Shown here: in pieces, positions 1-60,853 of the stretch
How the letters are laid out: every line of letters starts with the position of its first letter
Numbering within the stretch: position 1 is the first letter of the stretch
DNA from: a virus
Taxonomy: Duplodnaviria > Caudoviricetes
IMG/VR virus record: IMGVR_UViG_3300036987_000332
Span: 1 to 60,853 of that record
DNA length: 60,853 nt
Direction: 5' to 3' (one strand)
Made by a program: the position numbers and the translations under genes
The notes under the pieces: model-generated
Seen by the model: the letters and a program-made list of their open reading frames with translations, nothing else
Database searches by the model: none
Told to the model about the DNA's origin: nothing

Positions 1-113
1 CGGATTTCTTGCCTGACAAGTAAAAAGAACGCAAAAAGCAACTGCTCAGCAGCAGTTTTATGCACCAGGTACCAAAATAAGTAGTTCTTACACCTTTTCT
101 ATAGTCCGGAAGA

Positions 114-899
114 TTGGTAAACTTCTATTTGACCTTTAATGAAGTTTCAGAGGATTATGGCCGCTTGCGTCCACATTATCCGGATGCGCTGTCAGCGGAT
201 TTGATCGCCTATTCTATGCTGGACGACACGAAGAAGGCATTGGAAATCGGAATCGGCGCAGGGCAAGCAACCTTGCCGTTCTTGAAAACTGGTTGTGCAC
301 TTACCGCCGTTGAGATTGGCGACCAGTTAGCCCAGTATTCAAGAGAAAAGTTCGCGGAGTATGAGCGTTTTGCAGTTTTAAATCAGGAATTTGAAAGCGT
401 CTTGCTGGATGATGAATCTTTCGACCTTATATATTCAGCCTCGGCGTTTCACTGGATAAAGCCAGAAATCGGTTTTCCAAAGGTGTGCCGATTATTAAAA
501 AGCGGCGGAATGTTTGCTTGGATTTCTGTTCAACCCGCTCCGGCAGACAGAATTGTCCATGATGAACTGGAGAAAATATACAGAAAGTACAGCCGATATT
601 TTGGCGATGAGAAATTAGAGTTTGACCGAACTCCTGATGTGATAAGAAATCAAACCTGGAGAGTCAATACTTTCAGGCAGTACAGCTTTATTGATATAGT
701 CGATAAGCTTTATTTCGGTAAGAGAACCCTGAATGCCAGCGATTACGCCACGCTTTGCGGAACCTATTCTGACCACAGAGCCATTCCAGAAGCAGATAGA
801 ATCCTGCTTTTAGGCGAAATCGAAGATGCGGTCAACCGTTGCAGCGAGCAATTTACGTTCGCGGATACATTTCTATTATGCATGGGAAGAAAACAGTGA
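114..899 (+). CDS. Class I SAM-dependent methyltransferase
   Basis: Motif I ALEIGIGAGQAT, post-II FDLIYSASAFHW, LLKSGG. The TTG start is uncertain. Confidence 0.85.
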   Translation: MVNFYLTFNEVSEDYGRLRPHYPDALSADLIAYSMLDDTKKALEIGIGAGQATLPFLKTGCALTAVEIGDQLAQYSREKFAEYERFAVLNQEFESVLLDDESFDLIYSASAFHWIKPEIGFPKVCRLLKSGGMFAWISVQPAPADRIVHDELEKIYRKYSRYFGDEKLEFDRTPDVIRNQTWRVNTFRQYSFIDIVDKLYFGKRTLNASDYATLCGTYSDHRAIPEADRILLLGEIEDAVNRCSEQFTFADTFLLCMGRKQ

Positions 900-1151
900 T
901 TTTACTTGGGTAATCAGACCTTGTGTACACGAGCGACCAGATCGACGACGAATAAGGTATTTCGCGAGTGGATAGGTTGGATAACAGCGAAAAGCGAATT
1001 GCGCTGACTGCCGCATTTTTCTTTTTCGATGTGCCGCTCGGTGGCAAAGACAATGTAGGTTAGTATCGTTAGCGGTGTTCAATATCTACTTGACAAGAAC
1101 ATATAAAAACAATTACCCCATACAACAGGACAGTACACAGGAGATGCGAAC

Positions 1152-1943
1152 ATGGAAAATAACCAACAAATTATTGAACATTACAATAACCGCGATGAGG
1201 ACGGGCGGCTGGCCACGAAGCGGGGTTCTGTGGAGTTTTTAACCACAATGCGCTACATCGAAAAATATTTGAAGCCAACAGACCGGGTCATCGAAATCGG
1301 TGCGGGTACCGGACGGTATTCCCACGCCCTGGCCCGGATGGGTTATGCTGTTGACGCTGTGGAGCTGGTACCCCATCATATTGAAATTTTCCGGCAAAAT
1401 ACGCAACCGGGGGAAAATGTCACAATCACACAGGGTAATGCCCTGAATTTGTCCGGATTCGGGGATGATTGTTATGACATAACGCTGCTTTTGGGGCCCT
1501 TATACCATTTGTACAACGAAAAGGACAAGAGGCAAGCCATCAGCGAAGCCATCCGAGTGACAAAACCGGGGGGCGTGATTTTCGCGGCGTATGTCATCAC
1601 AGATGCCATGATTTTGGATATAGGGTTCAAGCAGAAGAGGATCAGCATTCCCGAATACATTGAAAAAGGATATATCCACCCGGAAACTTTTGTCGCTTTG
1701 GGCCCGGCTGGGATGTTTGAGTTAGTTCGCAAAGAGGACATTGACCATCTCATGTCGTCATTTTCTGTAACCCGGCTGCATTATGTGGGCGTTGACCTGT
1801 TTACATGCTGTATAGGTGAAGAACTTGACGCCATGGACGATGATACCTTTGCGCTGTACTTGAAGTATCAGTTCGCGGTTTGCGAACGGGCGGATTTGGC
1901 CGGCATTACGCCCCATTCTCTGGATATATTCAGAAAGGGTTGA
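1152..1943 (+). CDS. Class I SAM-dependent methyltransferase
   Basis: VIEIGAGTGRYS, YDITLLLGPLYHL, RVTKPGG; RBS AGGAG upstream. Confidence 0.9.
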   Translation: MENNQQIIEHYNNRDEDGRLATKRGSVEFLTTMRYIEKYLKPTDRVIEIGAGTGRYSHALARMGYAVDAVELVPHHIEIFRQNTQPGENVTITQGNALNLSGFGDDCYDITLLLGPLYHLYNEKDKRQAISEAIRVTKPGGVIFAAYVITDAMILDIGFKQKRISIPEYIEKGYIHPETFVALGPAGMFELVRKEDIDHLMSSFSVTRLHYVGVDLFTCCIGEELDAMDDDTFALYLKYQFAVCERADLAGITPHSLDIFRKG

Positions 1944-1977
1944 TCGGGATGGTAAATTTATATCGATATTGTGTGAA

Positions 1978-2152
1978 TTTCCGGAACGCCACCGATGAAG
2001 TTGAAAGCCGCGGTATGGCACTGGATGAAGGTTTGGACCACTTGATCTAGCGTGATGCTGACATGCATCTGCCGCGAATAGCTCAGGCTCATGATGAATA
2101 TCCAAGCCTTGCGCGGCTTGCCATTGACCTTGAGTGTGCCGATGTAGCCAAA
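1978..2152 (-). pseudogene. IS21-family transposase (IstA) internal fragment
   Basis: My minus-strand translation reads FGYIGTLKVNGKPRKAWIFIMSLSYSRQMHVSITLDQVVQTFIQCHTAAFNFIGGVPE, matching the IstA core pattern DFG...FVMxLxYSR...DQ..TF..CH..AF.F.GGVP. There is no start codon and it is not in the ORF track. Confidence 0.7.
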
Positions 2153-2305
2153 GTGTTGTTGTCAATAAAAAATCCCTATTTGGGGGTGCGGACACATTGG
2201 CAAATGCAATGGCATATGCTGATTTGGGACAAAAGAGCGCTATTGACTATCTATCAACCCATCCGATCATGTACATTGTCAAATAGTAATCTGCGACCGA
2301 TGTTC

Positions 2306-2347
2306 AATCAAAGGGGCTTCGACTAAAACATCGAGGCCCCTTCGATT
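2306..2347. repeat. Imperfect inverted repeat (candidate att site or bidirectional terminator)
   Basis: AATCAAAGGGGCTTCGA-ctaaaaca-TCGAGGCCCCTTCGATT: 17-bp arms with 2 mismatches, between convergent gene blocks. Confidence 0.6.
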
Positions 2348-2443
2348 TACATTAAGAACATGCGCATTATACTCGATTTTTTTGAACCGAACCGCAACGG
2401 CCAAAAGACGGTCATAACAATCGCGGGTTGCTTTGGTGACGGC

Positions 2444-3268
2444 CTACTTCAATACGTGTTTGCGATAGCGATAAACGAAGCCGCCGCCATTACCAACATA
2501 ACGCATTTCCTCCCAACCTCGTTGTACAAGTGGGTTCTGCTGTTCTCCACGGTCATAATTATCCGTTTCATCTCCTGGACAATCCAATAACCAGCCGCCT
2601 GCTTTACAAACGCGAGTCAATTCCGCGATCTCCGCATCCCAATCGTCACCAACGACATGCCCAGACATCACTATATCGAAGCTATTGTCAGGATAAGGTA
2701 TTGAGGTGGCTAATGATTCCGAGACGCGGATATTTAATGTTTTTTCTTGCTGGGCTTTTTTGCGAATAAACTCACGTAATGTTTCGACAGGCTCACTTGC
2801 GTAGACCTCTTTTGCTAATAGCGCTGCAGCAAAAGCTAGTCGGCCGGAACCGCTGCCAACATCTAAAATGACTTTACCTTTCAAGTCAGCCATTTCATAT
2901 AGCCGTTCTTTGTCCCAAGTGCGGATGTAATGGCAGTTTGTGCTCATAACCTCTGGTGTGGTATATATGATGAAATCCTCCACCGATGCTAGCGTGTACA
3001 CTTCTGCTTTACGGATCTCCGCCATACTTGTTATTGTCGGAGCGCAAGCCGTGATATCATTTATAAAATCTGCACATTCTGGACAACGGTGTGTGAAATA
3101 CCATTTCACAGCGGGATTTGCATTTAGTGCAACGCCCATGTTTTGTCTCCATTCGGTTTTTTCGCTTCGCCATCCACTTGAGTCCATCATCATGCGAATT
3201 TGAAAACGCTCCAATAACAGAAAGCTGTTAAAGGAATAGTTCTCTAAGTTTATCCATCCTAATGACAT
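2444..3268 (-). CDS. Class I SAM-dependent methyltransferase with N-terminal extension
   Basis: ILDVGSGSGRLA, FDIVMSGHV, RVCKAGG. Start reassigned to the ATG at 3268 behind GGAGG. Confidence 0.85.
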   Translation of the reverse strand: MSLGWINLENYSFNSFLLLERFQIRMMMDSSGWRSEKTEWRQNMGVALNANPAVKWYFTHRCPECADFINDITACAPTITSMAEIRKAEVYTLASVEDFIIYTTPEVMSTNCHYIRTWDKERLYEMADLKGKVILDVGSGSGRLAFAAALLAKEVYASEPVETLREFIRKKAQQEKTLNIRVSESLATSIPYPDNSFDIVMSGHVVGDDWDAEIAELTRVCKAGGWLLDCPGDETDNYDRGEQQNPLVQRGWEEMRYVGNGGGFVYRYRKHVLK

Positions 3269-3272
3269 AAAT

Positions 3273-3348
3273 CCTCCGATTTTCAGGAGGGTTAAAGTAT
3301 AGTCACCCTCCTCCAATGCCTGCTACAGATCATGAAGTGCTTTTTCAC
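3273..3348 (-). promoter_or_regulatory. Putative leader peptide (MKKHFMICSRHWRRVTIL, 3292-3348) and alternative hairpins over the methyltransferase RBS
   Basis: AAGGAGA-N8-GTG start; mRNA reads AGGAGGGT...ACCCTCCT...GGAGG-ATTT-ATG. Confidence 0.5.
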
Positions 3349-3550
3349 CGCAATCATCTCCTTCGAAGTATTTCATTGAACTTCTACCACTTTTATAATT
3401 ATAATCGGGGATAGTTTTGAAGTCAACGGAAAGAATAAATATAGAGGCTCTGTCACAATCTTTGGTCGAAATTTACTTTTCATATTGCACTATTAAAGTG
3501 CCATGCTGTATATTCCTTATGAATAACAATTGTCTTTTCGCAGATTATCC

Positions 3551-4054
3551 TTATAGTGTATGACTGATATAACTAAATATTTTTTCTGCTTTATCAATAA
3601 TTATGACCTTACTATGATACTGCTCTAAAAATGAAACTATCTTTGGAATACTATTCTTTTGATACTTATTTGTCCAAATTAATAAATCTTTCAACGATTT
3701 TAGTGTTTCTTTCTTTGATTTTTCGATATCTGATTTTCTTCTGATAAATCTTCTTATGATTCGGTAGTTATAAATAATTGGCTTGGTTTTTAAGATAAAA
3801 ATATAATCTGCTAATGCAAAACTATCGTTGAGCCAGTCATAATATACACCTTCAATTATCCAATTATCTTTTTCCAGAATCTCGATTAGCTTTTCAGTTC
3901 TTTTATCTATTGGCATTTTTGTGCCATATGATAGTGCTTCGTTATCCCAGAATATGTTGTCCAAATCGAAATGAGGAATTTGATATTGCTTGGACAATTT
4001 TTCGGAAATATAGGATTTTCCTGTCCCGCTTCCACCAATAATATGAATTTTCAT
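3551..4054 (-). CDS. P-loop nucleotide kinase-like protein (FlaR/adenylate kinase-like)
   Basis: KIHIIGGSGTGKS Walker A, DLDNIFW, WIIEGVY; AT-rich. Confidence 0.85.
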   Translation of the reverse strand: MKIHIIGGSGTGKSYISEKLSKQYQIPHFDLDNIFWDNEALSYGTKMPIDKRTEKLIEILEKDNWIIEGVYYDWLNDSFALADYIFILKTKPIIYNYRIIRRFIRRKSDIEKSKKETLKSLKDLLIWTNKYQKNSIPKIVSFLEQYHSKVIIIDKAEKIFSYISHTL

Positions 4055-4136
4055 ATTTGTTCTCCCCATCACAATAGATAAATGTTATGAAACAATCTTG
4101 TTACCAAAAATGCTTATACTATACATGAGGCTCGTT

Positions 4137-4868
4137 CTAATTCCCGTATTGCCCTTTTACGTAGGGCAGGATTGCCCATGTCACTTCATCGGCGGCAATT
4201 TTGCGTGTGTGTATTTTGGGCGGCCAACCCGCAGTATTCAAGCAAGTAGAATAATTTTCGCAAACCCAACATTTATCTTGCCCCTTTTCTTTTCTGCAAT
4301 TCGCGCTCTCTACGGTACAGTCGGGGAAATGACAACCATCACAATTTAGCCCCCAATCATTAACGCCGTATAAAGAAGTGCAGCACGCTCGCGCATATTC
4401 CATTTCTTCTGCGCTGACTGAGGTTTTTCCCTTGTAATGAACGCATAAATCACAACGATGTCCGCAATTACTCATGTGAATATGCGTTATCGGGAACGGT
4501 TTACGGTTTGGCTTCTTTTTGATTTGAATAAGCTGTTTTACGCTTTCTAAAGCAGTCAGATTGTCCACCTGGATTAACAGCCATTTTCCGTCATGAAGTG
4601 TGCGTTCTGCGTCATATATGTTTTGTATTTCTTTTGGAAAGTCACAGCGTCGCGCTTCAAATTTTTCCCGCTCTGCTTTTCCCAGTATTATCTGAAAATC
4701 ATAATGATCCTCGTGTATGTTAATTGAAAGAATAGTTTTCTTTCCCTGACGGAACTTCAGGCAATCTATGTCGTAATACTTGCCCGGTACCTCGTCGAGA
4801 ACATACTTGCCACGCATGAAGCGCATGGTCTCCTCGCTGACTTGATGCAATTCGGATTTTTCACTCAT
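4137..4868 (-). CDS. DUF3788-like protein with C-terminal Cys-rich (DUF3795-like) domain
   Basis: KKTILSI...HDGKWL...IKKKPNRK, followed by CGHRCDLC...CDGC...CWVC; RBS GGAGG. Confidence 0.7.
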   Translation of the reverse strand: MSEKSELHQVSEETMRFMRGKYVLDEVPGKYYDIDCLKFRQGKKTILSINIHEDHYDFQIILGKAEREKFEARRCDFPKEIQNIYDAERTLHDGKWLLIQVDNLTALESVKQLIQIKKKPNRKPFPITHIHMSNCGHRCDLCVHYKGKTSVSAEEMEYARACCTSLYGVNDWGLNCDGCHFPDCTVESANCRKEKGQDKCWVCENYSTCLNTAGWPPKIHTRKIAADEVTWAILPYVKGQYGN

Positions 4869-4949
4869 TTTGCATCCTCCATTTTACTGTCAATATACCC
4901 TACATATTCTGACAACAGTATGTCATATTACAAAATATAAACAATCTCT

Positions 4950-5090
4950 ATTACGCAATATCCTACAAATGTGAATAATCATACTCCTATTATATAGAAA
5001 GCTCAGGATCGGCACCAGTGTATAAGTCGATTTAGTCATGCGAAAATTACCCTGCGACGTCCGAACCATCCTTGAACCTAAACGTCAATC
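4950..5090 (-). pseudogene. Degenerate direct copy of the serine recombinase 3' end and its downstream region (part 1)
   Basis: Aligns to ~12483-12642, e.g. CTATTATATAGAAAGCTCAGGATC and CCGAACCAT(c/t)CTTGAACCTAAAC(g/a)TCAATC; interrupted by IS66. Confidence 0.85.
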
Positions 5091-5176
5091 GTAAGCGTAA
5101 AAACCAGCACACCTATTCATTCAATCTGTGATCTGCGAAAATCATCCTGGAAGTAAAACTCAGGAGGAGGCACAGG

Positions 5177-5506
5177 ATGACGCAAGCAGAAAAACGTAAG
5201 GGATGGGAACAACGCCTGTCGGATTTCGAGAGCAGCGGTCAAAATGCAATCGACTGGTGTGCGAAACAGAATATCAAATTGGCGAACTTCTATTATTGGC
5301 GAAAAAGGTTAAAAACAACCAGGAAAGAGCAGGGTACAAATCCGATCAGCTGGCTACCTTTGGAATTTGACTTGAAACCACTGCCGAGAGAACTGCCAGC
5401 AGAACAGATCAGCATTGAAATCGATAACCGCTATAAGGTTGTTGTCCAGAAAGGCTTTGACTGTGAGCAATTGCGGGATGTCATCAGCGTCCTGAACCAG
5501 CAATGA
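5177..5506 (+). CDS. tnpA: IS66 accessory protein TnpA
   Basis: W...SG.....WC......FYYWRKRL HTH pattern; first ORF in IS66. Confidence 0.9.
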   Translation: MTQAEKRKGWEQRLSDFESSGQNAIDWCAKQNIKLANFYYWRKRLKTTRKEQGTNPISWLPLEFDLKPLPRELPAEQISIEIDNRYKVVVQKGFDCEQLRDVISVLNQQ

Positions 5507-5856
5507 TTGGCGAACTGACAAATCGCCAGGTATATCTGGCGTGTGGCGCGACAGATTTGCGCCGCGGTATTGACGGCCTGGCCGTCCTGGTCAGTGAACA
5601 GTTTGACTTGGATCCATTCAGTTCTTGCTTGTTTGTCTTCTGCAATCGCAATCGCGATAAAATCAAGTGCTTGTTCTGGGATGTCAATGGATTCTGGCTG
5701 TTGCAGCGACGCATCGAGAAAGGAAGATTTGACTGGCCGCAAGAGGGACAAGAGGCCATAACCATCAGTTACCGCCAGCTCCGCTGGCTCATGGACGGGT
5801 TATCTATAAGACAAAATAAAGCGTTTCAGGAGTTGACATACAGCACAATTATATGA
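5503..5856 (+). CDS. tnpB: IS66 accessory protein TnpB
   Basis: TDLRRGIDGL, FVFCNRNRDKIKCLFWDVNGFWL. Confidence 0.95.
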   Translation: MIGELTNRQVYLACGATDLRRGIDGLAVLVSEQFDLDPFSSCLFVFCNRNRDKIKCLFWDVNGFWLLQRRIEKGRFDWPQEGQEAITISYRQLRWLMDGLSIRQNKAFQELTYSTII

Positions 5857-5946
5857 GGTGTAAACACGATATTTTTTCTTTATTTTCCAGTGCTTGAAGG
5901 CTATTTATCAGATGACAAATCAGTCGTATTCTGGTATAATATTCAC

Positions 5947-7560
5947 ATGGAAATAAAAAATAATTCATCATCAATAGAGAGTGATTTGGCTGCTGTTCGA
6001 AGCAAGCTTGAGGAACGCATCCAGGTTCTGGAACAAGAGAATGCTGAGTTGGATGCCAAGGTCAAGTGGTATGAGGAGCAGTATCGGCTGAGTGTTCAGC
6101 AGCGCTTCGGTTCTTCCAGTGAGAAGACCATGCCCGAGCAGATCAGCTTGTTTAATGAGGCAGAGGACACGGCCGATCCGAGTCAGGAAGAACCGTCTCT
6201 GGAAACCGTCACCTATCAACGCAAGAAGCGGCAACCCGGTGATGTTGCCGACAAAATTAAAGATTTGCCTGTCGAAGTCATTGAACATCGACTGCCGGAA
6301 GAGGAATGCGTCTGCCCCAACTGCCAGAATCCGTTGCATGAAATGAGCGTACAGGTTCGTCGCGAACTGAAAATTGTTCCGGCTCAGGTCTCCGTTGTTG
6401 AGCATAAGCAGTTTATTTATTCCTGCAGGCATTGTGAACGGCATGCAGACAATGCAGATGCATCAGTTCCTGTGATCAAAGCAGAGATGCCCAAACCATT
6501 CCTGCCGGGAACGATAGCCTCACCGTCGGCAGTGGCCTATATTATTGACCAGAAGTACACCAATGGTATGCCCCTGTATCGTCAGGAAAAACAGTTGGCC
6601 AGATTGGATGTCACACTTTCACGGCAGACGATGTCCAATTGGTTGATTGCAGCGGCACAGATGTGGCTGATCCATCTGTTTCACCGGATGCACGAACTGC
6701 TGACACAGCGTCAGATCGTTATGGCTGATGAAACCAGTGTGCAGGTGTTGCGAGAAACCAATCGGTCGCCTCAGTCAACGTCTTATATGTGGCTGTACAG
6801 ATCCGGCGTCCGGGATGGTCCGCCGACCGTACTCTACGAATACCAGACAACCCGGGCGGGCAAGCATGCCCAGGCTTTTTTGAACCAATTTGCCGGTTTC
6901 TTACAGGTCGATGCTTATGCTGGATACAACAGGGTAGCCAACGTCAGGCTGGTTTTGTGCCTTGCTCATGCGCGCAGAGGCTTTACCGATGCCATAAAAG
7001 CGTTGCCGGCAGAGGCACAAAAGAAGGATGTGGCTGCCAAAACAGGCTTGAAATACTGCAATAAACTGTATGACGTGGAGAGGCAGATTGAGGATTTGTC
7101 GGATCAGGAACGTTATGAGAAACGCCTGGCGTTGAGCAAACCCATTTTGGATGAATTCTATGGCTGGCTCAAACGGATACGACCACAGGTTCCGCCTAAG
7201 AGTAAGTTCGGCGAGGCTATTCTGTACTGCCTGAATCATTGGGATGGTCTCATCGCGTACCTGCTGGACGGCCGGCTGGAGATTGACAATTCGCGAAGCG
7301 AAAGGTCTATCAAATCCTTTGTAATGGGTCGGAAAGCGTGGTTATTCTCAAATACACCTCGGGGTGCCCATAGCAGCGCGATCATTTATAGTATTATCGA
7401 GTCGGCTAAGGAAAATAACCTCAAGCCGATGCAGTACCTGATCTGGCTGTTTGAACAGATACCAAATGCTGCTATTGATGATGTCAAGGTGCTGGATCGC
7501 TTCCTGCCCTGGTCTGATACAATACCAGACTCTTGTAGAATGCCATCACCAAAAGTTTAA
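5947..7560 (+). CDS. tnpC: IS66 transposase TnpC
   Basis: RFGSSSEK, CPNC Zn finger, ADET, DAYAGY, CLAHARR, IDNSRSER; likely ATG at 5947. Confidence 0.95.
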   Translation: MEIKNNSSSIESDLAAVRSKLEERIQVLEQENAELDAKVKWYEEQYRLSVQQRFGSSSEKTMPEQISLFNEAEDTADPSQEEPSLETVTYQRKKRQPGDVADKIKDLPVEVIEHRLPEEECVCPNCQNPLHEMSVQVRRELKIVPAQVSVVEHKQFIYSCRHCERHADNADASVPVIKAEMPKPFLPGTIASPSAVAYIIDQKYTNGMPLYRQEKQLARLDVTLSRQTMSNWLIAAAQMWLIHLFHRMHELLTQRQIVMADETSVQVLRETNRSPQSTSYMWLYRSGVRDGPPTVLYEYQTTRAGKHAQAFLNQFAGFLQVDAYAGYNRVANVRLVLCLAHARRGFTDAIKALPAEAQKKDVAAKTGLKYCNKLYDVERQIEDLSDQERYEKRLALSKPILDEFYGWLKRIRPQVPPKSKFGEAILYCLNHWDGLIAYLLDGRLEIDNSRSERSIKSFVMGRKAWLFSNTPRGAHSSAIIYSIIESAKENNLKPMQYLIWLFEQIPNAAIDDVKVLDRFLPWSDTIPDSCRMPSPKV

Positions 7561-7613
7561 CAGTGCCTCTTTATTCCGTACAGGTGTGCTGGTTTTTACG
7601 CTTACCGTCAATC

Positions 7614-7774
7614 CTCCATCTACCATGACCGTTACCCTGTCAACGGCTACCTATTGTCTCAGAAGTGGAGGAGATAAAGCGAGCCCGGAAAACAAAGAAA
7701 TTTGATCCTTGACGGCTTCATCCGAGAGATTGAGTCTAGGCCATTGATCATCGATGAGTTTGACGAACAACTCT
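7614..7774. pseudogene. Recombinase 3'-end remnant (part 2): direct 7614-7651, then ~120 bp inverted at 7656-7774
   Basis: CCATGACCGTTACCCTGTCAACGGCTACC matches 12652-12680. The following block (…TTTGATCCTTGACGGCTTCATCCGAGA…) is the reverse complement of ~12685-12802. Confidence 0.85.
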
Positions 7775-8982
7775 AACCACTTCCATTCTAAATATTACTA
7801 TTATCAATATTTATTATATTACTATCTACACCAAGATCTTCACGGTGAATAATATATAAAATAATTTTATCTTTTAAATATTCTGTTAATTGATTAAATA
7901 CTTTCGCATGAGTTTCTGTATCAAATCCGGCTGTGGCTTCATCAAACAGGTAAATTGGAGCATTTTGTAGCAGAGCTCTTGCTATTCCAACACGTTGTAA
8001 TTGTCCACCAGAAAGCTGAACACCTCCTGTTCCTATTCTCGTTTCTAATCCATTAGGCAATACATCGATTATCTCATAGAGGCCACTAATACTGCTAGCA
8101 GCCGTCAATTGTTGATCAGAAATATTCTCACGCCCAAGTAAAATATTCGTTCTTAATGTATCTTGTATAATAGATATTTGCTGTGGAATATATGCAAAAT
8201 AATGACGCCATGTATCTGATAAAAATGTAGTTTGAGATTTATCATTAATTAATATTTCTCCGTGTGCCGGTTGATAAAATTTCATAATTAATTTTATAAC
8301 GGTACTCTTACCACTTCCGCTTGATCCTGATAAGTGGATTACATCTCCCTTTTTCAATTTCAAACAGAATCGATCCAGAACAGGCACACTATCAGGATAT
8401 GCAAATTTAATATTATTAATTGTTAATGATTGCACATCATCATCAGTTATAAATGAATCTGCTGTAACACCAAACTCATCATCTTCACAAGATTTATTAT
8501 AGAGCTCAAACACTCGCTCAACAGAAATCATTTGGTTGGTATATTCGCTAATTGCACCCGACAATCCCATGAATGGTCCTACAATCCATCCTAATAAACT
8601 AAATGTTGCTGCTACAATACCAAATGATAAAGTTCCACGTGCTATGCCATAACAACTTATAACAGGGACAATGATATAGATCAACATCCGAATAGTTGCA
8701 GACAACTCTTTATAGATCCCTTGCGTAATTGCCAATTCAATTCTTTTTTTGCTTTCTCGCGAACTAATACACTCAATTTTATTCTTGAACGGTAATTGAG
8801 ATGCACGCATGTCAAGGATATGGTTACAAAATATAGATATCAGTGAATATACATTACCACTAAGATCACGGTTTTCTTTTTGCAATAATTTAATTTTCGG
8901 AATAAATATTTTTCCTATCAAAAACATTAATGAGGAAATAGATATCACCGTTATTGCAATTACATAATCAATAATAAATAAA

Positions 8983-9983
8983 TCTGGCTATCGGGTTTAA
9001 ACAGTAAGAGCTTGTAAAACGTACTTATGTTTGGTATTATAAAGAAAACATATGTACGGGAGATGAAAAGCGATGGCAAAACAGGAAAAAATCAGCTTTC
9101 TGGAGTTTAAAAACAGATTCAATAGCGAAGAGGCCTGTAGAGAATATCTTTACAATATGCGCTGGCCTGAAGGATTTGTCTGCCCCAAATGTGGTCACAA
9201 GACCTGTTATACGATTACAACGCGACACCTCTATGAGTGCACCGCCTGCCATTATCAGGCATCTGTCACAGTCGGAACGGTCATGGAGAGAACGCATTTG
9301 CCTCTGGAGAAGTGGTTTTGGGGCATGTACTTCGTCGGAATAGACAAACGTGGCTATTCGGCCACTCAATTGGCCAGAGAACTGGAACTATCCTATGGGA
9401 CAGCCTGGCATATGGTGCATCGTATCCGCAAGGCGATGAAAGACAGGGATATGCAATACACGCTCAGCGGGATAATCGAAATGGATGATGCCTATTTTGG
9501 TGCTGCAAAAAAGGGTAGCAAGCGCGGCCGGGGAACACAAAAAGCGAAAGTCATGATCGGCGTATCGCTTGATGACAAAGGTCATCCGCAGTATCTCAAA
9601 ATGGACGTTGTTGCTGATATGAAGAAAGAAACGGTCGTTCAGTTCGCGCAGGATCATATACAGGACGGTTCATCCATCTCAAGTGATGCCTATAGCTCCT
9701 ATGCCGTACTGCAACAGGAAGGGTACACATTGTCGGCGAAGGTCTTTAATCCTGATCTTGATGCCGAGCACCTCAAATGGCTGCATAGAATTATATCTAA
9801 CGCCAAAGCCTTAATTGCTGGTACGTTTCATGGATTGGGCAAGAAACACATGCAAAGGTATATGGATGAATATTGTTATAGATTCAACCGTAGACATTTC
9901 CAGGGTGAGATTTTTGGGCGCATTCTTTGCAGCTGCCTTGCTTCCGGCCCAATCACCTATGCTGAGTTAACCCGATAGCCAGA
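8983..9983 (+). mobile_element. IS1595-family insertion sequence
   Basis: Terminal inverted repeat TCTGGCTATCGGGTT at both ends; 8-bp target duplication TAAATAAA (8975-8982 and 9984-9991). Confidence 0.93.
9073..9978 (+). CDS. IS1595-family transposase
   Basis: RWPEGFVCPKCG Zn ribbon, IEMDDAYFG, SDAY, YMDEYCYRFNRR. Confidence 0.95.
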   Translation: MAKQEKISFLEFKNRFNSEEACREYLYNMRWPEGFVCPKCGHKTCYTITTRHLYECTACHYQASVTVGTVMERTHLPLEKWFWGMYFVGIDKRGYSATQLARELELSYGTAWHMVHRIRKAMKDRDMQYTLSGIIEMDDAYFGAAKKGSKRGRGTQKAKVMIGVSLDDKGHPQYLKMDVVADMKKETVVQFAQDHIQDGSSISSDAYSSYAVLQQEGYTLSAKVFNPDLDAEHLKWLHRIISNAKALIAGTFHGLGKKHMQRYMDEYCYRFNRRHFQGEIFGRILCSCLASGPITYAELTR

Positions 9984-10463
9984 TAAATAAATATATTAAT
10001 GCAAATACAGCTTTTGCTATATTCTGAAAAATAAAATTAATAGGAGAGAATATCGTTGCTGATGCTAATACATCATCTTGTAGTATCTTAATGTAGTCAC
10101 CCTTCTGACGCTTTTCAATCTGTAATATCGACATCTTTAAGTATCGAGTACATAACTCTGTTCTCATTCTTCTTGCGATATTTTGTGTTATATGCTCTTT
10201 TCCGAATTGTGTAGTCCAAAAAAACGCACTATCCGCAATAAAAGCGAGAGCAAGCAGGACACCCAATAATAGCAAATTGTTATTTTTTAGTCCGGTAGCT
10301 ACATCCAACATTCTTCGTAATATATCTGCTTGAATAACCTTAATAAAGGCGATACAAAGACTGGAAAGCAAGACAATACATATCCATCCCTTTTCTTTGT
10401 TATAATGCAATCGAATATATGCTGTTGAATATTTCTTCATTTTGTATTCCTTCTACCATCAGT

Positions 10464-12116
10464 TCAAGACAATGACTGCATCCATAATATTTGATCCGTT
10501 TCACAGATAATGCTATCACGATGTGTAACATTAATCACAAGACCAGTATAACAATTTCGTATAGCACGATCAATTTCAAGCATGCGTTGTTCATCTAAAG
10601 CGGAATATGCCTCGTCGAGTAAAAGCACTGCAGAAGGTCGGGCTAAAGCGCGTGCTATACAAAACCGTTGTTGTTCACCCACAGATAACTCAGTATATTC
10701 ACTGATATTTGTTTCCCAGAAGTTTGGAAGTTTATTGATTATCTGTGAAAGACCGCATATTTCTGTTAATTTATCAAGTGAACAGCCTTGCCACGGGAGC
10801 ATAGACGGCTGTGAAGCATTTGCACTATCAATAGCAAAATTATTTAGGACGTTTTCCTTCAAAGTTCCACTAAATAAAAACGGCTTCTGCGCAACATAGA
10901 CAATCTCGCGCTGTATTGCTTCCATACTCCATTCTGATAGCGGATAACCTTGATATGTAAGTGTACCTTTTTCAATATGATAAAGACCCATTAATATTTT
11001 AAGCAGAGTCGATTTACCACTTCCATTAGTTCCTTTCAATATGACAATACCTTTCCTAGGTAGTTGAAAAGATAATCGATTAATAGGCTTTATGCTATTA
11101 TTATAAGAAAATTCTATTTGATCAGCTATATAGAGAATATCACCATCGTTTCCTTTGGTATAAAGACCATCATGTTGTGGTAACATAAATATTTCGTTTA
11201 TACGCACCTTGCTGATTCCCAAAGCAGTGAGTTCCATTATATCACTGACTAACCCTGGTATTGCCATAAATACACTCTCAGTCAATGTGAAGTAAACCAG
11301 GATAACCCCTATATCTATTCGCCCGACAGTCACCAAAAAAGCGCCAAGAGCAAATAAACCGCCGTATCCAATGGATATCGCTATCTCGGAAAATTCATTG
11401 GAAAAGTGCTGTATTCCACTGGAGTAGATTCCAGTTTTTTGCACTTTGGCACTGGCTTTATCAACTCTCTTTGAAAAGAAATCATATCCGCGGATAGACT
11501 TTATCAAAACGCTATTATCGATAACCTCCAATATTCTGTTTAGCAGTGTGTCTTGGGCTTTGAGTTTTACTTTTCTGGCGTTTCGAACTGTAACACTAAA
11601 AACACGTGATAAGATCAATGAAAGTAAGCCTGATCCTAGCATTAATGCTGTTAATTCCCAACTTAACATCACTAAATATATAAGTCCTAAACCAATCATG
11701 AGAATTGATGTAATAACACCACTTAACTTTCCAAAGTACCATGATGAAACTGATGAAATATCACCATTAAATCGCTGTATCAATTCACCTTCCGAGTAAC
11801 CCTCTATCTTTAGAAATTCACTATTCATTAGTTTATCGGCCATAATCAAGCGATTTCGTTCAACCATCTGTCGTTCAAACTTAACTGTGACTACATCTTT
11901 GATCTGTAGCATAAGTGAATAAATAGTAAATGCTAAAATAAGCCATGGTAGCAGTCTAATCACAGATTCTATCCTACCTCGAGCTGTTTCATTGAAGACT
12001 CTCCGTAACAGCTCTGAAACCAATACATTAGAACAGGCAATTATACTGCCAATCAATACTATAAATGCTATTTTCATTTCATTGTTTTTCGTGGCCATAT
12101 GAAATCCACGTAGCAT
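10464..12116 (-). CDS. ABC exporter ATP-binding/permease protein (partner of the disrupted gene)
   Basis: Six-TM N-terminal domain, GTNGSGKS, degenerate signature LSVGEQQR, LLLDEA; AT-rich. Confidence 0.9.
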   Translation of the reverse strand: MLRGFHMATKNNEMKIAFIVLIGSIIACSNVLVSELLRRVFNETARGRIESVIRLLPWLILAFTIYSLMLQIKDVVTVKFERQMVERNRLIMADKLMNSEFLKIEGYSEGELIQRFNGDISSVSSWYFGKLSGVITSILMIGLGLIYLVMLSWELTALMLGSGLLSLILSRVFSVTVRNARKVKLKAQDTLLNRILEVIDNSVLIKSIRGYDFFSKRVDKASAKVQKTGIYSSGIQHFSNEFSEIAISIGYGGLFALGAFLVTVGRIDIGVILVYFTLTESVFMAIPGLVSDIMELTALGISKVRINEIFMLPQHDGLYTKGNDGDILYIADQIEFSYNNSIKPINRLSFQLPRKGIVILKGTNGSGKSTLLKILMGLYHIEKGTLTYQGYPLSEWSMEAIQREIVYVAQKPFLFSGTLKENVLNNFAIDSANASQPSMLPWQGCSLDKLTEICGLSQIINKLPNFWETNISEYTELSVGEQQRFCIARALARPSAVLLLDEAYSALDEQRMLEIDRAIRNCYTGLVINVTHRDSIICETDQILWMQSLS

Positions 12117-12199
12117 GATTTTCTGTCCTTTCTGACAATATTCCGCCGAGTCTGCCGCCAGATGGAGCGCGCACCGATTATATATGTGAATCCTCTGAA

Positions 12200-12400
12200 A
12201 TGTTAATATAAATTTTTAATGATCTCCGGCTTTCTATTGCAGAGAGCAGCCTCAGGCGTCGCAGAGTGAGTTCCTTCTCCATTCTGTAGCTGACTTCATA
12301 AACCACGGTTTGACGGCTGAACCGGTCAATGATAACAAATAGATAGAGGAAGCCTTTCTTGAGGTATAAGTATATAATGTCGACACCCCAGACATTCCAA
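12200..12400 (-). pseudogene. IS3-family transposase (rve core) remnant
   Basis: NVWGVDIIY…KGFLYLFVIIDRFSR resembles the IS3 WxxDITY…YL…D.FSR core; short and degenerate. Confidence 0.65.
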
Positions 12401-12598
12401 ACAAGGATAGTATATCTTTTATCTCCAAGAAACATGCCTCCTAGTTAAAATTCACTACCTCGTTGTTTATAAAAATCTGTACTTCGTATTATCCTTCAGT
12501 CAGATGTGAAATAAGCATACTGCTATTATATAGAAAGCTCAGGATCAGCGCTAGTACATAGATCAGGTATAAGCAAAGTCGATTTCATCATCCGAAAA

Positions 12599-14173
12599 TC
12601 ACCCTGCAACCTCCGAACCATTCTTGAACCTAAACATCAATCCGCCATCAGCCATGACCGTTACCCTGTCAACGGCTACCGCCCAGAGCCGATCGTCAAA
12701 CTCAGTAATGACCAGTGGCCGAGACTCAATTTCTCGGATGAAGCCGTCAAGGATCAAATTTTTTGTTTTCCGAGCTCGCTTCATGTCCTCCAACTCTGAG
12801 ACGCGAACCTTAGCCTTGCGGTACCGATCCAGATATCCGTTATTCCGTTCGTTAAATGTATCCTGACTCTGGGCAACGCGGGCGTTATCGTGGATTGCTT
12901 TTCTGGACAACTCGGTGACTACCTTGATTTCACGATGGAGTTCATTAAGTCCAGAATCAATTTCTTTACAGTCACAGAGAGCCGTCTGGGCAAGCCGACA
13001 GTTGGCGATCAACTCCTCGCGGTCACCCATCAGGGTGTTAAAGGCAACGAGGAACTTCTGTTTGATCTCATCTTCTGTCAGATGCGGGGTCTGGCAGGGT
13101 TTTTCATGCTCATACTTTTCATTGCATCGCCAGATAACCCGGCGGTATTTGGAGGTGCTCGCCCAGACCTTAGCGCCGAAATAGCCGCCGCATTCGCCGC
13201 AGACTATCTTTGCGGAAAATGGACTATTGCTGCTGATCGGCCGACCGAGATTCTTGCGCCGTTCGATTTCTGCCTGGACAGAGTCAAACTCATCCGGATC
13301 GATGATTGCGGGATGACTGCCTTGCACATAATATTGTGGAACCTCACCTTCGTTGGCCTTTATGACTTTTGTGAGGAAATCCACCGTGAATTTCTTCTGA
13401 AGAAGCGCATCGCCTTTGTACTTTTCATTGGAAAGGATACTTTTAATGGTAGCAACCTGCCATACTTTTTTGCCGGCAGGTGAGGGGATACCCTGATCAA
13501 CGAGGAATTTTGCGATGGATGAAGGTGTTTGTCCTTCCATGAAGCGCCGAAAAATCATGCGAATTATTTTGGCTTCGGTTTCGACAATCCTGGGAAAGCC
13601 ATCCTCGCCTTTTTCATAGCCAAGGAAATGGGCGTAGGGGAGACTGATCTTTCCGTCAGCCATACGCTTTCGCTGACCCCAGGTCACATTTTCAGAAATG
13701 GAGCGGCTTTCTTCCTGAGCCAGGCTGGACATGATCGTGATCAACAGTTCCCCCTTGCTGTCCAGCGTGTAAATGTTTTCCTTTTCGAAAAAGACCTCGA
13801 CGCCTTTTTCTTTGAGTTTTCTCACCGTAACCAAAGAGTCCACCGTATTTCTGGCAAATCGGCTGACAGACTTGGTAACGATCAGATCGATTTTTCCATC
13901 CAGAGCGTCAACAATCATCTGGTTAAAGCCATCGCGCTTCTTGGTATTCGTGGCGCTGATGCCTTCGTCAGTATAAATCCCGACATAGTCCAAATCGGGT
14001 CGTTGCTGGATGAGCTTGGTGTAATAATCAACCTGTGCCTCATAGCTTGTAAGCTGTTCCTCACTGTCAGTAGAAACCCTGGCATAGGCAGCCGTTTTTC
14101 GATTCGTGGACTGCCGCGGATCACGAGTCATGTGCTTATCCCTTGATGCCGGGATTACCCTAACATTAGCCAT
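12599..14173 (-). CDS. Large serine recombinase (resolvase + recombinase + Zn ribbon + coiled coil)
   Basis: AAYARVST catalytic Ser, TKSVSRFARN, LAQEESRSISEN, CGECG. Confidence 0.95.
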   Translation of the reverse strand: MANVRVIPASRDKHMTRDPRQSTNRKTAAYARVSTDSEEQLTSYEAQVDYYTKLIQQRPDLDYVGIYTDEGISATNTKKRDGFNQMIVDALDGKIDLIVTKSVSRFARNTVDSLVTVRKLKEKGVEVFFEKENIYTLDSKGELLITIMSSLAQEESRSISENVTWGQRKRMADGKISLPYAHFLGYEKGEDGFPRIVETEAKIIRMIFRRFMEGQTPSSIAKFLVDQGIPSPAGKKVWQVATIKSILSNEKYKGDALLQKKFTVDFLTKVIKANEGEVPQYYVQGSHPAIIDPDEFDSVQAEIERRKNLGRPISSNSPFSAKIVCGECGGYFGAKVWASTSKYRRVIWRCNEKYEHEKPCQTPHLTEDEIKQKFLVAFNTLMGDREELIANCRLAQTALCDCKEIDSGLNELHREIKVVTELSRKAIHDNARVAQSQDTFNERNNGYLDRYRKAKVRVSELEDMKRARKTKNLILDGFIREIESRPLVITEFDDRLWAVAVDRVTVMADGGLMFRFKNGSEVAG

Positions 14174-14177
14174 TTCT

Positions 14178-15482
14178 TCATCGTTCCTTTCTTTTCATGC
14201 GAGCCTTCGCCTTCATATCGTTTGTCCAGCTTTCGCTGCGTGACCGGTATTTCCAAGTGCGTGATATCCTTGAACCATCTTTGATTACAAACTCAACAGT
14301 GCCATTCTGAGGAACATATATGCCTGAAATATTCTCGGGAAAAACAATCGGATCATATTGGTCTAGCCCGAGTACTTCCGCAGAAAGCTGCTTGAGCACC
14401 TCTTCAGGAATTGGCTTTATGCTGCAACAGTCTGTTCCTTCAGTATTATAGGTCGAACATACCCACTTATAACTTACATACTTTGTTCCGGCATTACAGA
14501 GTTTCCTTCGGAAATAACTGCCGCATGAGCAGCACTGGATTTTGCTGGTGAACTCCGAGAACACCGGTGTTTGGGGAAAAGGCATGTATTTTTTCTCGCG
14601 ATTCGCTATTTCTTTCTGCACTTCATCGAAAAAACTCTGAGAGATTATGGCTTCATGCGAGTCTTCTACATAGAACTGCGGATATTCACCGTTATTGTAT
14701 ATTTTCGTCTTGGACAAATGATCCTTGATATATGTCTTTTGTAGTAGCAGGTTACCGGTATATTTTTCATCCCGAAGAATGGTGTGGATAGTGCTGATCA
14801 TCCATTTGCCGTTTGATTTTGTTGGACTATTAAGAGCCCGAAGTTTTCGGACGATCGCGTTTTTACCCATACCACCCAGATAATCCGTAAAAATCATCTT
14901 CACTATCGCCGCTTCATTCGGGTTGATGACGAGCTGACCGTCTGAGAGGTCATAACCCAATATCCTCAAATTCCCCGGTCTACCGTTTTTGAAATTCTGT
15001 CGAACTCGCCATTTGCAGTTTTCGCTTACAGATAGGCTTTCCTCTTGCGCATAGGATGCGAGAATCGTGAGCAATAATTCACCATCTCCGCTCATGGAAT
15101 GGATATTCTGCTCTTCAAAATACACATCAACACCGATTGCTTTCAGTTCCCGAACGGTTTCTAGCAGCGTGACGGTGTTTCGGGCAAAGCGTGAGATTGA
15201 TTTTGTAATGACCTTTTCGATGAGCCCGCTCTTACAATCGCTCAACATTCGTTGAAATTCAGGCCTGTTTTCCTTTGTTCCCGTCATGGCTTCATCAGCA
15301 TACACACCCGCAAACTCCCATTCGGGATGAACCTGAATCAGGTTTTGATAATAACTGACTTGGGCAGCAAGCGAATGAAGCATGGCATCCTTTTCGCTCG
15401 ATACCCTGGCATATGCAGCAACTTTACATCTGGTAGGGAACTGGCTTGTCGATATTAGTATTTTTGTAATTATTTTATTCAT
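14178..15482 (-). CDS. Large serine recombinase
   Basis: AAYARVSS, TKSISRFARN, YAQEESLSVSEN, CCSCG; start at MNKII (15482). Confidence 0.95.
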   Translation of the reverse strand: MNKIITKILISTSQFPTRCKVAAYARVSSEKDAMLHSLAAQVSYYQNLIQVHPEWEFAGVYADEAMTGTKENRPEFQRMLSDCKSGLIEKVITKSISRFARNTVTLLETVRELKAIGVDVYFEEQNIHSMSGDGELLLTILASYAQEESLSVSENCKWRVRQNFKNGRPGNLRILGYDLSDGQLVINPNEAAIVKMIFTDYLGGMGKNAIVRKLRALNSPTKSNGKWMISTIHTILRDEKYTGNLLLQKTYIKDHLSKTKIYNNGEYPQFYVEDSHEAIISQSFFDEVQKEIANREKKYMPFPQTPVFSEFTSKIQCCSCGSYFRRKLCNAGTKYVSYKWVCSTYNTEGTDCCSIKPIPEEVLKQLSAEVLGLDQYDPIVFPENISGIYVPQNGTVEFVIKDGSRISRTWKYRSRSESWTNDMKAKARMKRKER

Positions 15483-15502
15483 CAGAAGCCCACCTCGTAG
15501 TG

Positions 15503-15533
15503 ATATATTCGCTCTGTGAAGAAGGGTTATCAA
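15503..15533 (-). promoter_or_regulatory. Motif A promoter-like element (TTGATA-N12-AGAGCGAATATAT) upstream of the recombinase
   Basis: Same architecture as the copies at 37176, 38646 and 40013. Confidence 0.6.
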
Positions 15534-15694
15534 GTAATACTGCGATATATACTGCACGAAGAAATGGCGTATTTTTGGGCAACAATGGTATCAATTCTCA
15601 TCAGTTCATCCTCATTGATGATTCCCTGCGAATGCCACTTTATGAAGATCGAAAGCGCTGCTTTGTAGTGAATGATGGCCAACTCTCTAGTCAT
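15530..15694 (-). CDS. Small SHOCT-like protein of the recombinase module
   Basis: MTRELAIIHYKAA…QGIINEDEL…; usual position before tandem serine recombinases; overlaps the upstream stop. Confidence 0.7.
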   Translation of the reverse strand: MTRELAIIHYKAALSIFIKWHSQGIINEDELMRIDTIVAQKYAISSCSIYRSIT

Positions 15695-16091
15695 GGCATG
15701 CCCTCCGAGATAAGCCGTAGCATTTCCGGGAACAATATTTCCGATTCTTATTGCCATAGCTCTCAAAAAAGATTCCGCAACATGAACAGATCATGGGGTA
15801 TATTGCTTTCTTATTGATTATGTCGGGGTGAATGCGCCACCACTTCATCCGACATTGATCGGAACAAAAGCGCTTCGTTTTTTGCTGTGAAGAAGGGGAG
15901 AGTTGATTCCCGCATTGTTGGCAATGCCCCGAAGCTATAGTAACAATATGAACTGCATTTCCACCTAAGTTGTTACGCCGACAATATGACTTCACCGTGT
16001 TTTCTGAGAGGTTAAGCTTGTTCGAGATCGAAGAGTAGCTGGCTCCTTCGCCGCGCATTTGGGTGATTTTTTCTTTCTGAATTCGATTCAT
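15687..16091 (-). CDS. HTH + double Zn-finger protein (possible excision/directionality factor)
   Basis: HTH (ISNKLNLSENTVKSYCRR), CQQC…RFCSDQC, CSCC…KYCSRKC; RBS AGGAGG. Confidence 0.8.
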   Translation of the reverse strand: MNRIQKEKITQMRGEGASYSSISNKLNLSENTVKSYCRRNNLGGNAVHIVTIASGHCQQCGNQLSPSSQQKTKRFCSDQCRMKWWRIHPDIINKKAIYPMICSCCGIFFESYGNKNRKYCSRKCYGLSRRACHD

Positions 16092-16109
16092 ATTCTCGTC
16101 CTCCTATCC

Positions 16110-16139
16110 ATATGCGAAAAAGGAAGATGAATCGAACCC
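16110..16139 (-). promoter_or_regulatory. Motif B (GGGTTCGA-N11-TTTTCGCATAT), putative phage-sigma promoter
   Basis: Identical boxes and spacing at 49758-49787 and 54942-54971. Confidence 0.75.
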
Positions 16140-16143
16140 TCAA

Positions 16144-16182
16144 AATAAAAAAACGCCCACAGGGCGGTTAACCCTGCAGGCG
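16144..16182 (-). terminator. Probable intrinsic terminator after the holin
   Basis: CGCCtgCAGGGttaaccgCCCTGtgGGCG followed by a T-run on the minus strand. Confidence 0.6.
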
Positions 16183-16207
16183 CATTCATGTTGATTATTT
16201 GTATCGT

Positions 16208-16663
16208 TTACTGGTCTGGAATATTGCTGTCTGGCTTTCCCATATCGCGGAGCTGTTCAAATTTTGACTTAATGAAGTCCGGCAGAGGCAGGCCCATGAT
16301 ACCCAGGTTCTCCACAATCGACAGTCCTTCATTTCCGCAGAAGAACAGTATAATCGCTGTACGGCAAAACGCCTGCAGGCCAAGGATCGCATCCAGCTGC
16401 ACCCCTATCAGCACAACTAAAAGGATCAACCCCTTACGAATCAGTCCCTTGAATCCAGCCTTGGACTCAAGTGCGCCGGTTTCGGACTTACTGGACTTCT
16501 GCCAGACGCCGGCGATCAGAAGGCCGGTGACGAAGTCAATCGCCATCAGGATGATGAGTGTCTGCAAGGCTGTATCCCACCCTCCCAATGTTCTGGCTAA
16601 AAAACTGCCGGCAACCGAAAACGCTACCAGCACAGAGTCTTTGATAATCATTGCTTTGTTCAT
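16208..16663 (-). CDS. Phage holin (holin_4 family)
   Basis: LGGWD…L…MAIDFVTG, GLIRK, NEGLSIVEN…GLPLP. Confidence 0.9.
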   Translation of the reverse strand: MNKAMIIKDSVLVAFSVAGSFLARTLGGWDTALQTLIILMAIDFVTGLLIAGVWQKSSKSETGALESKAGFKGLIRKGLILLVVLIGVQLDAILGLQAFCRTAIILFFCGNEGLSIVENLGIMGLPLPDFIKSKFEQLRDMGKPDSNIPDQ

Positions 16664-16678
16664 GTTGTTTCCCTTCTT

Positions 16679-17506
16679 TCACTTGTTTGGAATTCTCAAG
16701 ATCTGGCCGGTATAAATGATATACGGCTCTTTCAGGCCATTTTGTTCCACAATCTCCTGGTATCGCCTGCCGTCACCCAGCAGCACCTGAGCGATACGCC
16801 ACGGACTGTCACCGTCTTTGACTGTGTACAACCGCACGCCATCGATCTGCAAGACTTGACCCGCATAGATCGTATAGGGCGCTGATATTTCATTCAGCGC
16901 TGCCAGTTCCAAATACCGTCTGCCGTCACCCAGTAACCTTCTGGCAATCGACCACAGCGACTCGCCCCGCTGTACCACATAGCTGCTTTTCTCTTCGTTC
17001 ACATAATCGATGAATGGACACTTGAACCAACGAGTCCAACTGGTTTCATTCACATCCCTTGTCAGTCGGGTCTTGATAACCCCGGACTTGGTGCCGTGCG
17101 CTTCAATAACCTCGCCATTACCGATATAAACACCGACATGCCCACTCTTCGATACAATCAAGCCCTTGATCTCGGGCAGCGTTGAAATCGGACCTTTTTC
17201 GGTAGCCGCGTTGTATAGACCATTGGCAGAGACATCCGGAAGGCCGTCCAGCCTGTAGACGATCTTGCCGTCGTCATTGGTCCAGTAGTGGCCCTTTATG
17301 AGGCCAACACAGTCCTGCACCGGCTTTCCCAGCCAGTTGGCGCGGATGAAAGACAGGTACGGCAGCACCTTAAGCGGATACTGCTTCAGTTTGCCAGCCA
17401 AGAGTGATTCGGTCAGCACATGACCGTACGTGCCATAGACATAGCCGGTGCCCAGTCGTGATATGGCATAACCGACCAGTGATAGATTGGTTTTTCTTTT
17501 CGACAT
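16679..17506 (-). CDS. Endolysin, NlpC/P60-like + 2 LysM
   Basis: YVYG…DCVGLI…GHVGVYIG; two LysM repeats (YVVQRGESLWSIA, YTVKDGDSPWRIA); start MSKRK. Confidence 0.9.
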   Translation of the reverse strand: MSKRKTNLSLVGYAISRLGTGYVYGTYGHVLTESLLAGKLKQYPLKVLPYLSFIRANWLGKPVQDCVGLIKGHYWTNDDGKIVYRLDGLPDVSANGLYNAATEKGPISTLPEIKGLIVSKSGHVGVYIGNGEVIEAHGTKSGVIKTRLTRDVNETSWTRWFKCPFIDYVNEEKSSYVVQRGESLWSIARRLLGDGRRYLELAALNEISAPYTIYAGQVLQIDGVRLYTVKDGDSPWRIAQVLLGDGRRYQEIVEQNGLKEPYIIYTGQILRIPNK

Positions 17507-17558
17507 GGTGTTTTCCTCCATAAAAAATAGAGCCCTTTCGGCTCCTTCGGGTGTTCTG

Positions 17559-17708
17559 TTACGCGTTCGCTTCTGGTTCAGGCTGTTCTTCCACGACCTT
17601 AATATCCTGCTGGATAGCTGCAATCAACTGCGCAACTTCCGTGTACGGCCTGGTTACCAGATAGTTGATCATCTGTTCCAGCAAGTTTTTGTCAATTGTA
17701 AACCTCAT
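17559..17708 (-). CDS. Small tail-fibre-associated protein (49 aa; not in ORF track)
   Basis: MRFTIDKNLLEQMINYLVTRPYTEVAQLIAAIQQDIKVVEEQPEPEANA with RBS AGGAGG. Confidence 0.75.
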   Translation of the reverse strand: MRFTIDKNLLEQMINYLVTRPYTEVAQLIAAIQQDIKVVEEQPEPEANA

Positions 17709-17716
17709 GTGCCCTC

Positions 17717-18010
17717 CTAAATTTCTTTTGCCCCGGCAAACTCAGGAATTTCCGCTGCAAGCCGCTTGTAAATATCCGCCCTCGTGTAGCCCAGCTCATC
17801 GTTTGCAGCTAAATACACTTCCCTATAGGCATTGGACAAGGTTTGCCCTCCTTCCATCTTTTCTCGATCCCTGTATGTTTCATCGGCATAACCCAGAAGC
17901 TGAACCGTGATCACGGGTACATCCGTCATATACTGCTCAATGATCGCCGTTACACGGAAGTAGGTAGCCGTTACACCGCGTTCGTCTGTGATTGTTTTTT
18001 GTAGTGCCAT
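17717..18010 (-). CDS. Hypothetical tail-fibre-associated protein (chaperone-like)
   Basis: MALQKTITDERGVTATYFRV…; RBS AGGAGG; directly after the fibre gene. Confidence 0.7.
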   Translation of the reverse strand: MALQKTITDERGVTATYFRVTAIIEQYMTDVPVITVQLLGYADETYRDREKMEGGQTLSNAYREVYLAANDELGYTRADIYKRLAAEIPEFAGAKEI

Positions 18011-18023
18011 CAAATCTCCCTCC

Positions 18024-19469
18024 TTAAACCAGAACAGCAAACCAGTTCGCGCTGATATTAGAAAAGCCTGACCCGCCGATCGTCGCCTGAAAGCCTGTTG
18101 TTGTGATATTCCTGATTTTGAGTGCACCAATATCACCGGTAAAATCGTGCGTGTACTGGCCAAACACCCTGGGTGCGGAAGGAAAGGTTTTCCCGAACGA
18201 AACAGACGCCCAGGATGCGGTTGTCAGCGTCATTGCCCCTGCTGCCCAACAGGTATTGGTGCCGATGGTCAGCTTATTGAAGTACCCTTCCAAAGCATGA
18301 ACCGCCTGCCACCGCCTGGTTGTCGTGCCGCACCGGTCGTTATTGTCCGCGTGCGGCTCTACACGCCAGCAGGAGACAACGCCGTCCGCAGCAATAGCGC
18401 CGCTGGTTAGCGCTCCACACGAGAGTGGGTGCCCGTTCATCGTAACTGTGCCCCAAAACCGGTGTGTTGCCGATGTGCTGCCTGTGCTGCCCCAGTCGAT
18501 CAGGTAAGCTGTATGCAAATTACTGCTAACCAGTTTAGCGAAATTGATCGTCTTTGCTCCTGCCGCCGCAGTAATCCATGGCCCGGTAGGACCTGCTGTC
18601 TGAATCGAAAAATAACCAAGTTCAACACCAGAACTGGATAGCTTGACAGCACCCGCATCGAGCTTGGCCAGATAGCTTCCGGCTAAGGCTTCAAACGAGC
18701 CTTTCGCGGTCAGGCTCGTACCATTCCAGGCCAGTGCGCCATTCCCGAACGAAAACTGACCGTTGGCCAGGCTGATCCAGGAATTCCCCGTGGCTGACTG
18801 CAACGTCCCGGTGGTGACCTTGCCCGCATCAAGGCTGGCGATCTTGGCCGACTGGATGGTGGCATCTGCAATCTTGGCGTTGGTGATCGCCGCATCAGCA
18901 ATGATGCCGCTTGCTGCCGTGATCGTGCCAGTCACCAGCTTATTGGCTGTTATGGTTGCCGCCGCAATCTTGTCGCTCGTGATCGCACCTGCTACAATCT
19001 TGTCTGCCGTAATGGCACCTGCCGCGATCGCTTCAGCGCCTATGGCATTAGCTGCAACAGTTCCTGCCGTGATCGCGTTTGTCGCAACCTTGCCGGCTAT
19101 GACAGAATTGGCTGCCAGTTCGCTGGCTGAGATGGCGCCTGCTGCGATCTCGTTGCCGGTGATGGTATTGGCTGCGATCGCCGCAGCGAAGATCGAGCCA
19201 GGCACGATCAGGCCGCCGTCAAGGATGGTTGCAGTGGGTACAACCATCGCAATGCCTGACTTATTAAGAAATACCAGGACATCTGCTGAGGTCAGCGCTG
19301 GGAAAGTGTCTGACACAACAAAATAACTCGGGCTTGAGGCCAGCCAGTACACATAGGTATAGTTCGTGTAGCCGTTGGCGATAGCGTAGGATACGCCATT
19401 ATACTGGATATTGACGCTGCTCCACTGGATATACCCGGCAGATGGTGAGTTATTCAGAATGGAATACAT
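18024..19469 (-). CDS. Tail fibre / receptor-binding protein with decapeptide repeats and C-terminal H-lectin/gp53-like domain
   Basis: (GAITADKIAA)n repeats, PHADNNDRCG…RW motif, VSFGKTFPSAPRVF…NITTTGF…NWFAV. Confidence 0.8.
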   Translation of the reverse strand: MYSILNNSPSAGYIQWSSVNIQYNGVSYAIANGYTNYTYVYWLASSPSYFVVSDTFPALTSADVLVFLNKSGIAMVVPTATILDGGLIVPGSIFAAAIAANTITGNEIAAGAISASELAANSVIAGKVATNAITAGTVAANAIGAEAIAAGAITADKIVAGAITSDKIAAATITANKLVTGTITAASGIIADAAITNAKIADATIQSAKIASLDAGKVTTGTLQSATGNSWISLANGQFSFGNGALAWNGTSLTAKGSFEALAGSYLAKLDAGAVKLSSSGVELGYFSIQTAGPTGPWITAAAGAKTINFAKLVSSNLHTAYLIDWGSTGSTSATHRFWGTVTMNGHPLSCGALTSGAIAADGVVSCWRVEPHADNNDRCGTTTRRWQAVHALEGYFNKLTIGTNTCWAAGAMTLTTASWASVSFGKTFPSAPRVFGQYTHDFTGDIGALKIRNITTTGFQATIGGSGFSNISANWFAVLV

Positions 19470-19493
19470 AAATGGTCACCTCTTTCACCTGCC

Positions 19494-20459
19494 TTAGAAC
19501 AGGAGGTGCGAGGCGATCGACAGCTTATCAGTGGCTACCTGACCTGCCCCGATCTTTGCGCCGATGACGGCTCCGTCGGCCAACTGTGTGCTGCCGATCG
19601 CACCTGTTGCAACCGCCGCTGTTGTAACAGCTCCTGATGCGAGTGCAGCGGATGTAACAGCACCTGACGCGAGTTTTCCTGACGTTACGGCGCTTGTCGC
19701 GATCTTTGTCTCCGTTACCGCGCTCGAGGCAATTTTCGTGTCGGTTACTGCATTGCTGGCTAGCTGTGTGCTGCCTACTGCACTCGAACCGATTTTAGCC
19801 GTAGTGACTGCCCCGGACCCGATCTTTGTCTCTGTTACGGCACCACTGGCAATATTGCCCGCCTGTACAGCGTCCGTTGCCAAGAGTCCGTTCGTAATCG
19901 CAGCGGAAGCGATCTTGGCTGTGGTGACTGCCCCGGACCCGATCTCACCCGAGCCGATCGTACCGTCCAGCAGGGTCGAACCATCGACCATGCGTCCTTC
20001 GCCGATCACCAACTGGTGCACACCGTCGTTATTGACGCAGATCAGGATATCGTCATCCGTGAGGGTCGGTTTGGTCGCAGAATTCTTGAACGTAGTCGGT
20101 GTCGTAGCCAGCGTCCAATACACATACTTCGCGGTGGTATTGCCGTTTGTGATCGTGTATTTGGTTCCCTTATACATAATGTTACAGTCCGCCCAGGCAA
20201 TGCTGCCTGCCGACGGCGAGTTGTCCGTGATGGTAAACCCGTCCAGCATGGGTCTCGACAGGTGCAGCATCTCGGATGTGACCCGATGTGGCAGCCCTGC
20301 TTGCAATAGCCCCATGTTCATCAGGCTGTCGATGCGGTAGGTGATGTCCAGAAGGACAGACTTGAACCCTTCTGTGAACGCACGGTTGACGGCCGATTCG
20401 ACGGTTCTTTCAATTACGGACTGGACCCGGTTGTTGGTTAGCTTGATTCGTTTTTTCAT
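19494..20459 (-). CDS. Tail fibre/stalk protein with decapeptide repeats
   Basis: Helical N-terminus, NSPSAG domain, (GAVTxxKIAS)n repeats, C-terminal HLLF. Confidence 0.75.
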   Translation of the reverse strand: MKKRIKLTNNRVQSVIERTVESAVNRAFTEGFKSVLLDITYRIDSLMNMGLLQAGLPHRVTSEMLHLSRPMLDGFTITDNSPSAGSIAWADCNIMYKGTKYTITNGNTTAKYVYWTLATTPTTFKNSATKPTLTDDDILICVNNDGVHQLVIGEGRMVDGSTLLDGTIGSGEIGSGAVTTAKIASAAITNGLLATDAVQAGNIASGAVTETKIGSGAVTTAKIGSSAVGSTQLASNAVTDTKIASSAVTETKIATSAVTSGKLASGAVTSAALASGAVTTAAVATGAIGSTQLADGAVIGAKIGAGQVATDKLSIASHLLF

Positions 20460-20474
20460 TTTATGGTTCCTCCT

Positions 20475-22250
20475 TTAAAATAACAGGTGTGTGGACCAGT
20501 TGACCTGGCTTTCCTTAATAGACCCATCAGCGATCTTCTCGGATGTGATGCTCCCGTTCATGAGGTGATCCGCGGTGATCGCTCCAACCGCTACCTTTTC
20601 TGCGGTGACAGCGCCGACGGATATCTTCTCAGTTGTGATTGCTCCATCGGCTATCCGCTGGCCGTTGATCGTGCCAACTGTCAGGTTATCCGCGTTCAGG
20701 TTGATGACATTGATACTCCCGGCATCGATCGTGCCCGCAGTGATCTTATTAGCGGTTAGGCCCACGATCTTGGCATCGGTGATGGATCCGTCCGCGATCT
20801 GGGCGGTTTCGACAGCGCTCGTCTCGATCAAGGCAGTAGTGATGGCACCAATGGCGATCTTGGCAGTGGTGATGGCCAGATCTGCGATCACGCCGCTTTC
20901 CGCAGTGATGGTGCCCGCTGCCAGTTTATCTGCGGTCAGGCTGTGCGCAGCGATGCGGTCTGCAGACAGTGTACCGGTGCTGATGAAATTAGCCACGATC
21001 TGGCCGTCCATGGTGATCGCTGTGGTGTATGGACCGCTATACCCGGTTGCTGAATAACTGAGTCCGCTTAGGTTCCAGCGCCAGACGCGGGTGGCCGTGT
21101 TGATGTCCGCCGTGTCCATGATCAGGATCTCGTATGGCTGGCTCTCTTCGTCATAGCGCAGAATGACATTCCCGTTCTCACCATTCATAACAAGCGCCGT
21201 CACCTGATCGATCGCCTCACTCAGTTCTGCCTTGGTGCTGCTGAGGATCTGACTGAGGTCCGCGATCTGCTTGGCATTAGTGCCGCTGTATTTGATCGGG
21301 CTATTGGAAAAGTCCGCCTTATTCTTTTCGGGGGTTAACGGGTACTCGACCAGGCGGACAATCCGCTGTATATCTGTGATCCGGTTTGTTTTATCGAAGA
21401 TCCTGACCCAATCGCCCAGCTGGAAATCCAAAATACTGTACTCTGGCCGGCTGCCGACAAGGTTTAGCACATCCACCCGAAACGCCACGCGTGGTCTACT
21501 CAGCACGTCCAGGACAGTCACCGCGTCATCGAAAAGCGCCTGAGCACTGGTATACCGCTCATCGATCCATTTGCGCTCGATAATCTTCCCTGTAAACTGC
21601 GTGTTGTCGATGTACGCCAGCCCGCCATTGACGGAAGCGATAGAAAGCCCGTCCTTGCCGTACGGGTAGAGCCTGGTTACCAGATCATAGGTGTCCGACT
21701 GGTAGTCGCTGTCCCTTAGGTTCAGTTCACTGTATACATACGCACCGCGATCCGTGCCGCGCTGGTTGTAAACCCTAATCGTCTTACTGAGGGTATCAAA
21801 CCAGACCTCCACGCCATACACAGCACAGCATTCCAGGATGATTTGATGTACTGAGACATTCGTCAGCTTCAAGGTCCGCAGCTTCGTGTTGGTGTCCACC
21901 AGCTGGTAGGTCCAGCCGGTTCCTGCGGTGATATCTGTAAGCACGGTGCTGATCGTAACCGAGCCGGATTCATACGTCAGGTATGCCTTACCACGCAGGC
22001 TGTCAACGTTCAGCTTGCCATAAACCTCATAGAAGTCCTTGTCACTAAAGTTGATTTCCTTGATCACATACTCATCTGTTTCAGACTGCAGGAAAAACTC
22101 CTGCTGCAGCTGCGAGCGCGGCAGCACGGACTTGGGCAGCTTGAACATGAGGAGCTTATCTGCAGTGGCCAGGTCCGATTCGATGGAGAGATCTTTGAAC
22201 TGGGTCAGGAGGGCAACCATCGCCCTGCTGCCATTTAATAGCTTGAGCAT
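20475..22250 (-). CDS. Tail spike/Tal (prophage endopeptidase-like) with C-terminal decapeptide repeats
   Basis: TRLYPYGKDGLSI, LGDWVRI, ILIMDT…VWRWNLSGL…AITMDGQIVA; repeats; C-terminal HLLF. Confidence 0.85.
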   Translation of the reverse strand: MLKLLNGSRAMVALLTQFKDLSIESDLATADKLLMFKLPKSVLPRSQLQQEFFLQSETDEYVIKEINFSDKDFYEVYGKLNVDSLRGKAYLTYESGSVTISTVLTDITAGTGWTYQLVDTNTKLRTLKLTNVSVHQIILECCAVYGVEVWFDTLSKTIRVYNQRGTDRGAYVYSELNLRDSDYQSDTYDLVTRLYPYGKDGLSIASVNGGLAYIDNTQFTGKIIERKWIDERYTSAQALFDDAVTVLDVLSRPRVAFRVDVLNLVGSRPEYSILDFQLGDWVRIFDKTNRITDIQRIVRLVEYPLTPEKNKADFSNSPIKYSGTNAKQIADLSQILSSTKAELSEAIDQVTALVMNGENGNVILRYDEESQPYEILIMDTADINTATRVWRWNLSGLSYSATGYSGPYTTAITMDGQIVANFISTGTLSADRIAAHSLTADKLAAGTITAESGVIADLAITTAKIAIGAITTALIETSAVETAQIADGSITDAKIVGLTANKITAGTIDAGSINVINLNADNLTVGTINGQRIADGAITTEKISVGAVTAEKVAVGAITADHLMNGSITSEKIADGSIKESQVNWSTHLLF

Positions 22251-22313
22251 GCTTGCCCCTCCTTATGTTTTTACGGTGTTTTTGACAAAGCAGTGTTAAT
22301 AAAACAAAGGATT

Positions 22314-22330
22314 TCAACCGACAGTTGACA
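22314..22330 (+). promoter_or_regulatory. Palindrome TCAAC-N5-GTTGA overlapping TTGACA (likely XRE operator and -35)
   Basis: Directly upstream of the XRE-methyltransferase moron. Confidence 0.5.
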
Positions 22331-22409
22331 TATCATCGAATAATTAAATTACAAATACATTGATTCTACTCCTTAATTCACTATAAAATAATACTTGGAG
22401 GGATTTGAT

Positions 22410-23537
22410 ATGATTGATAAAGTTGTAGTGGGCAATCGAATTGCGAAACTTCGTAAAGAACTTGGCTATTCCCAAGCTATTTTTGCTGGTAAGCTGAATG
22501 TTTCTACACAAGCTGTTTCAAAATGGGAAACAGGACTCGCTTTACCTGACATTGAAGTATTGCTTAACATTTCGTGGATTTCCAAATCTTCGATACACGC
22601 TATTCTAGATGGTGAGGATTTCATCGAACCTCAAATCGGCATTGACAGAGGATTATTGCATATTAGTAAATGTCTTGAATGTCCACAATGCCATGATAAA
22701 TTGAAAATGCATATTCCTATAAAACAGGATAAGCTGAAATTTTCATGCAATAACGGTCATAGCTATGATGTGGTAGATGGTGTTATTCATTTTGGTTCGC
22801 GCGAAATTAAAGGTGAGTTATGGTCTCTTTGGCTCAGAAACTATGAGCATTATCTGGAGGAGCAACACCACCCGGGAAATCCGCGATACTGGCAGGGTGA
22901 TCCTCATTACAGGGAGATAATGTGGCAGAGAATCGATAAAATTCGTCCGCGTATGATTCTTGATATTGCCTGCGGAACAGGTAGCGGTATTAAATACATT
23001 ATTGAACGCATTAACTGGCCAGTAACTATTATCATGACGGATTTAAGTCACAGAATATTAAAATGGAATCGAGTTTTCTATTCTAAAGAATGGAATAACC
23101 CATATGTTGATATGGTTTATTTAGCCTGTGATTGCGCGCACCTACCTTTGGCTGATAATTGTATTGATATTGTTTTTTCTAATGGCGGCTTTGAAAGTAT
23201 GCAGCATAAAATGATGGACGGCTTCTATGAAGGTTTCCGTGTCTTAAAATCTGGCGCACACGCCGTTTACAACATCAGTACAATTGACGACCATAATAGT
23301 GAGAACACAAAGAAATGGATTCAGCTTTTCACGAATCTTGACAACAGCTATCGTCCCGAAGAAGAAAATTTGTATAACATCAATCAGTGGTTATTAAAAT
23401 GCGAGAAGGCTGGTTATGGCAAGAATGAGGCTGTAAAAGTATACGGCGAACTGCCAGCTCCCACTGATGATATTTTTCCGTTTGAAAACGAAATCTTCCA
23501 ATGGATGGCAGAATACGTTATAGTGTCTCAAAAGTGA
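22410..23537 (+). CDS. XRE-HTH / Zn-ribbon / SAM methyltransferase fusion (moron)
   Basis: VSTQAVSKWETG HTH; CPQC…CNNGHSYD (RlmA-like Zn finger); LDIACGTG; RVLKSG. AT-rich and opposite to the tail genes. Confidence 0.85.
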   Translation: MIDKVVVGNRIAKLRKELGYSQAIFAGKLNVSTQAVSKWETGLALPDIEVLLNISWISKSSIHAILDGEDFIEPQIGIDRGLLHISKCLECPQCHDKLKMHIPIKQDKLKFSCNNGHSYDVVDGVIHFGSREIKGELWSLWLRNYEHYLEEQHHPGNPRYWQGDPHYREIMWQRIDKIRPRMILDIACGTGSGIKYIIERINWPVTIIMTDLSHRILKWNRVFYSKEWNNPYVDMVYLACDCAHLPLADNCIDIVFSNGGFESMQHKMMDGFYEGFRVLKSGAHAVYNISTIDDHNSENTKKWIQLFTNLDNSYRPEEENLYNINQWLLKCEKAGYGKNEAVKVYGELPAPTDDIFPFENEIFQWMAEYVIVSQK

Positions 23538-23630
23538 GATTATATTTTATATGCCTATTAGATTGCTTGAATTGGATTTAAAATACTGAATATTTTCACG
23601 TTTACCTCTTAACTTTCTCTAGCTGGTCTT

Positions 23631-24326
23631 TTAGTTAAAAATGGGATAATACTGGATCGTGATGTTGGCCGTCGTATGGCTAAAGATCAGTTCGGTTGTG
23701 CCAACAGGCAGTGCCGGCCAGGCAAAAGCGTTGTAGTTCCCTATATCGTTCACGTCATCTTTCAGGTAGCGGTAGAAGTACCCGTCGATCACATGCGGTT
23801 TATTGGCTGCAAGGTTATAAAGCCGGATTTCTGAGTTAAACCCCTGTATCACGAACTCTGAGATGGCCACGGTTGGTGTCACGGTGATCAGGCACGGCGA
23901 CGGCATGGCGCCAAGGCTAGTGATCGATTTCATGCCGATACCATTAGCGGTGATGATCACCTCGGGCAGGTAGGTCCTGTGACACAAAAGGTCAATCTCC
24001 AAAAGCCAGGCGCGAGCGGTCAGGCGTTTGGGCTCCGTCTTGCCTTTGAAGTGACAATCGTAGCGTTTGGGTAGGCCATCAAACACAAGTGTGCAGTCCA
24101 TGAGGGATCGGATCAGCGCTGAAAACTGGCTTTCTGTTTCAGCTTCCGAGGCTGCTTCCAGAAGGATCGTCAGCGTAATGTCCTTAAATCGCTGCTCTGT
24201 CCGCGAAAATACCGGGCTGGCTGCGCCGTCCAGCCAGTCGTATATCTGGACCACATCGTGGTTGGTGACCTGTTTGGATAGCAGCATCGCACCAAACACA
24301 GCAATATTGGTTCCGTTTATTGTCAT
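23631..24326 (-). CDS. Distal tail protein (Dit-like)
   Basis: Between TMP and Tal; size and C-terminal WPALPVG…I.YYPIF pattern fit. Confidence 0.75.
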   Translation of the reverse strand: MTINGTNIAVFGAMLLSKQVTNHDVVQIYDWLDGAASPVFSRTEQRFKDITLTILLEAASEAETESQFSALIRSLMDCTLVFDGLPKRYDCHFKGKTEPKRLTARAWLLEIDLLCHRTYLPEVIITANGIGMKSITSLGAMPSPCLITVTPTVAISEFVIQGFNSEIRLYNLAANKPHVIDGYFYRYLKDDVNDIGNYNAFAWPALPVGTTELIFSHTTANITIQYYPIFN

Positions 24327-24329
24327 GAA

Positions 24330-26858
24330 TCACACCCTCCTCACGGCCAGTTCCATCCTGTTCATAAAATATTCAATGTCGTCCCGGTCACGGAAGCTGT
24401 AATTGCCGTTCAGGTTGATCGTTGTGTTGTTGGCCACTGGCGCAGCTGCTTCATTTGCGCCATCCTTTTCAGATCCTATCGGCATTGTTTCCTGCCAGTT
24501 GAGCCCGGCGGTTGTGGACAAGTCCAGGTTGCCAAAAGCCGACATAGCGTCCGCTGTCAGCTGATTGACCGAACCCAGCACGCCCCGCGCTCCGTCCGTT
24601 ATACCCAGCGCCAGGCCCTGCGCGATGAAGTCGCCGAACCGCCTGGTCTCCTTGGACGGTGAGCCGATACCGAAAAATTTCCTTATAGCGCCTAGCACGT
24701 CTCCGGCAAAGCCCTTGATCTTATCCGTGAGCCAACTGAACTTGTCCCGGATGCCGGACCACAGCCCGGAGATCAGGTTTGCACCGATGTCCTTGATCCG
24801 GTAGAGCATATTCATAAAACCATTCTTCAATGAGTCCATGATCTGCGGGATCTTACTGACCAGCACAGGGATATTGGTTATCAGTGCGCCACCCAAGGCG
24901 ATGATGATCTGTAGCCCTGCATCGATGATCTTCGGCAGGTTTCTCATGATCGCCAGCACCAATTTTTCGATGATGACCGGGATCTTCTCCACCAGCCGCG
25001 GCAGCGCTTTGATCAGGCCCATCGCTACGGCAAGGATCAGCTCAATGCCGGCATCGAGCATGAGGTCGATGTTGTCCAGGAGCGTTTCCATGATCAGGAA
25101 TACTGCGTCAATAACGATCGGGATGAGCTGGGGTATGGTTTGCGTCAGGCCCTTGATCAGGCTGACCAGTAGCTGAATGCCGGCTCGGATGATGAGTGGC
25201 AGGTTAGCAATGATCGTATCCCCCAGCTGCTGGATCATGACCGGCAGCACAGCGATGAGCTGCGGAATGATCAGGTTCAAGCCGTCAAGTAGGCCCATGA
25301 ACAGTTGGACCCCGGCATCCACCAGAACAGGCAGCAGGATGGGAATCAGCGGGATGATGCTTGATACCAGCCCAGTCAAGCCGCCGAGCAGCGCCGGCAG
25401 CAGTGCGTTGATCAGCCCGGGCAGCGCCTCGCCTACGCTGGTGATCAGGGCAATCAGCACCGTATTGAACCCGTCAAGCAGGGTTGGTAGGGACAAAGCC
25501 AAAACATGAATGATGCCTGGCAGAACGTCTCTCACCTTGCCGCTGATCAGGCTGATCAGGTCCTCAAGGTTCTCCGAGAACTTGGTCGAAGCACCTTCTG
25601 TACCGGTCATGACCTCAGCCAGCCCAGTGAAGGTACCGGTCAGGGCCGGCATCGCTTCGTTGATGAGGCCGTTTAGGCCCTGTATGGTTGAGGTTACTGA
25701 TGGAAGTAGCGCCTGCCCGAACGATGAGGCGATGTTTTCCACCTGAAGCTTGGCAATACGCAGCTGATTGGCCAGCCCACCGGAGGTTGAAGCGAAGTCA
25801 CCCTGCACGTCCTTGGTCGCCTTGAGGATATAGTTGTAACGAAGAGTGGCCAGTTCCGCCTGTGACATGGACGCGATGGGTTTCTTGATCCCCTGCGCCA
25901 GTGCGAATGCTGCGAGGTTAGCCTGGCTCATGTTGATGCCCAGTTGCTTCAGCGGTTCCGTCTCTCCGGAAATACCGCTCCTTAGCTTATTGAACGCCTC
26001 TTCACCGTCCAGATTATAGAAGCTGGCCATGTCGCCGGCAAGACCGGTGAGGGTTGTGGACATATCCAAAACCGCATGATCCGTGAGGCCCGTTGATTTT
26101 AGCATGGCGCCCATGGTGCCGTTCATCTTCTTGGCGCTCAGTTCCGATAGCCCGAACGACACGGCCGCCTGTTTGGCCCAGACGTCGACCTTGGCAGCGC
26201 CGTCCTCACCAAAGGTCTTATTAACAACATTTTCCACTTCGCTCAAATCACTGGCCGTCTTGACACCCTTGATGCCAAACGCAGCCAGTGCCGTGCCGGC
26301 CGCACCAGCTGCCAGAGTATATAGCCCTAAGGCTTTCCCGGCACCCTGGACCGCGGTACCGACTACTTTAACACCGCCGACAGCCAGCTTGGCTGATGCT
26401 TCGCCGACTTTCTTGATGCCATTGGTGACAGGAGCTAGCTTGTCCAGCACGGCCTGGACCTTTTCCTTGACAGCAGTAAATGCGGTACCGATCACGGACA
26501 CGGACTTTTTTTCATCTTTCAGGCTGGACAGTTTGGTTTTGGTCGTTTCCAGCTCGCGCTGGAATGCGCGAAACTGCTCCGCGTCGATTGTGCCCGCGGC
26601 AAACTGTGCTTTCACCTGAGCCTGTGCTTTTTTCAAGGCGTCCAGTTTTTCCTTGGTCGCGGCGATTTCCTCTTTCAGGAGCTGGCTCTTCTGCGCAGTC
26701 AGCGTGATATTATTGGGATCCAGTTTCAGGCCCTTTTCCACCTGCTTTAGTTCGCTCTGCAGCCCCTTTGCAGTAGAATTAACGCTTTTTAAAGCCTTGT
26801 CGAGCGGCGCGGTATTTCCATTGATTTCGACCGTGATGCCCTTGATTCCTCTGGCCAT
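24330..26858 (-). CDS. Tail tape measure protein
   Basis: IKGITVEI.G.T..L.KAL, DMASFYN…EPLKQLGI, amphipathic repeats, FGIGSPSK; ATG at 26858. Confidence 0.92.
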   Translation of the reverse strand: MARGIKGITVEINGNTAPLDKALKSVNSTAKGLQSELKQVEKGLKLDPNNITLTAQKSQLLKEEIAATKEKLDALKKAQAQVKAQFAAGTIDAEQFRAFQRELETTKTKLSSLKDEKKSVSVIGTAFTAVKEKVQAVLDKLAPVTNGIKKVGEASAKLAVGGVKVVGTAVQGAGKALGLYTLAAGAAGTALAAFGIKGVKTASDLSEVENVVNKTFGEDGAAKVDVWAKQAAVSFGLSELSAKKMNGTMGAMLKSTGLTDHAVLDMSTTLTGLAGDMASFYNLDGEEAFNKLRSGISGETEPLKQLGINMSQANLAAFALAQGIKKPIASMSQAELATLRYNYILKATKDVQGDFASTSGGLANQLRIAKLQVENIASSFGQALLPSVTSTIQGLNGLINEAMPALTGTFTGLAEVMTGTEGASTKFSENLEDLISLISGKVRDVLPGIIHVLALSLPTLLDGFNTVLIALITSVGEALPGLINALLPALLGGLTGLVSSIIPLIPILLPVLVDAGVQLFMGLLDGLNLIIPQLIAVLPVMIQQLGDTIIANLPLIIRAGIQLLVSLIKGLTQTIPQLIPIVIDAVFLIMETLLDNIDLMLDAGIELILAVAMGLIKALPRLVEKIPVIIEKLVLAIMRNLPKIIDAGLQIIIALGGALITNIPVLVSKIPQIMDSLKNGFMNMLYRIKDIGANLISGLWSGIRDKFSWLTDKIKGFAGDVLGAIRKFFGIGSPSKETRRFGDFIAQGLALGITDGARGVLGSVNQLTADAMSAFGNLDLSTTAGLNWQETMPIGSEKDGANEAAAPVANNTTINLNGNYSFRDRDDIEYFMNRMELAVRRV

Positions 26859-26863
26859 ACCGC

Positions 26864-27148
26864 TCACCTCCTTTTGCGTCGGCCGTGCTTTTCACGAAGT
26901 GCCCCTCTATCCGGGGAGGTCTGGTCCATAATCCAGCACTGATCCAAGTATTTTCGGCCCTCTTCTGACTGCTCAAGCATAAACAAATAAGCATCCCGGC
27001 GCAGGGCCAGATACGCATCGAGGGGCAGATCACCGATTTCATGGAAATTCAGGCCTGTATGGTCATGGACCAGACGCTCCCACTCGGTCAGGCATCGGTA
27101 GTGTGACTGGGTTCCTGTGTCTGGGATGGAGGGGATTTGGCGTTTGGG
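26864..27148 (-). CDS. Tail assembly chaperone C-terminal part (gpGT-like), reached by -1 frameshift
   Basis: Open -1 frame with no RBS-linked start (…TEWERLVHDHTGLNFHEI…LRRDAY…EEGRKYLDQCW…PDRGALREK…) beginning at the slippery C CCA AAC (27148-27142). Confidence 0.8.
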   Translation of the reverse strand, partial: PKRQIPSIPDTGTQSHYRCLTEWERLVHDHTGLNFHEIGDLPLDAYLALRRDAYLFMLEQSEEGRKYLDQCWIMDQTSPDRGALREKHGRRKRR

Positions 27149-27459
27149 TCTGACACGACCCCGCTGATGAAGGCCATGTAGCCCTGAAAGAACGTCTGCA
27201 CATCCTCGATATCGAAGAGCTCAGCCAGGTAGTCGCTGGTAACCGGCTTGTGCTCGAGGTTATTCGAGAGCACTACCGCTATCAGGTCGTAAATGTCACC
27301 CAGCTGCCCGCCATCTTCCGTGGTCAGGCTGGTCAGATGGTCCTTTAGGCCAAGCAGTGCGTCAAACACGCGCTTAGTAGGCATGCGCACCCGGATCAGC
27401 TGGTTATCGATCAGGTTCACAGCCAGATAGCGCTTGGCAGATTTTGTAAAGTCCAGCAC
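27088..27459 (-). CDS. Tail assembly chaperone (gpG-like)
   Basis: Between major tail protein and TMP; ends just after the slippery site. Confidence 0.8.
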   Translation of the reverse strand: MLDFTKSAKRYLAVNLIDNQLIRVRMPTKRVFDALLGLKDHLTSLTTEDGGQLGDIYDLIAVVLSNNLEHKPVTSDYLAELFDIEDVQTFFQGYMAFISGVVSDPNAKSPPSQTQEPSHTTDA

Positions 27460-27470
27460 CGGTTACCCCC

Positions 27471-28292
27471 TTACGCCTTAGCCACAACCGTGGTCTTGCC
27501 GACGGCCTGACAGAGCATGCTTTCATCCACTTCGGCGATGGCGATATCATGACCGGTGGTAGCTGTGATCTCCGACACACCATCCCAAGCGGTCCAACCG
27601 GTTGACAGGTCGTCATTGAAAGCGGGGAGCGTGAGCGTCGCGCCGGTTTTGTACACATAAGTGCAGAGAAAATCGAGCAGCGGAACCACCGTGATCAGGG
27701 TCTTGCCGGTTGTGGTTCCAGCAACGGATGTGACGGTTAGGGTGACAAGCCCGGCGATGTCCTCTTCAAACAGCACGAGTGTGCCTTCGGAATCGTGCGG
27801 GATGGCGATGAACTCGGCGTCGATGACGGTTTCCTTGTCCTTGGCAAACGATAGGGCCAGCTCACCCTGGTTACCGCCGACAATGGTGACGCGCACATCG
27901 CCGTCTGTCGCATCCTCGTGGACAAACCGGACAATATAGCGTTTGCCGTCCTGGTTGCCGACACCGCCGATCTTGACGAGACGCTTTTGGGTCACACCGT
28001 TTTCCGTGACACGGGCTGTGGAAATGAGCCGTTTCAGGGTGTCGCCGTTCCAGGTCATGATGCCGCTCTTTAGAGACACCTCTTCTTTCGTGAGGATCTG
28101 CTTTTTCACGAGCCCCAGATCGTCCTCAGCAATATAGAATGACGGTTTATAGCTGAGGGTTGCACCGCCCTGGATGTAGCCGAGGAGGTTCCCAGCAGTT
28201 TCAATAATGTTATCGGCGGGTATGGCACCGCTGTACTCAGTGACGTACAACTTCCCGCTGCCCAAGATGATTTTTTCTCCGTTTGTTGACAT
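27471..28292 (-). CDS. Major tail protein with C-terminal extension domain
   Basis: IILGSGKLY, LGYIQGGATL, FAKDKETVIDAEF; position. Confidence 0.8.
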   Translation of the reverse strand: MSTNGEKIILGSGKLYVTEYSGAIPADNIIETAGNLLGYIQGGATLSYKPSFYIAEDDLGLVKKQILTKEEVSLKSGIMTWNGDTLKRLISTARVTENGVTQKRLVKIGGVGNQDGKRYIVRFVHEDATDGDVRVTIVGGNQGELALSFAKDKETVIDAEFIAIPHDSEGTLVLFEEDIAGLVTLTVTSVAGTTTGKTLITVVPLLDFLCTYVYKTGATLTLPAFNDDLSTGWTAWDGVSEITATTGHDIAIAEVDESMLCQAVGKTTVVAKA

Positions 28293-28297
28293 AGTCT

Positions 28298-28612
28298 CTA
28301 CTTCCTTTCTGTAATGGTAAATTCATAATTGGTCGAGAAAAACTTCTCGCTCTCGATCCAGTCGCGACTTCTTGTGTAACTCATCGGCATGTTATCCAGA
28401 AGGCGTTCGATCTTCGCTTCGTTTTCCAGATCGATATTTTCCGCATAGAACTCAATGCCGATGTTATGGGTGATGAGGTTATTTTTAAGGTCCGCGCCGC
28501 CTACCTCCACATCGTCCGTGTAGACGATCGCTGGCAGCGGCATGACACCCAGAAACCGCTGTTCGCGGACGGGCAGCCCGGCCTTCTGCAGTAAGGTCTT
28601 AACGTCCAGCAT
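28298..28612 (-). CDS. Tail terminator/completion protein
   Basis: GAD..N, WIESEK pattern; position. Confidence 0.7.
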   Translation of the reverse strand: MLDVKTLLQKAGLPVREQRFLGVMPLPAIVYTDDVEVGGADLKNNLITHNIGIEFYAENIDLENEAKIERLLDNMPMSYTRSRDWIESEKFFSTNYEFTITERK

Positions 28613-28988
28613 CCTGCACCGCCTTTTCCGTCAGCTCTGGCATACGTCGCTCTGCCAGCTGTTCACCAAAGATGATGTGCGGGAACGCACGCGTGCGGCC
28701 GCCGCCCCTAAGCGCATGACCGTGCTCCAAAAGATGCGTCAGGCGATAATGCGGGCTCTTGACATGCCAGACGCGGCTATGATTGTACCTGCTGCCGGTA
28801 TTGATCTTCTTAATGTGAAACGTCTTGACATACTTGCCCGAGCGCTGCCGGAACGTGACACGACGCTTGATCTCGTCATTGACCTCGGCCGCCACGGTCT
28901 CGACAGCCTCGCCTATCTTCTCTGAGATGGCATCTGAATAGGTCAGAAGTTCCTGCTCGATCGCAGCTGCCAGCCGGTTAACGTCCAT
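28599..28988 (-). CDS. HK97 gp10-like neck protein
   Basis: YRLTHLLEHGH…GGRTRAFPHI. Confidence 0.85.
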   Translation of the reverse strand: MDVNRLAAAIEQELLTYSDAISEKIGEAVETVAAEVNDEIKRRVTFRQRSGKYVKTFHIKKINTGSRYNHSRVWHVKSPHYRLTHLLEHGHALRGGGRTRAFPHIIFGEQLAERRMPELTEKAVQDAGR

Positions 28989-29289
28989 GGTGCATCACCG
29001 CCCTTAGCTTCAAGGACCTGTTCTGGTACATGAAATTATCAATGCTTTTCACATCGTAGATCTGGCTGCGAAACAGGATGCGCGTGGTTTGTGGGGCCAA
29101 ATTAGCCAAAACGGATGCATAGCGTACGATGAAATCTACGCTGTTCTGCGCTTGTTCGGCGGATGCCGCCCAGTACTCGCTGCCGGAGAGGCCATTGACC
29201 TGAGCTTGACACAGGACCAGGTCGGACCAGGCTTCGTTCGTGTCCATCACTTGGATGGTAATCTGGTGCCTCAGCTTTCCTGCTTCCAT
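28978..29289 (-). CDS. Head closure protein (SPP1 gp16-like)
   Basis: MEAGKLRHQITIQ…F.VRY…RILF…YDVKSID; the real start lies inside the longer track ORF. Confidence 0.85.
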   Translation of the reverse strand: MEAGKLRHQITIQVMDTNEAWSDLVLCQAQVNGLSGSEYWAASAEQAQNSVDFIVRYASVLANLAPQTTRILFRSQIYDVKSIDNFMYQNRSLKLRAVMHHGR

Positions 29290-29290
29290 G

Positions 29291-29854
29291 TCAGAACACC
29301 TCCACACGGTACGGCGACAGCAGCGCGTGCACAGAAAACGCCGTCTGGTCCTTGGCCGTGCCGGTCGCTTCGCGGTTTTCGTACCAGTGCCCCACCAGTA
29401 GGAGCATCGCCTGGCGGATTGGCTCCGGCAGAACTGCATGCCCGGCGACGAACCGGATCCGGATGGGAGATGCGGGATATGGCGTGAACACCGGCCAGGA
29501 CATGCCATACACAGGCAGAACCCGGCCGGGTTCACGATCTGTATCCACGAGGTAATTGGATGTTGGTAAAATCGTCTCCGTTCCAGTGCTATCCTTGTAC
29601 CCGATCTCCATAACGCTCCGAATCGGCGGGCATGGCAGCAGAATTGGGCTGTTGACGGAGAACCGGTCCAGATACACTTCCAGTGTCTGTTCGGCCAAAG
29701 CGCGGCGGGTGAAATTCTCACAATACGCCCTGGCTGTCTTGACCAGGCTCAGGAGCAGATCGTCCTCGGTTTGTTCTTCCGGAAGGCGAAGGTGCTGCCT
29801 GACCTCGACCAGTGCAACCGGTTCTGTTTCGATCGGGGTGATTATTTTAACCAT
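29291..29854 (-). CDS. Head-tail connector (gp6-like)
   Basis: EPVAL.EVRQHLR…DDLL, RQAMLLLVGHWYENRE. Confidence 0.9.
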   Translation of the reverse strand: MVKIITPIETEPVALVEVRQHLRLPEEQTEDDLLLSLVKTARAYCENFTRRALAEQTLEVYLDRFSVNSPILLPCPPIRSVMEIGYKDSTGTETILPTSNYLVDTDREPGRVLPVYGMSWPVFTPYPASPIRIRFVAGHAVLPEPIRQAMLLLVGHWYENREATGTAKDQTAFSVHALLSPYRVEVF

Positions 29855-29887
29855 CAGGCGAGCACCTTCCTCTCAGAAATTTTTTGA

Positions 29888-30109
29888 TTACGAATCAGCC
29901 ATCAGGCCGGCCGCGATCAGTTTTGCCAGGAGTGCGTTAAAGTCGGCGACCAACCCGGCGATCGTGGTCGCTTCGCTGTTGGCCTGGAATGCCGCTGGTT
30001 TGAGCTGTGTTCCAGCAATGGTCAGCTTGCCGCCGGTAGCGATGTCCAGTGTTCCCCCAATGACGGTTGTTTCGCCGCCCTGTTCGGTGTAGTTTTTTAC
30101 GTTACTCAT
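29888..30109 (-). CDS. Head fibre/decoration protein
   Basis: KNYTEQGGE.TVIGG, DFNALLAKL.AAGLM; directly after the capsid gene. Confidence 0.75.
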   Translation of the reverse strand: MSNVKNYTEQGGETTVIGGTLDIATGGKLTIAGTQLKPAAFQANSEATTIAGLVADFNALLAKLIAAGLMADS

Positions 30110-30120
30110 GCGTTGTCACC

Positions 30121-31317
30121 TCACGCTTTCATCTGCAGGACCTGGATGGCCTCTACCAGGACCAGCTTGCCGTCGACGCGCTGAGTGGCTCTGAAACCCA
30201 CCTGGCCAGTAGCGGCAAACAGCTCGTTCAGGCGCTGGAAAGATCGGCCCTGACGATCCGCGATCCAGTAATAGCTGAAGTCACCGAAGGCGATGGCCTT
30301 GGCGGCGGCAGTCATGGTGGGTACATATGACGAGGTCTTGAGCGGACGGTTGAGGATGGTGTCGGGTGTGCCTGCCTGCAGTGAAGGCTGCCACAGGTAC
30401 TGGCCAGCACCGTCCTTGAGTTTACGGATGACCTTGACGGTTGCTTCGTTCATGGTGAACACAGCATTTCGCCGATACGGCGATTTCAGGGCATAGTACA
30501 GGTCAATAACCTCATCGGCTGTGACGGCTGTGCTGCTGACAGACGTGATACCGACCGTTGCGCCACCAGTTGCATTGAAAATGCCGGTGGGCTTGCCTGT
30601 GCCATTACCGATGAAGAAGGCCTCTTCTTCCTTGGTACCGATGCGTCGGGCAAACTCCCGGGCGATGTACCCTTCCAGATTGAAAAAGCTGTCGTTTAAA
30701 AGCTCTTCCGAGACCTTGATCATCGTTGCCAGCTTGTTCGCGCCGATAGAGACCTGGTCGAACACGTCGTCGGCATCGGGAATCTGGCCTTCCTCATCCA
30801 CCCAGCTGGCGGTACCTTTCGAGGCGACGACAGGGATCTTGCGGTCGCCGGATGCTGTGTAGATCACCCGAGCCAGCTGGCGGAAGATGTTTTCTTCCTG
30901 CAGTGCCTCGACCAGCGTGCGCTCAAACTCGTCAGGGACCAGGTACCCGCCTTCTGAATCGGTGCCTATCTGCAGGGCGTTCTGGACATCGAAGGCGTTC
31001 TTACTACGCATGACACGCCAGAACGCGGATTTGTACTCATCTGAGGCGCGGCCGGTCTTAACGTCGGTGCTGGCAGCGTGTGGCTGGTTACGAATCGGGG
31101 TGTTTACCGGCTTACTGAGTTCAAGGTCCAGCGCCTGCTGGCGCTCAAGACGGTCGATCTCCTTACCAAGACTGACGACATCTGCTTCCATCTTTTCGTA
31201 CACGGCTGTGTCCTCGGCGCTGATCAGGCCGTCGGTGCCGTGCTTGCTGTCGAGGAACGCTTTTGCTGCATCCCAGGCTTTGGCTCTTTTTTCACGTAGG
31301 TCTAAAATCTTGTTCAT
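30121..31317 (-). CDS. Major capsid protein, HK97 fold
   Basis: GGYLVPDEF, SEELLND, F..G.G.GKP.G, LKD..GQYLWQP, FGDFS.Y. Confidence 0.95.
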   Translation of the reverse strand: MNKILDLREKRAKAWDAAKAFLDSKHGTDGLISAEDTAVYEKMEADVVSLGKEIDRLERQQALDLELSKPVNTPIRNQPHAASTDVKTGRASDEYKSAFWRVMRSKNAFDVQNALQIGTDSEGGYLVPDEFERTLVEALQEENIFRQLARVIYTASGDRKIPVVASKGTASWVDEEGQIPDADDVFDQVSIGANKLATMIKVSEELLNDSFFNLEGYIAREFARRIGTKEEEAFFIGNGTGKPTGIFNATGGATVGITSVSSTAVTADEVIDLYYALKSPYRRNAVFTMNEATVKVIRKLKDGAGQYLWQPSLQAGTPDTILNRPLKTSSYVPTMTAAAKAIAFGDFSYYWIADRQGRSFQRLNELFAATGQVGFRATQRVDGKLVLVEAIQVLQMKA

Positions 31318-31332
31318 GTGTTTTGGCCCTCC

Positions 31333-32049
31333 TTAAGGCTGAATCAAATAGAGCCGCTTTTCCAGCGACTCAATCGTGTGGGTGGGTTGTTCTTGGTTTT
31401 CTTTGGGTTTAGGTCTGGGCGGCTGTCTGGGCAGCTTACTGAGGAGCGAGTTGGTAACCGCAGCACGGCTGAAGATCAGTCCCGGGCTTGTGTCTTGTGG
31501 CTCGCCTGTGAACATGATGCTATCGGCAAAGCCAAGCTCGACAGCCTTGTTGGCGTTCATCCAGGACTCTGCGTCCATGAGGTGTGAAAGCTTGGCGCGT
31601 GACAGCCCGGTTTTCAGCGCATACGCATTGATGATACTTTCTTTAACTTCATCCAGCAGCGCTTTGGCCCTGAGCATTTCCTCGCTGTCGCCGATCGCGA
31701 TTGTGGCGGGATTATGGACCATGAGCATTGAGACCGGCGACATCTGCACCGTGCTCCCGGCCATGGCTATTACCGACGCGGCACTGGCAGCGATGCCGTC
31801 GATTTTCACGGTGACGTGGCCGGGGTAGTCCATGATCATGTTGTAGATTTGCGCTGCAGCAAAAACATCACCACCGGGTGAGTTGATCCAGACGGTGATA
31901 TTGCCGCTGCCGGCCAGTAGTTCGTCCTTGAACAGTTTCGGTGTGACCTCATCACCCCACCAGGTCTCCTCAGCGATAGGGCCGTTCAGGTAGAGGGTGC
32001 GCTCTGCACCGTCACTGTCGCGTACCCAGTTCCAGAATTTATTTTTCAT
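31333..32049 (-). CDS. ClpP-type prohead protease
   Basis: INSPGGDVF, GIAASAASVIAMAG, MVHNP, AVELGFAD. Confidence 0.93.
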   Translation of the reverse strand: MKNKFWNWVRDSDGAERTLYLNGPIAEETWWGDEVTPKLFKDELLAGSGNITVWINSPGGDVFAAAQIYNMIMDYPGHVTVKIDGIAASAASVIAMAGSTVQMSPVSMLMVHNPATIAIGDSEEMLRAKALLDEVKESIINAYALKTGLSRAKLSHLMDAESWMNANKAVELGFADSIMFTGEPQDTSPGLIFSRAAVTNSLLSKLPRQPPRPKPKENQEQPTHTIESLEKRLYLIQP

Positions 32050-33269
32050 TCGTTTTGTTCCTCCTTCGTTTCGTAAAATTTCCCTGATTTTGAAAGCGGC
32101 AACATATTGCCATTGACCAGATACAGGTCACCTCCGAGTTCGGCCGGGATAAGGTTCATGTTTTCAAGCTCCCGTATGTCATTACTGGAAAGCCAACCAT
32201 TCTGGCGGCCGGTAGCATAGCCTTGCATACGGCTGGCATAATCACCTCGCAGCAGTCCGTCCAGGTTGAATCGGACAAAGTACTGCTGCTTTTCTGATGT
32301 GGAGAACAACGCTTTCTGGATTGACATTTCCCAGCGGATCACCCACGGGTCGAGCGTGTACTTCACGAACTCCAGCGACTGCTGCTCAATGTTGGAAAAA
32401 CTGGACTTCTCCAAGTCAGCCAGCATATGAGGGGGAATTCTAAAGACACGGGCGATCTCGTTGATCTGGAATTTTCGCGTCTCCAGAAACTGCGCCTGTT
32501 CGGGGGGGATGCCGATCGCCTGGAATTTCATGCCCTCCTCCAAGACTGCCACCCGGTGGGCATTGGAGCTGCCCTGATACACAGCGTTCCAGCTTTCGCG
32601 CACGCGTTTCGGGTCCTTCACGACGCCGGGGTGTTCCAGGACACCGCCGGGGTTGGCACCATTAGCGAAAAATGATGCGCCATATTCCTCGGTGGCGATG
32701 GCCATGCCGATCGCGTTCTTGGCCATCGCTATCGGGGAGTAGCCGATCAGGCCGTCAAACCCCAGGCCGGGGACGTGAAGCACATCCTCCCGGCGAAGCG
32801 AATACACACCGCGATCGGTCCTGTACTGGTAGATGATCTCGCCGCCAGCGGCACGGTCGACCGTCATCTTGTCCGGCAGCAGCGGGTAGAGGGATAGGAT
32901 CTGACCGCGACCATCCCTGATGATCTGAGCATAAGCGTTGCCCCACAGGAGGAGATGACTCATAAGGGTTTCACGGAACACGAATGAAGTCATCTCGGAA
33001 TTGGGCTCGTTATGCAAAAGATAATACAGCGGGTGATCCAGCGCTTTTTCCTTACCGCGGTCGGTGTAGCGGTAGGTGTGAAGTGGTAGGCTAGCGATAG
33101 TCTCCGCCAGGATCCGGACACAGGCATAAACGGCTGTTGTTTGCAAGGCAGTACGCTCATTGACAGCCTTGCCACTGGATGTGCTGCCGAAGTAAAAGCT
33201 GTAGGTGCTGCCTGGCAGTATGTTTTTCGGCTTGTCGCGGGCTTTGAAGATGCGATTGAAGATAGTCAT
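32046..33269 (-). CDS. Portal protein, HK97 family
   Basis: VYACVRILAE, LLLWGNAY, G.SPI, IARVFRIPP; start MTIFNR. Confidence 0.95.
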   Translation of the reverse strand: MTIFNRIFKARDKPKNILPGSTYSFYFGSTSSGKAVNERTALQTTAVYACVRILAETIASLPLHTYRYTDRGKEKALDHPLYYLLHNEPNSEMTSFVFRETLMSHLLLWGNAYAQIIRDGRGQILSLYPLLPDKMTVDRAAGGEIIYQYRTDRGVYSLRREDVLHVPGLGFDGLIGYSPIAMAKNAIGMAIATEEYGASFFANGANPGGVLEHPGVVKDPKRVRESWNAVYQGSSNAHRVAVLEEGMKFQAIGIPPEQAQFLETRKFQINEIARVFRIPPHMLADLEKSSFSNIEQQSLEFVKYTLDPWVIRWEMSIQKALFSTSEKQQYFVRFNLDGLLRGDYASRMQGYATGRQNGWLSSNDIRELENMNLIPAELGGDLYLVNGNMLPLSKSGKFYETKEEQNE

Positions 33270-33324
33270 TGAACGCCTCCTGCTTGAAATAGAGTTTGGA
33301 TTATTTTTTGAAGGTGTTTTGTTG

Positions 33325-34944
33325 TCAATACATATCGAAAACGAGCAGCCCTCTTTCATCATAAATAGAACCGCTGACGCCTGCGCTGCCATTCCTCAGA
33401 GCCCTATCCAATGCCATGATCGTCGCCACCGCACCGTCGATCCGTTCGGTTGATTTCTCCTTGTCTGGCTTGATGTTACCGGCCGGGTCCGTGCGTACGT
33501 AAATGTTATCCATCATCCAGCGAAGAACCGGGTGACCACCATGGGCTAACTTACCCTCGAGCGTCAGCTTCATCAGTTCCTTTGTCGGCGGCGACATGTC
33601 CTTGAATCCCTGGCCAAACGGCACAACTGTGAACCCCAGACCCTCGAGGTTTTGCACCATCTGGACTGCACCCCAGCGATCGAACGCGATCTCGCGGATG
33701 TTATATCTTGTACCAAGCTCTTCAATGAATCGTTCAATAAAGCCGTAATGCACCACATTACCTTCAGTGATTAAAAGGTACCCTTGTTTCTTCCAAAGGT
33801 CATATTGAACGTGGTCTCGCCTTACCCGCAGATCGATATTATCCTCCGGCATCCAGAAAAACGGTAGGACACTATATTTCTCATCCTCATCGGTTGGCGG
33901 ATACACGAGTACAAACGCCGTGATATCAGTTGTGGATGAAAGGTCCAGCCCACCATAACAGACTCTACCTTCCAGACTCGATGGGTCGACCGGGAATGCA
34001 CAGGCGTCCCACTTGGCCATCGGCATCCAGCGCACGGACTGTTTGACCCATTGGTTCAGGCGTAACTGGCGAAAGCTGTTCTCTTCGGCTGGATTCTGCT
34101 TGGCAGACTCGCACGCAGCTTTAACCTTGTCGATCGCGACTGTTATGCCCAGGGATGGGTTTGCTTTCTTCCAGACCTTGGGATCGGTCCAGTCATCATT
34201 TTCCTTTGCACCATAGATCACTGGGTAGAACGTAGGGTCGTGCTTCCGACCTTCCAGAATATCCAGCGCTTTCTGATGTGTCTCATAGCAAATGCTGTTC
34301 GTATCCGAGCCGGCCGTGGTGATTAAAAAATAAAGCGGCTGCATCCTGGCATCACCGGAACCTTTGGTCATGACATCAAATAACTTCCGGTTGGGTTGGG
34401 TATGAAGTTCATCAAATACAACACCGTGGATATTAAATCCATGTTTTGAGTAAGCCTCTGCTGACAGCACCTGATAGAAGCTGTTGGTTGGTAGGTAGAT
34501 CAGTCGTTTGGTTGAAGCAAGTAACTTGACACGTCTGTTCAAAGCAGGGCACATCCGCACCATATCAGCAGCCACCTCAAAAACGATTGATGCCTGCTGG
34601 CGGTCCGCAGCGCAGCCATAGACTTCCGCACGCTCCTCCTTGTCACCGCAAGTCAGGAGCAACGCAATCGCTGCCGCCAGTTCGCTTTTGCCCATTTTCT
34701 TGGGGATCTCGACATAGGCCGTATTGAACTGCCGATAGCCGTCGGGCTTCAAGATGCCAAACACATCGCGGATGATCTGCTCCTGCCAGTCGATTAGTTC
34801 AAAAGGCTTACCTGCCCAAGATCCTTTGGTGTGAGCCAGTGCCTCAATAAAGGAAACAGCGTAGTCGGCGGCAGCTTTGTTGTATACGGAACTCAATACC
34901 ATGAATGGAGTCGGTTTGTAACGCTTGAGTTTTCGTATTGTCAT
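33325..34944 (-). CDS. terL: Terminase large subunit
   Basis: EIPKKMGKS Walker A, VFDELH, GLDLSSTTD, RIDGAVA. Confidence 0.95.
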   Translation of the reverse strand: MTIRKLKRYKPTPFMVLSSVYNKAAADYAVSFIEALAHTKGSWAGKPFELIDWQEQIIRDVFGILKPDGYRQFNTAYVEIPKKMGKSELAAAIALLLTCGDKEERAEVYGCAADRQQASIVFEVAADMVRMCPALNRRVKLLASTKRLIYLPTNSFYQVLSAEAYSKHGFNIHGVVFDELHTQPNRKLFDVMTKGSGDARMQPLYFLITTAGSDTNSICYETHQKALDILEGRKHDPTFYPVIYGAKENDDWTDPKVWKKANPSLGITVAIDKVKAACESAKQNPAEENSFRQLRLNQWVKQSVRWMPMAKWDACAFPVDPSSLEGRVCYGGLDLSSTTDITAFVLVYPPTDEDEKYSVLPFFWMPEDNIDLRVRRDHVQYDLWKKQGYLLITEGNVVHYGFIERFIEELGTRYNIREIAFDRWGAVQMVQNLEGLGFTVVPFGQGFKDMSPPTKELMKLTLEGKLAHGGHPVLRWMMDNIYVRTDPAGNIKPDKEKSTERIDGAVATIMALDRALRNGSAGVSGSIYDERGLLVFDMY

Positions 34945-34971
34945 CGCCGCCTTTCCTAGGTTCTGGGATTA

Positions 34972-35000
34972 AAAAAGAGCCTCTGTTGAAAGCTCTTTTT
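34972..35000. terminator. Bidirectional-type terminator closing the moron
   Basis: AAAAAGAGC-N11-GCTCTTTTT. Confidence 0.6.
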
Positions 35001-35107
35001 CATCCTATGAATGTACATTTGGCAAAGGTACTACCTCTTGTACACTTTTTACAAGTAATCGTTAAATGATAGGTATTAGTTCTGGTAATGCATATAACCT
35101 ACGATTG

Positions 35108-35947
35108 TTAATTGTCTTTCTCCAACACATAGATGATATTCATTCCACAATCAAGCGTTCCTTGCATTTTAGTAAAAGCAATTTCTTTTTCTATAATCAA
35201 TCTCCAAAATTCCTTATCCTGTCTGGCATTTTCCAATGCAGCATCACCAGCCTGCGTAAACAATCCTGCAGAACTCCGTTCTTTTATAAAGACAGGAAAA
35301 CTGGCGAATAAGGCGTCCATTTCTGAGCTTCTCATTATATGGACATAGTGCTTACTAGGGACAGGATAATGTTCTTCGTCTTGTATTCCCGTATTAAATA
35401 CCCACTTTGTAGCTTCAAGTCCAAATTGATCCTTTTCATATCTAATACCATCGAGATAATAAAGTGATGCACCGATAAAACTCATAGCACCCACAATTAA
35501 TGTGCCGCCAGGCTTTAATACTCTTAACATTTCATTTATGCCGTCTTTTTCTTTGTCTAAAAGATAGTTTATTACACCACCTATGCAAACGATGCAATCA
35601 AAAGAGGAATCTTCAAAAACTCCCATATCCAGTACATCTAATACGTGAAATTCCCTAATTGCATCAAATAACGATAGTTCTTTCATTTTTGATTTATTAA
35701 ATTCGATCTGATGTGTTGATATATCTGCTACAACTAGTTCTTTGCACATTTTAACAATATCTTTTGTATATCGTCCGGAACCAGCACCTATTTCTAAAAC
35801 TCTGTCATTTTGGCTGATATACCGCTTTAACAAATCAAAATGCACATGGTAAAGAAGTTCTCCATGCCCGTCTTTTTCAAGACGAGTCCATTCACGTTCA
35901 CCATAATTATCATATCTGTTTTTTGGAATTTCGGGGTTGTAACTCAT
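35108..35947 (-). CDS. Class I SAM-dependent methyltransferase (moron)
   Basis: VLEIGAGSGRYT, FDCIVCIGG, RVLKPGG; AT-rich. Confidence 0.88.
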   Translation of the reverse strand: MSYNPEIPKNRYDNYGEREWTRLEKDGHGELLYHVHFDLLKRYISQNDRVLEIGAGSGRYTKDIVKMCKELVVADISTHQIEFNKSKMKELSLFDAIREFHVLDVLDMGVFEDSSFDCIVCIGGVINYLLDKEKDGINEMLRVLKPGGTLIVGAMSFIGASLYYLDGIRYEKDQFGLEATKWVFNTGIQDEEHYPVPSKHYVHIMRSSEMDALFASFPVFIKERSSAGLFTQAGDAALENARQDKEFWRLIIEKEIAFTKMQGTLDCGMNIIYVLEKDN

Positions 35948-36071
35948 TAAAGCATCTCCTTATCATTATTAGATTTATAATCGGCATAATGTCACTAATA
36001 TCGCTTTCGCTCATACAACCACCTCCTAAAATAGAAATAATGCGTATATTCTATCTTACAATATTGTAAAC

Positions 36072-36103
36072 CCACCATCAACCGTTTTATCAAGTGATGG
36101 TGG
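36072..36103. promoter_or_regulatory. Inverted repeat CCACCATCA-N14-TGATGGTGG flanking a TTGATA box (operator or terminator)
   Basis: Between the XRE-TPR gene and the methyltransferase; the minus strand reads TTGATA-N19-TACAAT. Confidence 0.5.
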
Positions 36104-36130
36104 TTTCTTTGCCTTTGAATATCACATTGA

Positions 36131-36772
36131 TCAAACATCTTCGCCTAGAGCAATGGTCTTCAAATAGTCATCAATTTCCGTTTGGGTTAGTTCGTTATTC
36201 AACTGAGTGAGTATTGTCTCACGGCTTTCGCGCATATGTGGTAAATTTTGTGCTACGGTTATTGCCTTTTTCTTATCACCGGTTTTTAAATATATGAAAC
36301 ATAATGCTGCACGAGTCGTGTGTCGTACCTTTTCCGATGGATTTCCAGACAGAACCCGTTCACATAACGTTACAGACCGCTTTAGTTTATCTGGATCTGA
36401 GTCGAACGATATTGCTAATGCTAATTCGGACATTAGGCTCTCATCATTAGGAAAAGTCTTTAATGATTCTTCAAGGAGCGCCGCAGCCCTCTTATGATCG
36501 CCTGATCGTAGGAAATCATGTTCAGTCTTATAAATAGCAGTTCTTGCTTCCGCGTCATTGATTTTATCCATACCGATCAATGTATCAATGCTTGTTTTAA
36601 AGAGGTTGGCAAGTGCTGGCAATAGTGTAATATCCGGATAGGTATCTCCTCTTTCCCATTTACTAACACTCTGTGGCGTCACACAGAGCATCAGCGCAAC
36701 ATCTTCTTGGGTTAATCCCATCCCTTTTCGATGTATTTTTAGATTTTCAGCAATAAATAGCATACTGTTCAC
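36131..36772 (-). CDS. XRE-family HTH regulator with TPR-like C-terminal domain (moron)
   Basis: LTQEDVA…VTPQSVSKWERG.TYPDI; helical repeats. Confidence 0.88.
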   Translation of the reverse strand: MNSMLFIAENLKIHRKGMGLTQEDVALMLCVTPQSVSKWERGDTYPDITLLPALANLFKTSIDTLIGMDKINDAEARTAIYKTEHDFLRSGDHKRAAALLEESLKTFPNDESLMSELALAISFDSDPDKLKRSVTLCERVLSGNPSEKVRHTTRAALCFIYLKTGDKKKAITVAQNLPHMRESRETILTQLNNELTQTEIDDYLKTIALGEDV

Positions 36773-36933
36773 TCCCTCGTTATTGATTGACCGGTCATGT
36801 ATAGATTAGTTTATAATAGCGAGACAAACAATAACGCGCTACGTTAGATAAAAACAACCTGAAGGTGAATACGCGCTTTTTTAATATCAGCGCAATCGAA
36901 TGGAATCCTTGTCGTGCGTATACTGTAGCTAAA

Positions 36934-37146
36934 TCAGTTGTACTTTTTCAAAATCGCTTCCAGGATCGCGCGGTCCTCGTCCGTCTGTGGCTCCAGGTCC
37001 CAAGCGCGATCGTAGCTGATGATCTCGCGGCCGTCGCGCCGGACAGAAATTTTTGATACTTTACCTTCTTCGATTCCATAAATTGAAGGAGAATCGTATT
37101 GTTTAACCCAGTATTCGCAGCCGTCTATTTTTCCGTTTTTCCACAT
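36934..37146 (-). CDS. Small conserved phage protein
   Basis: MWKNG…YWVK.Y…S.YGI..G.VSK…YDRAWD..P; RBS AGGAGG. Confidence 0.75.
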   Translation of the reverse strand: MWKNGKIDGCEYWVKQYDSPSIYGIEEGKVSKISVRRDGREIISYDRAWDLEPQTDEDRAILEAILKKYN

Positions 37147-37175
37147 TTTCTTGTCCTCCTTGGCTTTCCTTAGTG

Positions 37176-37206
37176 TATATATCACTCTACGCAAGACTAA
37201 TAGCAA
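37176..37206 (-). promoter_or_regulatory. Motif A: TTGCTA-N12-AGAGTGATATATA
   Basis: Repeated before four genes. Confidence 0.7.
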
Positions 37207-37285
37207 GCCAATAACGCTTGAATTACTACACAAATAACAACACCAGAATGTGTTCATTAGACGATGTCAATTCAGTATGTGCTAA

Positions 37286-37726
37286 TCAGGATAGTTCAGC
37301 TGATGCTGTCACCGCTTCGTTTAAGTAGCGAGTATCAAACCCAGCGTGTGTGTAGCCGTCCTTTATTGTCTTGAAATATGCAGGATTCGGTCTGCCCAGT
37401 CTTCTTCCCGGGTTCATGATGTATACCATCGCTTCAAGCGATTCGGAATCATGACGGATCTTCAGGTATTCCTTGCGATAAAGGTACGGAAATCCTTCAT
37501 AGTGGTCCAGAGCATCCTCATCCGCAGGCTCCAGTTCCCAAAGCATAACCGGCACCGCTCCACGCGCATATTTTTCAATCGTAGCCACCGCGCCGTTATC
37601 CAGCCCACGAAACAGCAGCCGGAATCCTTTCAAAAATGAATTGCCAACGGGCCTAGCGGTCGAGCACCGTCGCTGCATCTGTTCGAGGTTGATGTTGCTG
37701 CCGTAAGCTATGTACAAAGTCTTCAT
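37286..37726 (-). CDS. Gamma-glutamylcyclotransferase (AIG2/GGCT-like)
   Basis: YIAYGSNIN..QM..RC, LDHYEG.P..Y. Confidence 0.9.
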   Translation of the reverse strand: MKTLYIAYGSNINLEQMQRRCSTARPVGNSFLKGFRLLFRGLDNGAVATIEKYARGAVPVMLWELEPADEDALDHYEGFPYLYRKEYLKIRHDSESLEAMVYIMNPGRRLGRPNPAYFKTIKDGYTHAGFDTRYLNEAVTASAELS

Positions 37727-37741
37727 GGTCTATCTCCTCCT

Positions 37742-38608
37742 TCACGCTGCTCGCGTTTGACGCCATGCGCTGTTACCTTCAAGATTAGCCAGTAGGTGGA
37801 GTCTCGCAGTCTTGAACTCGTCACCGATCAGGCCTAAGCGAAGCAGCCAAGTACGGAAGGTGTATTTGTCATTTGAGGTCTTAGTCTTTCTCTTGCTGGC
37901 CGAGGTCTGGGTCAGTGCCTGGTGGCTGATCGCCAGGCAAAACTGGATGTAAGCCTTAATCTTGCCCGCGTGTGCGAGTGTGGAGTTGAACATTCTGAAC
38001 TCGATCGTTCCTTTCTGGAAAACGCTATGCAGGTTCAATGCGTGGTACCGGCTCTCGTGGTAGTGCTGCCAGCTGCCGTCATTACCGTTGTACCAGAGGT
38101 TCTTGACCGCTGCAAGGGTTTGTGGCTTTTTACGGTTGATATCTTCAATGAAAGCGTCGTCTACCTTTTTGCAGAATCGGCGTGCTCTGTCCTCGTCCAC
38201 CTGCAAGGCCTTGAAGATCAAATCTTCTTTCGCCGTCATGATGTTGGCGATGTTGCGAATGCTCTTGGCGGAATGCGGTGCGGAATTGATGTGAATGTGG
38301 ATCCCGCAGGAGTTGTTTGCCTTGCCGCCGGCGGTGCGGAGTTTTCTCACCAGTTCCTGGATTGTCTCGATGTCGGCGTATTGGCAGATCGGGCTTACCA
38401 GCTCGCACTGCTCGCCGCCTTCCACCCGGATGCTCGCGTCCCGAACGATCTTCCAGTTGCGGTCTTGGCCGTCGGGGATTTTGTAGGTGTCGTAGGCGTC
38501 GCGGATAGCATTGTAGGTCGTTCCGAAGTGAGCGCTGAGGGTCTCAGCGGCTGTCTTGCGAGTGATCCCGGTAAACTCGATCTCGATTCCGAAGTTCTGT
38601 TTTTTCAT
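37742..38608 (-). CDS. Amidoligase (COOH-NH2 ligase type 2)
   Basis: FGIEIEF, D.SI, ELVSP, SCGIHIH, RYHALN, TIEFRMFN. Confidence 0.9.
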   Translation of the reverse strand: MKKQNFGIEIEFTGITRKTAAETLSAHFGTTYNAIRDAYDTYKIPDGQDRNWKIVRDASIRVEGGEQCELVSPICQYADIETIQELVRKLRTAGGKANNSCGIHIHINSAPHSAKSIRNIANIMTAKEDLIFKALQVDEDRARRFCKKVDDAFIEDINRKKPQTLAAVKNLWYNGNDGSWQHYHESRYHALNLHSVFQKGTIEFRMFNSTLAHAGKIKAYIQFCLAISHQALTQTSASKRKTKTSNDKYTFRTWLLRLGLIGDEFKTARLHLLANLEGNSAWRQTRAA

Positions 38609-38645
38609 GTTGGTGTCCGCCTCTCTTGTGTGTTTTTCGTTATGC

Positions 38646-38676
38646 TATATATCACTCTAAAGCACAGTTATAGCAA
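38646..38676 (-). promoter_or_regulatory. Motif A: TTGCTA-N12-AGAGTGATATATA
   Basis: Upstream of the amidoligase. Confidence 0.7.
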
Positions 38677-38747
38677 CGAAATACAACGAGAAAGACGGCC
38701 TGCAATGTGTAGAATACTAGGCCTATATTATGTCTATATTACGATCA

Positions 38748-38933
38748 TTATTCCAAAGAACGATCGCCATAAAGGATGAATCGAACATACTCCCCACGGT
38801 TTTCTTCGATGAAAAGCACTAGCTCGAAAAAGCCCCGATTAAAAGCTTCGTGCTGCACATGACGGGTGTCAATCATATTGGCAACAGCTGAATCGCGAAT
38901 AGCCAAAATTTGGTCCTTGATCTTGTCAGTCAT
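38748..38933 (-). CDS. DUF5049-like small protein
   Basis: IKDQILAIRDS..NM.D…VQ..A…F.ELV.FIEE…Y..FILYG. Confidence 0.75.
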   Translation of the reverse strand: MTDKIKDQILAIRDSAVANMIDTRHVQHEAFNRGFFELVLFIEENRGEYVRFILYGDRSLE

Positions 38934-39174
38934 CGTCAGCCTCCTTGACCTTCACCGCATAATCCTCACCGTACACCACGCCAAGGTTGGAACCGCAATC
39001 CCATCTCGTGTGCAGAGTGCCGGTATCATCACAAAAAATAACGGTCCCGCGGTCGCCGGGCTTTAGTTTGGAATACGGATCGTTCATCCTGACCAACTCC
39101 ACTCGTGTGCCAGCCGGGAATTGCTGCCGTAACTGTTCAATAATTGCCTTGGATGGTAGTTTATTCATGGTCAT
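38926..39174 (-). CDS. DUF4314-like protein
   Basis: P.GTRVELV.M.DPY…G..GTV…DD.G…WD.GS.L. Confidence 0.8.
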   Translation of the reverse strand: MTMNKLPSKAIIEQLRQQFPAGTRVELVRMNDPYSKLKPGDRGTVIFCDDTGTLHTRWDCGSNLGVVYGEDYAVKVKEADDD

Positions 39175-39979
39175 CAGTCTCCTTAGTCGATGGTACAGTC
39201 TTGAAGGCGCTGTTGCCGGACAAGTTCCTCAAGAGGATCTTCCTAGCTGCCTTGTAGTCATCGCCGACAAATCCCAACCGGATAAGGAACACCCGAAAGG
39301 CGAACTTTTCATTTTCGACTAGTCTTTCCCTGGCAGTGACCCTCTGTTGTTTCTTGGCAGCGGCACAGAGGGCACCGATGAATCGGGTGAAAGCCGCGAC
39401 ATCATCACCGGGTGTGCCGAAGGCGAACCATGGAAAACGCAACATGGTTCCGGTCCGCTCGATCGTGAGTGCGTCTACCCCCAGTGCCTTCGTGATCAGG
39501 CCGGCCTTGCTGGCGATCAGCTTTTCAAGGTTGGCGATGCTTTCTTCCGTGAAGCCTTCCAAAGGCATTTCAATGGTCAGGGTGTCAGACTCATCAATGA
39601 TACAATCATCAGCCTGCATGCCGTTTTCTCCTTGCCAGTCCTCGCTGGGCTTTTTGCCAAGCCCGAGTTCTTCGCTCTCGCTCAACTGCAGATCTTCGAA
39701 TGTCTCAAGTGCGCCAAGCCCGCCCAACGATTCCTCATAGGTCATCGGTTCGTCGTACTCGACGGTGGCAGCAATGAAATTGTGCAGACCTTGCAGGTCA
39801 GCGACCAGACCAGACTTGTCCGGTCCTTCCAGCAACCCATTCTTGTCGATGTGATAGTCGCCCACCCGGTAGGAAAATGACGGGGCACCGAGGTATTTGG
39901 TCGGTGCGTTCAGTTCCTGGCTGACGGCAGCCACCAGTGATTTGCGTTCTGAACCTGTGAGATGGTAGAAAATTTTCAT
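39161..39979 (-). CDS. Conserved phage 'virulence-related' protein sharing a C-terminal motif with the amidoligase
   Basis: NEKFAFRVFLIRLG..G..YK..R..LL.NL.GNSAF parallels amidoligase NDKYTFRTWLLRLG…GNSAW. Confidence 0.75.
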   Translation of the reverse strand: MKIFYHLTGSERKSLVAAVSQELNAPTKYLGAPSFSYRVGDYHIDKNGLLEGPDKSGLVADLQGLHNFIAATVEYDEPMTYEESLGGLGALETFEDLQLSESEELGLGKKPSEDWQGENGMQADDCIIDESDTLTIEMPLEGFTEESIANLEKLIASKAGLITKALGVDALTIERTGTMLRFPWFAFGTPGDDVAAFTRFIGALCAAAKKQQRVTARERLVENEKFAFRVFLIRLGFVGDDYKAARKILLRNLSGNSAFKTVPSTKETDDHE

Positions 39980-40012
39980 GTTTGTTGGCCTCCCTTGCTT
40001 CGTTTGTGAGTA

Positions 40013-40043
40013 CATATATCACTCTGAAGCTGTGGATTATCAA
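40013..40043 (-). promoter_or_regulatory. Motif A: TTGATA-N12-AGAGTGATATATG
   Basis: Upstream of 39979. Confidence 0.7.
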
Positions 40044-40119
40044 GCCGTATTCGTGCGACAACTGCCACTAATTCCCGACAAATATAGTCGCGCAATTGTG
40101 TGTGAATAACACAATAGTG

Positions 40120-41361
40120 CTAGGCTTCTGGTTTCATCACAACATCGGAATAGTGTGCTTTCTGGCCGTTGCGGATCAAGTAAACAGCTTCAGCCATACC
40201 TAACTGTTCGATGATCCTTTTAACAACAACATCGCAATACTTTTCATCAAGTTCAACCATGTAGCAAACTCGCTCAGTCTGTTCACAGGCTATAAGTGTG
40301 CTGCCGGATCCGCCGAACGGATCGAGGACAATGCTGCCGGTCATGCTGGAGTTGAGCACCGGGTATGCGATCAGCTGGACCGGCTTCATCGTTGGATGAT
40401 CGCCGTTTTTCTTGGGCTTTTCAAACTCCCAGATGGTCGTCTGCTTTCGATCAGAAAACCAAGAGTGCTTGCCGGCCTTCTTCCAGCCGAACAGGATGGG
40501 CTCGTGCTGCCATTGATATGGGGACCGGCCCAGAACCAGCGACTGTTTCTTCCAGATGCAGGTGCCAGACAGATAAAAACCGGCTTCGGAGAATGCCTTG
40601 CGAAAATTAAGGCCTTCGGTGTCAGCATGGAAAACATAGATGCTGGCGTCTCTGGCCATCGCCTTTTCCGTTAATGTGAATGCGTCCAGCAAAAATTGAT
40701 AGAACTTGTCATTTGACATGTTATCATTCTTGATCTTGCCTGCGGTGCCTTCGTAGTTGACGTTATAAGGTGGGTCTGTCACGACCAGGTTAGCCTGCTT
40801 GCCGTCCATCAGCAGCGCGAAGGTTTCCGGCTTGGTGCTGTCACCGCAGACCAATCGGTGATTACCCAGGATCCACAGATCACCCATTTGTGTGATGGCG
40901 GGCTTTTTCAGTTCGGCATCGACATCAAATTCATCGTCCTTGACGTCCTCAATACCACTCATGAGTTTATTGAGCTCGGCATTATCAAAACCCAGAATCG
41001 AAACATCAAAGTCTGCACCCTGCAAGTCGGCAATTTCAACCGACAGCATTTCGGCATCCCAACCAGCATTCAGTGCCAATCGGTTGTCCGCAATGATGTA
41101 CGCTCGCTTTTGCGCTTCGGTCAGGTGCTCGGCGAAAACACACGGAACCGCGGTGATGCCTTCTTCCTTCGCCGCCAGAATGCGGCCGTGGCCGGCGATG
41201 ATGTTCAGGTCCTTGTCTACTATGATCGGATTGACAAAACCGAACTCCCGGAGGGAAGCACGAAGCTGCAGGATCTGCTCTTTGCTGTGGGTACGAGCGT
41301 TCCGGACATAAGGTACCAATCGATCGATATTGACTTGTTCCAATCGTTCAGTTGTGTGCAT
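40120..41361 (-). CDS. ParB-N + DNA N6A/N4C methyltransferase
   Basis: ParB (NARTHS…IIAGHGR), TDPPYN, HPTMKP, DPFGGSGST. Confidence 0.92.
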   Translation of the reverse strand: MHTTERLEQVNIDRLVPYVRNARTHSKEQILQLRASLREFGFVNPIIVDKDLNIIAGHGRILAAKEEGITAVPCVFAEHLTEAQKRAYIIADNRLALNAGWDAEMLSVEIADLQGADFDVSILGFDNAELNKLMSGIEDVKDDEFDVDAELKKPAITQMGDLWILGNHRLVCGDSTKPETFALLMDGKQANLVVTDPPYNVNYEGTAGKIKNDNMSNDKFYQFLLDAFTLTEKAMARDASIYVFHADTEGLNFRKAFSEAGFYLSGTCIWKKQSLVLGRSPYQWQHEPILFGWKKAGKHSWFSDRKQTTIWEFEKPKKNGDHPTMKPVQLIAYPVLNSSMTGSIVLDPFGGSGSTLIACEQTERVCYMVELDEKYCDVVVKRIIEQLGMAEAVYLIRNGQKAHYSDVVMKPEA

Positions 41362-41366
41362 GTTTT

Positions 41367-41945
41367 CTATCTTCCTTTCCGACCCGATAACAGGGCTTCC
41401 ATGATATCGTCCTGAGGATTCCCCACGAATGCAGTGGTGCAGTTCTGCTTGACGATGTCAAAAATCTCATACCACAAGAGGTTAGCCTGCTTCTGAAATG
41501 ACTGACTCATCTGGACAAACGGGCTGGCCATCGCGCCACCGGTAGTCGGGTGCTTTCCAAGCAGGCCATACAGGCTGATGGCTTCTTCGCACTGGATATA
41601 ACGGGTGAACGCCTGAGCATATGCTTCGATCAGGCGTGGGTTGATGAAGCGCTCACAGCCGCGTTCCTTCAACCAGTGCCATGTTTCTTTATATAGCAAG
41701 TCCGCACCCAGGGGTTTTCCGTCTTTCTGTCGGGCTCTGAGGTACTCGCTTGGCGCAGGCATGTCAACACCGTTTAGATCCGGACCGCTATCGAGGTCCC
41801 CGGCATCAAGCATGCTGCCGGGTTTCAGGTCCGCGGGTTCCAGGATCTTCGCCGCTTTACCACGGGTGATTTTGTCATTGAGCGGGAGCGGTTTATCGCC
41901 GGCTCGGACGCGTCTGCCGCCTCTGTTTGTTCCGTCTTTAGCCAT
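41367..41945 (-). CDS. terS: Terminase small subunit (P27 family)
   Basis: MAKDGTNRGG.R..AG.K, KHPTTG…SP; position after HNH. Confidence 0.85.
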   Translation of the reverse strand: MAKDGTNRGGRRVRAGDKPLPLNDKITRGKAAKILEPADLKPGSMLDAGDLDSGPDLNGVDMPAPSEYLRARQKDGKPLGADLLYKETWHWLKERGCERFINPRLIEAYAQAFTRYIQCEEAISLYGLLGKHPTTGGAMASPFVQMSQSFQKQANLLWYEIFDIVKQNCTTAFVGNPQDDIMEALLSGRKGR

Positions 41946-41974
41946 GCGGCAGCACCTCCTTGTAGATATGGGGT

Positions 41975-42060
41975 TAATCCCCCGTCTGAACCGGATTTTT
42001 TTCGCGCGTGACCATGCACCCGGTCACCAGTGAACAGGTCACAGAGATTTGACCGGCGCT
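41975..42060 (-). other. Probable cos/packaging initiation region
   Basis: GC-rich non-coding block between HNH and terS, as expected for HK97-type cos phages; exact cut site not determinable. Confidence 0.4.
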
Positions 42061-42298
42061 ATGGGGTCATTTTTCTAAAACCATTGCTATTAGGTCGTTA
42101 GCACTGATTTTTCACCATACTGCTCTCGGGGGTGTCACCAACGCAAACTGCGAAAACTTTATATCCCATAAAAAAACTTATGGTATAATTTAGTTCTGAT
42201 GCTTACTCTCTTTCCGCCACGTCCCATGACGCATCCTCCTTCGATGCAAGCCTTAGGCTTGCTAAATTTTTGGTTAGGGCAACAATTTGGGCCGAACC

Positions 42299-42652
42299 TC
42301 ATTTCCACCTTCCGCCTTCGCGAGCCGTGATCTCTGAGTGGCAGGGCGTACAAAGACTCATAAGATTATCTGATTCATTCGTTCCACCCCGCGATAGTGG
42401 TTTGATGTGATGAACCTCCCGAGCGGGTGAGATCTTGTCCTTTTTGTTGCACTGTTCGCATAAGGGGTGCGCCGCGAGCTGCTGGTCACGGATGCGCCGC
42501 CATGATCGACCATAGCGTTTCCACTTGGCCGGATCACGATCGTAGCGTTCATAACGTTGTGATTCTTTCTTGGTATGCTCTTCACAAAACCGGTTGGTCG
42601 TCAGTTGAGGACAGCCGGGGTATGAGCAAGGGTGTTTGGGTTTCATGGGCAT
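42299..42652 (-). CDS. HNH endonuclease (packaging-associated)
   Basis: PLCEQC…EVHHIKPL..GG…NL..LC..CH. Confidence 0.92.
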   Translation of the reverse strand: MPMKPKHPCSYPGCPQLTTNRFCEEHTKKESQRYERYDRDPAKWKRYGRSWRRIRDQQLAAHPLCEQCNKKDKISPAREVHHIKPLSRGGTNESDNLMSLCTPCHSEITAREGGRWK

Positions 42653-42739
42653 GGAGCTTACCTCCGGCGGGCAAACAAAAAGCCCTCGCGGTTTTCCCCG
42701 TGAAGGCTTCTTGAATCCTATTTTGCTAAGCCTATCATA

Positions 42740-43186
42740 TCAGATAGTATCATCTGACAAACAGTGACATTTACTGCCAAGATTCCCGATTGGTATTTGG
42801 CTCACAGCTTCATCGTGGATCCTATAAACGTGACGCACGTTGTAGCCCATGTCCACAGCGATCTGCTCCCATGTTTTGAAGCAGAGATATCGAAGCTCCA
42901 GGATTGTCTGGCACTCAGTGTTTGCCACAGCTTTGATGACTCTGACAATATCGCGCTTCAAGTCTACCAGCATATCAATATCACTATTGATTTCAACCTG
43001 CAGATCAATGATCTTTTCAACAGCGTCCGCCATCGTTGAAATGGCACGATTGGGGTTTCCTGGCATACCTGTCAGTGTCGTCGTGCATTTGGTAGCAAGG
43101 GTGTTCAGCGACTCCACCTGCTCCAGTTTGGAGTTGATGCGCTGATCAAGCCGATATGCCTGTCCAAGATATTCTTTTGCGGTCAT
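42740..43186 (-). CDS. DUF1492/RinA-ArpU-like late transcriptional regulator
   Basis: MTAKEYL.QA, LELRY…WEQIAVDMGY..R. Confidence 0.85.
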   Translation of the reverse strand: MTAKEYLGQAYRLDQRINSKLEQVESLNTLATKCTTTLTGMPGNPNRAISTMADAVEKIIDLQVEINSDIDMLVDLKRDIVRVIKAVANTECQTILELRYLCFKTWEQIAVDMGYNVRHVYRIHDEAVSQIPIGNLGSKCHCLSDDTI

Positions 43187-43401
43187 ACCACTACCTCCTT
43201 GGTCAGTTGCTCGATGAGCGCTTCGGGATTTAGATTGGACAAGGCGTCATAATAGTCAGAGCGGAAGAACTGTTCGATGCTTTTCCGCTGGCTACGGGCA
43301 TAGCTGTCGTTCGGATATTGCGACAGAGTGCGCAGAGCTTTTCTATAGTCTTTGGCTGCCTGCAAGATAATGGCATTGGCCAAATCTTCATAATTATTCA
43401 T
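43183..43401 (-). CDS. Conserved small phage protein
   Basis: YEDLANAIILQA.KDYR…E.FFRS. Confidence 0.75.
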   Translation of the reverse strand: MNNYEDLANAIILQAAKDYRKALRTLSQYPNDSYARSQRKSIEQFFRSDYYDALSNLNPEALIEQLTKEVVV

Positions 43402-44755
43402 CAAATGTATACTCCTCAAGATTCGCTTTTACCGCATCAATCAGGGCGACCTGGATTTTATCTTTCTTTTTCAGGGCATCCATGACCTGTTCATCAATCG
43501 TGCCCTTGGCGATGATGTGGTGGATGACGACGGTTTCTTTTTGACCTTGCCGCCAGAGTCGGGCATTGGTTTGCTGGTATAGCTCCAGACTCCAGGTCAG
43601 CCCAAACCAGACCAGGCAAGAACCCCCTGACTGAAGGTTCAGTCCGTGTCCAGCGGAAGCAGGGTGGATAACGGCAATTGGAATATCACCTGAGTTCCAA
43701 CGCCTGATCGAGTCCGTGCTATCCAGACGTTCAGCAGGGGAGAATGCCATAATCCGTTCCAGATCGTGCTTAAACCAATAGGCGATCAGCACCGGTTTGC
43801 CGTTTGAAGCTTCGATAATATCCTCCAGCGCATCCAGTTTTCGATCATGAATTCGGATGTAACTGCCGCTTCCGTCATAAACTGCGCCGTTGGCCATCTG
43901 CAGAAGTTTTCCTGACAAGGCGGCTGCATTGGCAGCGTCGATTTCCTTGCCCTTTAAGGTAAGCACCATATCGTCTTTCATGGTCTGATAGTGCTGACGC
44001 TCATCATCCGATAGAAGGACAGGTATTTCGTTGAATACCAGTTCTGGCAGTTTCATATAGTCGGTATTTTTCATGCTGATGGTGATATCAGATATCTGGC
44101 GGTAGATCGCATCCTCAGCGCCGGGTTTGGGTTTGTAGCTGAAGATGATCTGCTGATTGCGTTTATCCGGCACAAAATAGGTGCTGCGGAAATGAGTGAT
44201 GTACCGGCCCAGTCGTTTGCCCATATCGAGGATGCCAATTTCAGACCAAAGGTCCATCAAGCCATTACTGGATGGCGTTCCTGTTAAGCCAACCATCCTT
44301 TTCACACCAGGCCGCACTTTCCGAAGCGCTCGGAACCGCTTTGATGAAGGTGATTTGAAGGATGACAACTCATCAATGACCACCATGTCGTAGTCAAACG
44401 GCATGCCACTTTCGTTAATCAGCCAGTCCATGTTTTCACGGTTAATCAGGTAGACCTGCGCCCGCTGCATCAGCGCTACTTTCCGCTGTGTCTCGTTTCC
44501 AATGGCGACCGTATATATCAGCCCGGTCAGGTGATCCCACTTTTCAATCTCGGCAGGCCATGTATCTCGGGCAACTCGCAACGGGGCGATGACCAGTACC
44601 TTTCGAATCAGGAAACTATCCAGTGTCAGATCGAAGATGGCGGTCAGGGATATCAGTGTTTTTCCTAATCCACAATCAAGAAAAAGCGCCGTTGTTGGAT
44701 GCTCAAGAATGTAACTGACTGAATATTTCTGGTAGTCGTGTAAATCATCAAACAT
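43394..44755 (-). CDS. SNF2-family helicase
   Basis: LDCGLGKT, DELS, LTGTP, GHGLNLQ, Q..ARL.RQGQ. Confidence 0.92.
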   Translation of the reverse strand: MFDDLHDYQKYSVSYILEHPTTALFLDCGLGKTLISLTAIFDLTLDSFLIRKVLVIAPLRVARDTWPAEIEKWDHLTGLIYTVAIGNETQRKVALMQRAQVYLINRENMDWLINESGMPFDYDMVVIDELSSFKSPSSKRFRALRKVRPGVKRMVGLTGTPSSNGLMDLWSEIGILDMGKRLGRYITHFRSTYFVPDKRNQQIIFSYKPKPGAEDAIYRQISDITISMKNTDYMKLPELVFNEIPVLLSDDERQHYQTMKDDMVLTLKGKEIDAANAAALSGKLLQMANGAVYDGSGSYIRIHDRKLDALEDIIEASNGKPVLIAYWFKHDLERIMAFSPAERLDSTDSIRRWNSGDIPIAVIHPASAGHGLNLQSGGSCLVWFGLTWSLELYQQTNARLWRQGQKETVVIHHIIAKGTIDEQVMDALKKKDKIQVALIDAVKANLEEYTFDE

Positions 44756-45038
44756 TATCAGCCCCACCAATCTCTATCAACATCGATCCAATCTGCCCAA
44801 TATCATCAATGACGTACACCTTGAATCCCAAACTCCGAAGAATATCATGCCTTCGTGCCTGCAACGGCCGAGGCTTGCACCCCGTCGATTTAACCTCAAC
44901 AAAAGCGATCCTTCCTCCTGGCAAGAGCAAAAGTCGGTCGGGCATTCCATCAAAACCTGGGCTGATGAATTTTGTTGCAATACCGCCCATCGCTTTTATC
45001 GTTTGGATAAGTTTGCACTCTATATCTTTTTCCTGCAT
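44748..45038 (-). CDS. VRR-NUC nuclease
   Basis: GMPDRL…FVEVK…RPLQ…GF.V. Confidence 0.9.
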   Translation of the reverse strand: MQEKDIECKLIQTIKAMGGIATKFISPGFDGMPDRLLLLPGGRIAFVEVKSTGCKPRPLQARRHDILRSLGFKVYVIDDIGQIGSMLIEIGGADNV

Positions 45039-45068
45039 AAATTCCTCCATTTTTGAGATATTTGCAGA

Positions 45069-45277
45069 TTGCCCATTGCCGATTATTTCCTATAAAGCTT
45101 ACGCGGGCGTATAATGCAGGCGATCGTGTTGCTCATATTACCTATATCTATACAAATAAAAATTATTAGGTCATTTTCGGCAATATGGGCAATAAACAAG
45201 GATAAATGCCCGTTATATCGGGGCTTGCGCCGTTGCCGATGCCGGTTGCCGATGCCTCGTTGGGCAATGATGGGCAA
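45069..45277. repeat. Cluster of TTGCCG/TTGCCC repeats in both orientations around an AT-rich core (candidate replication origin)
   Basis: TTGCCCATTGCCGA, TCGGCAATATGGGCAA, GTTGCCGATGCC x2, TGGGCAATGATGGGCAA, directly downstream of the primase-helicase. Confidence 0.55.
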
Positions 45278-45288
45278 GCCTACACCAG

Positions 45289-47619
45289 CTATTCCGACCG
45301 AATAAAAACACGCTGAACACCATACATGGGCAATGCTTTTTTGCCGGTCTTGTTGCAGTCATATTTTGCCCAACCACCAAGTCTGTTCAGGATGCCCTCA
45401 ATCTCATATGAGTCGGACTTCTTTATGGACTCGCGTGGCTTCGTGAAGCACTCGCACCATATCTCCATGACACAGACCTGATTCCGGCGAACGGTACCGA
45501 CACGACTCTCACCACCGAACTCGTTGCCTGACAGGAAGTTACGTCGCTGGTACAAGTCCATCGCGTCCCAATCCTCAGGAAGCAAGGAGTTGAGATATTC
45601 TGCAACAAGCCCTTCACGGTCGTCGTTCTCCATAGCTGTTCTCTGTTCAGCAACAGCTGCAGTCGCGATATCACCTTTAAGGAATAACTCCTCGCCCTCG
45701 ACGTATTTTGCTAAAGTTTCAGCCCAAATCTGGTCTATTTCCGAAAGATCCCAGGCGTGGTGCAGACTATTGCCCGTCACGCGAACAGGCCAGAACCGCC
45801 GATTGCCAGTGATGTCACGAAGGAAGCCTCCGTCGCTATTGGTTGTGCCGACAATTACGCACTGGCGCGGATGGCTTTCGACCGCTCGGCCGTAAGAGGG
45901 TCGGTACTTGTCATCGACGCGCGTGATGAACGATTTTACCGTTTCTGCATCCATCTTTCTGATACCTGCCAACTCGCCCAGTTCAAGGATCCAGTAACCC
46001 TGCAGCTTTTCCGGTGCGGTTTTGTCCTTCATGTCTGAAATAGATAGGCTATCTGAGTACCATTGTCGTCCGAGTCGAGAAAAGAGTGTGGACTTGCCGA
46101 TGCCCTGCTTGCCGTTTAGTACAAGAATGGAATCGTGCTTCGTACCCGGTTTAAGAATACGGGCTACCGCCGCCACAAGCGTCTTACGTGTAACGGCCCT
46201 TGTATACGGCGTGTCCTCCGATCCAAGATAGTCAATCAATAATGTATCAACTCGAGGAATTTTGTCCCACTCCGGCAGATTATTGAGATATTCCCGTATC
46301 GGGTGATAAGCTCGATCGTCGGCAGCTTTGGTCAGGGCAAGCTCAAAATTTCGGGCTGAAAATGTGCCATAATGGCTATCAATGTAAGCGACAAGCTGCG
46401 CTGTATCGGCGTCACGCCAAGGCGCGTGCGGTCGTTCCCAAGGTAGGTTTTCGCCATAAATCTGATTGGCGAGGCAGTTATACCGGATTCCAATGATATT
46501 TTCATCATTATTGAGAATAATAAGCAGATTGCCGAGTGTGTTTTTGAGTGTGCCGTTTTTTTCTCGTTCAAGTTCAACTTTCCAATCGCTCTCTGTGGAG
46601 AAATCCTTTTCTGCAGTAGCAATGCGTTCCTCCGTGATCAAAAGTTTGACTTTTTCGTCTTTTATAGCGAATTCGCACATCGCCTTGAAAGATTCCTTAT
46701 CATCAAGATCGCCGAATTTATGGACTCTCACGAGGTCAAAAGAATTTAACAGTTTACCGCTTGCGGGGTCGGAGGCGTGATGTGAATATACCCACTTGCC
46801 ATCGTAAACGACAACACCCGCAGTGCTGTCTGCAGGAATGAAGTCGTAGCGGCCGATCAAAGCGGACGGAGCGTAAATGTCAGACAGAAATGTTTCAATT
46901 GAGTCCTGTGCTGAATATGTCCGGCAGAAAGCACCGACAGTCCCATTTTTGGCCATGGGGTCCTGTTGGTGCTTCATTTCGTGGCTAATTACCATGCTTT
47001 CTCTTGAGGATGTAGGAAGCTGAGCACAATCGCGCCAGCTTGGGTGCACCGTCAGATATTCATCTGGGTCAAGCCACTCGCCGTCAAACCGTTTATAGAC
47101 ATATTCTCCGTTAGAGGGCGTAGTTGGCCAATACATAAGCTGATGCGGTCGATACGAACACTCGTCGAAACAGTCGATGTCCCATTCGGCTGCGAAGTAC
47201 CGCGCAATCGCGGTGTATTCATCGGGCGTGATTATTCTGGTGAGTGGCACTACAATCCGAATTCTAGGTGATTCTGGTATATGACTGTGTGTTGTATAAA
47301 GGCAGCAAGTGTATTTGCACAGCATTTCAAATCTAGAAATAAAGTCTTTATCCGCCTTATCGCCATCAAGCGTCAGCATGGATCGGCATTCTACCGTCTC
47401 GCGTTTGCGCCGACCACTTTTGAGCCGTCCTCCCACGAACCCACCCTTGTCCTTTATTCTGTCGCGCTCTGTCTTTGGCAGGTTCGGGTATTCTTCCACG
47501 GTTTCAGGCGTCCTAACCGTTGTTTCAAGAATTTTACAGAGATCGTCAAATGTAATCGATTTGTTCGACCACTTAGTCGCAAAACAACTACTGCCATAGG
47601 CGATCGGTAATTCACGCAT
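45289..47619 (-). CDS. Primase-helicase (AEP-like N-terminus + VapE/VirE P-loop)
   Basis: LTLDGD…YTTHSH, GKQGIGKST, ELGEL, GTTN…FLRD.TGNRRFWP. Confidence 0.9.
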   Translation of the reverse strand: MRELPIAYGSSCFATKWSNKSITFDDLCKILETTVRTPETVEEYPNLPKTERDRIKDKGGFVGGRLKSGRRKRETVECRSMLTLDGDKADKDFISRFEMLCKYTCCLYTTHSHIPESPRIRIVVPLTRIITPDEYTAIARYFAAEWDIDCFDECSYRPHQLMYWPTTPSNGEYVYKRFDGEWLDPDEYLTVHPSWRDCAQLPTSSRESMVISHEMKHQQDPMAKNGTVGAFCRTYSAQDSIETFLSDIYAPSALIGRYDFIPADSTAGVVVYDGKWVYSHHASDPASGKLLNSFDLVRVHKFGDLDDKESFKAMCEFAIKDEKVKLLITEERIATAEKDFSTESDWKVELEREKNGTLKNTLGNLLIILNNDENIIGIRYNCLANQIYGENLPWERPHAPWRDADTAQLVAYIDSHYGTFSARNFELALTKAADDRAYHPIREYLNNLPEWDKIPRVDTLLIDYLGSEDTPYTRAVTRKTLVAAVARILKPGTKHDSILVLNGKQGIGKSTLFSRLGRQWYSDSLSISDMKDKTAPEKLQGYWILELGELAGIRKMDAETVKSFITRVDDKYRPSYGRAVESHPRQCVIVGTTNSDGGFLRDITGNRRFWPVRVTGNSLHHAWDLSEIDQIWAETLAKYVEGEELFLKGDIATAAVAEQRTAMENDDREGLVAEYLNSLLPEDWDAMDLYQRRNFLSGNEFGGESRVGTVRRNQVCVMEIWCECFTKPRESIKKSDSYEIEGILNRLGGWAKYDCNKTGKKALPMYGVQRVFIRSE

Positions 47620-48541
47620 CTGGTAAGCCTCCTTTCATAATTTCGTATTCTTTTGTCGAGTATTGGATAGGTATATTTCGTTCCTTGCCCTTGTAATATG
47701 AGCGAACCCATATTGTCTTGCCCGATTTGCACGTACGCCAATGACCAATAACACCCCAACAGCTAAGGGCAAATTCATGTTTTACTGAGGAGGCGGGGGG
47801 AGTTGTTAGGGCATCAGGTTCGGGGTATAAAGTAATCACCCGCTGGTACTTTACAATGTGCTTTCTGCCATGCACCTGCTGCTTTGCATGATTGATATTT
47901 TCCTTGGCAAATCGCACATGTCTTTCTCGAACTAATTCCGGACGATTGGTTAATCGATTTTGAATACCGCGCCATGCATACCCTAGCCAGTGTGCCAGAG
48001 CGTCAAGCCCATCCAAATCGCATAACCAATCAGCTGATTCGCTGACATACCATGCATCCAATGTGAACCCGTGTTTGTCTAAATCATAAATGGAAAACAA
48101 AGCAACTTCGTTCGATCCGGCGGACGAGTCATTGCAATCATGTAAAGTGAGTAAACACGTTATGGCATTTGCACTACATCGGGGATCAACTGAAGGTGCG
48201 TCAGCTACAAACAGAGCACTAAAGCCATAAATCCACATATCATCCCGATAGGGGTGCTTAGGTTGAAGCATCTTTGCTATATTCGTATCAACAGCATCCG
48301 AACCAATATACATAGTCAACTCGAATATTGGTAAAGGCGCATCATAGGGCCGTATATTTACGACATTCTTACCAGTTTCGTACAATTCTTCTGCCAGCTG
48401 CGTAGATACTTCCATGCTATCTGGGTATGGCAGTACTTGCGGGCGTCGTGCCAATTTATATATCTCTTTAGTTGAAGATCGCCCGTCCAAACCTACTAAC
48501 GCGGAACTCCACAACAGTGATGTTTTTGACACATTAATCAT
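47612..48541 (-). CDS. Hypothetical protein inserted in the replication module
   Basis: 309-aa ORF overlapping both neighbours; C-terminal WGVIGHWR…G..IWV..Y.KG motif. Confidence 0.7.
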   Translation of the reverse strand: MINVSKTSLLWSSALVGLDGRSSTKEIYKLARRPQVLPYPDSMEVSTQLAEELYETGKNVVNIRPYDAPLPIFELTMYIGSDAVDTNIAKMLQPKHPYRDDMWIYGFSALFVADAPSVDPRCSANAITCLLTLHDCNDSSAGSNEVALFSIYDLDKHGFTLDAWYVSESADWLCDLDGLDALAHWLGYAWRGIQNRLTNRPELVRERHVRFAKENINHAKQQVHGRKHIVKYQRVITLYPEPDALTTPPASSVKHEFALSCWGVIGHWRTCKSGKTIWVRSYYKGKERNIPIQYSTKEYEIMKGGLPDA

Positions 48542-48918
48542 TATTCAACCACCTCCCTGCAGGCTTCTGTAAAGGTGCGGATTGGGATACCACGTTTATT
48601 TGCCTTGGCGATTTCCAGAGCCATCCCGCTCGAAATGTGGCGGCCGAACACCCAGAGCTCATCGCACTTGTTCAGCCAGACTAGTCCGAAAGAAATCCCG
48701 AGTTCTCGTTCGATCGAATCAAACTCATCAAATACCTGGGGATAGAGCAAGTGTGGTGCGAAGGGCACAGCACCCATTTCAGCGGCGAATCGCATATAGC
48801 GAAGCGCTTTCAGCATGTTACCGGCGGTGTCCCCGGCATATGGCGAACAGATGAACACACAGATTTTTGCTTTTGCCATAATCGGATCAGAGGGCTCATT
48901 CGCATTGCGCCTGTACAT
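48541..48918 (-). CDS. DUF4406/nucleoside deoxyribosyltransferase-like protein
   Basis: VFICSPYAGD, PFAPHL, CDELWVFG…S.GM..EI..A. Confidence 0.8.
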   Translation of the reverse strand: MYRRNANEPSDPIMAKAKICVFICSPYAGDTAGNMLKALRYMRFAAEMGAVPFAPHLLYPQVFDEFDSIERELGISFGLVWLNKCDELWVFGRHISSGMALEIAKANKRGIPIRTFTEACREVVE

Positions 48919-48919
48919 G

Positions 48920-49711
48920 TTATACCACCTCAAATCCAAGTCCCTGCTCAATCAGCGGACGGTAACTGTGTGATTTGAGCAGCTCGTAGATGAAAAGGCG
49001 ACCTTTCTGGGTCCAGTAGGTATGCACCTTTGCATGGGTTTCACCATCGTTTCCGAGGTAATTATGGGTTTTGGTGCAGGTATAGCCGTTCGCGGCGTGC
49101 TTTTGGTACAGCAGCCAGATATCGCCCTGCTTGAACTGGACTCCGAGGGTGTGAAGGTAGTCGTTCATCCACTGACCGGACTTCCCATAATCCTTGGCGA
49201 TGGTGGTGATCGCAACGGCATCCTTGCAGTTGAGGATGACATCATAGTAACTGGCTTTGGGCTTCATCTCGGCGATCTGCTGCTTCTGGACGCTGACAGC
49301 GATGAGGAGGGTGGCGTTTCTAGCCCGCTCTGCCTTGAGTTCCTGCAGCGCCTGAATCCAAAGGTCGGGATTGGCGAGCAGTTCATCGGCAGCGTACAGG
49401 CCATGTCTGCGGATAGAGGGGAGAACCTCATGTGTAACCCAGCGTTTGAATTTCTTTGCCTCTGGTTTGTCTGAGCGGAGGATGACATTATAAAGACCAC
49501 TTTCGCTGATACAGATCATTTCCTGAGCTCCGCCAAGGGTGTCCACCCTGACCGGCTCCCTTTCGTCGGCGTCAAGTCTGTCGGCGGCATCCCGGTATTT
49601 TGAAATACCCAGCACCGCACATACATCCTTAAGAACCCACCATGGTTCACTGCCTATTTTGATGGTTCGGACATCGTTGCCTTCGTAGGTGAATACTGCT
49701 AACTCGTTCAT
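48920..49711 (-). CDS. Phage antirepressor (Bro-N + KilAC)
   Basis: PWWVLKDVC, ISESGLY…S.KPEAK.FK.WVT.EVLPSIR, WTQKGR.F; start MNEL. Confidence 0.9.
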   Translation of the reverse strand: MNELAVFTYEGNDVRTIKIGSEPWWVLKDVCAVLGISKYRDAADRLDADEREPVRVDTLGGAQEMICISESGLYNVILRSDKPEAKKFKRWVTHEVLPSIRRHGLYAADELLANPDLWIQALQELKAERARNATLLIAVSVQKQQIAEMKPKASYYDVILNCKDAVAITTIAKDYGKSGQWMNDYLHTLGVQFKQGDIWLLYQKHAANGYTCTKTHNYLGNDGETHAKVHTYWTQKGRLFIYELLKSHSYRPLIEQGLGFEVV

Positions 49712-49757
49712 ATTGACCTCCCGTAAAATATGATTCGGAGCAAAACCGCTCCTAGCC

Positions 49758-49787
49758 ATATGCGAAAACTGGAAGGGAATCGAACCC
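49758..49787 (-). promoter_or_regulatory. Motif B (GGGTTCGA-N11-TTTTCGCATAT)
   Basis: Upstream of the antirepressor. Confidence 0.75.
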
Positions 49788-49793
49788 CCTGAT

Positions 49794-52664
49794 TCAGTCT
49801 TTTTTATAAAACGAACACTCGAAGCCGTCAGCGCGGAGTAGAAGCCCCTTCGCCCAGGGCGGCGTTTCGCCCATATAGCGACAAGCGACCTCCCGCGATA
49901 CATCAGGAGATGCTTCAATGACCACCTCATCATGGACTGTCATCACGATGGAAAGCCCCACGCTGTCCAACCGCCGCATCGCGTGGCAGAGGATGTCGCG
50001 GCTGATCGCCTGGACTACGTTCTCCACCAGTTTTGGGCCGTATGTCTCGATGCGCTCCCATTTTTTCGTCGCGCCAACACCCTCATAGGTAACCGAATCG
50101 CTGCCGAAGCTGTTTGTCCCGATCCGTGGTTTTACGTATGAAAGCCGTCTGCCGGAAGGGAGGGTGATGAAAAGGAAACCGCTGCGGTATTCAAAGATAA
50201 TGCCATGTGTCTGTACCGACATTTTATTACGTACGGCCGTCATCGCTGCACGGTCGACGTCCCACCAAAGACGTGTGATATTAGGATTGGCGGTACGCCA
50301 TGCAGTTACCAGCGGTTGTAGTTCATCTTCGGACAGGCCCATGTCAAGAGCGCCCATCGCCTTGAGCGCACCAACCGAACCGCCATATCCAAGAGCCAAC
50401 TCGGCTATTTTGCCTTTCTGCCGGAGCGTGCTGCCTTTGGTGATTTCCTCAATCGGGACTCGGAACATCTGGCTGGCTGAAGCCTCGTAAATCTTGCCAT
50501 GAGTGGCAAAAACCTCATTGCGCCAGCGTTCTCCGGCAAGCCAAGCGATGACGCGAGCTTCAATCGCACTAAAATCGGCCACAATGAACTTGCAGCCCGG
50601 ATCAGGCACGAAAGCGGTACGGATCAGTTCTGAGAGAACTGCCGGAACAGAATCATAGAGGGCTTCCATTGTAGCGTAGTCGCCGGATTTCACGAGCTGA
50701 CGTGCCTGAGCCAAGTCAGGCAAATGGTTTTGAGGAAGGTTTTGGACCTGGATTAAACGTCCCGAGTTGCCTGTTACCCAGACTCTGCCATTTCGCCTCA
50801 CTAAAAAAAATCCCGTTGATGTTATAGCGCAATATACTTGGCCGTCGAATTCTGATATGGTCGGCTTCGTTCTTATTTCATGACAGTTTTTTGGTGTCAA
50901 CCAAATGTCCACTGTATATACGACTCGCCATCCGGGGTTTTCTTTTGTCCGGTCCCTAATCCCTAAAAGTGCACTCCGGCCGCTTATGTGAGCAAATGCC
51001 TGAACCATGTCAGCATTCTGTTTGTTGCATGTACTATACTGAATACTATTTACCGCACTTCGATAGCCGTCCCAGTAAACCAGCTCGTCGAAAAACACAT
51101 CTGGGCTTTCGTCAAAAAGCCATGAACCAAAGGTTTTATCCTTAAATAGCCTTAACCAAAGCGGTACATGTCGCGCGTAGATGCTGAACGTCTCAATGAT
51201 CTTTCCATTTTGTTTGTGGCAGACTTGAGTATAGGTAATATCAGCTTTGCGCAGCAGTTCCTTGCAACGCTCAATTTTACGACTTTTGCTAAATGCCAAC
51301 CTCATACTACCTTCGCTTGTATAGTGCCCATCAGCCTGAACCATAACGAGAACACGTAGATAAGCATGTTCAAGCCCCGAATTTGTCATCCTGAATCCAG
51401 TGAATGGGATACTTGGACGGTATTGCGTAATGTTTTTAACAGTATCAACTACCCATTCACCGCCATATCTGCGCTTTACATACATTTTGTGGTCAGGTGT
51501 ACTGATTTGGGATATACGCTTATCTGAGTATTCATACATCGGACCCGTATAAGCGAAAGAAACAGCGTCTGCCATCTGAAATGATACGATTTCACCTTTA
51601 GGATTCCAGCAAGCGATTTCACTCCCTTGCCATTGATCCAAACATAGCCATCCGTCTTTGGTTAATATTTCATGATCACCGGTCAAGCAAAACCGGCCGG
51701 TTCTGTTGGCACCGTAAAATTGTAATAGGCCCCTGGCCCTGCCGTCTGAGCAAACTGCGTTTTCCATCGCTGTGTATTTCTTGATGCTGCTTTTGGCTAG
51801 GTCTTGCCTGAGCATAAGCACCTCTCCAAGGTTCTCCGGTGCGGTTTTGAGCAGCTGCTTGACCGCCGCCTTGTCCAGTGAATCCGTTTCCATCCCGTTT
51901 TCGGCGAGCCATGCTTTCATCTGGGCGACCGAATTGGGATTCTCCAGATCGGTAATCTCCTGCATAGTGTTTGTTAATTCAAACCTCGATCGCGTGTCAA
52001 TACGAATGGCCTCACTAACCAGATCTACGTCCAACCGTATGCCCCGGTCATTAATCTTTTGATCGAGAACGTAATTCTTCCACTCATCCTCCGGCATAGG
52101 AAATTTTGAGAGCCGACCCGTGATCGACAACTCCGTTTCTACATCGCGGACGTTGTACAGCTTGAACTGCTTCCATTTTTCCGGTGTGTGAGTAGGCAGA
52201 TTACGTGTGCGCCCATCGTTTACAATGGTTGGCTTGCAGGGTGAACAGAAATAACGGATGAGATCTTTACCTTCAGATAGCTTTTGCTTATCGGCACCTG
52301 TCACAACCGATGCGCCTGCCAGAGAAAGGGGTAGGCCCAGGTAGGCGCACCACACCATCGTGCAGCGCCATGACTGTGGGTCAAGATATTGACCTGTAGT
52401 CATACCCAAGTATCGCGATAAACAAATCCGCTCGAATTGAGCATTGTGAGCCCATTTCATAACGGTATCGTCATGTAGGGCTGTCCGAATTTCAGATGGC
52501 AGGGATTCGCCGGAGGTAAGGTCGATTACGTTTACCTTACCACCATCCGTGCTATAACCAAAAAGCAGTATTTCAAAATCAGGAGACTCAACGTAGCGAT
52601 AGACCCCGCTTTTCGCGAGGTCTACGCTACTGTATGTTTCCAGATCGACGTCAATGGTTTTCAT
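49794..52664 (-). CDS. Phage family-A DNA polymerase containing an intein
   Basis: D.ETYS exonuclease motif, ADFSAIEAR motif A, RQKGK.AELALGYG motif B, VHDE motif C. Confidence 0.93.
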   Translation of the reverse strand: MKTIDVDLETYSSVDLAKSGVYRYVESPDFEILLFGYSTDGGKVNVIDLTSGESLPSEIRTALHDDTVMKWAHNAQFERICLSRYLGMTTGQYLDPQSWRCTMVWCAYLGLPLSLAGASVVTGADKQKLSEGKDLIRYFCSPCKPTIVNDGRTRNLPTHTPEKWKQFKLYNVRDVETELSITGRLSKFPMPEDEWKNYVLDQKINDRGIRLDVDLVSEAIRIDTRSRFELTNTMQEITDLENPNSVAQMKAWLAENGMETDSLDKAAVKQLLKTAPENLGEVLMLRQDLAKSSIKKYTAMENAVCSDGRARGLLQFYGANRTGRFCLTGDHEILTKDGWLCLDQWQGSEIACWNPKGEIVSFQMADAVSFAYTGPMYEYSDKRISQISTPDHKMYVKRRYGGEWVVDTVKNITQYRPSIPFTGFRMTNSGLEHAYLRVLVMVQADGHYTSEGSMRLAFSKSRKIERCKELLRKADITYTQVCHKQNGKIIETFSIYARHVPLWLRLFKDKTFGSWLFDESPDVFFDELVYWDGYRSAVNSIQYSTCNKQNADMVQAFAHISGRSALLGIRDRTKENPGWRVVYTVDIWLTPKNCHEIRTKPTISEFDGQVYCAITSTGFFLVRRNGRVWVTGNSGRLIQVQNLPQNHLPDLAQARQLVKSGDYATMEALYDSVPAVLSELIRTAFVPDPGCKFIVADFSAIEARVIAWLAGERWRNEVFATHGKIYEASASQMFRVPIEEITKGSTLRQKGKIAELALGYGGSVGALKAMGALDMGLSEDELQPLVTAWRTANPNITRLWWDVDRAAMTAVRNKMSVQTHGIIFEYRSGFLFITLPSGRRLSYVKPRIGTNSFGSDSVTYEGVGATKKWERIETYGPKLVENVVQAISRDILCHAMRRLDSVGLSIVMTVHDEVVIEASPDVSREVACRYMGETPPWAKGLLLRADGFECSFYKKD
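50766..51689 (-). mobile_element. Intein (308 aa) with LAGLIDADG-type endonuclease region
   Basis: …RTGRF|CLTGDHEILTKDGW…STPDH…MVQADG…YWDG…VYC…TGFFLVRRNG..WVTGN|SGRLIQ; lower GC than the exteins. Confidence 0.9.
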
Positions 52665-53239
52665 GACAGGAAGTCATCATCCACATCAGTGGTAAAATCA
52701 TCCGCTGCATTGGTACGGCCACCCAGCGGTTCGCCGTCGCTGATCTTCTGGATGTTACCGAGGCCACAAGCGATGCCCCTGTTGCCATTGGAGTTGAAGG
52801 CGTAGAAGTTGATGCTGACTCTGGCGTAAACGCCGGAGTACACTTCTGATCTGTCGAGGATCGGTTCCACTTGGCGGTTGACGATCTGGGGTGCGGTGCT
52901 GCTGTTGGCATTGATGAAAAAACAGTTGGCGTAAGCCTCATCGTCCGGGCGGTCGATATCGCCGTCACGAATAGGCAGTTTCAGAGCCGCTTTGTTCGGC
53001 ACCTTACCACCAAACTTGCCTTTGCCTTCCTCGATGGCAGCATCAACTGCAGCATTGATGGCCGCGATCGTTTTGGTGTCCGACTTCGGGATGATAAGGC
53101 TGACACTGTATTTCTCGGTGCCACCGTTGATGGATTTTGGTTCCCACACGTTGGCGTAGGACATGCGGACGATACCGGTAATAACCTTTGTGGGATTTTT
53201 GCCGGGATTCGGGTTGACTCGGTTAGCTGTGTTTGACAT
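52661..53239 (-). CDS. DUF2815 ssDNA-binding protein (gp2.5-like)
   Basis: R.SYANVWEP, KYSVSL, YSG.Y, GIACGL.N.Q…DGE.LGG, acidic tail. Confidence 0.9.
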   Translation of the reverse strand: MSNTANRVNPNPGKNPTKVITGIVRMSYANVWEPKSINGGTEKYSVSLIIPKSDTKTIAAINAAVDAAIEEGKGKFGGKVPNKAALKLPIRDGDIDRPDDEAYANCFFINANSSTAPQIVNRQVEPILDRSEVYSGVYARVSINFYAFNSNGNRGIACGLGNIQKISDGEPLGGRTNAADDFTTDVDDDFLS

Positions 53240-53243
53240 AGGT

Positions 53244-54371
53244 TTATTCCTCCATAAAATCTTTTTTTGCGTTTGATGCATTCATGACCGGGCGTTTATC
53301 TGAAAGTGGAACCAGCGTCGGCTTGCCCGGCGGCTTAATGACAAGCCCGGCCAGGACTTCGGTGAATTTGGGTTTACTCATCAGCTTCTCCATCTCGGTG
53401 ATGGAGATGATGCTTTGCTTGTAGATATCGTGGTAGCCAGCCGCTTTTACAGCTTCTGCAACGGCTTTCTCATCCGAATACTTGCGGTTTGAGCGACCTT
53501 CAACCAGCTTGAAACCAGGCCACTGTTTTCCATGGTTAATCGCTGCGTCGGTGGCGTACGCCATAATTTCGTTAGCCCAGTTTGTTAGGTCACCGATGGC
53601 GGCCAGGACTTCCGCGATCTCATCATCGGAGAGCAGGGGAGGCAGGGTAAACTCGAAAACGGCCAGTTTCATCTTGGACTCAGCCCTTGCCCGGCACTTG
53701 ACCGAAGCCCGACAGAACTGGCAGTGTTCACCGGGGAAATATTCACCGCCGCCGTCAAAGGCGAGAGCTGCCGTAGGCTTTAGGATTTCTTCCGCCCACT
53801 GGTAGAGCGATTCTTTGAAAACTGTGTAGGTACTGACATTCTCGCGTCGAGGCTGGAAGATGGTCATGGACACCACATCGATGTCATAGATACCGTCGAA
53901 CAGTTCCAGGGCACCGAGTGCGTACAACTTCATTTGCGGGTTTTCCTCGGCGTTTACGAGGACACCCTGGCCGTACTTGAAGTCGATGATATGAAGCGTT
54001 CCATCTGCGATGATCACACAGTCTCCTGTACCGAAACCGCAAGGTACGTACTTTGAGAAGTTCAGGCGCTGTTCGATCAGCACCAGCGGGTCGGTGCAGG
54101 TTTGTTTTGCTTGAGCGATCTGCTCCAGAATGAAAGTTACATAATCATCTGTGTGAGCATCCATTTCATCACTGTCGTACTTGGACACTGGCTTTTTGGA
54201 GCGCATTTTGAGGGCTTTCCGCAGTTTATGTTCAGCGAGCGCATGAGCTGCGGTACCTTCCTCTGCAGCAACACCGGAAATGTCATCGAAATCCAATTCA
54301 AGTCGAGCTGACGGTGTGCAAGCCATCCAGCGGTGTGCACCTGAAGCGGAGAGAATGGCATGCTCGCTCAT
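53244..54371 (-). CDS. DUF2800 Cas4-like/PD-(D/E)xK nuclease
   Basis: HA.LSAS…W..C, GT.AH, FGTGD…IDFKYG, Q..LYALG, CQFC. Confidence 0.88.
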   Translation of the reverse strand: MSEHAILSASGAHRWMACTPSARLELDFDDISGVAAEEGTAAHALAEHKLRKALKMRSKKPVSKYDSDEMDAHTDDYVTFILEQIAQAKQTCTDPLVLIEQRLNFSKYVPCGFGTGDCVIIADGTLHIIDFKYGQGVLVNAEENPQMKLYALGALELFDGIYDIDVVSMTIFQPRRENVSTYTVFKESLYQWAEEILKPTAALAFDGGGEYFPGEHCQFCRASVKCRARAESKMKLAVFEFTLPPLLSDDEIAEVLAAIGDLTNWANEIMAYATDAAINHGKQWPGFKLVEGRSNRKYSDEKAVAEAVKAAGYHDIYKQSIISITEMEKLMSKPKFTEVLAGLVIKPPGKPTLVPLSDKRPVMNASNAKKDFMEE

Positions 54372-54697
54372 TTCAATGCCTCCGCTTCCTCAAGCAGGGT
54401 CGAAAACTCGCTCGGGTCGATTTCACTCAGTTTTTTCGCGCCGTGCTTTTCCAATAGTCCTCGGACCTCAGCGGTGAAACCGTCGTGAGATTTATCGGCC
54501 AATACCGCCCGTACTTGTTCCAGCGTGACTTGTTTTTCAGCAGGCTTTGCTGCCGGAGTCGGAGCAACCGCTGCCGTTTCAGGCTGACCGGTCTCGACAG
54601 GATTGCTGTGCGCCATCGCGTCCGCCATGGCCTGCACACTATTGGCTAATGACTGAAGATCAGATACCACGTCCAGTAACAGTTTGATTTTGCTCAT
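54368..54697 (-). CDS. Conserved phage replication-module protein
   Basis: TLEQVRAVLA.KS..G…V..LL.K.GA.KLS. Confidence 0.8.
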   Translation of the reverse strand: MSKIKLLLDVVSDLQSLANSVQAMADAMAHSNPVETGQPETAAVAPTPAAKPAEKQVTLEQVRAVLADKSHDGFTAEVRGLLEKHGAKKLSEIDPSEFSTLLEEAEALK

Positions 54698-54899
54698 GAT
54701 CTATACCTCCTTCCTTGATTTCTTTTATCTCCACTGTTTCAACTGAGTCACCTGGTGTGATGACGATGACACCAAATTTCTCGCCGAACAGTAGATTCAG
54801 TAGTCTGCTGCGGATGTTCCGTGACCCGCTCTTCAGCACCGGATCGCGAATGCCACCGGGTTTAGCCACGCTGATGGTGACCTTGTGTTTCAGACTCAT
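54660..54899 (-). CDS. Small conserved phage protein
   Basis: R.RLL..LFG…VI.PGDSV..VEI.E; first gene after Motif B. Confidence 0.7.
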   Translation of the reverse strand: MSLKHKVTISVAKPGGIRDPVLKSGSRNIRSRLLNLLFGEKFGVIVITPGDSVETVEIKEIKEGGIDHEQNQTVTGRGI

Positions 54900-54941
54900 T
54901 TTTCTACCTCTTTCCGAGGAGCGATTTCCTGCCCCTTATCG

Positions 54942-54971
54942 ATATGCGAAAAAACAAGCTTGTTCGAACCC
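54942..54971 (-). promoter_or_regulatory. Motif B (GGGTTCGA-N11-TTTTCGCATAT)
   Basis: Immediately after the sigma-like gene stop, heading the replication operon. Confidence 0.75.
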
Positions 54972-54975
54972 CCTT

Positions 54976-55473
54976 TCAGAGCAAGTATTTCTTCAGCTTT
55001 TCGCGGATTTTTTTCAGCCTATTTCGGATTGCTGCCTCGGTCACGCCTTCTTCTGCTGCGATGTCAACGTTGGTGCGCCGCTGAACGTATACTTTTTCAA
55101 AAAGGGCGCGTTGCTGCGGTTGAAGGCTATTCATCGCCTTACCAAGCTGGAGAAGCCTGTCTGCGTAAGCTGCTTCATCTTCTTGGGAGATGAGGAGGCG
55201 TTCTGGGTTTGTGCTATTGTCAGCGAGGAGATTGTTGCGATCACCAGCTTCTTCGCCATCGCCGTCATGGTAGGCATCCAGATGTGCGGGAACGCGATAT
55301 TCATAACGACGCTGATCATCCACCTCGGCGTCGTCCATAGAGTGGAGAAGTTCAATGTCTGTTTCGGTGACGCCGTTCTCACCGGGCTTTAGTTCAAACA
55401 CTCTGTCACCATCAGTGTTGTAATAAATGTATGTAGCACGATTTTTTTGACCTGTTTTGAGATGCCTTGACAT
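54976..55473 (-). CDS. Sigma-70 region 4 (ECF-like) protein
   Basis: L…Q..L…Y…..DIA.EEGV.E.AIR.RL.KI..KLKK; start MSRHLK at 55473. Confidence 0.85.
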   Translation of the reverse strand: MSRHLKTGQKNRATYIYYNTDGDRVFELKPGENGVTETDIELLHSMDDAEVDDQRRYEYRVPAHLDAYHDGDGEEAGDRNNLLADNSTNPERLLISQEDEAAYADRLLQLGKAMNSLQPQQRALFEKVYVQRRTNVDIAAEEGVTEAAIRNRLKKIREKLKKYLL

Positions 55474-55476
55474 GTT

Positions 55477-55615
55477 TTGGCTCCTTTCAGATGCAGGAGC
55501 CAAGCCTCAAAATCAAAAAGCCGAACGTTACGAAACACAAATGGCCGGATGGTTACGATTTTGTATTTCGTAACTCATCCGGCCATTTGGTAACTCGCAC
55601 TCGGCTCCGTTGCTC
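55477..55615 (-). promoter_or_regulatory. Structured 5' leader of the sigma gene (long hairpin + U-tract + RBS-sequestering hairpin)
   Basis: Stem of 14+7 bp at 55538-55589, outer AGCCGA/TCGGCT, and a perfect 9-bp stem at 55477-55503 containing the RBS. Confidence 0.7.
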
Positions 55616-55637
55616 GGTATGAATGGGGTTTATTTTG

Positions 55638-55781
55638 TTATTTCTTATGGGACGGTTTCGTCTGGGATAGTGCGCTACCTGCGACTGATTTTGTTTTTGC
55701 GCTGGTACGGCCGTCTCTCAAAAGGGACGACGCTTTTTGCGCAACAGATGGGGAAGTCTGCTTGCGATTGATTTTGCTCAT
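55638..55781 (-). CDS. 47-aa basic peptide (not in ORF track)
   Basis: MSKINRKQTSPSVAQKASSLLRDGRTSAKTKSVAGSALSQTKPSHKK with strong RBS AAAGGAGGTGA. Confidence 0.7.
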   Translation of the reverse strand: MSKINRKQTSPSVAQKASSLLRDGRTSAKTKSVAGSALSQTKPSHKK

Positions 55782-55831
55782 TCTGATCACCTCCTTTCAC
55801 AGCAACCAAAGTTATGGTCGGGGTATGATAT

Positions 55832-55990
55832 TCACGGAACGTTAATAATGCATTCTTCAGTGCACGGAACCGTGACGAGCTTTTTACATTGTGGACACTT
55901 GAGCATGACTTCGACTTGCTCTTTCGGCAGTTTCGAGATGTCGAAGGCTCGACGTCCACATTTGGGGCATTTCATCTTCTCCATTAGCAT
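55832..55990 (-). CDS. Com-like zinc-ribbon protein (52 aa; not in ORF track)
   Basis: MLMEKMKCPKCGRRAFD…VMLKCPQCKKL…; RBS GAGGAG. Confidence 0.75.
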   Translation of the reverse strand: MLMEKMKCPKCGRRAFDISKLPKEQVEVMLKCPQCKKLVTVPCTEECIINVP

Positions 55991-56006
55991 TTCTCCTCGT
56001 GATGTA

Positions 56007-56027
56007 TTGCTATAACGCTAATCCGCT
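56007..56027. promoter_or_regulatory. Operator-like box TTGCTATAACGCTAATCCGCT
   Basis: Near-identical copy at 57220-57240. Confidence 0.65.
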
Positions 56028-56081
56028 TTATAGCGAATCTAAATTGCAAAAAAAATGGCCTTACGTCAAATAGGGCATCTT

Positions 56082-56798
56082 CTATATGAGAAGATACCCT
56101 AACTCTTTGAGCCTAATTTCAGCTGACTGCTTAGAAACCTGAAAAAATGCCGCCAACTGTTCAATGATCCAACGTTCAGGTGGTATAAGATTTGCCGCGA
56201 TAAATGGATTTTCACAGCATTCTAGTTTGAACCGTTCAAAAGCAGCACCAACCGTTTCTCTGGGCATTAGGATTCGGGGAGCTATACCATTGGCTTGCCA
56301 CTCCATCCAGTCTTCATCTGTCCAAGTATCTTTGAATCTCTCGTCTTTTGTGTCACTAGGGCATCGAAAAGCCATAGAGGTCTTACCATCAATCTCACTC
56401 GACATGATATAGTAGTTCCTATGCTTGACCCAATGGACACACTCATGCGCTACGGTATTGCGCTGGCTTCCGAGGTTACGCCTGATGAGGGTGTCTGGAT
56501 CGATTATCATCGTTCCTGGCCTAACTCTGATTTCACGATATTCATCATTGACGCGGTCGTATATTTCTACAAGCCCACCAGTAAAGCACATTTGTCCCAG
56601 CACGCTAAAATTTTCTGTCAACCGTCGTTCAATAACGGCTAAACCCAGCTTTTTATGGGCGATTTCTTCAATAGGCACAAGCATTGGTGATTTCATGGTT
56701 TCCGGACAGTATGCGGAAAGGAAGGCTGTTGCCTCATCGTCAAACGAAGCCTTGCTAATATGCGGCACATAATCGTTTAGAATTTTCGATACAGCCAT
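56082..56798 (-). CDS. ImmA/IrrE-family metallopeptidase
   Basis: R.TVAHECVHW (HExxH), EWQAN..A..ILMP, F.VS..A.IRL. Confidence 0.9.
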   Translation of the reverse strand: MAVSKILNDYVPHISKASFDDEATAFLSAYCPETMKSPMLVPIEEIAHKKLGLAVIERRLTENFSVLGQMCFTGGLVEIYDRVNDEYREIRVRPGTMIIDPDTLIRRNLGSQRNTVAHECVHWVKHRNYYIMSSEIDGKTSMAFRCPSDTKDERFKDTWTDEDWMEWQANGIAPRILMPRETVGAAFERFKLECCENPFIAANLIPPERWIIEQLAAFFQVSKQSAEIRLKELGYLLI

Positions 56799-56802
56799 GG
56801 GA

Positions 56803-57186
56803 TCACTCCTTTTCGTCAATCGTATCCACAACTTTCTTCCAAAAGTCATCACCCAGGTTTTTATCGTTCGCTCTTCGGAGAGCTACCCGAACGTGAGGAA
56901 GATCCTCGTTCATAATGTAACTGGGCAAGTCGGGCGCTGCTTCGTTTCGTTCGCGACCGGCAAGGTCAAACATTTCCTCTTTCTCATCAGACGAGAGATT
57001 AATAACCGCAGCGATTTTTTCTAACAATTTCATATCGGGGGGATTGCGCCTTCCTTTAATAATGTCTGAAAGGTAGGTTGCGGTCATTTCCATCGCTTTT
57101 GCTATGTCTTTTAACATTATGTCGCCACCGTCGGCAGCGCGGCCTCTGCGTTTTTCATCAATATATTTTCCAAATTCACCAACCAC
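56803..57186 (-). CDS. XRE-family repressor (ImmR-like)
   Basis: FG.YI..KR…LKDIA…YLSDI.KGRR.PP; adjacent to ImmA. Confidence 0.88.
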   Translation of the reverse strand: MVGEFGKYIDEKRRGRAADGGDIMLKDIAKAMEMTATYLSDIIKGRRNPPDMKLLEKIAAVINLSSDEKEEMFDLAGRERNEAAPDLPSYIMNEDLPHVRVALRRANDKNLGDDFWKKVVDTIDEKE

Positions 57187-57219
57187 TTTAAATCACCCTC
57201 CTTTCAATGTTAAGCGATC

Positions 57220-57240
57220 TTGCTATAACGCTACTTCGCT
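57220..57240. promoter_or_regulatory. Operator-like box TTGCTATAACGCTACTTCGCT
   Basis: Downstream of a minus-strand TTGACA (57276-57281) and upstream of the repressor gene. Confidence 0.65.
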
Positions 57241-57290
57241 CATCTGCTTATTAGCTTACCACGTTCAAGTAATCATGTCAAGCACACAAT

Positions 57291-57325
57291 AAAAAAGCCG
57301 TGCTGATTTCTTTCAGCACGGCTTT
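57291..57325 (-). terminator. Intrinsic terminator of the ASCH operon
   Basis: AAAGCCGTGCTGA-N6-TCAGCACGGCTTT plus a T-run on the minus strand. Confidence 0.8.
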
Positions 57326-57354
57326 CGGAGCGGCTATAGGGTTTTGTTATTCCA

Positions 57355-57744
57355 TTATCGGGTAGAGGAGGGCAAATAGACAAATGATTGTGGCGGAAAT
57401 GCAATTCCATATTCGGATAGGCTTCGGGGTTTATCGTATTCTTCAACGTTTCTCAACCTGTAAGCAACAGCCTTTTTTTTGCCTTTGTAATAGGCGCGGA
57501 AAAAGTTATACGTAATACCCGAAAAGTCCCTAGTTTGCCTCCATACCTCATTAATTTCGTCTTCAATTATTTCTTCGATTTCGGCCTCGGCTACAACCAT
57601 TTTTTGTGGGGCAGTAGCATAAATGATGATTCTGTCCACATCGGACTTGCACCGCACTTTTCTGAACTCGAAGAGTTTTTTCCCCCTGAGGATATTTTCA
57701 ACATGTATAGGATTAATTGATAATAACATTTTGCACATCAACAT
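57355..57744 (-). CDS. ASCH/PUA-like domain protein
   Basis: LLSINP…I..GKK.FEFRK, IYAT.P…VV.E, PPQSF.Y. Confidence 0.88.
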   Translation of the reverse strand: MLMCKMLLSINPIHVENILRGKKLFEFRKVRCKSDVDRIIIYATAPQKMVVAEAEIEEIIEDEINEVWRQTRDFSGITYNFFRAYYKGKKKAVAYRLRNVEEYDKPRSLSEYGIAFPPQSFVYLPSSTR

Positions 57745-58807
57745 TGCCCTCCAAGAGTATTTCTTTGAATTGTTCTGGTGTCAATCGAGCGGTTGTAGGG
57801 TAGCTGTTAGGCCAATACCCATTGCCACTCAACCACGACCAGTTGACATTGTTTCCAGCTCCGAAAAAGCCATAGTAGAGCATCTCAACAGCAACCAGAG
57901 TTCGCTCGTTGCTATACTTGGCCCTTATTTCGTTTTCGTCAAAAACAGATTTGTTATTTATCAGTTGAAGTAGATCATCTACAGTCATTTTACAACTATT
58001 ATTCTCTTTCACCACAAGGACTTTCGTAACCACGCAATACGATGTGATGCATGACTTATGTCCTTTTGAACCTGTGGTACCGTTGTATTTTCGATATACA
58101 AGGATTGGCTCACCTATACGGTAAGGAAGTTGGCTAGTTGGCGAACCAATATAGACCTTGGTCATTCCGTTTGCAACAGAAAGTGCTACTTGCTCCTGAA
58201 GAGTGTTTTTTAACTCTGAATATGGGAAAAGGGTGTCATGATAGACATCATCCACGATGAGATATCCAGCGTTTTGAAAGTTAGGATTGATAAAAGGGAA
58301 AGACTTATATGGATCGCGATAATCTAGCTCGGTCCGGCTTTTTACGTATACTCGCTCACCGTTCGGATTATACCCAGCAAGATAAAATCCGAACCGTTCC
58401 AACTGCGCTATTAAAAGATCGTGTTTTTCAAATACAGTCAGATAGATTTCTTTCGTTTTAGACTTCTGCCACTTCCACAGAACAAGGCCGATGGCGCCTT
58501 CGCCGAGTCGTTTGCCACGGTAACGTTCGGCAAGGCGAAGTGTACTGATTTTTATGCGCGGTAAGGCAGGAAGCATTTCACCCACCAGTTCGATCGGTTC
58601 ATTTTCATCTTTAAGGCAAACAAAAGCCCCTAAGCCCTCATCATCATCAAAAACAAGGGCAGTAGTTCCGGTCGCCGCTTTCCTGGCAAACCACCTCTCA
58701 AAGCCAATGTTATTCGCGTCAGCGGGATAGTCTGCTTTAAGAGGGTCAAAAAATGGATCGCTTATATCAATATCAGAAAACTTTTTCAATAAGAACTTGT
58801 CAGCCAT
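57713..58807 (-). CDS. GNAT acetyltransferase with probable C-terminal PUA/ASCH-like domain
   Basis: F..L..DY…F..WF..K, KISTL…YRGKRLGE (acetyl-CoA loop), L.RFGF, YHD.LFP.SEL, K.YI…G..I..YR. Confidence 0.82.
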   Translation of the reverse strand: MADKFLLKKFSDIDISDPFFDPLKADYPADANNIGFERWFARKAATGTTALVFDDDEGLGAFVCLKDENEPIELVGEMLPALPRIKISTLRLAERYRGKRLGEGAIGLVLWKWQKSKTKEIYLTVFEKHDLLIAQLERFGFYLAGYNPNGERVYVKSRTELDYRDPYKSFPFINPNFQNAGYLIVDDVYHDTLFPYSELKNTLQEQVALSVANGMTKVYIGSPTSQLPYRIGEPILVYRKYNGTTGSKGHKSCITSYCVVTKVLVVKENNSCKMTVDDLLQLINNKSVFDENEIRAKYSNERTLVAVEMLYYGFFGAGNNVNWSWLSGNGYWPNSYPTTARLTPEQFKEILLEGNVDVQNVIIN

Positions 58808-59339
58808 TCTCGATCCTCCTAATAATCGCTTGTAAAAAGCAAAGCGTTTTTTCGAAATCATTTGATCCGGAAGAGATCGTAATAGGGACACCTAGCACTT
58901 CTGCTATTTCATTTGCATAATACATTTCTTCATCTTGAAAGTGCTGTATAGCACTGACATCAGGAATAATGCCATCTCGTTGACCTCTTCTTTCAGCAAT
59001 GATCTCTGGCGTTTCAGTTAGCAATATTATAGCTTCAGGATGGAGAGCTATAAACGTCTCAGTAGGAATACGAGAAACATTTCCATCAGAATTGAGCAAA
59101 CAAAAATGTCCGTCAAGAATGTATTTTGTGCTGGAGAAGTTAAGATCGTTGACAGCTGCAAGCAGATATTGCTGATTGTTGTCAATATCAGGTATCAGTT
59201 TATCATTTGCGAAGTTAACGTTTTTTCGATTAGCAATCAATTTGCTTGCTGAATGTGTGACAATGCCCAACTCTACATTGACTCTTTGACAAAAATAGGA
59301 TTTACCGACTCCGTGCACACCGCTAAGAAAGATCATCAC
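58800..59339 (-). CDS. P-loop nucleotide kinase-like (AAA_17/adenylate kinase-like) protein
   Basis: IFLSGVHGVGKS, SAS.LI, LDGHFCL, I.ERR..RD. Confidence 0.85.
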   Translation of the reverse strand: MMIFLSGVHGVGKSYFCQRVNVELGIVTHSASKLIANRKNVNFANDKLIPDIDNNQQYLLAAVNDLNFSSTKYILDGHFCLLNSDGNVSRIPTETFIALHPEAIILLTETPEIIAERRGQRDGIIPDVSAIQHFQDEEMYYANEIAEVLGVPITISSGSNDFEKTLCFLQAIIRRIENG

Positions 59340-59413
59340 GATTCTCCTCCACCTGAATTATTATATCATTTCAAAATTATGGAATCAAGGGAAAACTTCA
59401 ATATTCATGTCTT

Positions 59414-59456
59414 CGCACGAATAATTCTTGCGTTGTAATTATTAGTTTGTTATATT
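59414..59456 (+). promoter_or_regulatory. Palindrome CGCAcGAATAATTCtTGCG overlapping a TTGCGT-N17-TATATT promoter
   Basis: In the divergent intergenic region between the kinase operon and xre. Confidence 0.55.
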
Positions 59457-59500
59457 ATACCCATATAGAAAATTCATATAAACCAAGCGAGGTGTGTACC

Positions 59501-59713
59501 ATGGCCATCAGTTATAAGAAATTGTGGAAACTTCTTATTGATAGAGACCTTAAGAAAAAAGACCTACAGAGAATTGCAGGTATCAGTTCAGCGTCTGTAA
59601 CCAAACTTGGCAAAAACGAAAATGTTAATACCGAAATTCTAGGGAAAATATGTAAAGCGTTGGGCTGTGATATTGCAGATATTATGGAGATAATTGATGA
59701 GCCGAGGATGTAA
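59501..59713 (+). CDS. Small Cro/C1-type HTH regulator
   Basis: MAISYKKLWKLLIDRDLKKKDL…KIC.AL.C.I.DIME. Confidence 0.9.
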   Translation: MAISYKKLWKLLIDRDLKKKDLQRIAGISSASVTKLGKNENVNTEILGKICKALGCDIADIMEIIDEPRM

Positions 59714-59732
59714 AGATGGAAGGGGGGGCTAT

Positions 59733-60731
59733 ATGGAAATATACACACCACACCAGACAAGATATTTTGCCGAACAGATAATGTTGAAACGCCCACAATC
59801 AAGCATTGACGGTCTTGCTTCATCGATGTCAGGTGTGAAAGTCGACCTCAACCCCCATCAGGTCGATGCAGCCTTATTTACTTTGAAATCACCACTTTCT
59901 AATGGCGCTTTGCTTGCAGACGAAGTAGGACTAGGAAAAACAATTGAAGCGGGTCTTGTCCTCTCTCAACATTGGTCGGAACGCAAACGCCGTATATTAC
60001 TTATTGTGCCAGCATCACTACGTACCCAATGGCGTGCAGAACTTATCGATAAATTTTATATTAAATCGAATATCCTCGAATCTACAAACTACAACAAGGC
60101 AAAAAAGTCAGGTATTTTGAATCCCTTTGACGTAAAGGATGAGGTGGTAATCTGTTCATTCAATTTTGCCTCACTAAAAGAGAATGAAGTACATGCCACT
60201 CCATGGGACTTGGTTATCATTGATGAGGCGCATCGTCTCCGAAATGTTTATAAACCAGGAAATGTTATTGGGGTGCGGCTAAGACGAGCACTCTCAGGCA
60301 AACGCAAACTACTTCTCACTGCGACCCCTCTTCAGAATAACCTCATGGAATTATACGGACTTGTGAGCATCATTGATGAGCACGTGTTTGGTGATTCTCG
60401 GACGTTTAGGGATATGTACGTTTCCGTAGCAAACGAAGAAATAAGAGACCGTGCATTAAAAAAACGACTGCAGCAATTCTGTAAGCGAACCCTTAGAAAG
60501 CAAGTCACTGAGTACATTAACTACACAAGTCGAATTGCAATCTTGCAGGAATACATACCAACAGCAGATGAAGAAAAATTATACAACTTTATATCAACTT
60601 ATTTACAATCTGAGAGGCTTTACGCCCTCCCACAGGGGCAGCGAACTTTAATAACGCTTGTATTAAGAAAATTGTTAGCTTCCTCATCATTTGCCATTTC
60701 TGGTACTTTAAACTCATTAATTGAAACCTAA
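59733..60731 (+). pseudogene. SNF2-family helicase, N-terminal ATPase lobe only (truncated)
   Basis: LADEVGLGKT, DEAH and TATP present; stops before any HELICc motifs and is followed by AT-rich non-coding DNA. Confidence 0.75.
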
Positions 60732-60853
60732 GCTCCCGCTTATTTTTATACCTACAACACTGATATTACATTATTAATAGCTTGAATGCAATATGCCCTA
60801 TCGACTGAAATACGTGATTGATTCTATAGTTCCAGCGTAGTTTTGCTTCGATG

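Follow-up and report, generated by a model that had tools for sequence, protein, structure and literature searches.

How are the separately encoded pieces of a phage tail-tip fibre held together end to end? The question is raised by three neighbouring genes, here Tal, P2 and P3, in the 60,853-nucleotide window analysed (the entire stretch of IMG/VR record IMGVR_UViG_3300036987_000332). A first-pass annotation had proposed that a peptide ending in HLLF, shared by the first two proteins, completes in trans the domain that opens the third. Comparison with relatives and structural modelling favour, with moderate confidence, a modified form of this proposal. Tal, P2 and P3 would be pieces of a segmented fibre joined head to tail without a covalent bond, with the C-terminal peptide as plug and a shoulder-like trimer as socket.

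The three fibre proteins and their parts

All three genes of the tail-tip module lie on the minus strand and are preceded by Shine-Dalgarno-like sequences (3/3); their parts are collected in Table 1. Tal, encoded after TMP and Dit, matches Pfam PF06605 over residues 94-317 (E 4.4e-34; 118.7 bits against a cut-off of 31.3) and also TIGR01665 (E 5.3e-30; 104.7 bits against 26.75), both above cut-off. The C-termini of Tal (GSIKESQVNWSTHLLF, then stop) and P2 (GQVATDKLSIASHLLF, then stop) both read S/T-H-L-L-F and align in BLASTP through the common HLLF (E 6e-21), which bears out the shared ending seen by the first-pass annotation. Its description of the other two ends was likewise accurate. The internal connector of P2, HRVTSEMLHLSRPMLDG, abuts the start of the approximately 85-residue NSPSAG domain (FTITDNSPSAGSIAW...) without a gap, and P3 begins at Met1 with the same domain (MYSILNNSPSAGYIQW) and without the preceding segment. 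Because an in-frame stop lies three codons ahead of this Met, the start of P3 cannot be further upstream. Residues 75-317 of P2 and 2-227 of P3 are 35% identical (BLASTP, E 1e-31). Homologues of P2 number 788 at E<=1e-5, and in an alignment of 16 homologues residues L36, D38 and R42 of the N-terminal helix are invariant.

The C-terminal part of P3 is presumed to be the receptor-binding head, given its position and the variable C-termini of the family. Its residues 421-479 resemble H_lectin (PF09458; E 4.4e-4) at 20.8 bits, below the gathering cut-off of 24, and the C-terminal half is modelled by AlphaFold2 at low confidence, with pLDDT <50 over the H_lectin-matching part.

Table 1. Parts of the tail-tip fibre module and its upstream neighbour, with positions in the window
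Feature	Position	Strand	Content or basis
Tal, tail-associated protein, 591 aa	20475..22250	-	Prophage_tail domain N-terminal, decapeptide repeats, C-terminal tail
Tal decapeptide-repeat stalk, about residues 414-575	20526..21011	-	BLASTP against P2 repeats, E 6e-21; PHROG tail-fibre families match
Tal C-terminal connector, candidate plug, GSIKESQVNWSTHLLF	20478..20525	-	same tail type in relatives; cis-fused to domain in P0150 and P0094
P2, adaptor fibre, 321 aa	19494..20459	-	helix, cis connector, domain, repeats, tail; AlphaFold2 model
P2 N-terminal long helix, residues 6-53	20301..20444	-	AlphaFold2 model secondary structure
P2 cis connector HRVTSEMLHLSRPMLDG, residues 58-74	20238..20288	-	translation, alignment, model
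P2 NSPSAG (shoulder-like) domain, residues 75-160	19980..20237	-	HMM match E 3e-43; pLDDT about 80-90
P2 decapeptide-repeat stalk, residues 161-305	19545..19979	-	BLASTP, alignment of homologues
P2 C-terminal connector, candidate plug, GQVATDKLSIASHLLF	19497..19544	-	translation; homologue alignment
P3, terminal fibre, 481 aa	18024..19469	-	domain at Met1, repeats, variable C-terminal part; AlphaFold2 model
P3 N-terminal NSPSAG (shoulder-like) domain, proposed socket, residues 1-85	19215..19469	-	pLDDT 92-97; fold matches
P3 decapeptide-repeat stalk, about residues 86-230	18780..19214	-	BLASTP, AlphaFold2 model
P3 C-terminal part, presumed receptor-binding head	18027..18779	-	weak evidence: position, variable family C-termini
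Dit, distal tail protein, upstream neighbour of the module	23631..24326	-	phrog_33 E 1.8e-13; weak SPP1_Dit match

Covalent and proposed split forms of the junction

In single-chain fibres the connector stands directly ahead of the domain, in the order repeats, connector, domain, repeats, and internal domain copies typically follow a repeat and a connector (for example EKIKVESHFVEG/LTLTNNSPSAG and AKLTIASHFVDN/LVLTNDSPSA, the slash marking the start of the domain). Two such fibres, P0005 (1358 aa) and P0015 (829 aa, with the 845-aa ORF of L018 as a relative), are true homologues in which one chain repeats the same connector motif, followed by the same domain, as many as three or four times. 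These homologues are covalent, whereas the split module has a chain end where they have turn residues (D/E-G, D-N), and the His and aromatic residue of the connector are less conserved in them. Furthermore, in two natural fusions a tail-bearing protein runs on into a domain-bearing fibre, exactly at the junction. P0150 reads ...EAKMKWSTHLLTY/ASIADNSPQLG at this point, and residues 1-125 of P0094, directly after which the domain begins, align with the entire length of a tail-bearing protein of L048, 141 aa long (39% identity, E 2e-24). In cis relatives the connector motif comes immediately before the domain; in split relatives it closes the upstream protein, and the order of tail, then domain, is kept in distant lineages.

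Relatives from Clostridia and an actinobacterium, 30-60% identical, have the three-gene layout as well, as does the cultured Terrisporobacter phage TVCOM_ph1. The first protein of TVCOM_ph1 ends in SSHMLF, the second reads ASHMLDG/YVIEDNKPTTG internally and ends in AAHIIF, and the third starts with MSFTIQNNTPSAG. The triple is kept in all five prophage loci from named genomes (a Clostridiales MAG, a 'Spirochaetales' MAG, Terrisporobacter, Fonticella and Pseudarthrobacter). If tail and domain belong together, H-x-x-[FYLTC] termini should lie upstream of N-terminal domains and seldom apart from them. In a forward census of loci found via the domain (57 distinct copies), 17 of the 20 distinct N-terminal copies have an upstream ORF with this ending within 260 nt. 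A reverse census of loci found via the last repeat, not via the domain, yielded 10 new contigs, eight with the tail and six of these eight with the domain in the next gene. Such counts overstate independence, because most loci were found by searches seeded with the domain and many are closely related. Three lineages (L017, L021 and L033/L034) have an N-terminal domain gene without a tail upstream, so the domain can attach to something else.

The proposed joint would be the split form of the junction that is covalent in single-chain fibres. Its plug would be roughly the last ten residues of the stalk protein, with the consensus [K/R]-[L/M]-x-x-x-x-H-hydrophobic-hydrophobic-F/Y/W-COOH, and its socket the all-beta NSPSAG domain that opens the next fibre protein. 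In the P2 model, connector residues M71-D73 form a strand two residues ahead of the first strand of the domain (76-79), with D-G in between, so that the split would fall at a would-be hairpin turn. The tail may pair with the first strand of P3; alternatively, the axial cavity of the shoulder trimer may take up the three tails, as it does the Dit 'hand' in phage p2.

While a functional junction of tail and domain is supported, the idea that the tail completes the domain is not. The P3 domain is modelled at pLDDT 92-97 without any connector. In L012/L013/L063 the third protein (GTG start, AGGA box 9 nt upstream) opens with its own cis connector MIPSLFLNINHHLIDG despite an upstream protein that still ends in HLLF. 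The third proteins of L048 and L051 begin with a large N-terminal extension, so that the domain is found only about 380 residues in, at residue 382 or 395. Since some lineages keep cis connector and tail together, fold completion is unsupported, and a simple filling of a vacancy by the tail is contradicted in several lineages.

The link from the P2 tail to the P3 domain is the surest, and the Tal tail would likewise fit a bare domain of the P3 type. Because P2 has its own cis connector, the Tal tail is left without an obvious empty site, and two arrangements can be considered. In the first, which is possible if tentative, the central Tal fibre and helix-anchored side fibres of P2 would each carry P3, as one adhesin on two stalks. 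Tal and P2 share the same tail end, no bare domain other than that of P3 is present in this phage, the fusions and the two-gene system of L016, where the Tal tail is joined directly to P3, match first-type tails with bare domains, and P2 has a helical N-terminal part of its own in the model, like anchored side fibres. In the second arrangement, about as tentative, a strict chain would run from Tal through P2 to P3, with P3 capping P2 in one long central fibre and the Tal tail seated on the P2 helix (L36/D38/R42) or beside the P2 cis connector. The gene order and the invariant helix residues agree with a chain, and the first tails vary more than the second (HILT, HFLC, and Y replacing H in L024), which hints at a different partner. 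However, in the fusions a first-tail protein is followed at once by a bare domain rather than by a P2-type helix, L016 does without such an intermediate, and the P2 domain is already supplied with a connector in cis. Lineages in which P3 is not bare fit neither arrangement cleanly.

Conservation of the tail peptide

The related loci, which overlap so that the counts are not independent, contain 614 ORFs with a length of 100 aa or more. Of these ORFs, 79 end in H-x-x-[FYLTC]; 78 of the 79 are fibre tails of this module, so the shared HLLF is more than chance. Within the best 120 of the 788 P2 homologues, an H-x-x-F/Y/W end is found on 93 of 101 domain-bearing proteins (F in 69, Y in 22, W in 2) and on none of 18 repeat-only relatives. 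The eight domain-bearing exceptions include fragments or frameshifted proteins and two that end in QLY or HVLA. This distribution supports a tail that is tied to the domain system and not to the repeats. His318 of P2 is invariant in all 16 aligned P2-like tails (its presence in 24/24 collected tails is by construction, since the collecting regex demanded it), and the final residue is aromatic in the homologues. By contrast, only 66 of 101 cis connectors have the His. Judged by their residues, trans tails are more tightly constrained than cis connectors.

An invariant His and an aromatic end would also suit a tail that serves its own fibre, by capping the repeat stalk at its C-terminus or by nucleating its trimerisation (for instance through a His triad on the three-fold axis), with P3 mounted elsewhere, on Dit or on the N-terminal domain of Tal. 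The P3 domain that folds alone in its model, the lineages without a vacant site and the three lineages without an upstream tail are compatible with such a role. It is nevertheless improbable: as none of the 18 repeat-only homologues carries the tail, this repeat fold is not generally capped by it, tails also occur on proteins with just one or two repeats (470 aa in L014, 145 aa in L015), and the connector runs straight into the domain in single-chain fibres and fusions. Very improbable as a sole explanation are recombination linkers for the exchange of tail-fibre cassettes, with no contact between peptide and domain start: the mosaic make-up of tail-fibre genes, the highly varied C-termini of the proteins that open with the domain and the extra genes inserted at the module borders in L042 speak for them, but conservation is at the protein level across lineages at 30-60% identity with differing base composition (Clostridia, actinobacterium), megablast gave no DNA match in the phage collection, and the fixed His and aromatic end amid variable neighbours fit a structural constraint. 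Such linkers can be true in addition to the joint.

The shoulder-like domain and known attachment systems

The NSPSAG domain matched 916 clusters at E<=1e-3. Among the 150 best representatives, the domain lies within residues 1-12 in 125, with lengths of 101-2039 aa, and internal copies occur in 24. A conserved N-terminal module on such diverse proteins is the usual signature of an attachment domain. The domain found no sequence match in Pfam, NCBIfam or PDB sequence searches, and its modelled structure no Foldseek match at E<=0.001. In the models of P2 and P3 it has nine or ten strands and no helix. The leading fold matches, which cover 74-87 residues and are all weak at Z<8, are the long-fibre shoulder of phage A-1(L), top for both models (Z 6.6 for P2, 6.4 for P3), SPP1 gp22 (5.5 and 4.6) and the RBP shoulders of p2 (5.3 and 5.2). 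The phage 1358 RBP, Mtd and the HFTV1 fibre were also matched by both independent models, and TssK, phi812 and IglD by the P3 model only. Nearly all matches covering the domain, each of them weak, are to shoulder attachment domains (phage RBPs, TssK). NSPSAG would be an autonomous, probably trimeric, shoulder-like attachment domain.

The T4 long tail fibre (gp34-gp35-gp36-gp37) is likewise built end to end from separate proteins of adjacent genes, trimeric or monomeric, which are joined head to tail without covalent bonds; we know of no motif or domain common to it and this module. According to PMC7291167, shoulder trimers of RBPs receive a loop of their partner, p2 and 1358 shoulders combine two four-stranded sheets with a long helix from each subunit, and TssK-TssG attachment in type VI secretion is homologous to the attachment of these shoulders to Dit. 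There too, the N-terminal beta domain of a trimeric RBP forms a socket for a short segment of the protein before it in the tail, the Dit 'arm and hand'; the fold match is weak (Z <7). However, the plug proposed here would consist of the outermost C-terminal residues of a trimeric fibre, set in line and three on three, whereas p2 and 1358 use a Dit loop, one on three, and the long helix of the p2 shoulder is absent from both NSPSAG models. The A-1(L) shoulder, residues Met1-Ile155 of the cyanophage long tail fibre gp34 (PDB 8KEC), owes part of its anchoring to a C-terminal loop of gp32 (PMC10966104). It aligns over 78-83 residues, at only 8-14% identity, and belongs to a myophage baseplate wedge, whereas a fibre-to-fibre joint is proposed here.

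Klebsiella podophages such as KP32 have, as described in PMC13352976, a branching domain and a conserved docking peptide on their RBPs, so that one RBP offers a dedicated domain to a short peptide of another and receptor-binding modules become exchangeable. In these phages of Gram-negatives, unlike those here, the secondary RBP carries the peptide at its N-terminus and the socket lies inside the primary RBP, which gives a branch; in the present module it is the upstream protein that ends in the conserved peptide, the downstream P3 opens with a folded domain in its model, and the junction would be end to end. The first-pass annotation did not recognise a described mechanism. Literature searches did not find this particular plug-and-domain joint, which itself appears to be undescribed, whereas the principle is known from loop-receiving shoulders and from docking peptides on branching domains (PMC7291167, PMC13352976).

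The joint would be a widespread version of a known way in which phages mount their host-recognition proteins. More speculatively, the same H-x-x-F/Y plug on the central Tal fibre and on helix-anchored P2 side fibres may be a portable standard connector that mounts one adhesin through its shoulder-like N-terminal domain. If so, hundreds of protein clusters from clostridial and actinobacterial phages would have the plug-and-socket pair in common, adhesin genes could transfer between phages and fit at once, and the binding energy that comes from the covalent turn in single-chain fibres would come from the invariant His and the aromatic carboxylate at the chain end.

The tail module and the borders of its fibre proteins

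The window, a viral record of 60.9 kb with an estimated completeness of about 90%, carries on its minus strand a siphovirus-type tail module, in which the tail-associated protein Tal is followed by the adaptor fibre P2 (321 aa) and the terminal fibre P3 (481 aa). The two adjacent large ORFs at its far end are, judged by eye, serine recombinase-like.

Coordinates of the tail module and of features discussed in the text; positions are those of the window unless a relative's contig (L039 to L051) is named
Feature	Position	Strand	Assignment or remark
Tape measure protein	24330-26867	minus	
Dit	23631-24326	minus	phrog_33, E 1.8e-13
Gene of 380 aa between Dit and Tal	22395-23537	plus	HTH_3, E 4e-9; SAM-methyltransferase domain Methyltransf_11, E 4.8e-11
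Tal (591 aa)	20475-22250	minus	Prophage_tail PF06605, E 4.4e-34; TIGR01665
Tal/P2 gap	20459-20477	minus	one TAA and five codons
P2, fibre gene	19494-20459	minus	
P2 helix, residues 6-53	20301-20444	minus	
P2/P3 gap	19470-19496	minus	TAA and two TGA in eight codons
P3, fibre gene	18024-19469	minus	
P3 repeats, residues ~95-200	18780-19214	minus	
Small ORF directly downstream of P3	~17717-18012	minus	weak phrog_5084 match (function unknown)
Holin-sized ORF (by size alone)	after P3 in the module list	minus	
Endolysin	after the holin-sized ORF, before the two large ORFs	minus	phrog_380, LysM
Pair of large neighbouring ORFs (524 and 459 aa)	12599-14173, 14178-15557	minus	phage-region end
Inserted ORF before the next fibre gene (368 aa), L042	3633-4739		P2-like gene on other side
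Inserted ORF before the next fibre gene, L039	3675-5704		P2-like gene on other side
Third-position fibre, L048	3629-7111		
Third-position fibre, L051	3615-6935		

The opposite-strand gene between Dit and Tal seems to be a moron, an accessory gene whose insertion interrupts the tail module, and the GC content is ~0.41 across 22001-24000 versus ~0.55 in the flanking tail genes. The small ORF downstream of P3 has its likely start, MALQKTITDERG..., 2 bases past the P3 stop, the start in the ORF listing being stretched too far, to 18163; a 59-aa ORF occupies the equivalent place in TVCOM_ph1, a cultured Terrisporobacter phage.

What the first-pass annotation had read from the sequences of Tal, P2 and P3 agrees exactly with their translations. 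Tal ends in ...KESQVNWSTHLLF and P2 in ...DKLSIASHLLF, while inside P2 the tail-like connector HRVTSEMLHLSRPMLDG directly abuts FTITDNSPSAGSIAW..., the start of the ~85-aa NSPSAG domain. P3 opens with this domain as MYSILNNSPSAGYIQW, its Met being preceded by an in-frame stop three codons before and by a ribosome-binding site upstream. Residues 75-317 of P2 align with residues 2-227 of P3 at 35% identity (E 1e-31), and the alignment of the C-terminal repeats of Tal and P2 reaches the common HLLF (E 6e-21). Near-identical DNA was absent from the phage collection.

All three genes lie in one reading frame, which we take as a coincidence, since the frame is not retained in relatives (L007, L012). 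Joining of the three proteins by read-through or frameshifting is rejected, given the stops between them, a ribosome-binding site for each gene and the differing frames in these two relatives.

Conservation of tail, connector and domain

The same three genes are found in TVCOM_ph1, where the first protein (461 aa) ends in ...NISSHMLF, the second (327 aa) contains ...LNLASHMLDG directly followed by YVIEDNKPTTG... and ends in ...NIAAHIIF, and the third (892 aa) begins with MSFTIQNNTPSAG. The triple is also kept in all five prophage loci from named genomes, the record titles of which are a Clostridiales MAG, a 'Spirochaetales' MAG, Terrisporobacter vanillatitrophus, Fonticella tunisiensis and Pseudarthrobacter siccitolerans. 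Among viral contigs, a scan seeded with the domain yielded 32 loci, and a local HMM of the domain recovered 57 distinct copies over all loci collected. This census covers a few dozen contigs, of which many are related to one another. An upstream ORF ending in H-x-x-[FYLTC] lies no more than 260 nt away from 17 of the 20 distinct N-terminal copies, the copies without one being those of L017, L021 and L033/L034. Grouped by lineage according to our own reading, the count becomes approximately 13 with an upstream tail versus 3 without, the lower number arising because several entries are closely related to the window. The motif is not frequent by chance: these loci, which overlap, contain 614 ORFs with a minimum length of 100 aa, of which it ends 79, and 78 of these 79 are fibre tails of the module.

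The reverse search addressed the possibility that such tails occur independently of a neighbouring domain, using as query the last repeat of six tails with the domain excluded from the pattern. It returned 23 loci, comprising 13 contigs known from before and 10 new ones, two of which matched internal repeats only. In six of the eight new contigs with a tail-bearing P2-like gene, the next gene has the domain: it opens with the domain in four (L043, L044, L045 and L050) and in two (L048 and L051) has it at residue 382 or 395, past a large N-terminal extension. In the other two, the related contigs L039 and L042, an inserted ORF is followed by a fibre-like gene running off the contig, and the P2-like frame of L039 is broken as well. 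This inserted ORF is a further accessory gene, at the border between the P2-like gene and the next fibre. The extension of the L048 and L051 fibres measures ~380 aa; that of L048 opens with M-P-V-T-A-S-F-T-R..., and a like motif, Q-T-A-T-F-T-R-N-S-V-A-Y..., recurs farther along the same protein, suggesting repeated binding modules.

Among the best 120 of the 788 P2 homologues, the domain is present in 101; a C-terminal H-x-x-F/Y/W is found in 93 of these 101 (F 69, Y 22, W 2) and in none of the 18 repeat-only matches. The tail therefore goes with the domain system rather than with the repeat fold. The domain itself matches 916 clusters (50% identity) with a cut-off of E<=1e-3 and 377 with one of E<=1e-10. 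For the best 150 of these 916, it lies within the first 12 residues in 125, exists only as internal copies in 24 and in both kinds in one, with protein lengths of 101-2039 aa and with the tail motif found as C-terminus in none. A typical internal copy follows one repeat and a tail-type connector, with up to four units per chain, as in EKIKVESHFVEG followed by LTLTNNSPSAG, AKLTIASHFVDN by LVLTNDSPSA, SKITSLAHMLVG by GTWTDNSPTG and DKLNIESHRITG by CSFSNDTPTT. A single-chain fibre (the 845-aa ORF of L018; cluster representative P0015) carries the domain three times, and ahead of the first copy stands a collagen-like G-x-y stretch (GPAGAKGLAG) instead of the usual repeat and connector.

Two natural fusions are also found. 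The cluster representative P0150 reads ...EAKMKWSTHLLTY directly into ASIADNSPQLG. Residues 1-125 of P0094 correspond to the tail-bearing L048 protein over all of its 141 aa (39% identity, E 2e-24), after which the chain runs on as ...QPQWATHALNKD and YTVINNSPLAG into the domain. Taken together with the cis forms, these fusions mean that the ends and starts of the split proteins coincide with a site that is continuous in relatives.

In 16 aligned P2-like proteins the final residue is F or Y, and two positions are invariant: the tail histidine (H318) and G74, which forms the turn of the cis connector. In the 24 collected tails histidine is the sole invariant column, although by construction, because the selecting regex demanded it. 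The cis connectors have histidine in 66 of 101 cases, P2 of the window having SRPM there instead. Judged from these alignments, tighter conservation of the histidine in trans fits a joint that would need extra binding energy once the chain is cut.

Fold of the domain and the proposed joint

The model of P2 (mean pLDDT 65.6) has a long helix near its N-terminus (residues 6-53), is poorly defined at residues 57-66 and forms a strand at M71-D73, two residues ahead of the first strand of the all-beta domain (76-150, pLDDT ~80-90). In the model of P3, built on a 68-row alignment, domain residues 1-76 reach pLDDT 92-97 with the connector absent and the repeats ~80-88, while confidence is low over the C-terminal half. 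The repeats adopt a three-residue helical turn per ten residues in this AlphaFold2 monomer, which says nothing on the shape of a trimeric stalk. The domain of P3 is thus an autonomous fold in the model, with the tail unnecessary for its completion. As some lineages furthermore have cis connectors, the earlier proposal that the HLLF tail completes the domain in trans is rejected as worded.

Sequence searches of Pfam, NCBIfam and PDB gave no match to the domain, the only match of P3 to PDB sequences being at chance level. Likewise, Foldseek of the P2 model against PDB returned nothing at E<=0.001, and a viral structure library matched the repeat part only. An exhaustive aligner paired the P2 and P3 models with the shoulder of the A-1(L) long fibre (Z 6.6 and 6.4), with the shoulders of the phage p2 receptor-binding protein (RBP; Z 5.3 and 5.2) and with SPP1 gp22 (Z 5.5 and 4.6). 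The phage 1358 RBP, Mtd and the HFTV1 fibre were also on the match lists of both models, while TssK, phi812 and IglD were matched by the P3 model only. All 13 aligner rows over the P3 domain are attachment ('shoulder') domains; this fold match is a lead and not proof, because every Z lies below 8. In phages p2 and 1358 and in TssK-TssG, a loop of the partner is received by the shoulder trimer (PMC7291167), and anchoring of the A-1(L) shoulder is due in part to the gp32 C-terminal loop (PMC10966104). The p2 shoulder has a long helix, whereas the NSPSAG domain is without it.

The best reading is that the fibres are joined head-to-tail and non-covalently: the plug would be the C-terminal peptide of a stalk, and the socket a trimer of the shoulder-like N-domain that heads the following protein. 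The core link to which we commit runs from the P2 tail to the domain of P3. The tail strand could pair with the first strand of P3, in which case the D-G turn site of the cis form would be the meeting point of chain end and Met1; alternatively, three tails would go into an axial cavity. We infer a trimeric state, metal binding and a receptor-binding role of the P3 head.

Against a simple picture of an 'empty slot' in the domain stand the cis connector of P2 itself, the internal position of the domain in L048 and L051, and the three lineages with an N-terminal domain and no upstream tail. In addition, the third protein of L012/L013/L063, which starts at a GTG nine bases past an AGGA box, opens with MIPSLFLNINHHLIDG, although its upstream neighbour ends in HLLF. 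A multimer prediction with three copies each of P3(1-120) and the last 60 residues of P2, run with separate alignments and without controls, scored 0.25 and 0.27, below the 0.32 mark, and counts neither for nor against binding.

Possible order of assembly and meaning of the proposed joint

Within head-to-tail joining, a strict chain from Tal through P2 to P3 and a mounting of P3 on two stalks, Tal as well as P2, are about equally likely. The chain follows the order of the genes, and the first tails are more variable. Furthermore, the helix of P2 holds the motif L-x-D-[IV]-x-[YF]-R-[IML], with L36, D38 and R42 invariant in 16 homologues (32-72% identity); these residues exceed what a plain coiled coil needs and thus mark a putative binding site, which the N-terminal helix of P2 may provide. 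Mounting on both stalks agrees with the bare domain being present in the window on P3 only, with the independent helical N-terminus of P2 and with fusions in which first-type tails are joined to bare domains. It also agrees with a two-gene version in L016, where the domain gene comes next after that of a 1299-aa protein ending in KLNVKIHMIL.

The principle is already established, with an attachment domain conserved at the N-terminus, a short segment of the partner as plug and fibres of several proteins. In open-access full text, no paper was found that has the tail motif together with 'phage', and none of the seven papers with any of four domain strings is about phages. The pair of motif and domain has no match in Pfam, NCBIfam or PDB sequences. 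The proposed joint would thus be a new form of the established principle; it is widespread and unannotated, is recognisable by a clear sequence signature and occurs naturally both split and fused.

If the joint is real, it would supply a simple sequence rule for the assembly of a large, unannotated group of Gram-positive phage fibres, the P2-type adaptor having 788 homologues at E<=1e-5: a protein ending in H-x-x-F/Y would be a stalk, and the next protein with an NSPSAG domain its cargo. Such a rule would lead to better annotation of the receptor-binding proteins encoded in viromes of gut and soil. It would also explain the mosaicism of fibre genes and pinpoint the exact border at which adhesins are naturally exchanged. 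The split and fused versions of one junction form a natural pair, useful for studies of the evolution of fibre joints.

Follow-up and report, generated by a model that had tools for sequence, protein, structure and literature searches.

A Com-like zinc ribbon and a multi-state RNA leader ahead of an early operon in a putative temperate phage of Bacillota

Described systems and the phage locus

In leaders controlled by proteins of the BglG/SacY/LicT type, a weak antiterminator hairpin with conserved loop nucleotides (the RAT) overlaps the 5′ strand of an intrinsic terminator. The phage leader analyzed here contains a comparable competition, between an antiterminator-like fold (AT-P1) and a core terminator stem, but BglG, SacY and LicT are CAT-PRD proteins, whereas the phage locus encodes a zinc ribbon of 52 aa, in cis, on the transcript that carries the leader itself. 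In addition, the phage leader differs from RAT elements by a second layer, which consists of a hairpin over the Shine-Dalgarno sequence (SD) and a shifted pairing register.

A second point of comparison is the com-mom system of phage Mu, in which Com binds a hairpin with the motif CC(N)2-3GAG, adjoining the translation-inhibition structure of mom, and activates translation (PMC6483171). Two properties of that system (PMC6483171) recur at the phage locus: a small Cys4 zinc-finger protein is encoded just 5′ of its target, a presumed one in the phage, and in the target RNA a structure that masks the start of translation is preceded by a hairpin. The systems differ in that the conserved core of the phage leader is a terminator/antiterminator pair, and in that Mu regulates a late DNA-modification gene while the gene at issue here is an early region 4 regulator of a Bacillota phage.

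The zipper-type attenuator and ConAn system of conjugative plasmids of the pLS20 family offer a third comparison. There, the operon of a Gram-positive mobile element begins with a leader, its start carries the gene for a small protein together with an RNA element, and flanks of a long stem-loop re-pair to interconvert terminator and antiterminator (PMC13401043; PMC8191782). All three features have counterparts in the phage, but the extension of the long stem belongs to the antiterminator in pLS20 and belongs to the terminator in the phage leader. In the ConAn paper, the words 'zinc' and 'cysteine' occur 0 times and no zinc-binding protein is mentioned (PMC8191782).

The window, meaning the whole stretch of DNA analyzed, is an IMG/VR virus record of 60,853 bp in which the genes considered here are all encoded on the minus strand, to which the coordinates below refer unless otherwise stated. 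The best reading of the element that carries them is a temperate phage of Bacillota, and its closest named relative is a Syntrophomonadaceae phage under Ca. Heliusvirales, with 67.7% identity over the region. In the 5′ to 3′ direction, the order is an ImmR-like HTH gene, an ImmA-like M78 peptidase gene, the zinc-ribbon gene, a basic ORF, the RNA leader and a gene for a 165-aa protein. The initial annotation had put ImmA and ImmR ahead of the zinc ribbon in a regulatory cascade, and Pfam and PHROG searches do place genes of these kinds upstream: the 127-aa product of the first gene (56803..57186) matches HTH_3 (E 6.1e-07) and PHROG transcriptional repressor families, and the 256-aa product of the second (56082..56852) matches Peptidase_M78 (E 1.8e-09) and phrog_4031 (E 3.7e-62). 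The presence of these two domains in adjacent, overlapping genes points to a module of the ImmR/ImmA type. An inverted repeat between immA and the zinc-ribbon gene (56009..56034, not assigned to a strand; 10-nt arms, 90% complementary) is a candidate operator; a promoter scan of the same interval called no σ70-like site.

The gene that follows the leader (54976..55473) had been described as a σ gene, a reading that holds for one part of the protein. Residues 108-162 match Sigma70_r4_2 (E 1.1e-09) and Sigma70_r4, so region 4 is present; region 2, which provides -10 recognition and core binding, has no Pfam match, nor does any Pfam family match the N-terminal 100 aa, and the protein is therefore not a complete σ70 by the two-region definition. 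Among 10 representative relatives, the gene 3′ of the leader encodes σ70 region 4 in seven, with a variable N-terminal part. Behind the 165-aa gene are genes for phrog_7234, phrog_408, a DUF2800 exonuclease, an Enc34-type single-stranded DNA-binding protein and a family A DNA polymerase, and the cassette therefore heads an early replication module.

The interval between the zinc-ribbon and region 4 genes had been treated as leader throughout, which overlooked a conserved ORF for a basic 47-aa protein (55638..55781; phrog_5079, E 2.3e-18) that has a strong SD and an ATG. Because of this ORF, the non-coding leader is only ~164 nt long (55474-55637). The phrog_5079 ORF is optional, separating the zinc-ribbon gene from the leader in 16 of 40 zinc-ribbon loci.

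The zinc ribbon and its association with the leader

The small protein with CPKC and CPQC motifs that had been noticed upstream of the leader is indeed encoded by a minus-strand ORF of 52 codons (55832..55990). Its four cysteines (C8, C11, C32 and C35) are invariant in a family alignment of 32 sequences (A3), and an AlphaFold2 model shows a four-strand ribbon (pLDDT 90.6). Proteins of the Com family have ~60 aa and an N-terminal Cys4 finger built from two CxxC knuckles, an architecture seen here too, and two profile comparisons suggest a possible relationship to Mu Com itself. First, A3 compared by hhalign with Com from the Mu record gave a probability of 87% and an E of 3.8e-6 over 35 columns that include both knuckles. 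Second, phrog_6417 and phrog_5602 are matched by both the window protein and Mu Com (E for phrog_6417, 4.8e-4 and 2.8e-10, respectively). Against this, no A3 member was found to reach the curated cut-off of PF10122 (Zn_ribbon_Com), which 21 of the 32 match at E <= 1 (best E 4.9e-4) and which is one of many generic zinc-ribbon families matched at a similar level. PF10122 is absent from the Pfam matches of the window protein at E <= 0.1, all of which are below the cut-off of their family. A PDB sequence search and Foldseek against PDB and BFVD returned only generic zinc-finger or zinc-ribbon proteins, none of them at E <= 0.001, the nearest being ~48-residue chains from bacterial ribosome entries. 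The protein thus resembles Com, as had been proposed, and its membership in the Com family is weakly supported by these sequence comparisons.

The leader recurs in other viral genomes together with a zinc-ribbon gene. A 17-mer from the 5′ arm of the leader occurs in 42 IMG/VR contigs, three of which are chance matches inside coding sequence; these contigs, the window and three class A genome loci (defined below) make up the 46 loci scanned. Wherever enough upstream sequence was present, a homologue of the zinc ribbon was encoded directly upstream of the RNA (40 of 40 loci), while three further loci (L067, L093 and L095) are true elements at contig ends with too little upstream flank to judge. 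An ImmA homologue lies 5′ of the module in 32 of the 46. When loci were instead found by alignment of the protein, the RNA element was downstream of the zinc ribbon in all 80 viral loci, including variants that lack the 17-mer, and a covariance model (R1) scored at least 49.8 bits in each of the 80, from which the members used to build that model were also drawn. From both directions, the zinc-ribbon gene and the leader thus show strict co-occurrence, part of which is simple linkage between adjacent elements. Many of the contigs are near-identical, so these counts represent 50 distinct elements and far fewer independent lineages. Searching 150 sampled genomes of one Bacillota class with R1 revealed no further true copy; the sole new match (29 bits) lies inside a 530-aa coding sequence and was discarded as a false positive.

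Comparison of 47 loci that encode a homologue of the window region 4 protein provides a view of how the cassette varies upstream of a related gene. Each of the 4 class A leaders is accompanied by this zinc ribbon, and each of the 28 class B leaders by a different small protein (49-69 aa). Of the remaining 15 loci, three encode a B-type protein, two encode other zinc ribbons, and in 10 no small ORF passed the filters. No homology of the class B proteins to the zinc ribbon or to Mu Com was apparent (hhalign probability 2% each), and R1 matched strongly only at the four class A loci among 48 searched. Two weak matches, in L030 and L054 (26-27 bits), fall outside the leader position and were set aside. 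As read from these sequences, a change of leader class goes with a change of protein type, with the downstream gene homologous throughout. All leader classes have a terminator-like hairpin followed by a hairpin over the SD, and since the sequences of the SD stem differ between classes, this constitutes covariation for SD sequestration.

Mutually exclusive folds of the leader

The leader is strongly structured: a 181-nt version folds at -71.5 kcal/mol (z = -7.96), which none of 200 dinucleotide shuffles equals, and in 38 of 44 distinct leaders the sense strand folds more stably than the antisense strand, a bias that suggests that the RNA itself is functional. An Rfam search and a covariation analysis of homologous leaders had been proposed. 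The scan of Rfam release 15 (E <= 10) found no real family match, the best score being 32.7 bits against a gathering score of 80 and the matches being chance ones of microRNA type, and comparative counts of base pairs found pairs changed on both sides in each of the three folds described below, using MAFFT alignments that are sequence-based rather than fitted to structure. These comparative counts support three mutually exclusive folds (AT-P1, OFF and ON), in keeping with the earlier view of a leader with mutually exclusive pairings.

In the OFF fold, a terminator-like hairpin of ~89 nt predicted by RNAfold (55519..55607) is made of a core stem (P2), an apical hairpin and a basal extension. 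The features read from it at the outset, namely a long stem, an AGCCGA/UCGGCU closure and a U-run, are all in place: the stem arms (55538-55551 and 55576-55589) are 14 nt long and 100% complementary, the hairpin is closed by AGCCGA/UCGGCU and then followed by UUUUUGAUUUUGA, and the U-run, as read from the sequence, occupies 55506..55518. With UUUUUGAUUUU 3′ of the basal stem, the window has the U-tract of an intrinsic terminator; the U-tract directly after its core stem is weak, and the good run is found only after the basal stem. In most relatives, the core stem is followed by UUUUUG and the basal stem by a second U-run, and the quality of the U-tract varies among them. The second part of the OFF fold is the SD hairpin (55477..55503), in which an anti-SD arm (55495-55503) and an SD arm (55477-55485) of 9 nt are 100% complementary across a 9-nt loop, with the stem ending 3 nt before the ATG at 55473. 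This hairpin, previously noted in the window, is conserved and covaries in relatives; it is present in class A leaders that directly precede a gene, is formed by GACUCC/GGAGUC in L057, and has other sequences in class C leaders. Together, the long and SD hairpins are paired in 88.0% of alignment cells (A2; 34 distinct sequences), compared with 31-48% in slid controls, with 12 pairs changed on both sides. A mini-hairpin, CCG-AGCAA-CGG, was not adopted as part of the structure, because its three pairs include none with changes on both sides and three sequences disrupt it.

The AT-P1 fold is a composite hairpin (55575..55622; 76.2 bits with R1) in which the AT helix (55615-55622 with 55575-55581) encloses P1 (55602-55608 with 55589-55597). 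The AT helix joins the four bases before ACCG, plus CCG, to CGG and the next four bases, and its second strand doubles as the 5′ side of the core terminator stem, so that the CGG-AUGA strand is common to both helices. Two mutually exclusive conserved helices with one strand in common are the hallmark of an attenuator. It was found that 331 of 350 AT-helix cells are paired, compared with 21-52% in shifted registers, and that compensatory changes affect three pairs in the L173 group and one in the L126 group, with the 3′ strand of the terminator changing too; these AT-helix changes come from two lineages only. For AT-P1 as a whole, 96.5% of cells are paired (19-41% in slid controls), 8 of 14 pairs are changed on both sides, and none of 500 shuffles reaches the observed score. 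In six representatives, AT-P1 was also the fold of lowest energy predicted for the nascent 5′ half. The nucleotides in its internal loops are invariant, which is the pattern expected of a protein-binding site, and the sequence of the 5′ segment is invariant well past what pairing needs.

The ON fold uses a shifted register, in which the whole 5′ arm pairs with a second, quasi-repeated 3′ arm. It contains the 15-bp alternative pairing that had been predicted (55527..55574; 55560-55574 with 55527-55541, 93% complementary over 15 nt), which is kept in many relatives by compensatory changes and with different sequences; the ON helix that holds it (helix 4) is paired in 85.3% of cells and has eight pairs changed on both sides. 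A long-range pairing between an SD-like 5′ segment and the anti-SD segment (55496..55608; 55599-55608 with 55496-55505; duplex -21.5 kcal/mol) is also found in most relatives and would free the SD; this helix (ON helix 2) is paired in 83.2% of cells and shows little covariation. Overall, 78.3% of ON-fold cells are paired in A2, compared with 35-49% in slid controls, and 13 pairs are changed on both sides. Relative to the minimum-energy fold, the ON fold is less stable by 8-12 kcal/mol. When the SD was forced open, the leaders of L032, L115, L075 and L074 adopted the shifted register, that of L072 kept the core stem with the SD-like segment on the anti-SD segment closing the structure, and the window leader had as its optimum a different fold that is not the shifted register. 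For the 5′ arm against the second 3′ arm, z falls under -3 in 34 of the 44 distinct leaders, the window among them (-34.9 kcal/mol, z = -5.6); the other 10, including the L126, L171 and L173 groups, have no significant second arm.

Since the second arm is missing in these ten leaders, the universal core is AT-P1 plus the terminator. Likewise, invariance across all 80 protein-found loci is confined to the 5′ segment and the terminator stem and does not extend to the SD hairpin or to the second 3′ arm. The weight thus moves from the SD hairpin, which locks the ribosome binding site in the initial annotation, to the terminator/antiterminator pair, and this core makes transcription attenuation at least as likely as translational activation of the Com type.

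Control of the early operon

The reading that we favor, at a probability of roughly one half, is that the cassette controls the early operon as a protein-dependent attenuator combined with a translational lock, for which the Com-like zinc ribbon is the presumed ligand. RNA binding by the zinc ribbon, the direction of control and the route to the ON fold are the parts of this proposal that we infer. In the proposed sequence of events, ImmA-mediated loss of ImmR would allow an early promoter to make the zinc-ribbon protein first. The 5′ flank of the nascent leader could then pair with the 5′ strand of the terminator stem, enclosing P1 and the invariant internal loops, and the zinc ribbon may bind the invariant part of AT-P1 and stabilize the antiterminator by the logic of RAT/LicT-type leaders, which would let RNA polymerase pass the terminator. 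In the OFF state, the long hairpin and its U-runs would act as an intrinsic terminator and the second hairpin would cover the SD of the region 4 gene. Because the SD-like segment is locked in P1 in the AT-P1 state, antitermination alone does not explain release of the SD; the read-through RNA may, however, adopt the shifted register, in which the 5′ arm would pair one module further downstream and hold the anti-SD segment, leaving the SD exposed. Transcription of immR and immA runs in the same direction as that of the early genes, and in a lysogen the terminator would thus serve as insulation for the lytic operon as well; the cassette probably gates entry into lytic growth.

The gene order, which is like that of com-mom, the resemblance of the zinc ribbon to Com, the covarying SD hairpin with its different sequences in L057 and class C, and a conserved ON fold that frees the SD would also be explained if control were only translational, the model proposed at the outset. 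The leader would then always pass polymerase or terminate constitutively, and the protein would promote the shifted register or melt the SD hairpin, as Com acts on mom. We consider this unlikely, since the part of the RNA that is invariant across all loci lies elsewhere, a significant second arm is dispensable in nearly a quarter of distinct leaders (10/44), and the antiterminator helix covaries with the terminator stem. Moreover, the window leader has only a 6-mer in common with the 19-mer target of Mu Com, a likeness equaled by 730 of 5000 shuffles and so not significant. Relatives contain a longer match to the Mu target, which is missing from the L126 group and was rejected as a shared feature.

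Long near-perfect duplexes are typical substrates of RNase III, and an insulator against read-through would be useful where immR and immA are co-directional and upstream. The leader could therefore be a protein-independent insulator that doubles as an RNA-stability or processing element, with the zinc ribbon merely linked to it and binding, for example, DNA or another protein. This explanation appears still more doubtful than purely translational control, because a plain terminator has no need for an invariant 5′ segment and three conserved folds, and because the protein type and leader class swap jointly ahead of a homologous downstream gene.

The optional small basic ORF recalls λ N and brings to mind processive antitermination, in which a protein-RNA complex would ride RNA polymerase, like λ N-nut or pLS20 ConAn, and suppress this and later terminators. 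Although the cassette is at the start of a long operon and its small protein gene followed by a conserved RNA is reminiscent of ConAn1/ConAn2 (PMC8191782), the covarying competition between the AT helix and the terminator points to a local, passive mechanism and makes this the least probable of the alternatives. Leader-peptide attenuation by the upstream ORF was rejected, as the distance from its stop codon to the AT strand ranges from ~6 to >100 nt and its protein sequence is conserved.

A broader extension of the attenuator-and-lock reading is offered only tentatively: temperate phages of Bacillota and related elements may gate their early operon by exchangeable cassettes of a tiny RNA-binding protein and its own multi-state leader, with a Com-like zinc ribbon in class A, a cysteine-poor protein of ~50 aa in class B, and others elsewhere. 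If so, the zinc ribbon might be the first transcription antiterminator of the Com type, and one RNA with three registers might couple antitermination to release of the ribosome binding site. The pairing of a zinc ribbon with a multi-state leader seems undescribed: a search of the literature, from a coverage that excludes most subscription journals, found no description of the cassette, and in the Heliusvirales paper the words zinc, antitermin-, sigma, repressor, terminator and lysogeny are all absent.

The cassette would add a new structured RNA family and a candidate cognate protein. The joint swaps of protein and leader among these phages form a natural specificity series for tests of co-evolution. 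If the proposed mechanism is true, it would provide a compact and probably orthogonal protein-RNA switch over both transcription read-through and translation, and it would carry Com-type zinc fingers beyond a single late gene of Mu, to the commitment between lysis and lysogeny in Bacillota phages of a widespread group.

Other cassette types and zinc-ribbon variants

The majority of the region-4 gene homologues are preceded by a leader unlike that of the window, which we designate class B (loci L007-L055, for example L016:1182-1500), the window type with its Com-like zinc ribbon being class A. In class B leaders an outer stem surrounds a terminator, and its 3' arm is copied again beside the anti-SD segment. 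Upstream of the class B leader is a cysteine-poor protein of 49-69 aa that has no Pfam or PHROG family, and together this protein and its leader look like a second type of cassette that follows the same logic as class A.

In two relatives (L029:1169-1372 and L051:1117-1344) the encoded zinc ribbon is longer, at 67-75 aa, and a wide spacer separates its two CxxC knuckles. In both of these loci, the zinc-ribbon gene is followed by a plain terminator, the 3' arm of which recurs as the anti-SD segment. At another locus (L077:3234-3326) the zinc-ribbon ORF ends after 30 aa despite an intact leader. Either damage to this copy or a misassembly might account for this.

Neighboring features and other genes of the window

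Downstream of its zinc-ribbon gene and ahead of the leader, the window has a lysine- and serine-rich basic ORF of 47 aa (55638-55781, minus strand) that matches phrog_5079 (E 2.3e-18). ORFs of this type were found in only 16 of the 40 loci that have a zinc-ribbon homolog directly upstream of the leader RNA; the 47-aa protein could be an accessory RNA-binding factor. A palindrome with 13-nt arms spans the stop codon of immA, the ImmA-like metalloprotease gene (56071-56101), and has a weak U-run behind it on the minus strand. This palindrome may terminate the immR-immA transcript.

The family A DNA polymerase ORF (49794-52664, minus strand; 956 aa) contains a long insertion in its middle, the ends of which look intein-like, and its match to the Pfam model is limited to residues 679-798. 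Past immR, the ImmR-like repressor gene, the region at 57355-60853 contains an ASCH-like gene (phrog_3136), a 392-aa ORF without a Pfam family, an AAA_17 ATPase-like gene, a Cro/C1 HTH gene, and an SNF2-related helicase gene extending in the direction of the window end. These genes may represent accessory or defense-type cargo.

Identical upstream sequences across differently titled contigs

The 200 nt 5' of the region-4 gene are identical among L016, L018, L023, L035 and L041, and the same interval is identical within a second group that comprises L017, L019 and L044. The groups combine viral contigs and contigs titled as various Bacillota (e.g., uncultured Ruminococcaceae bacterium, Clostridium oryzae). 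This pattern suggests an element that is very mobile or has a broad host range.
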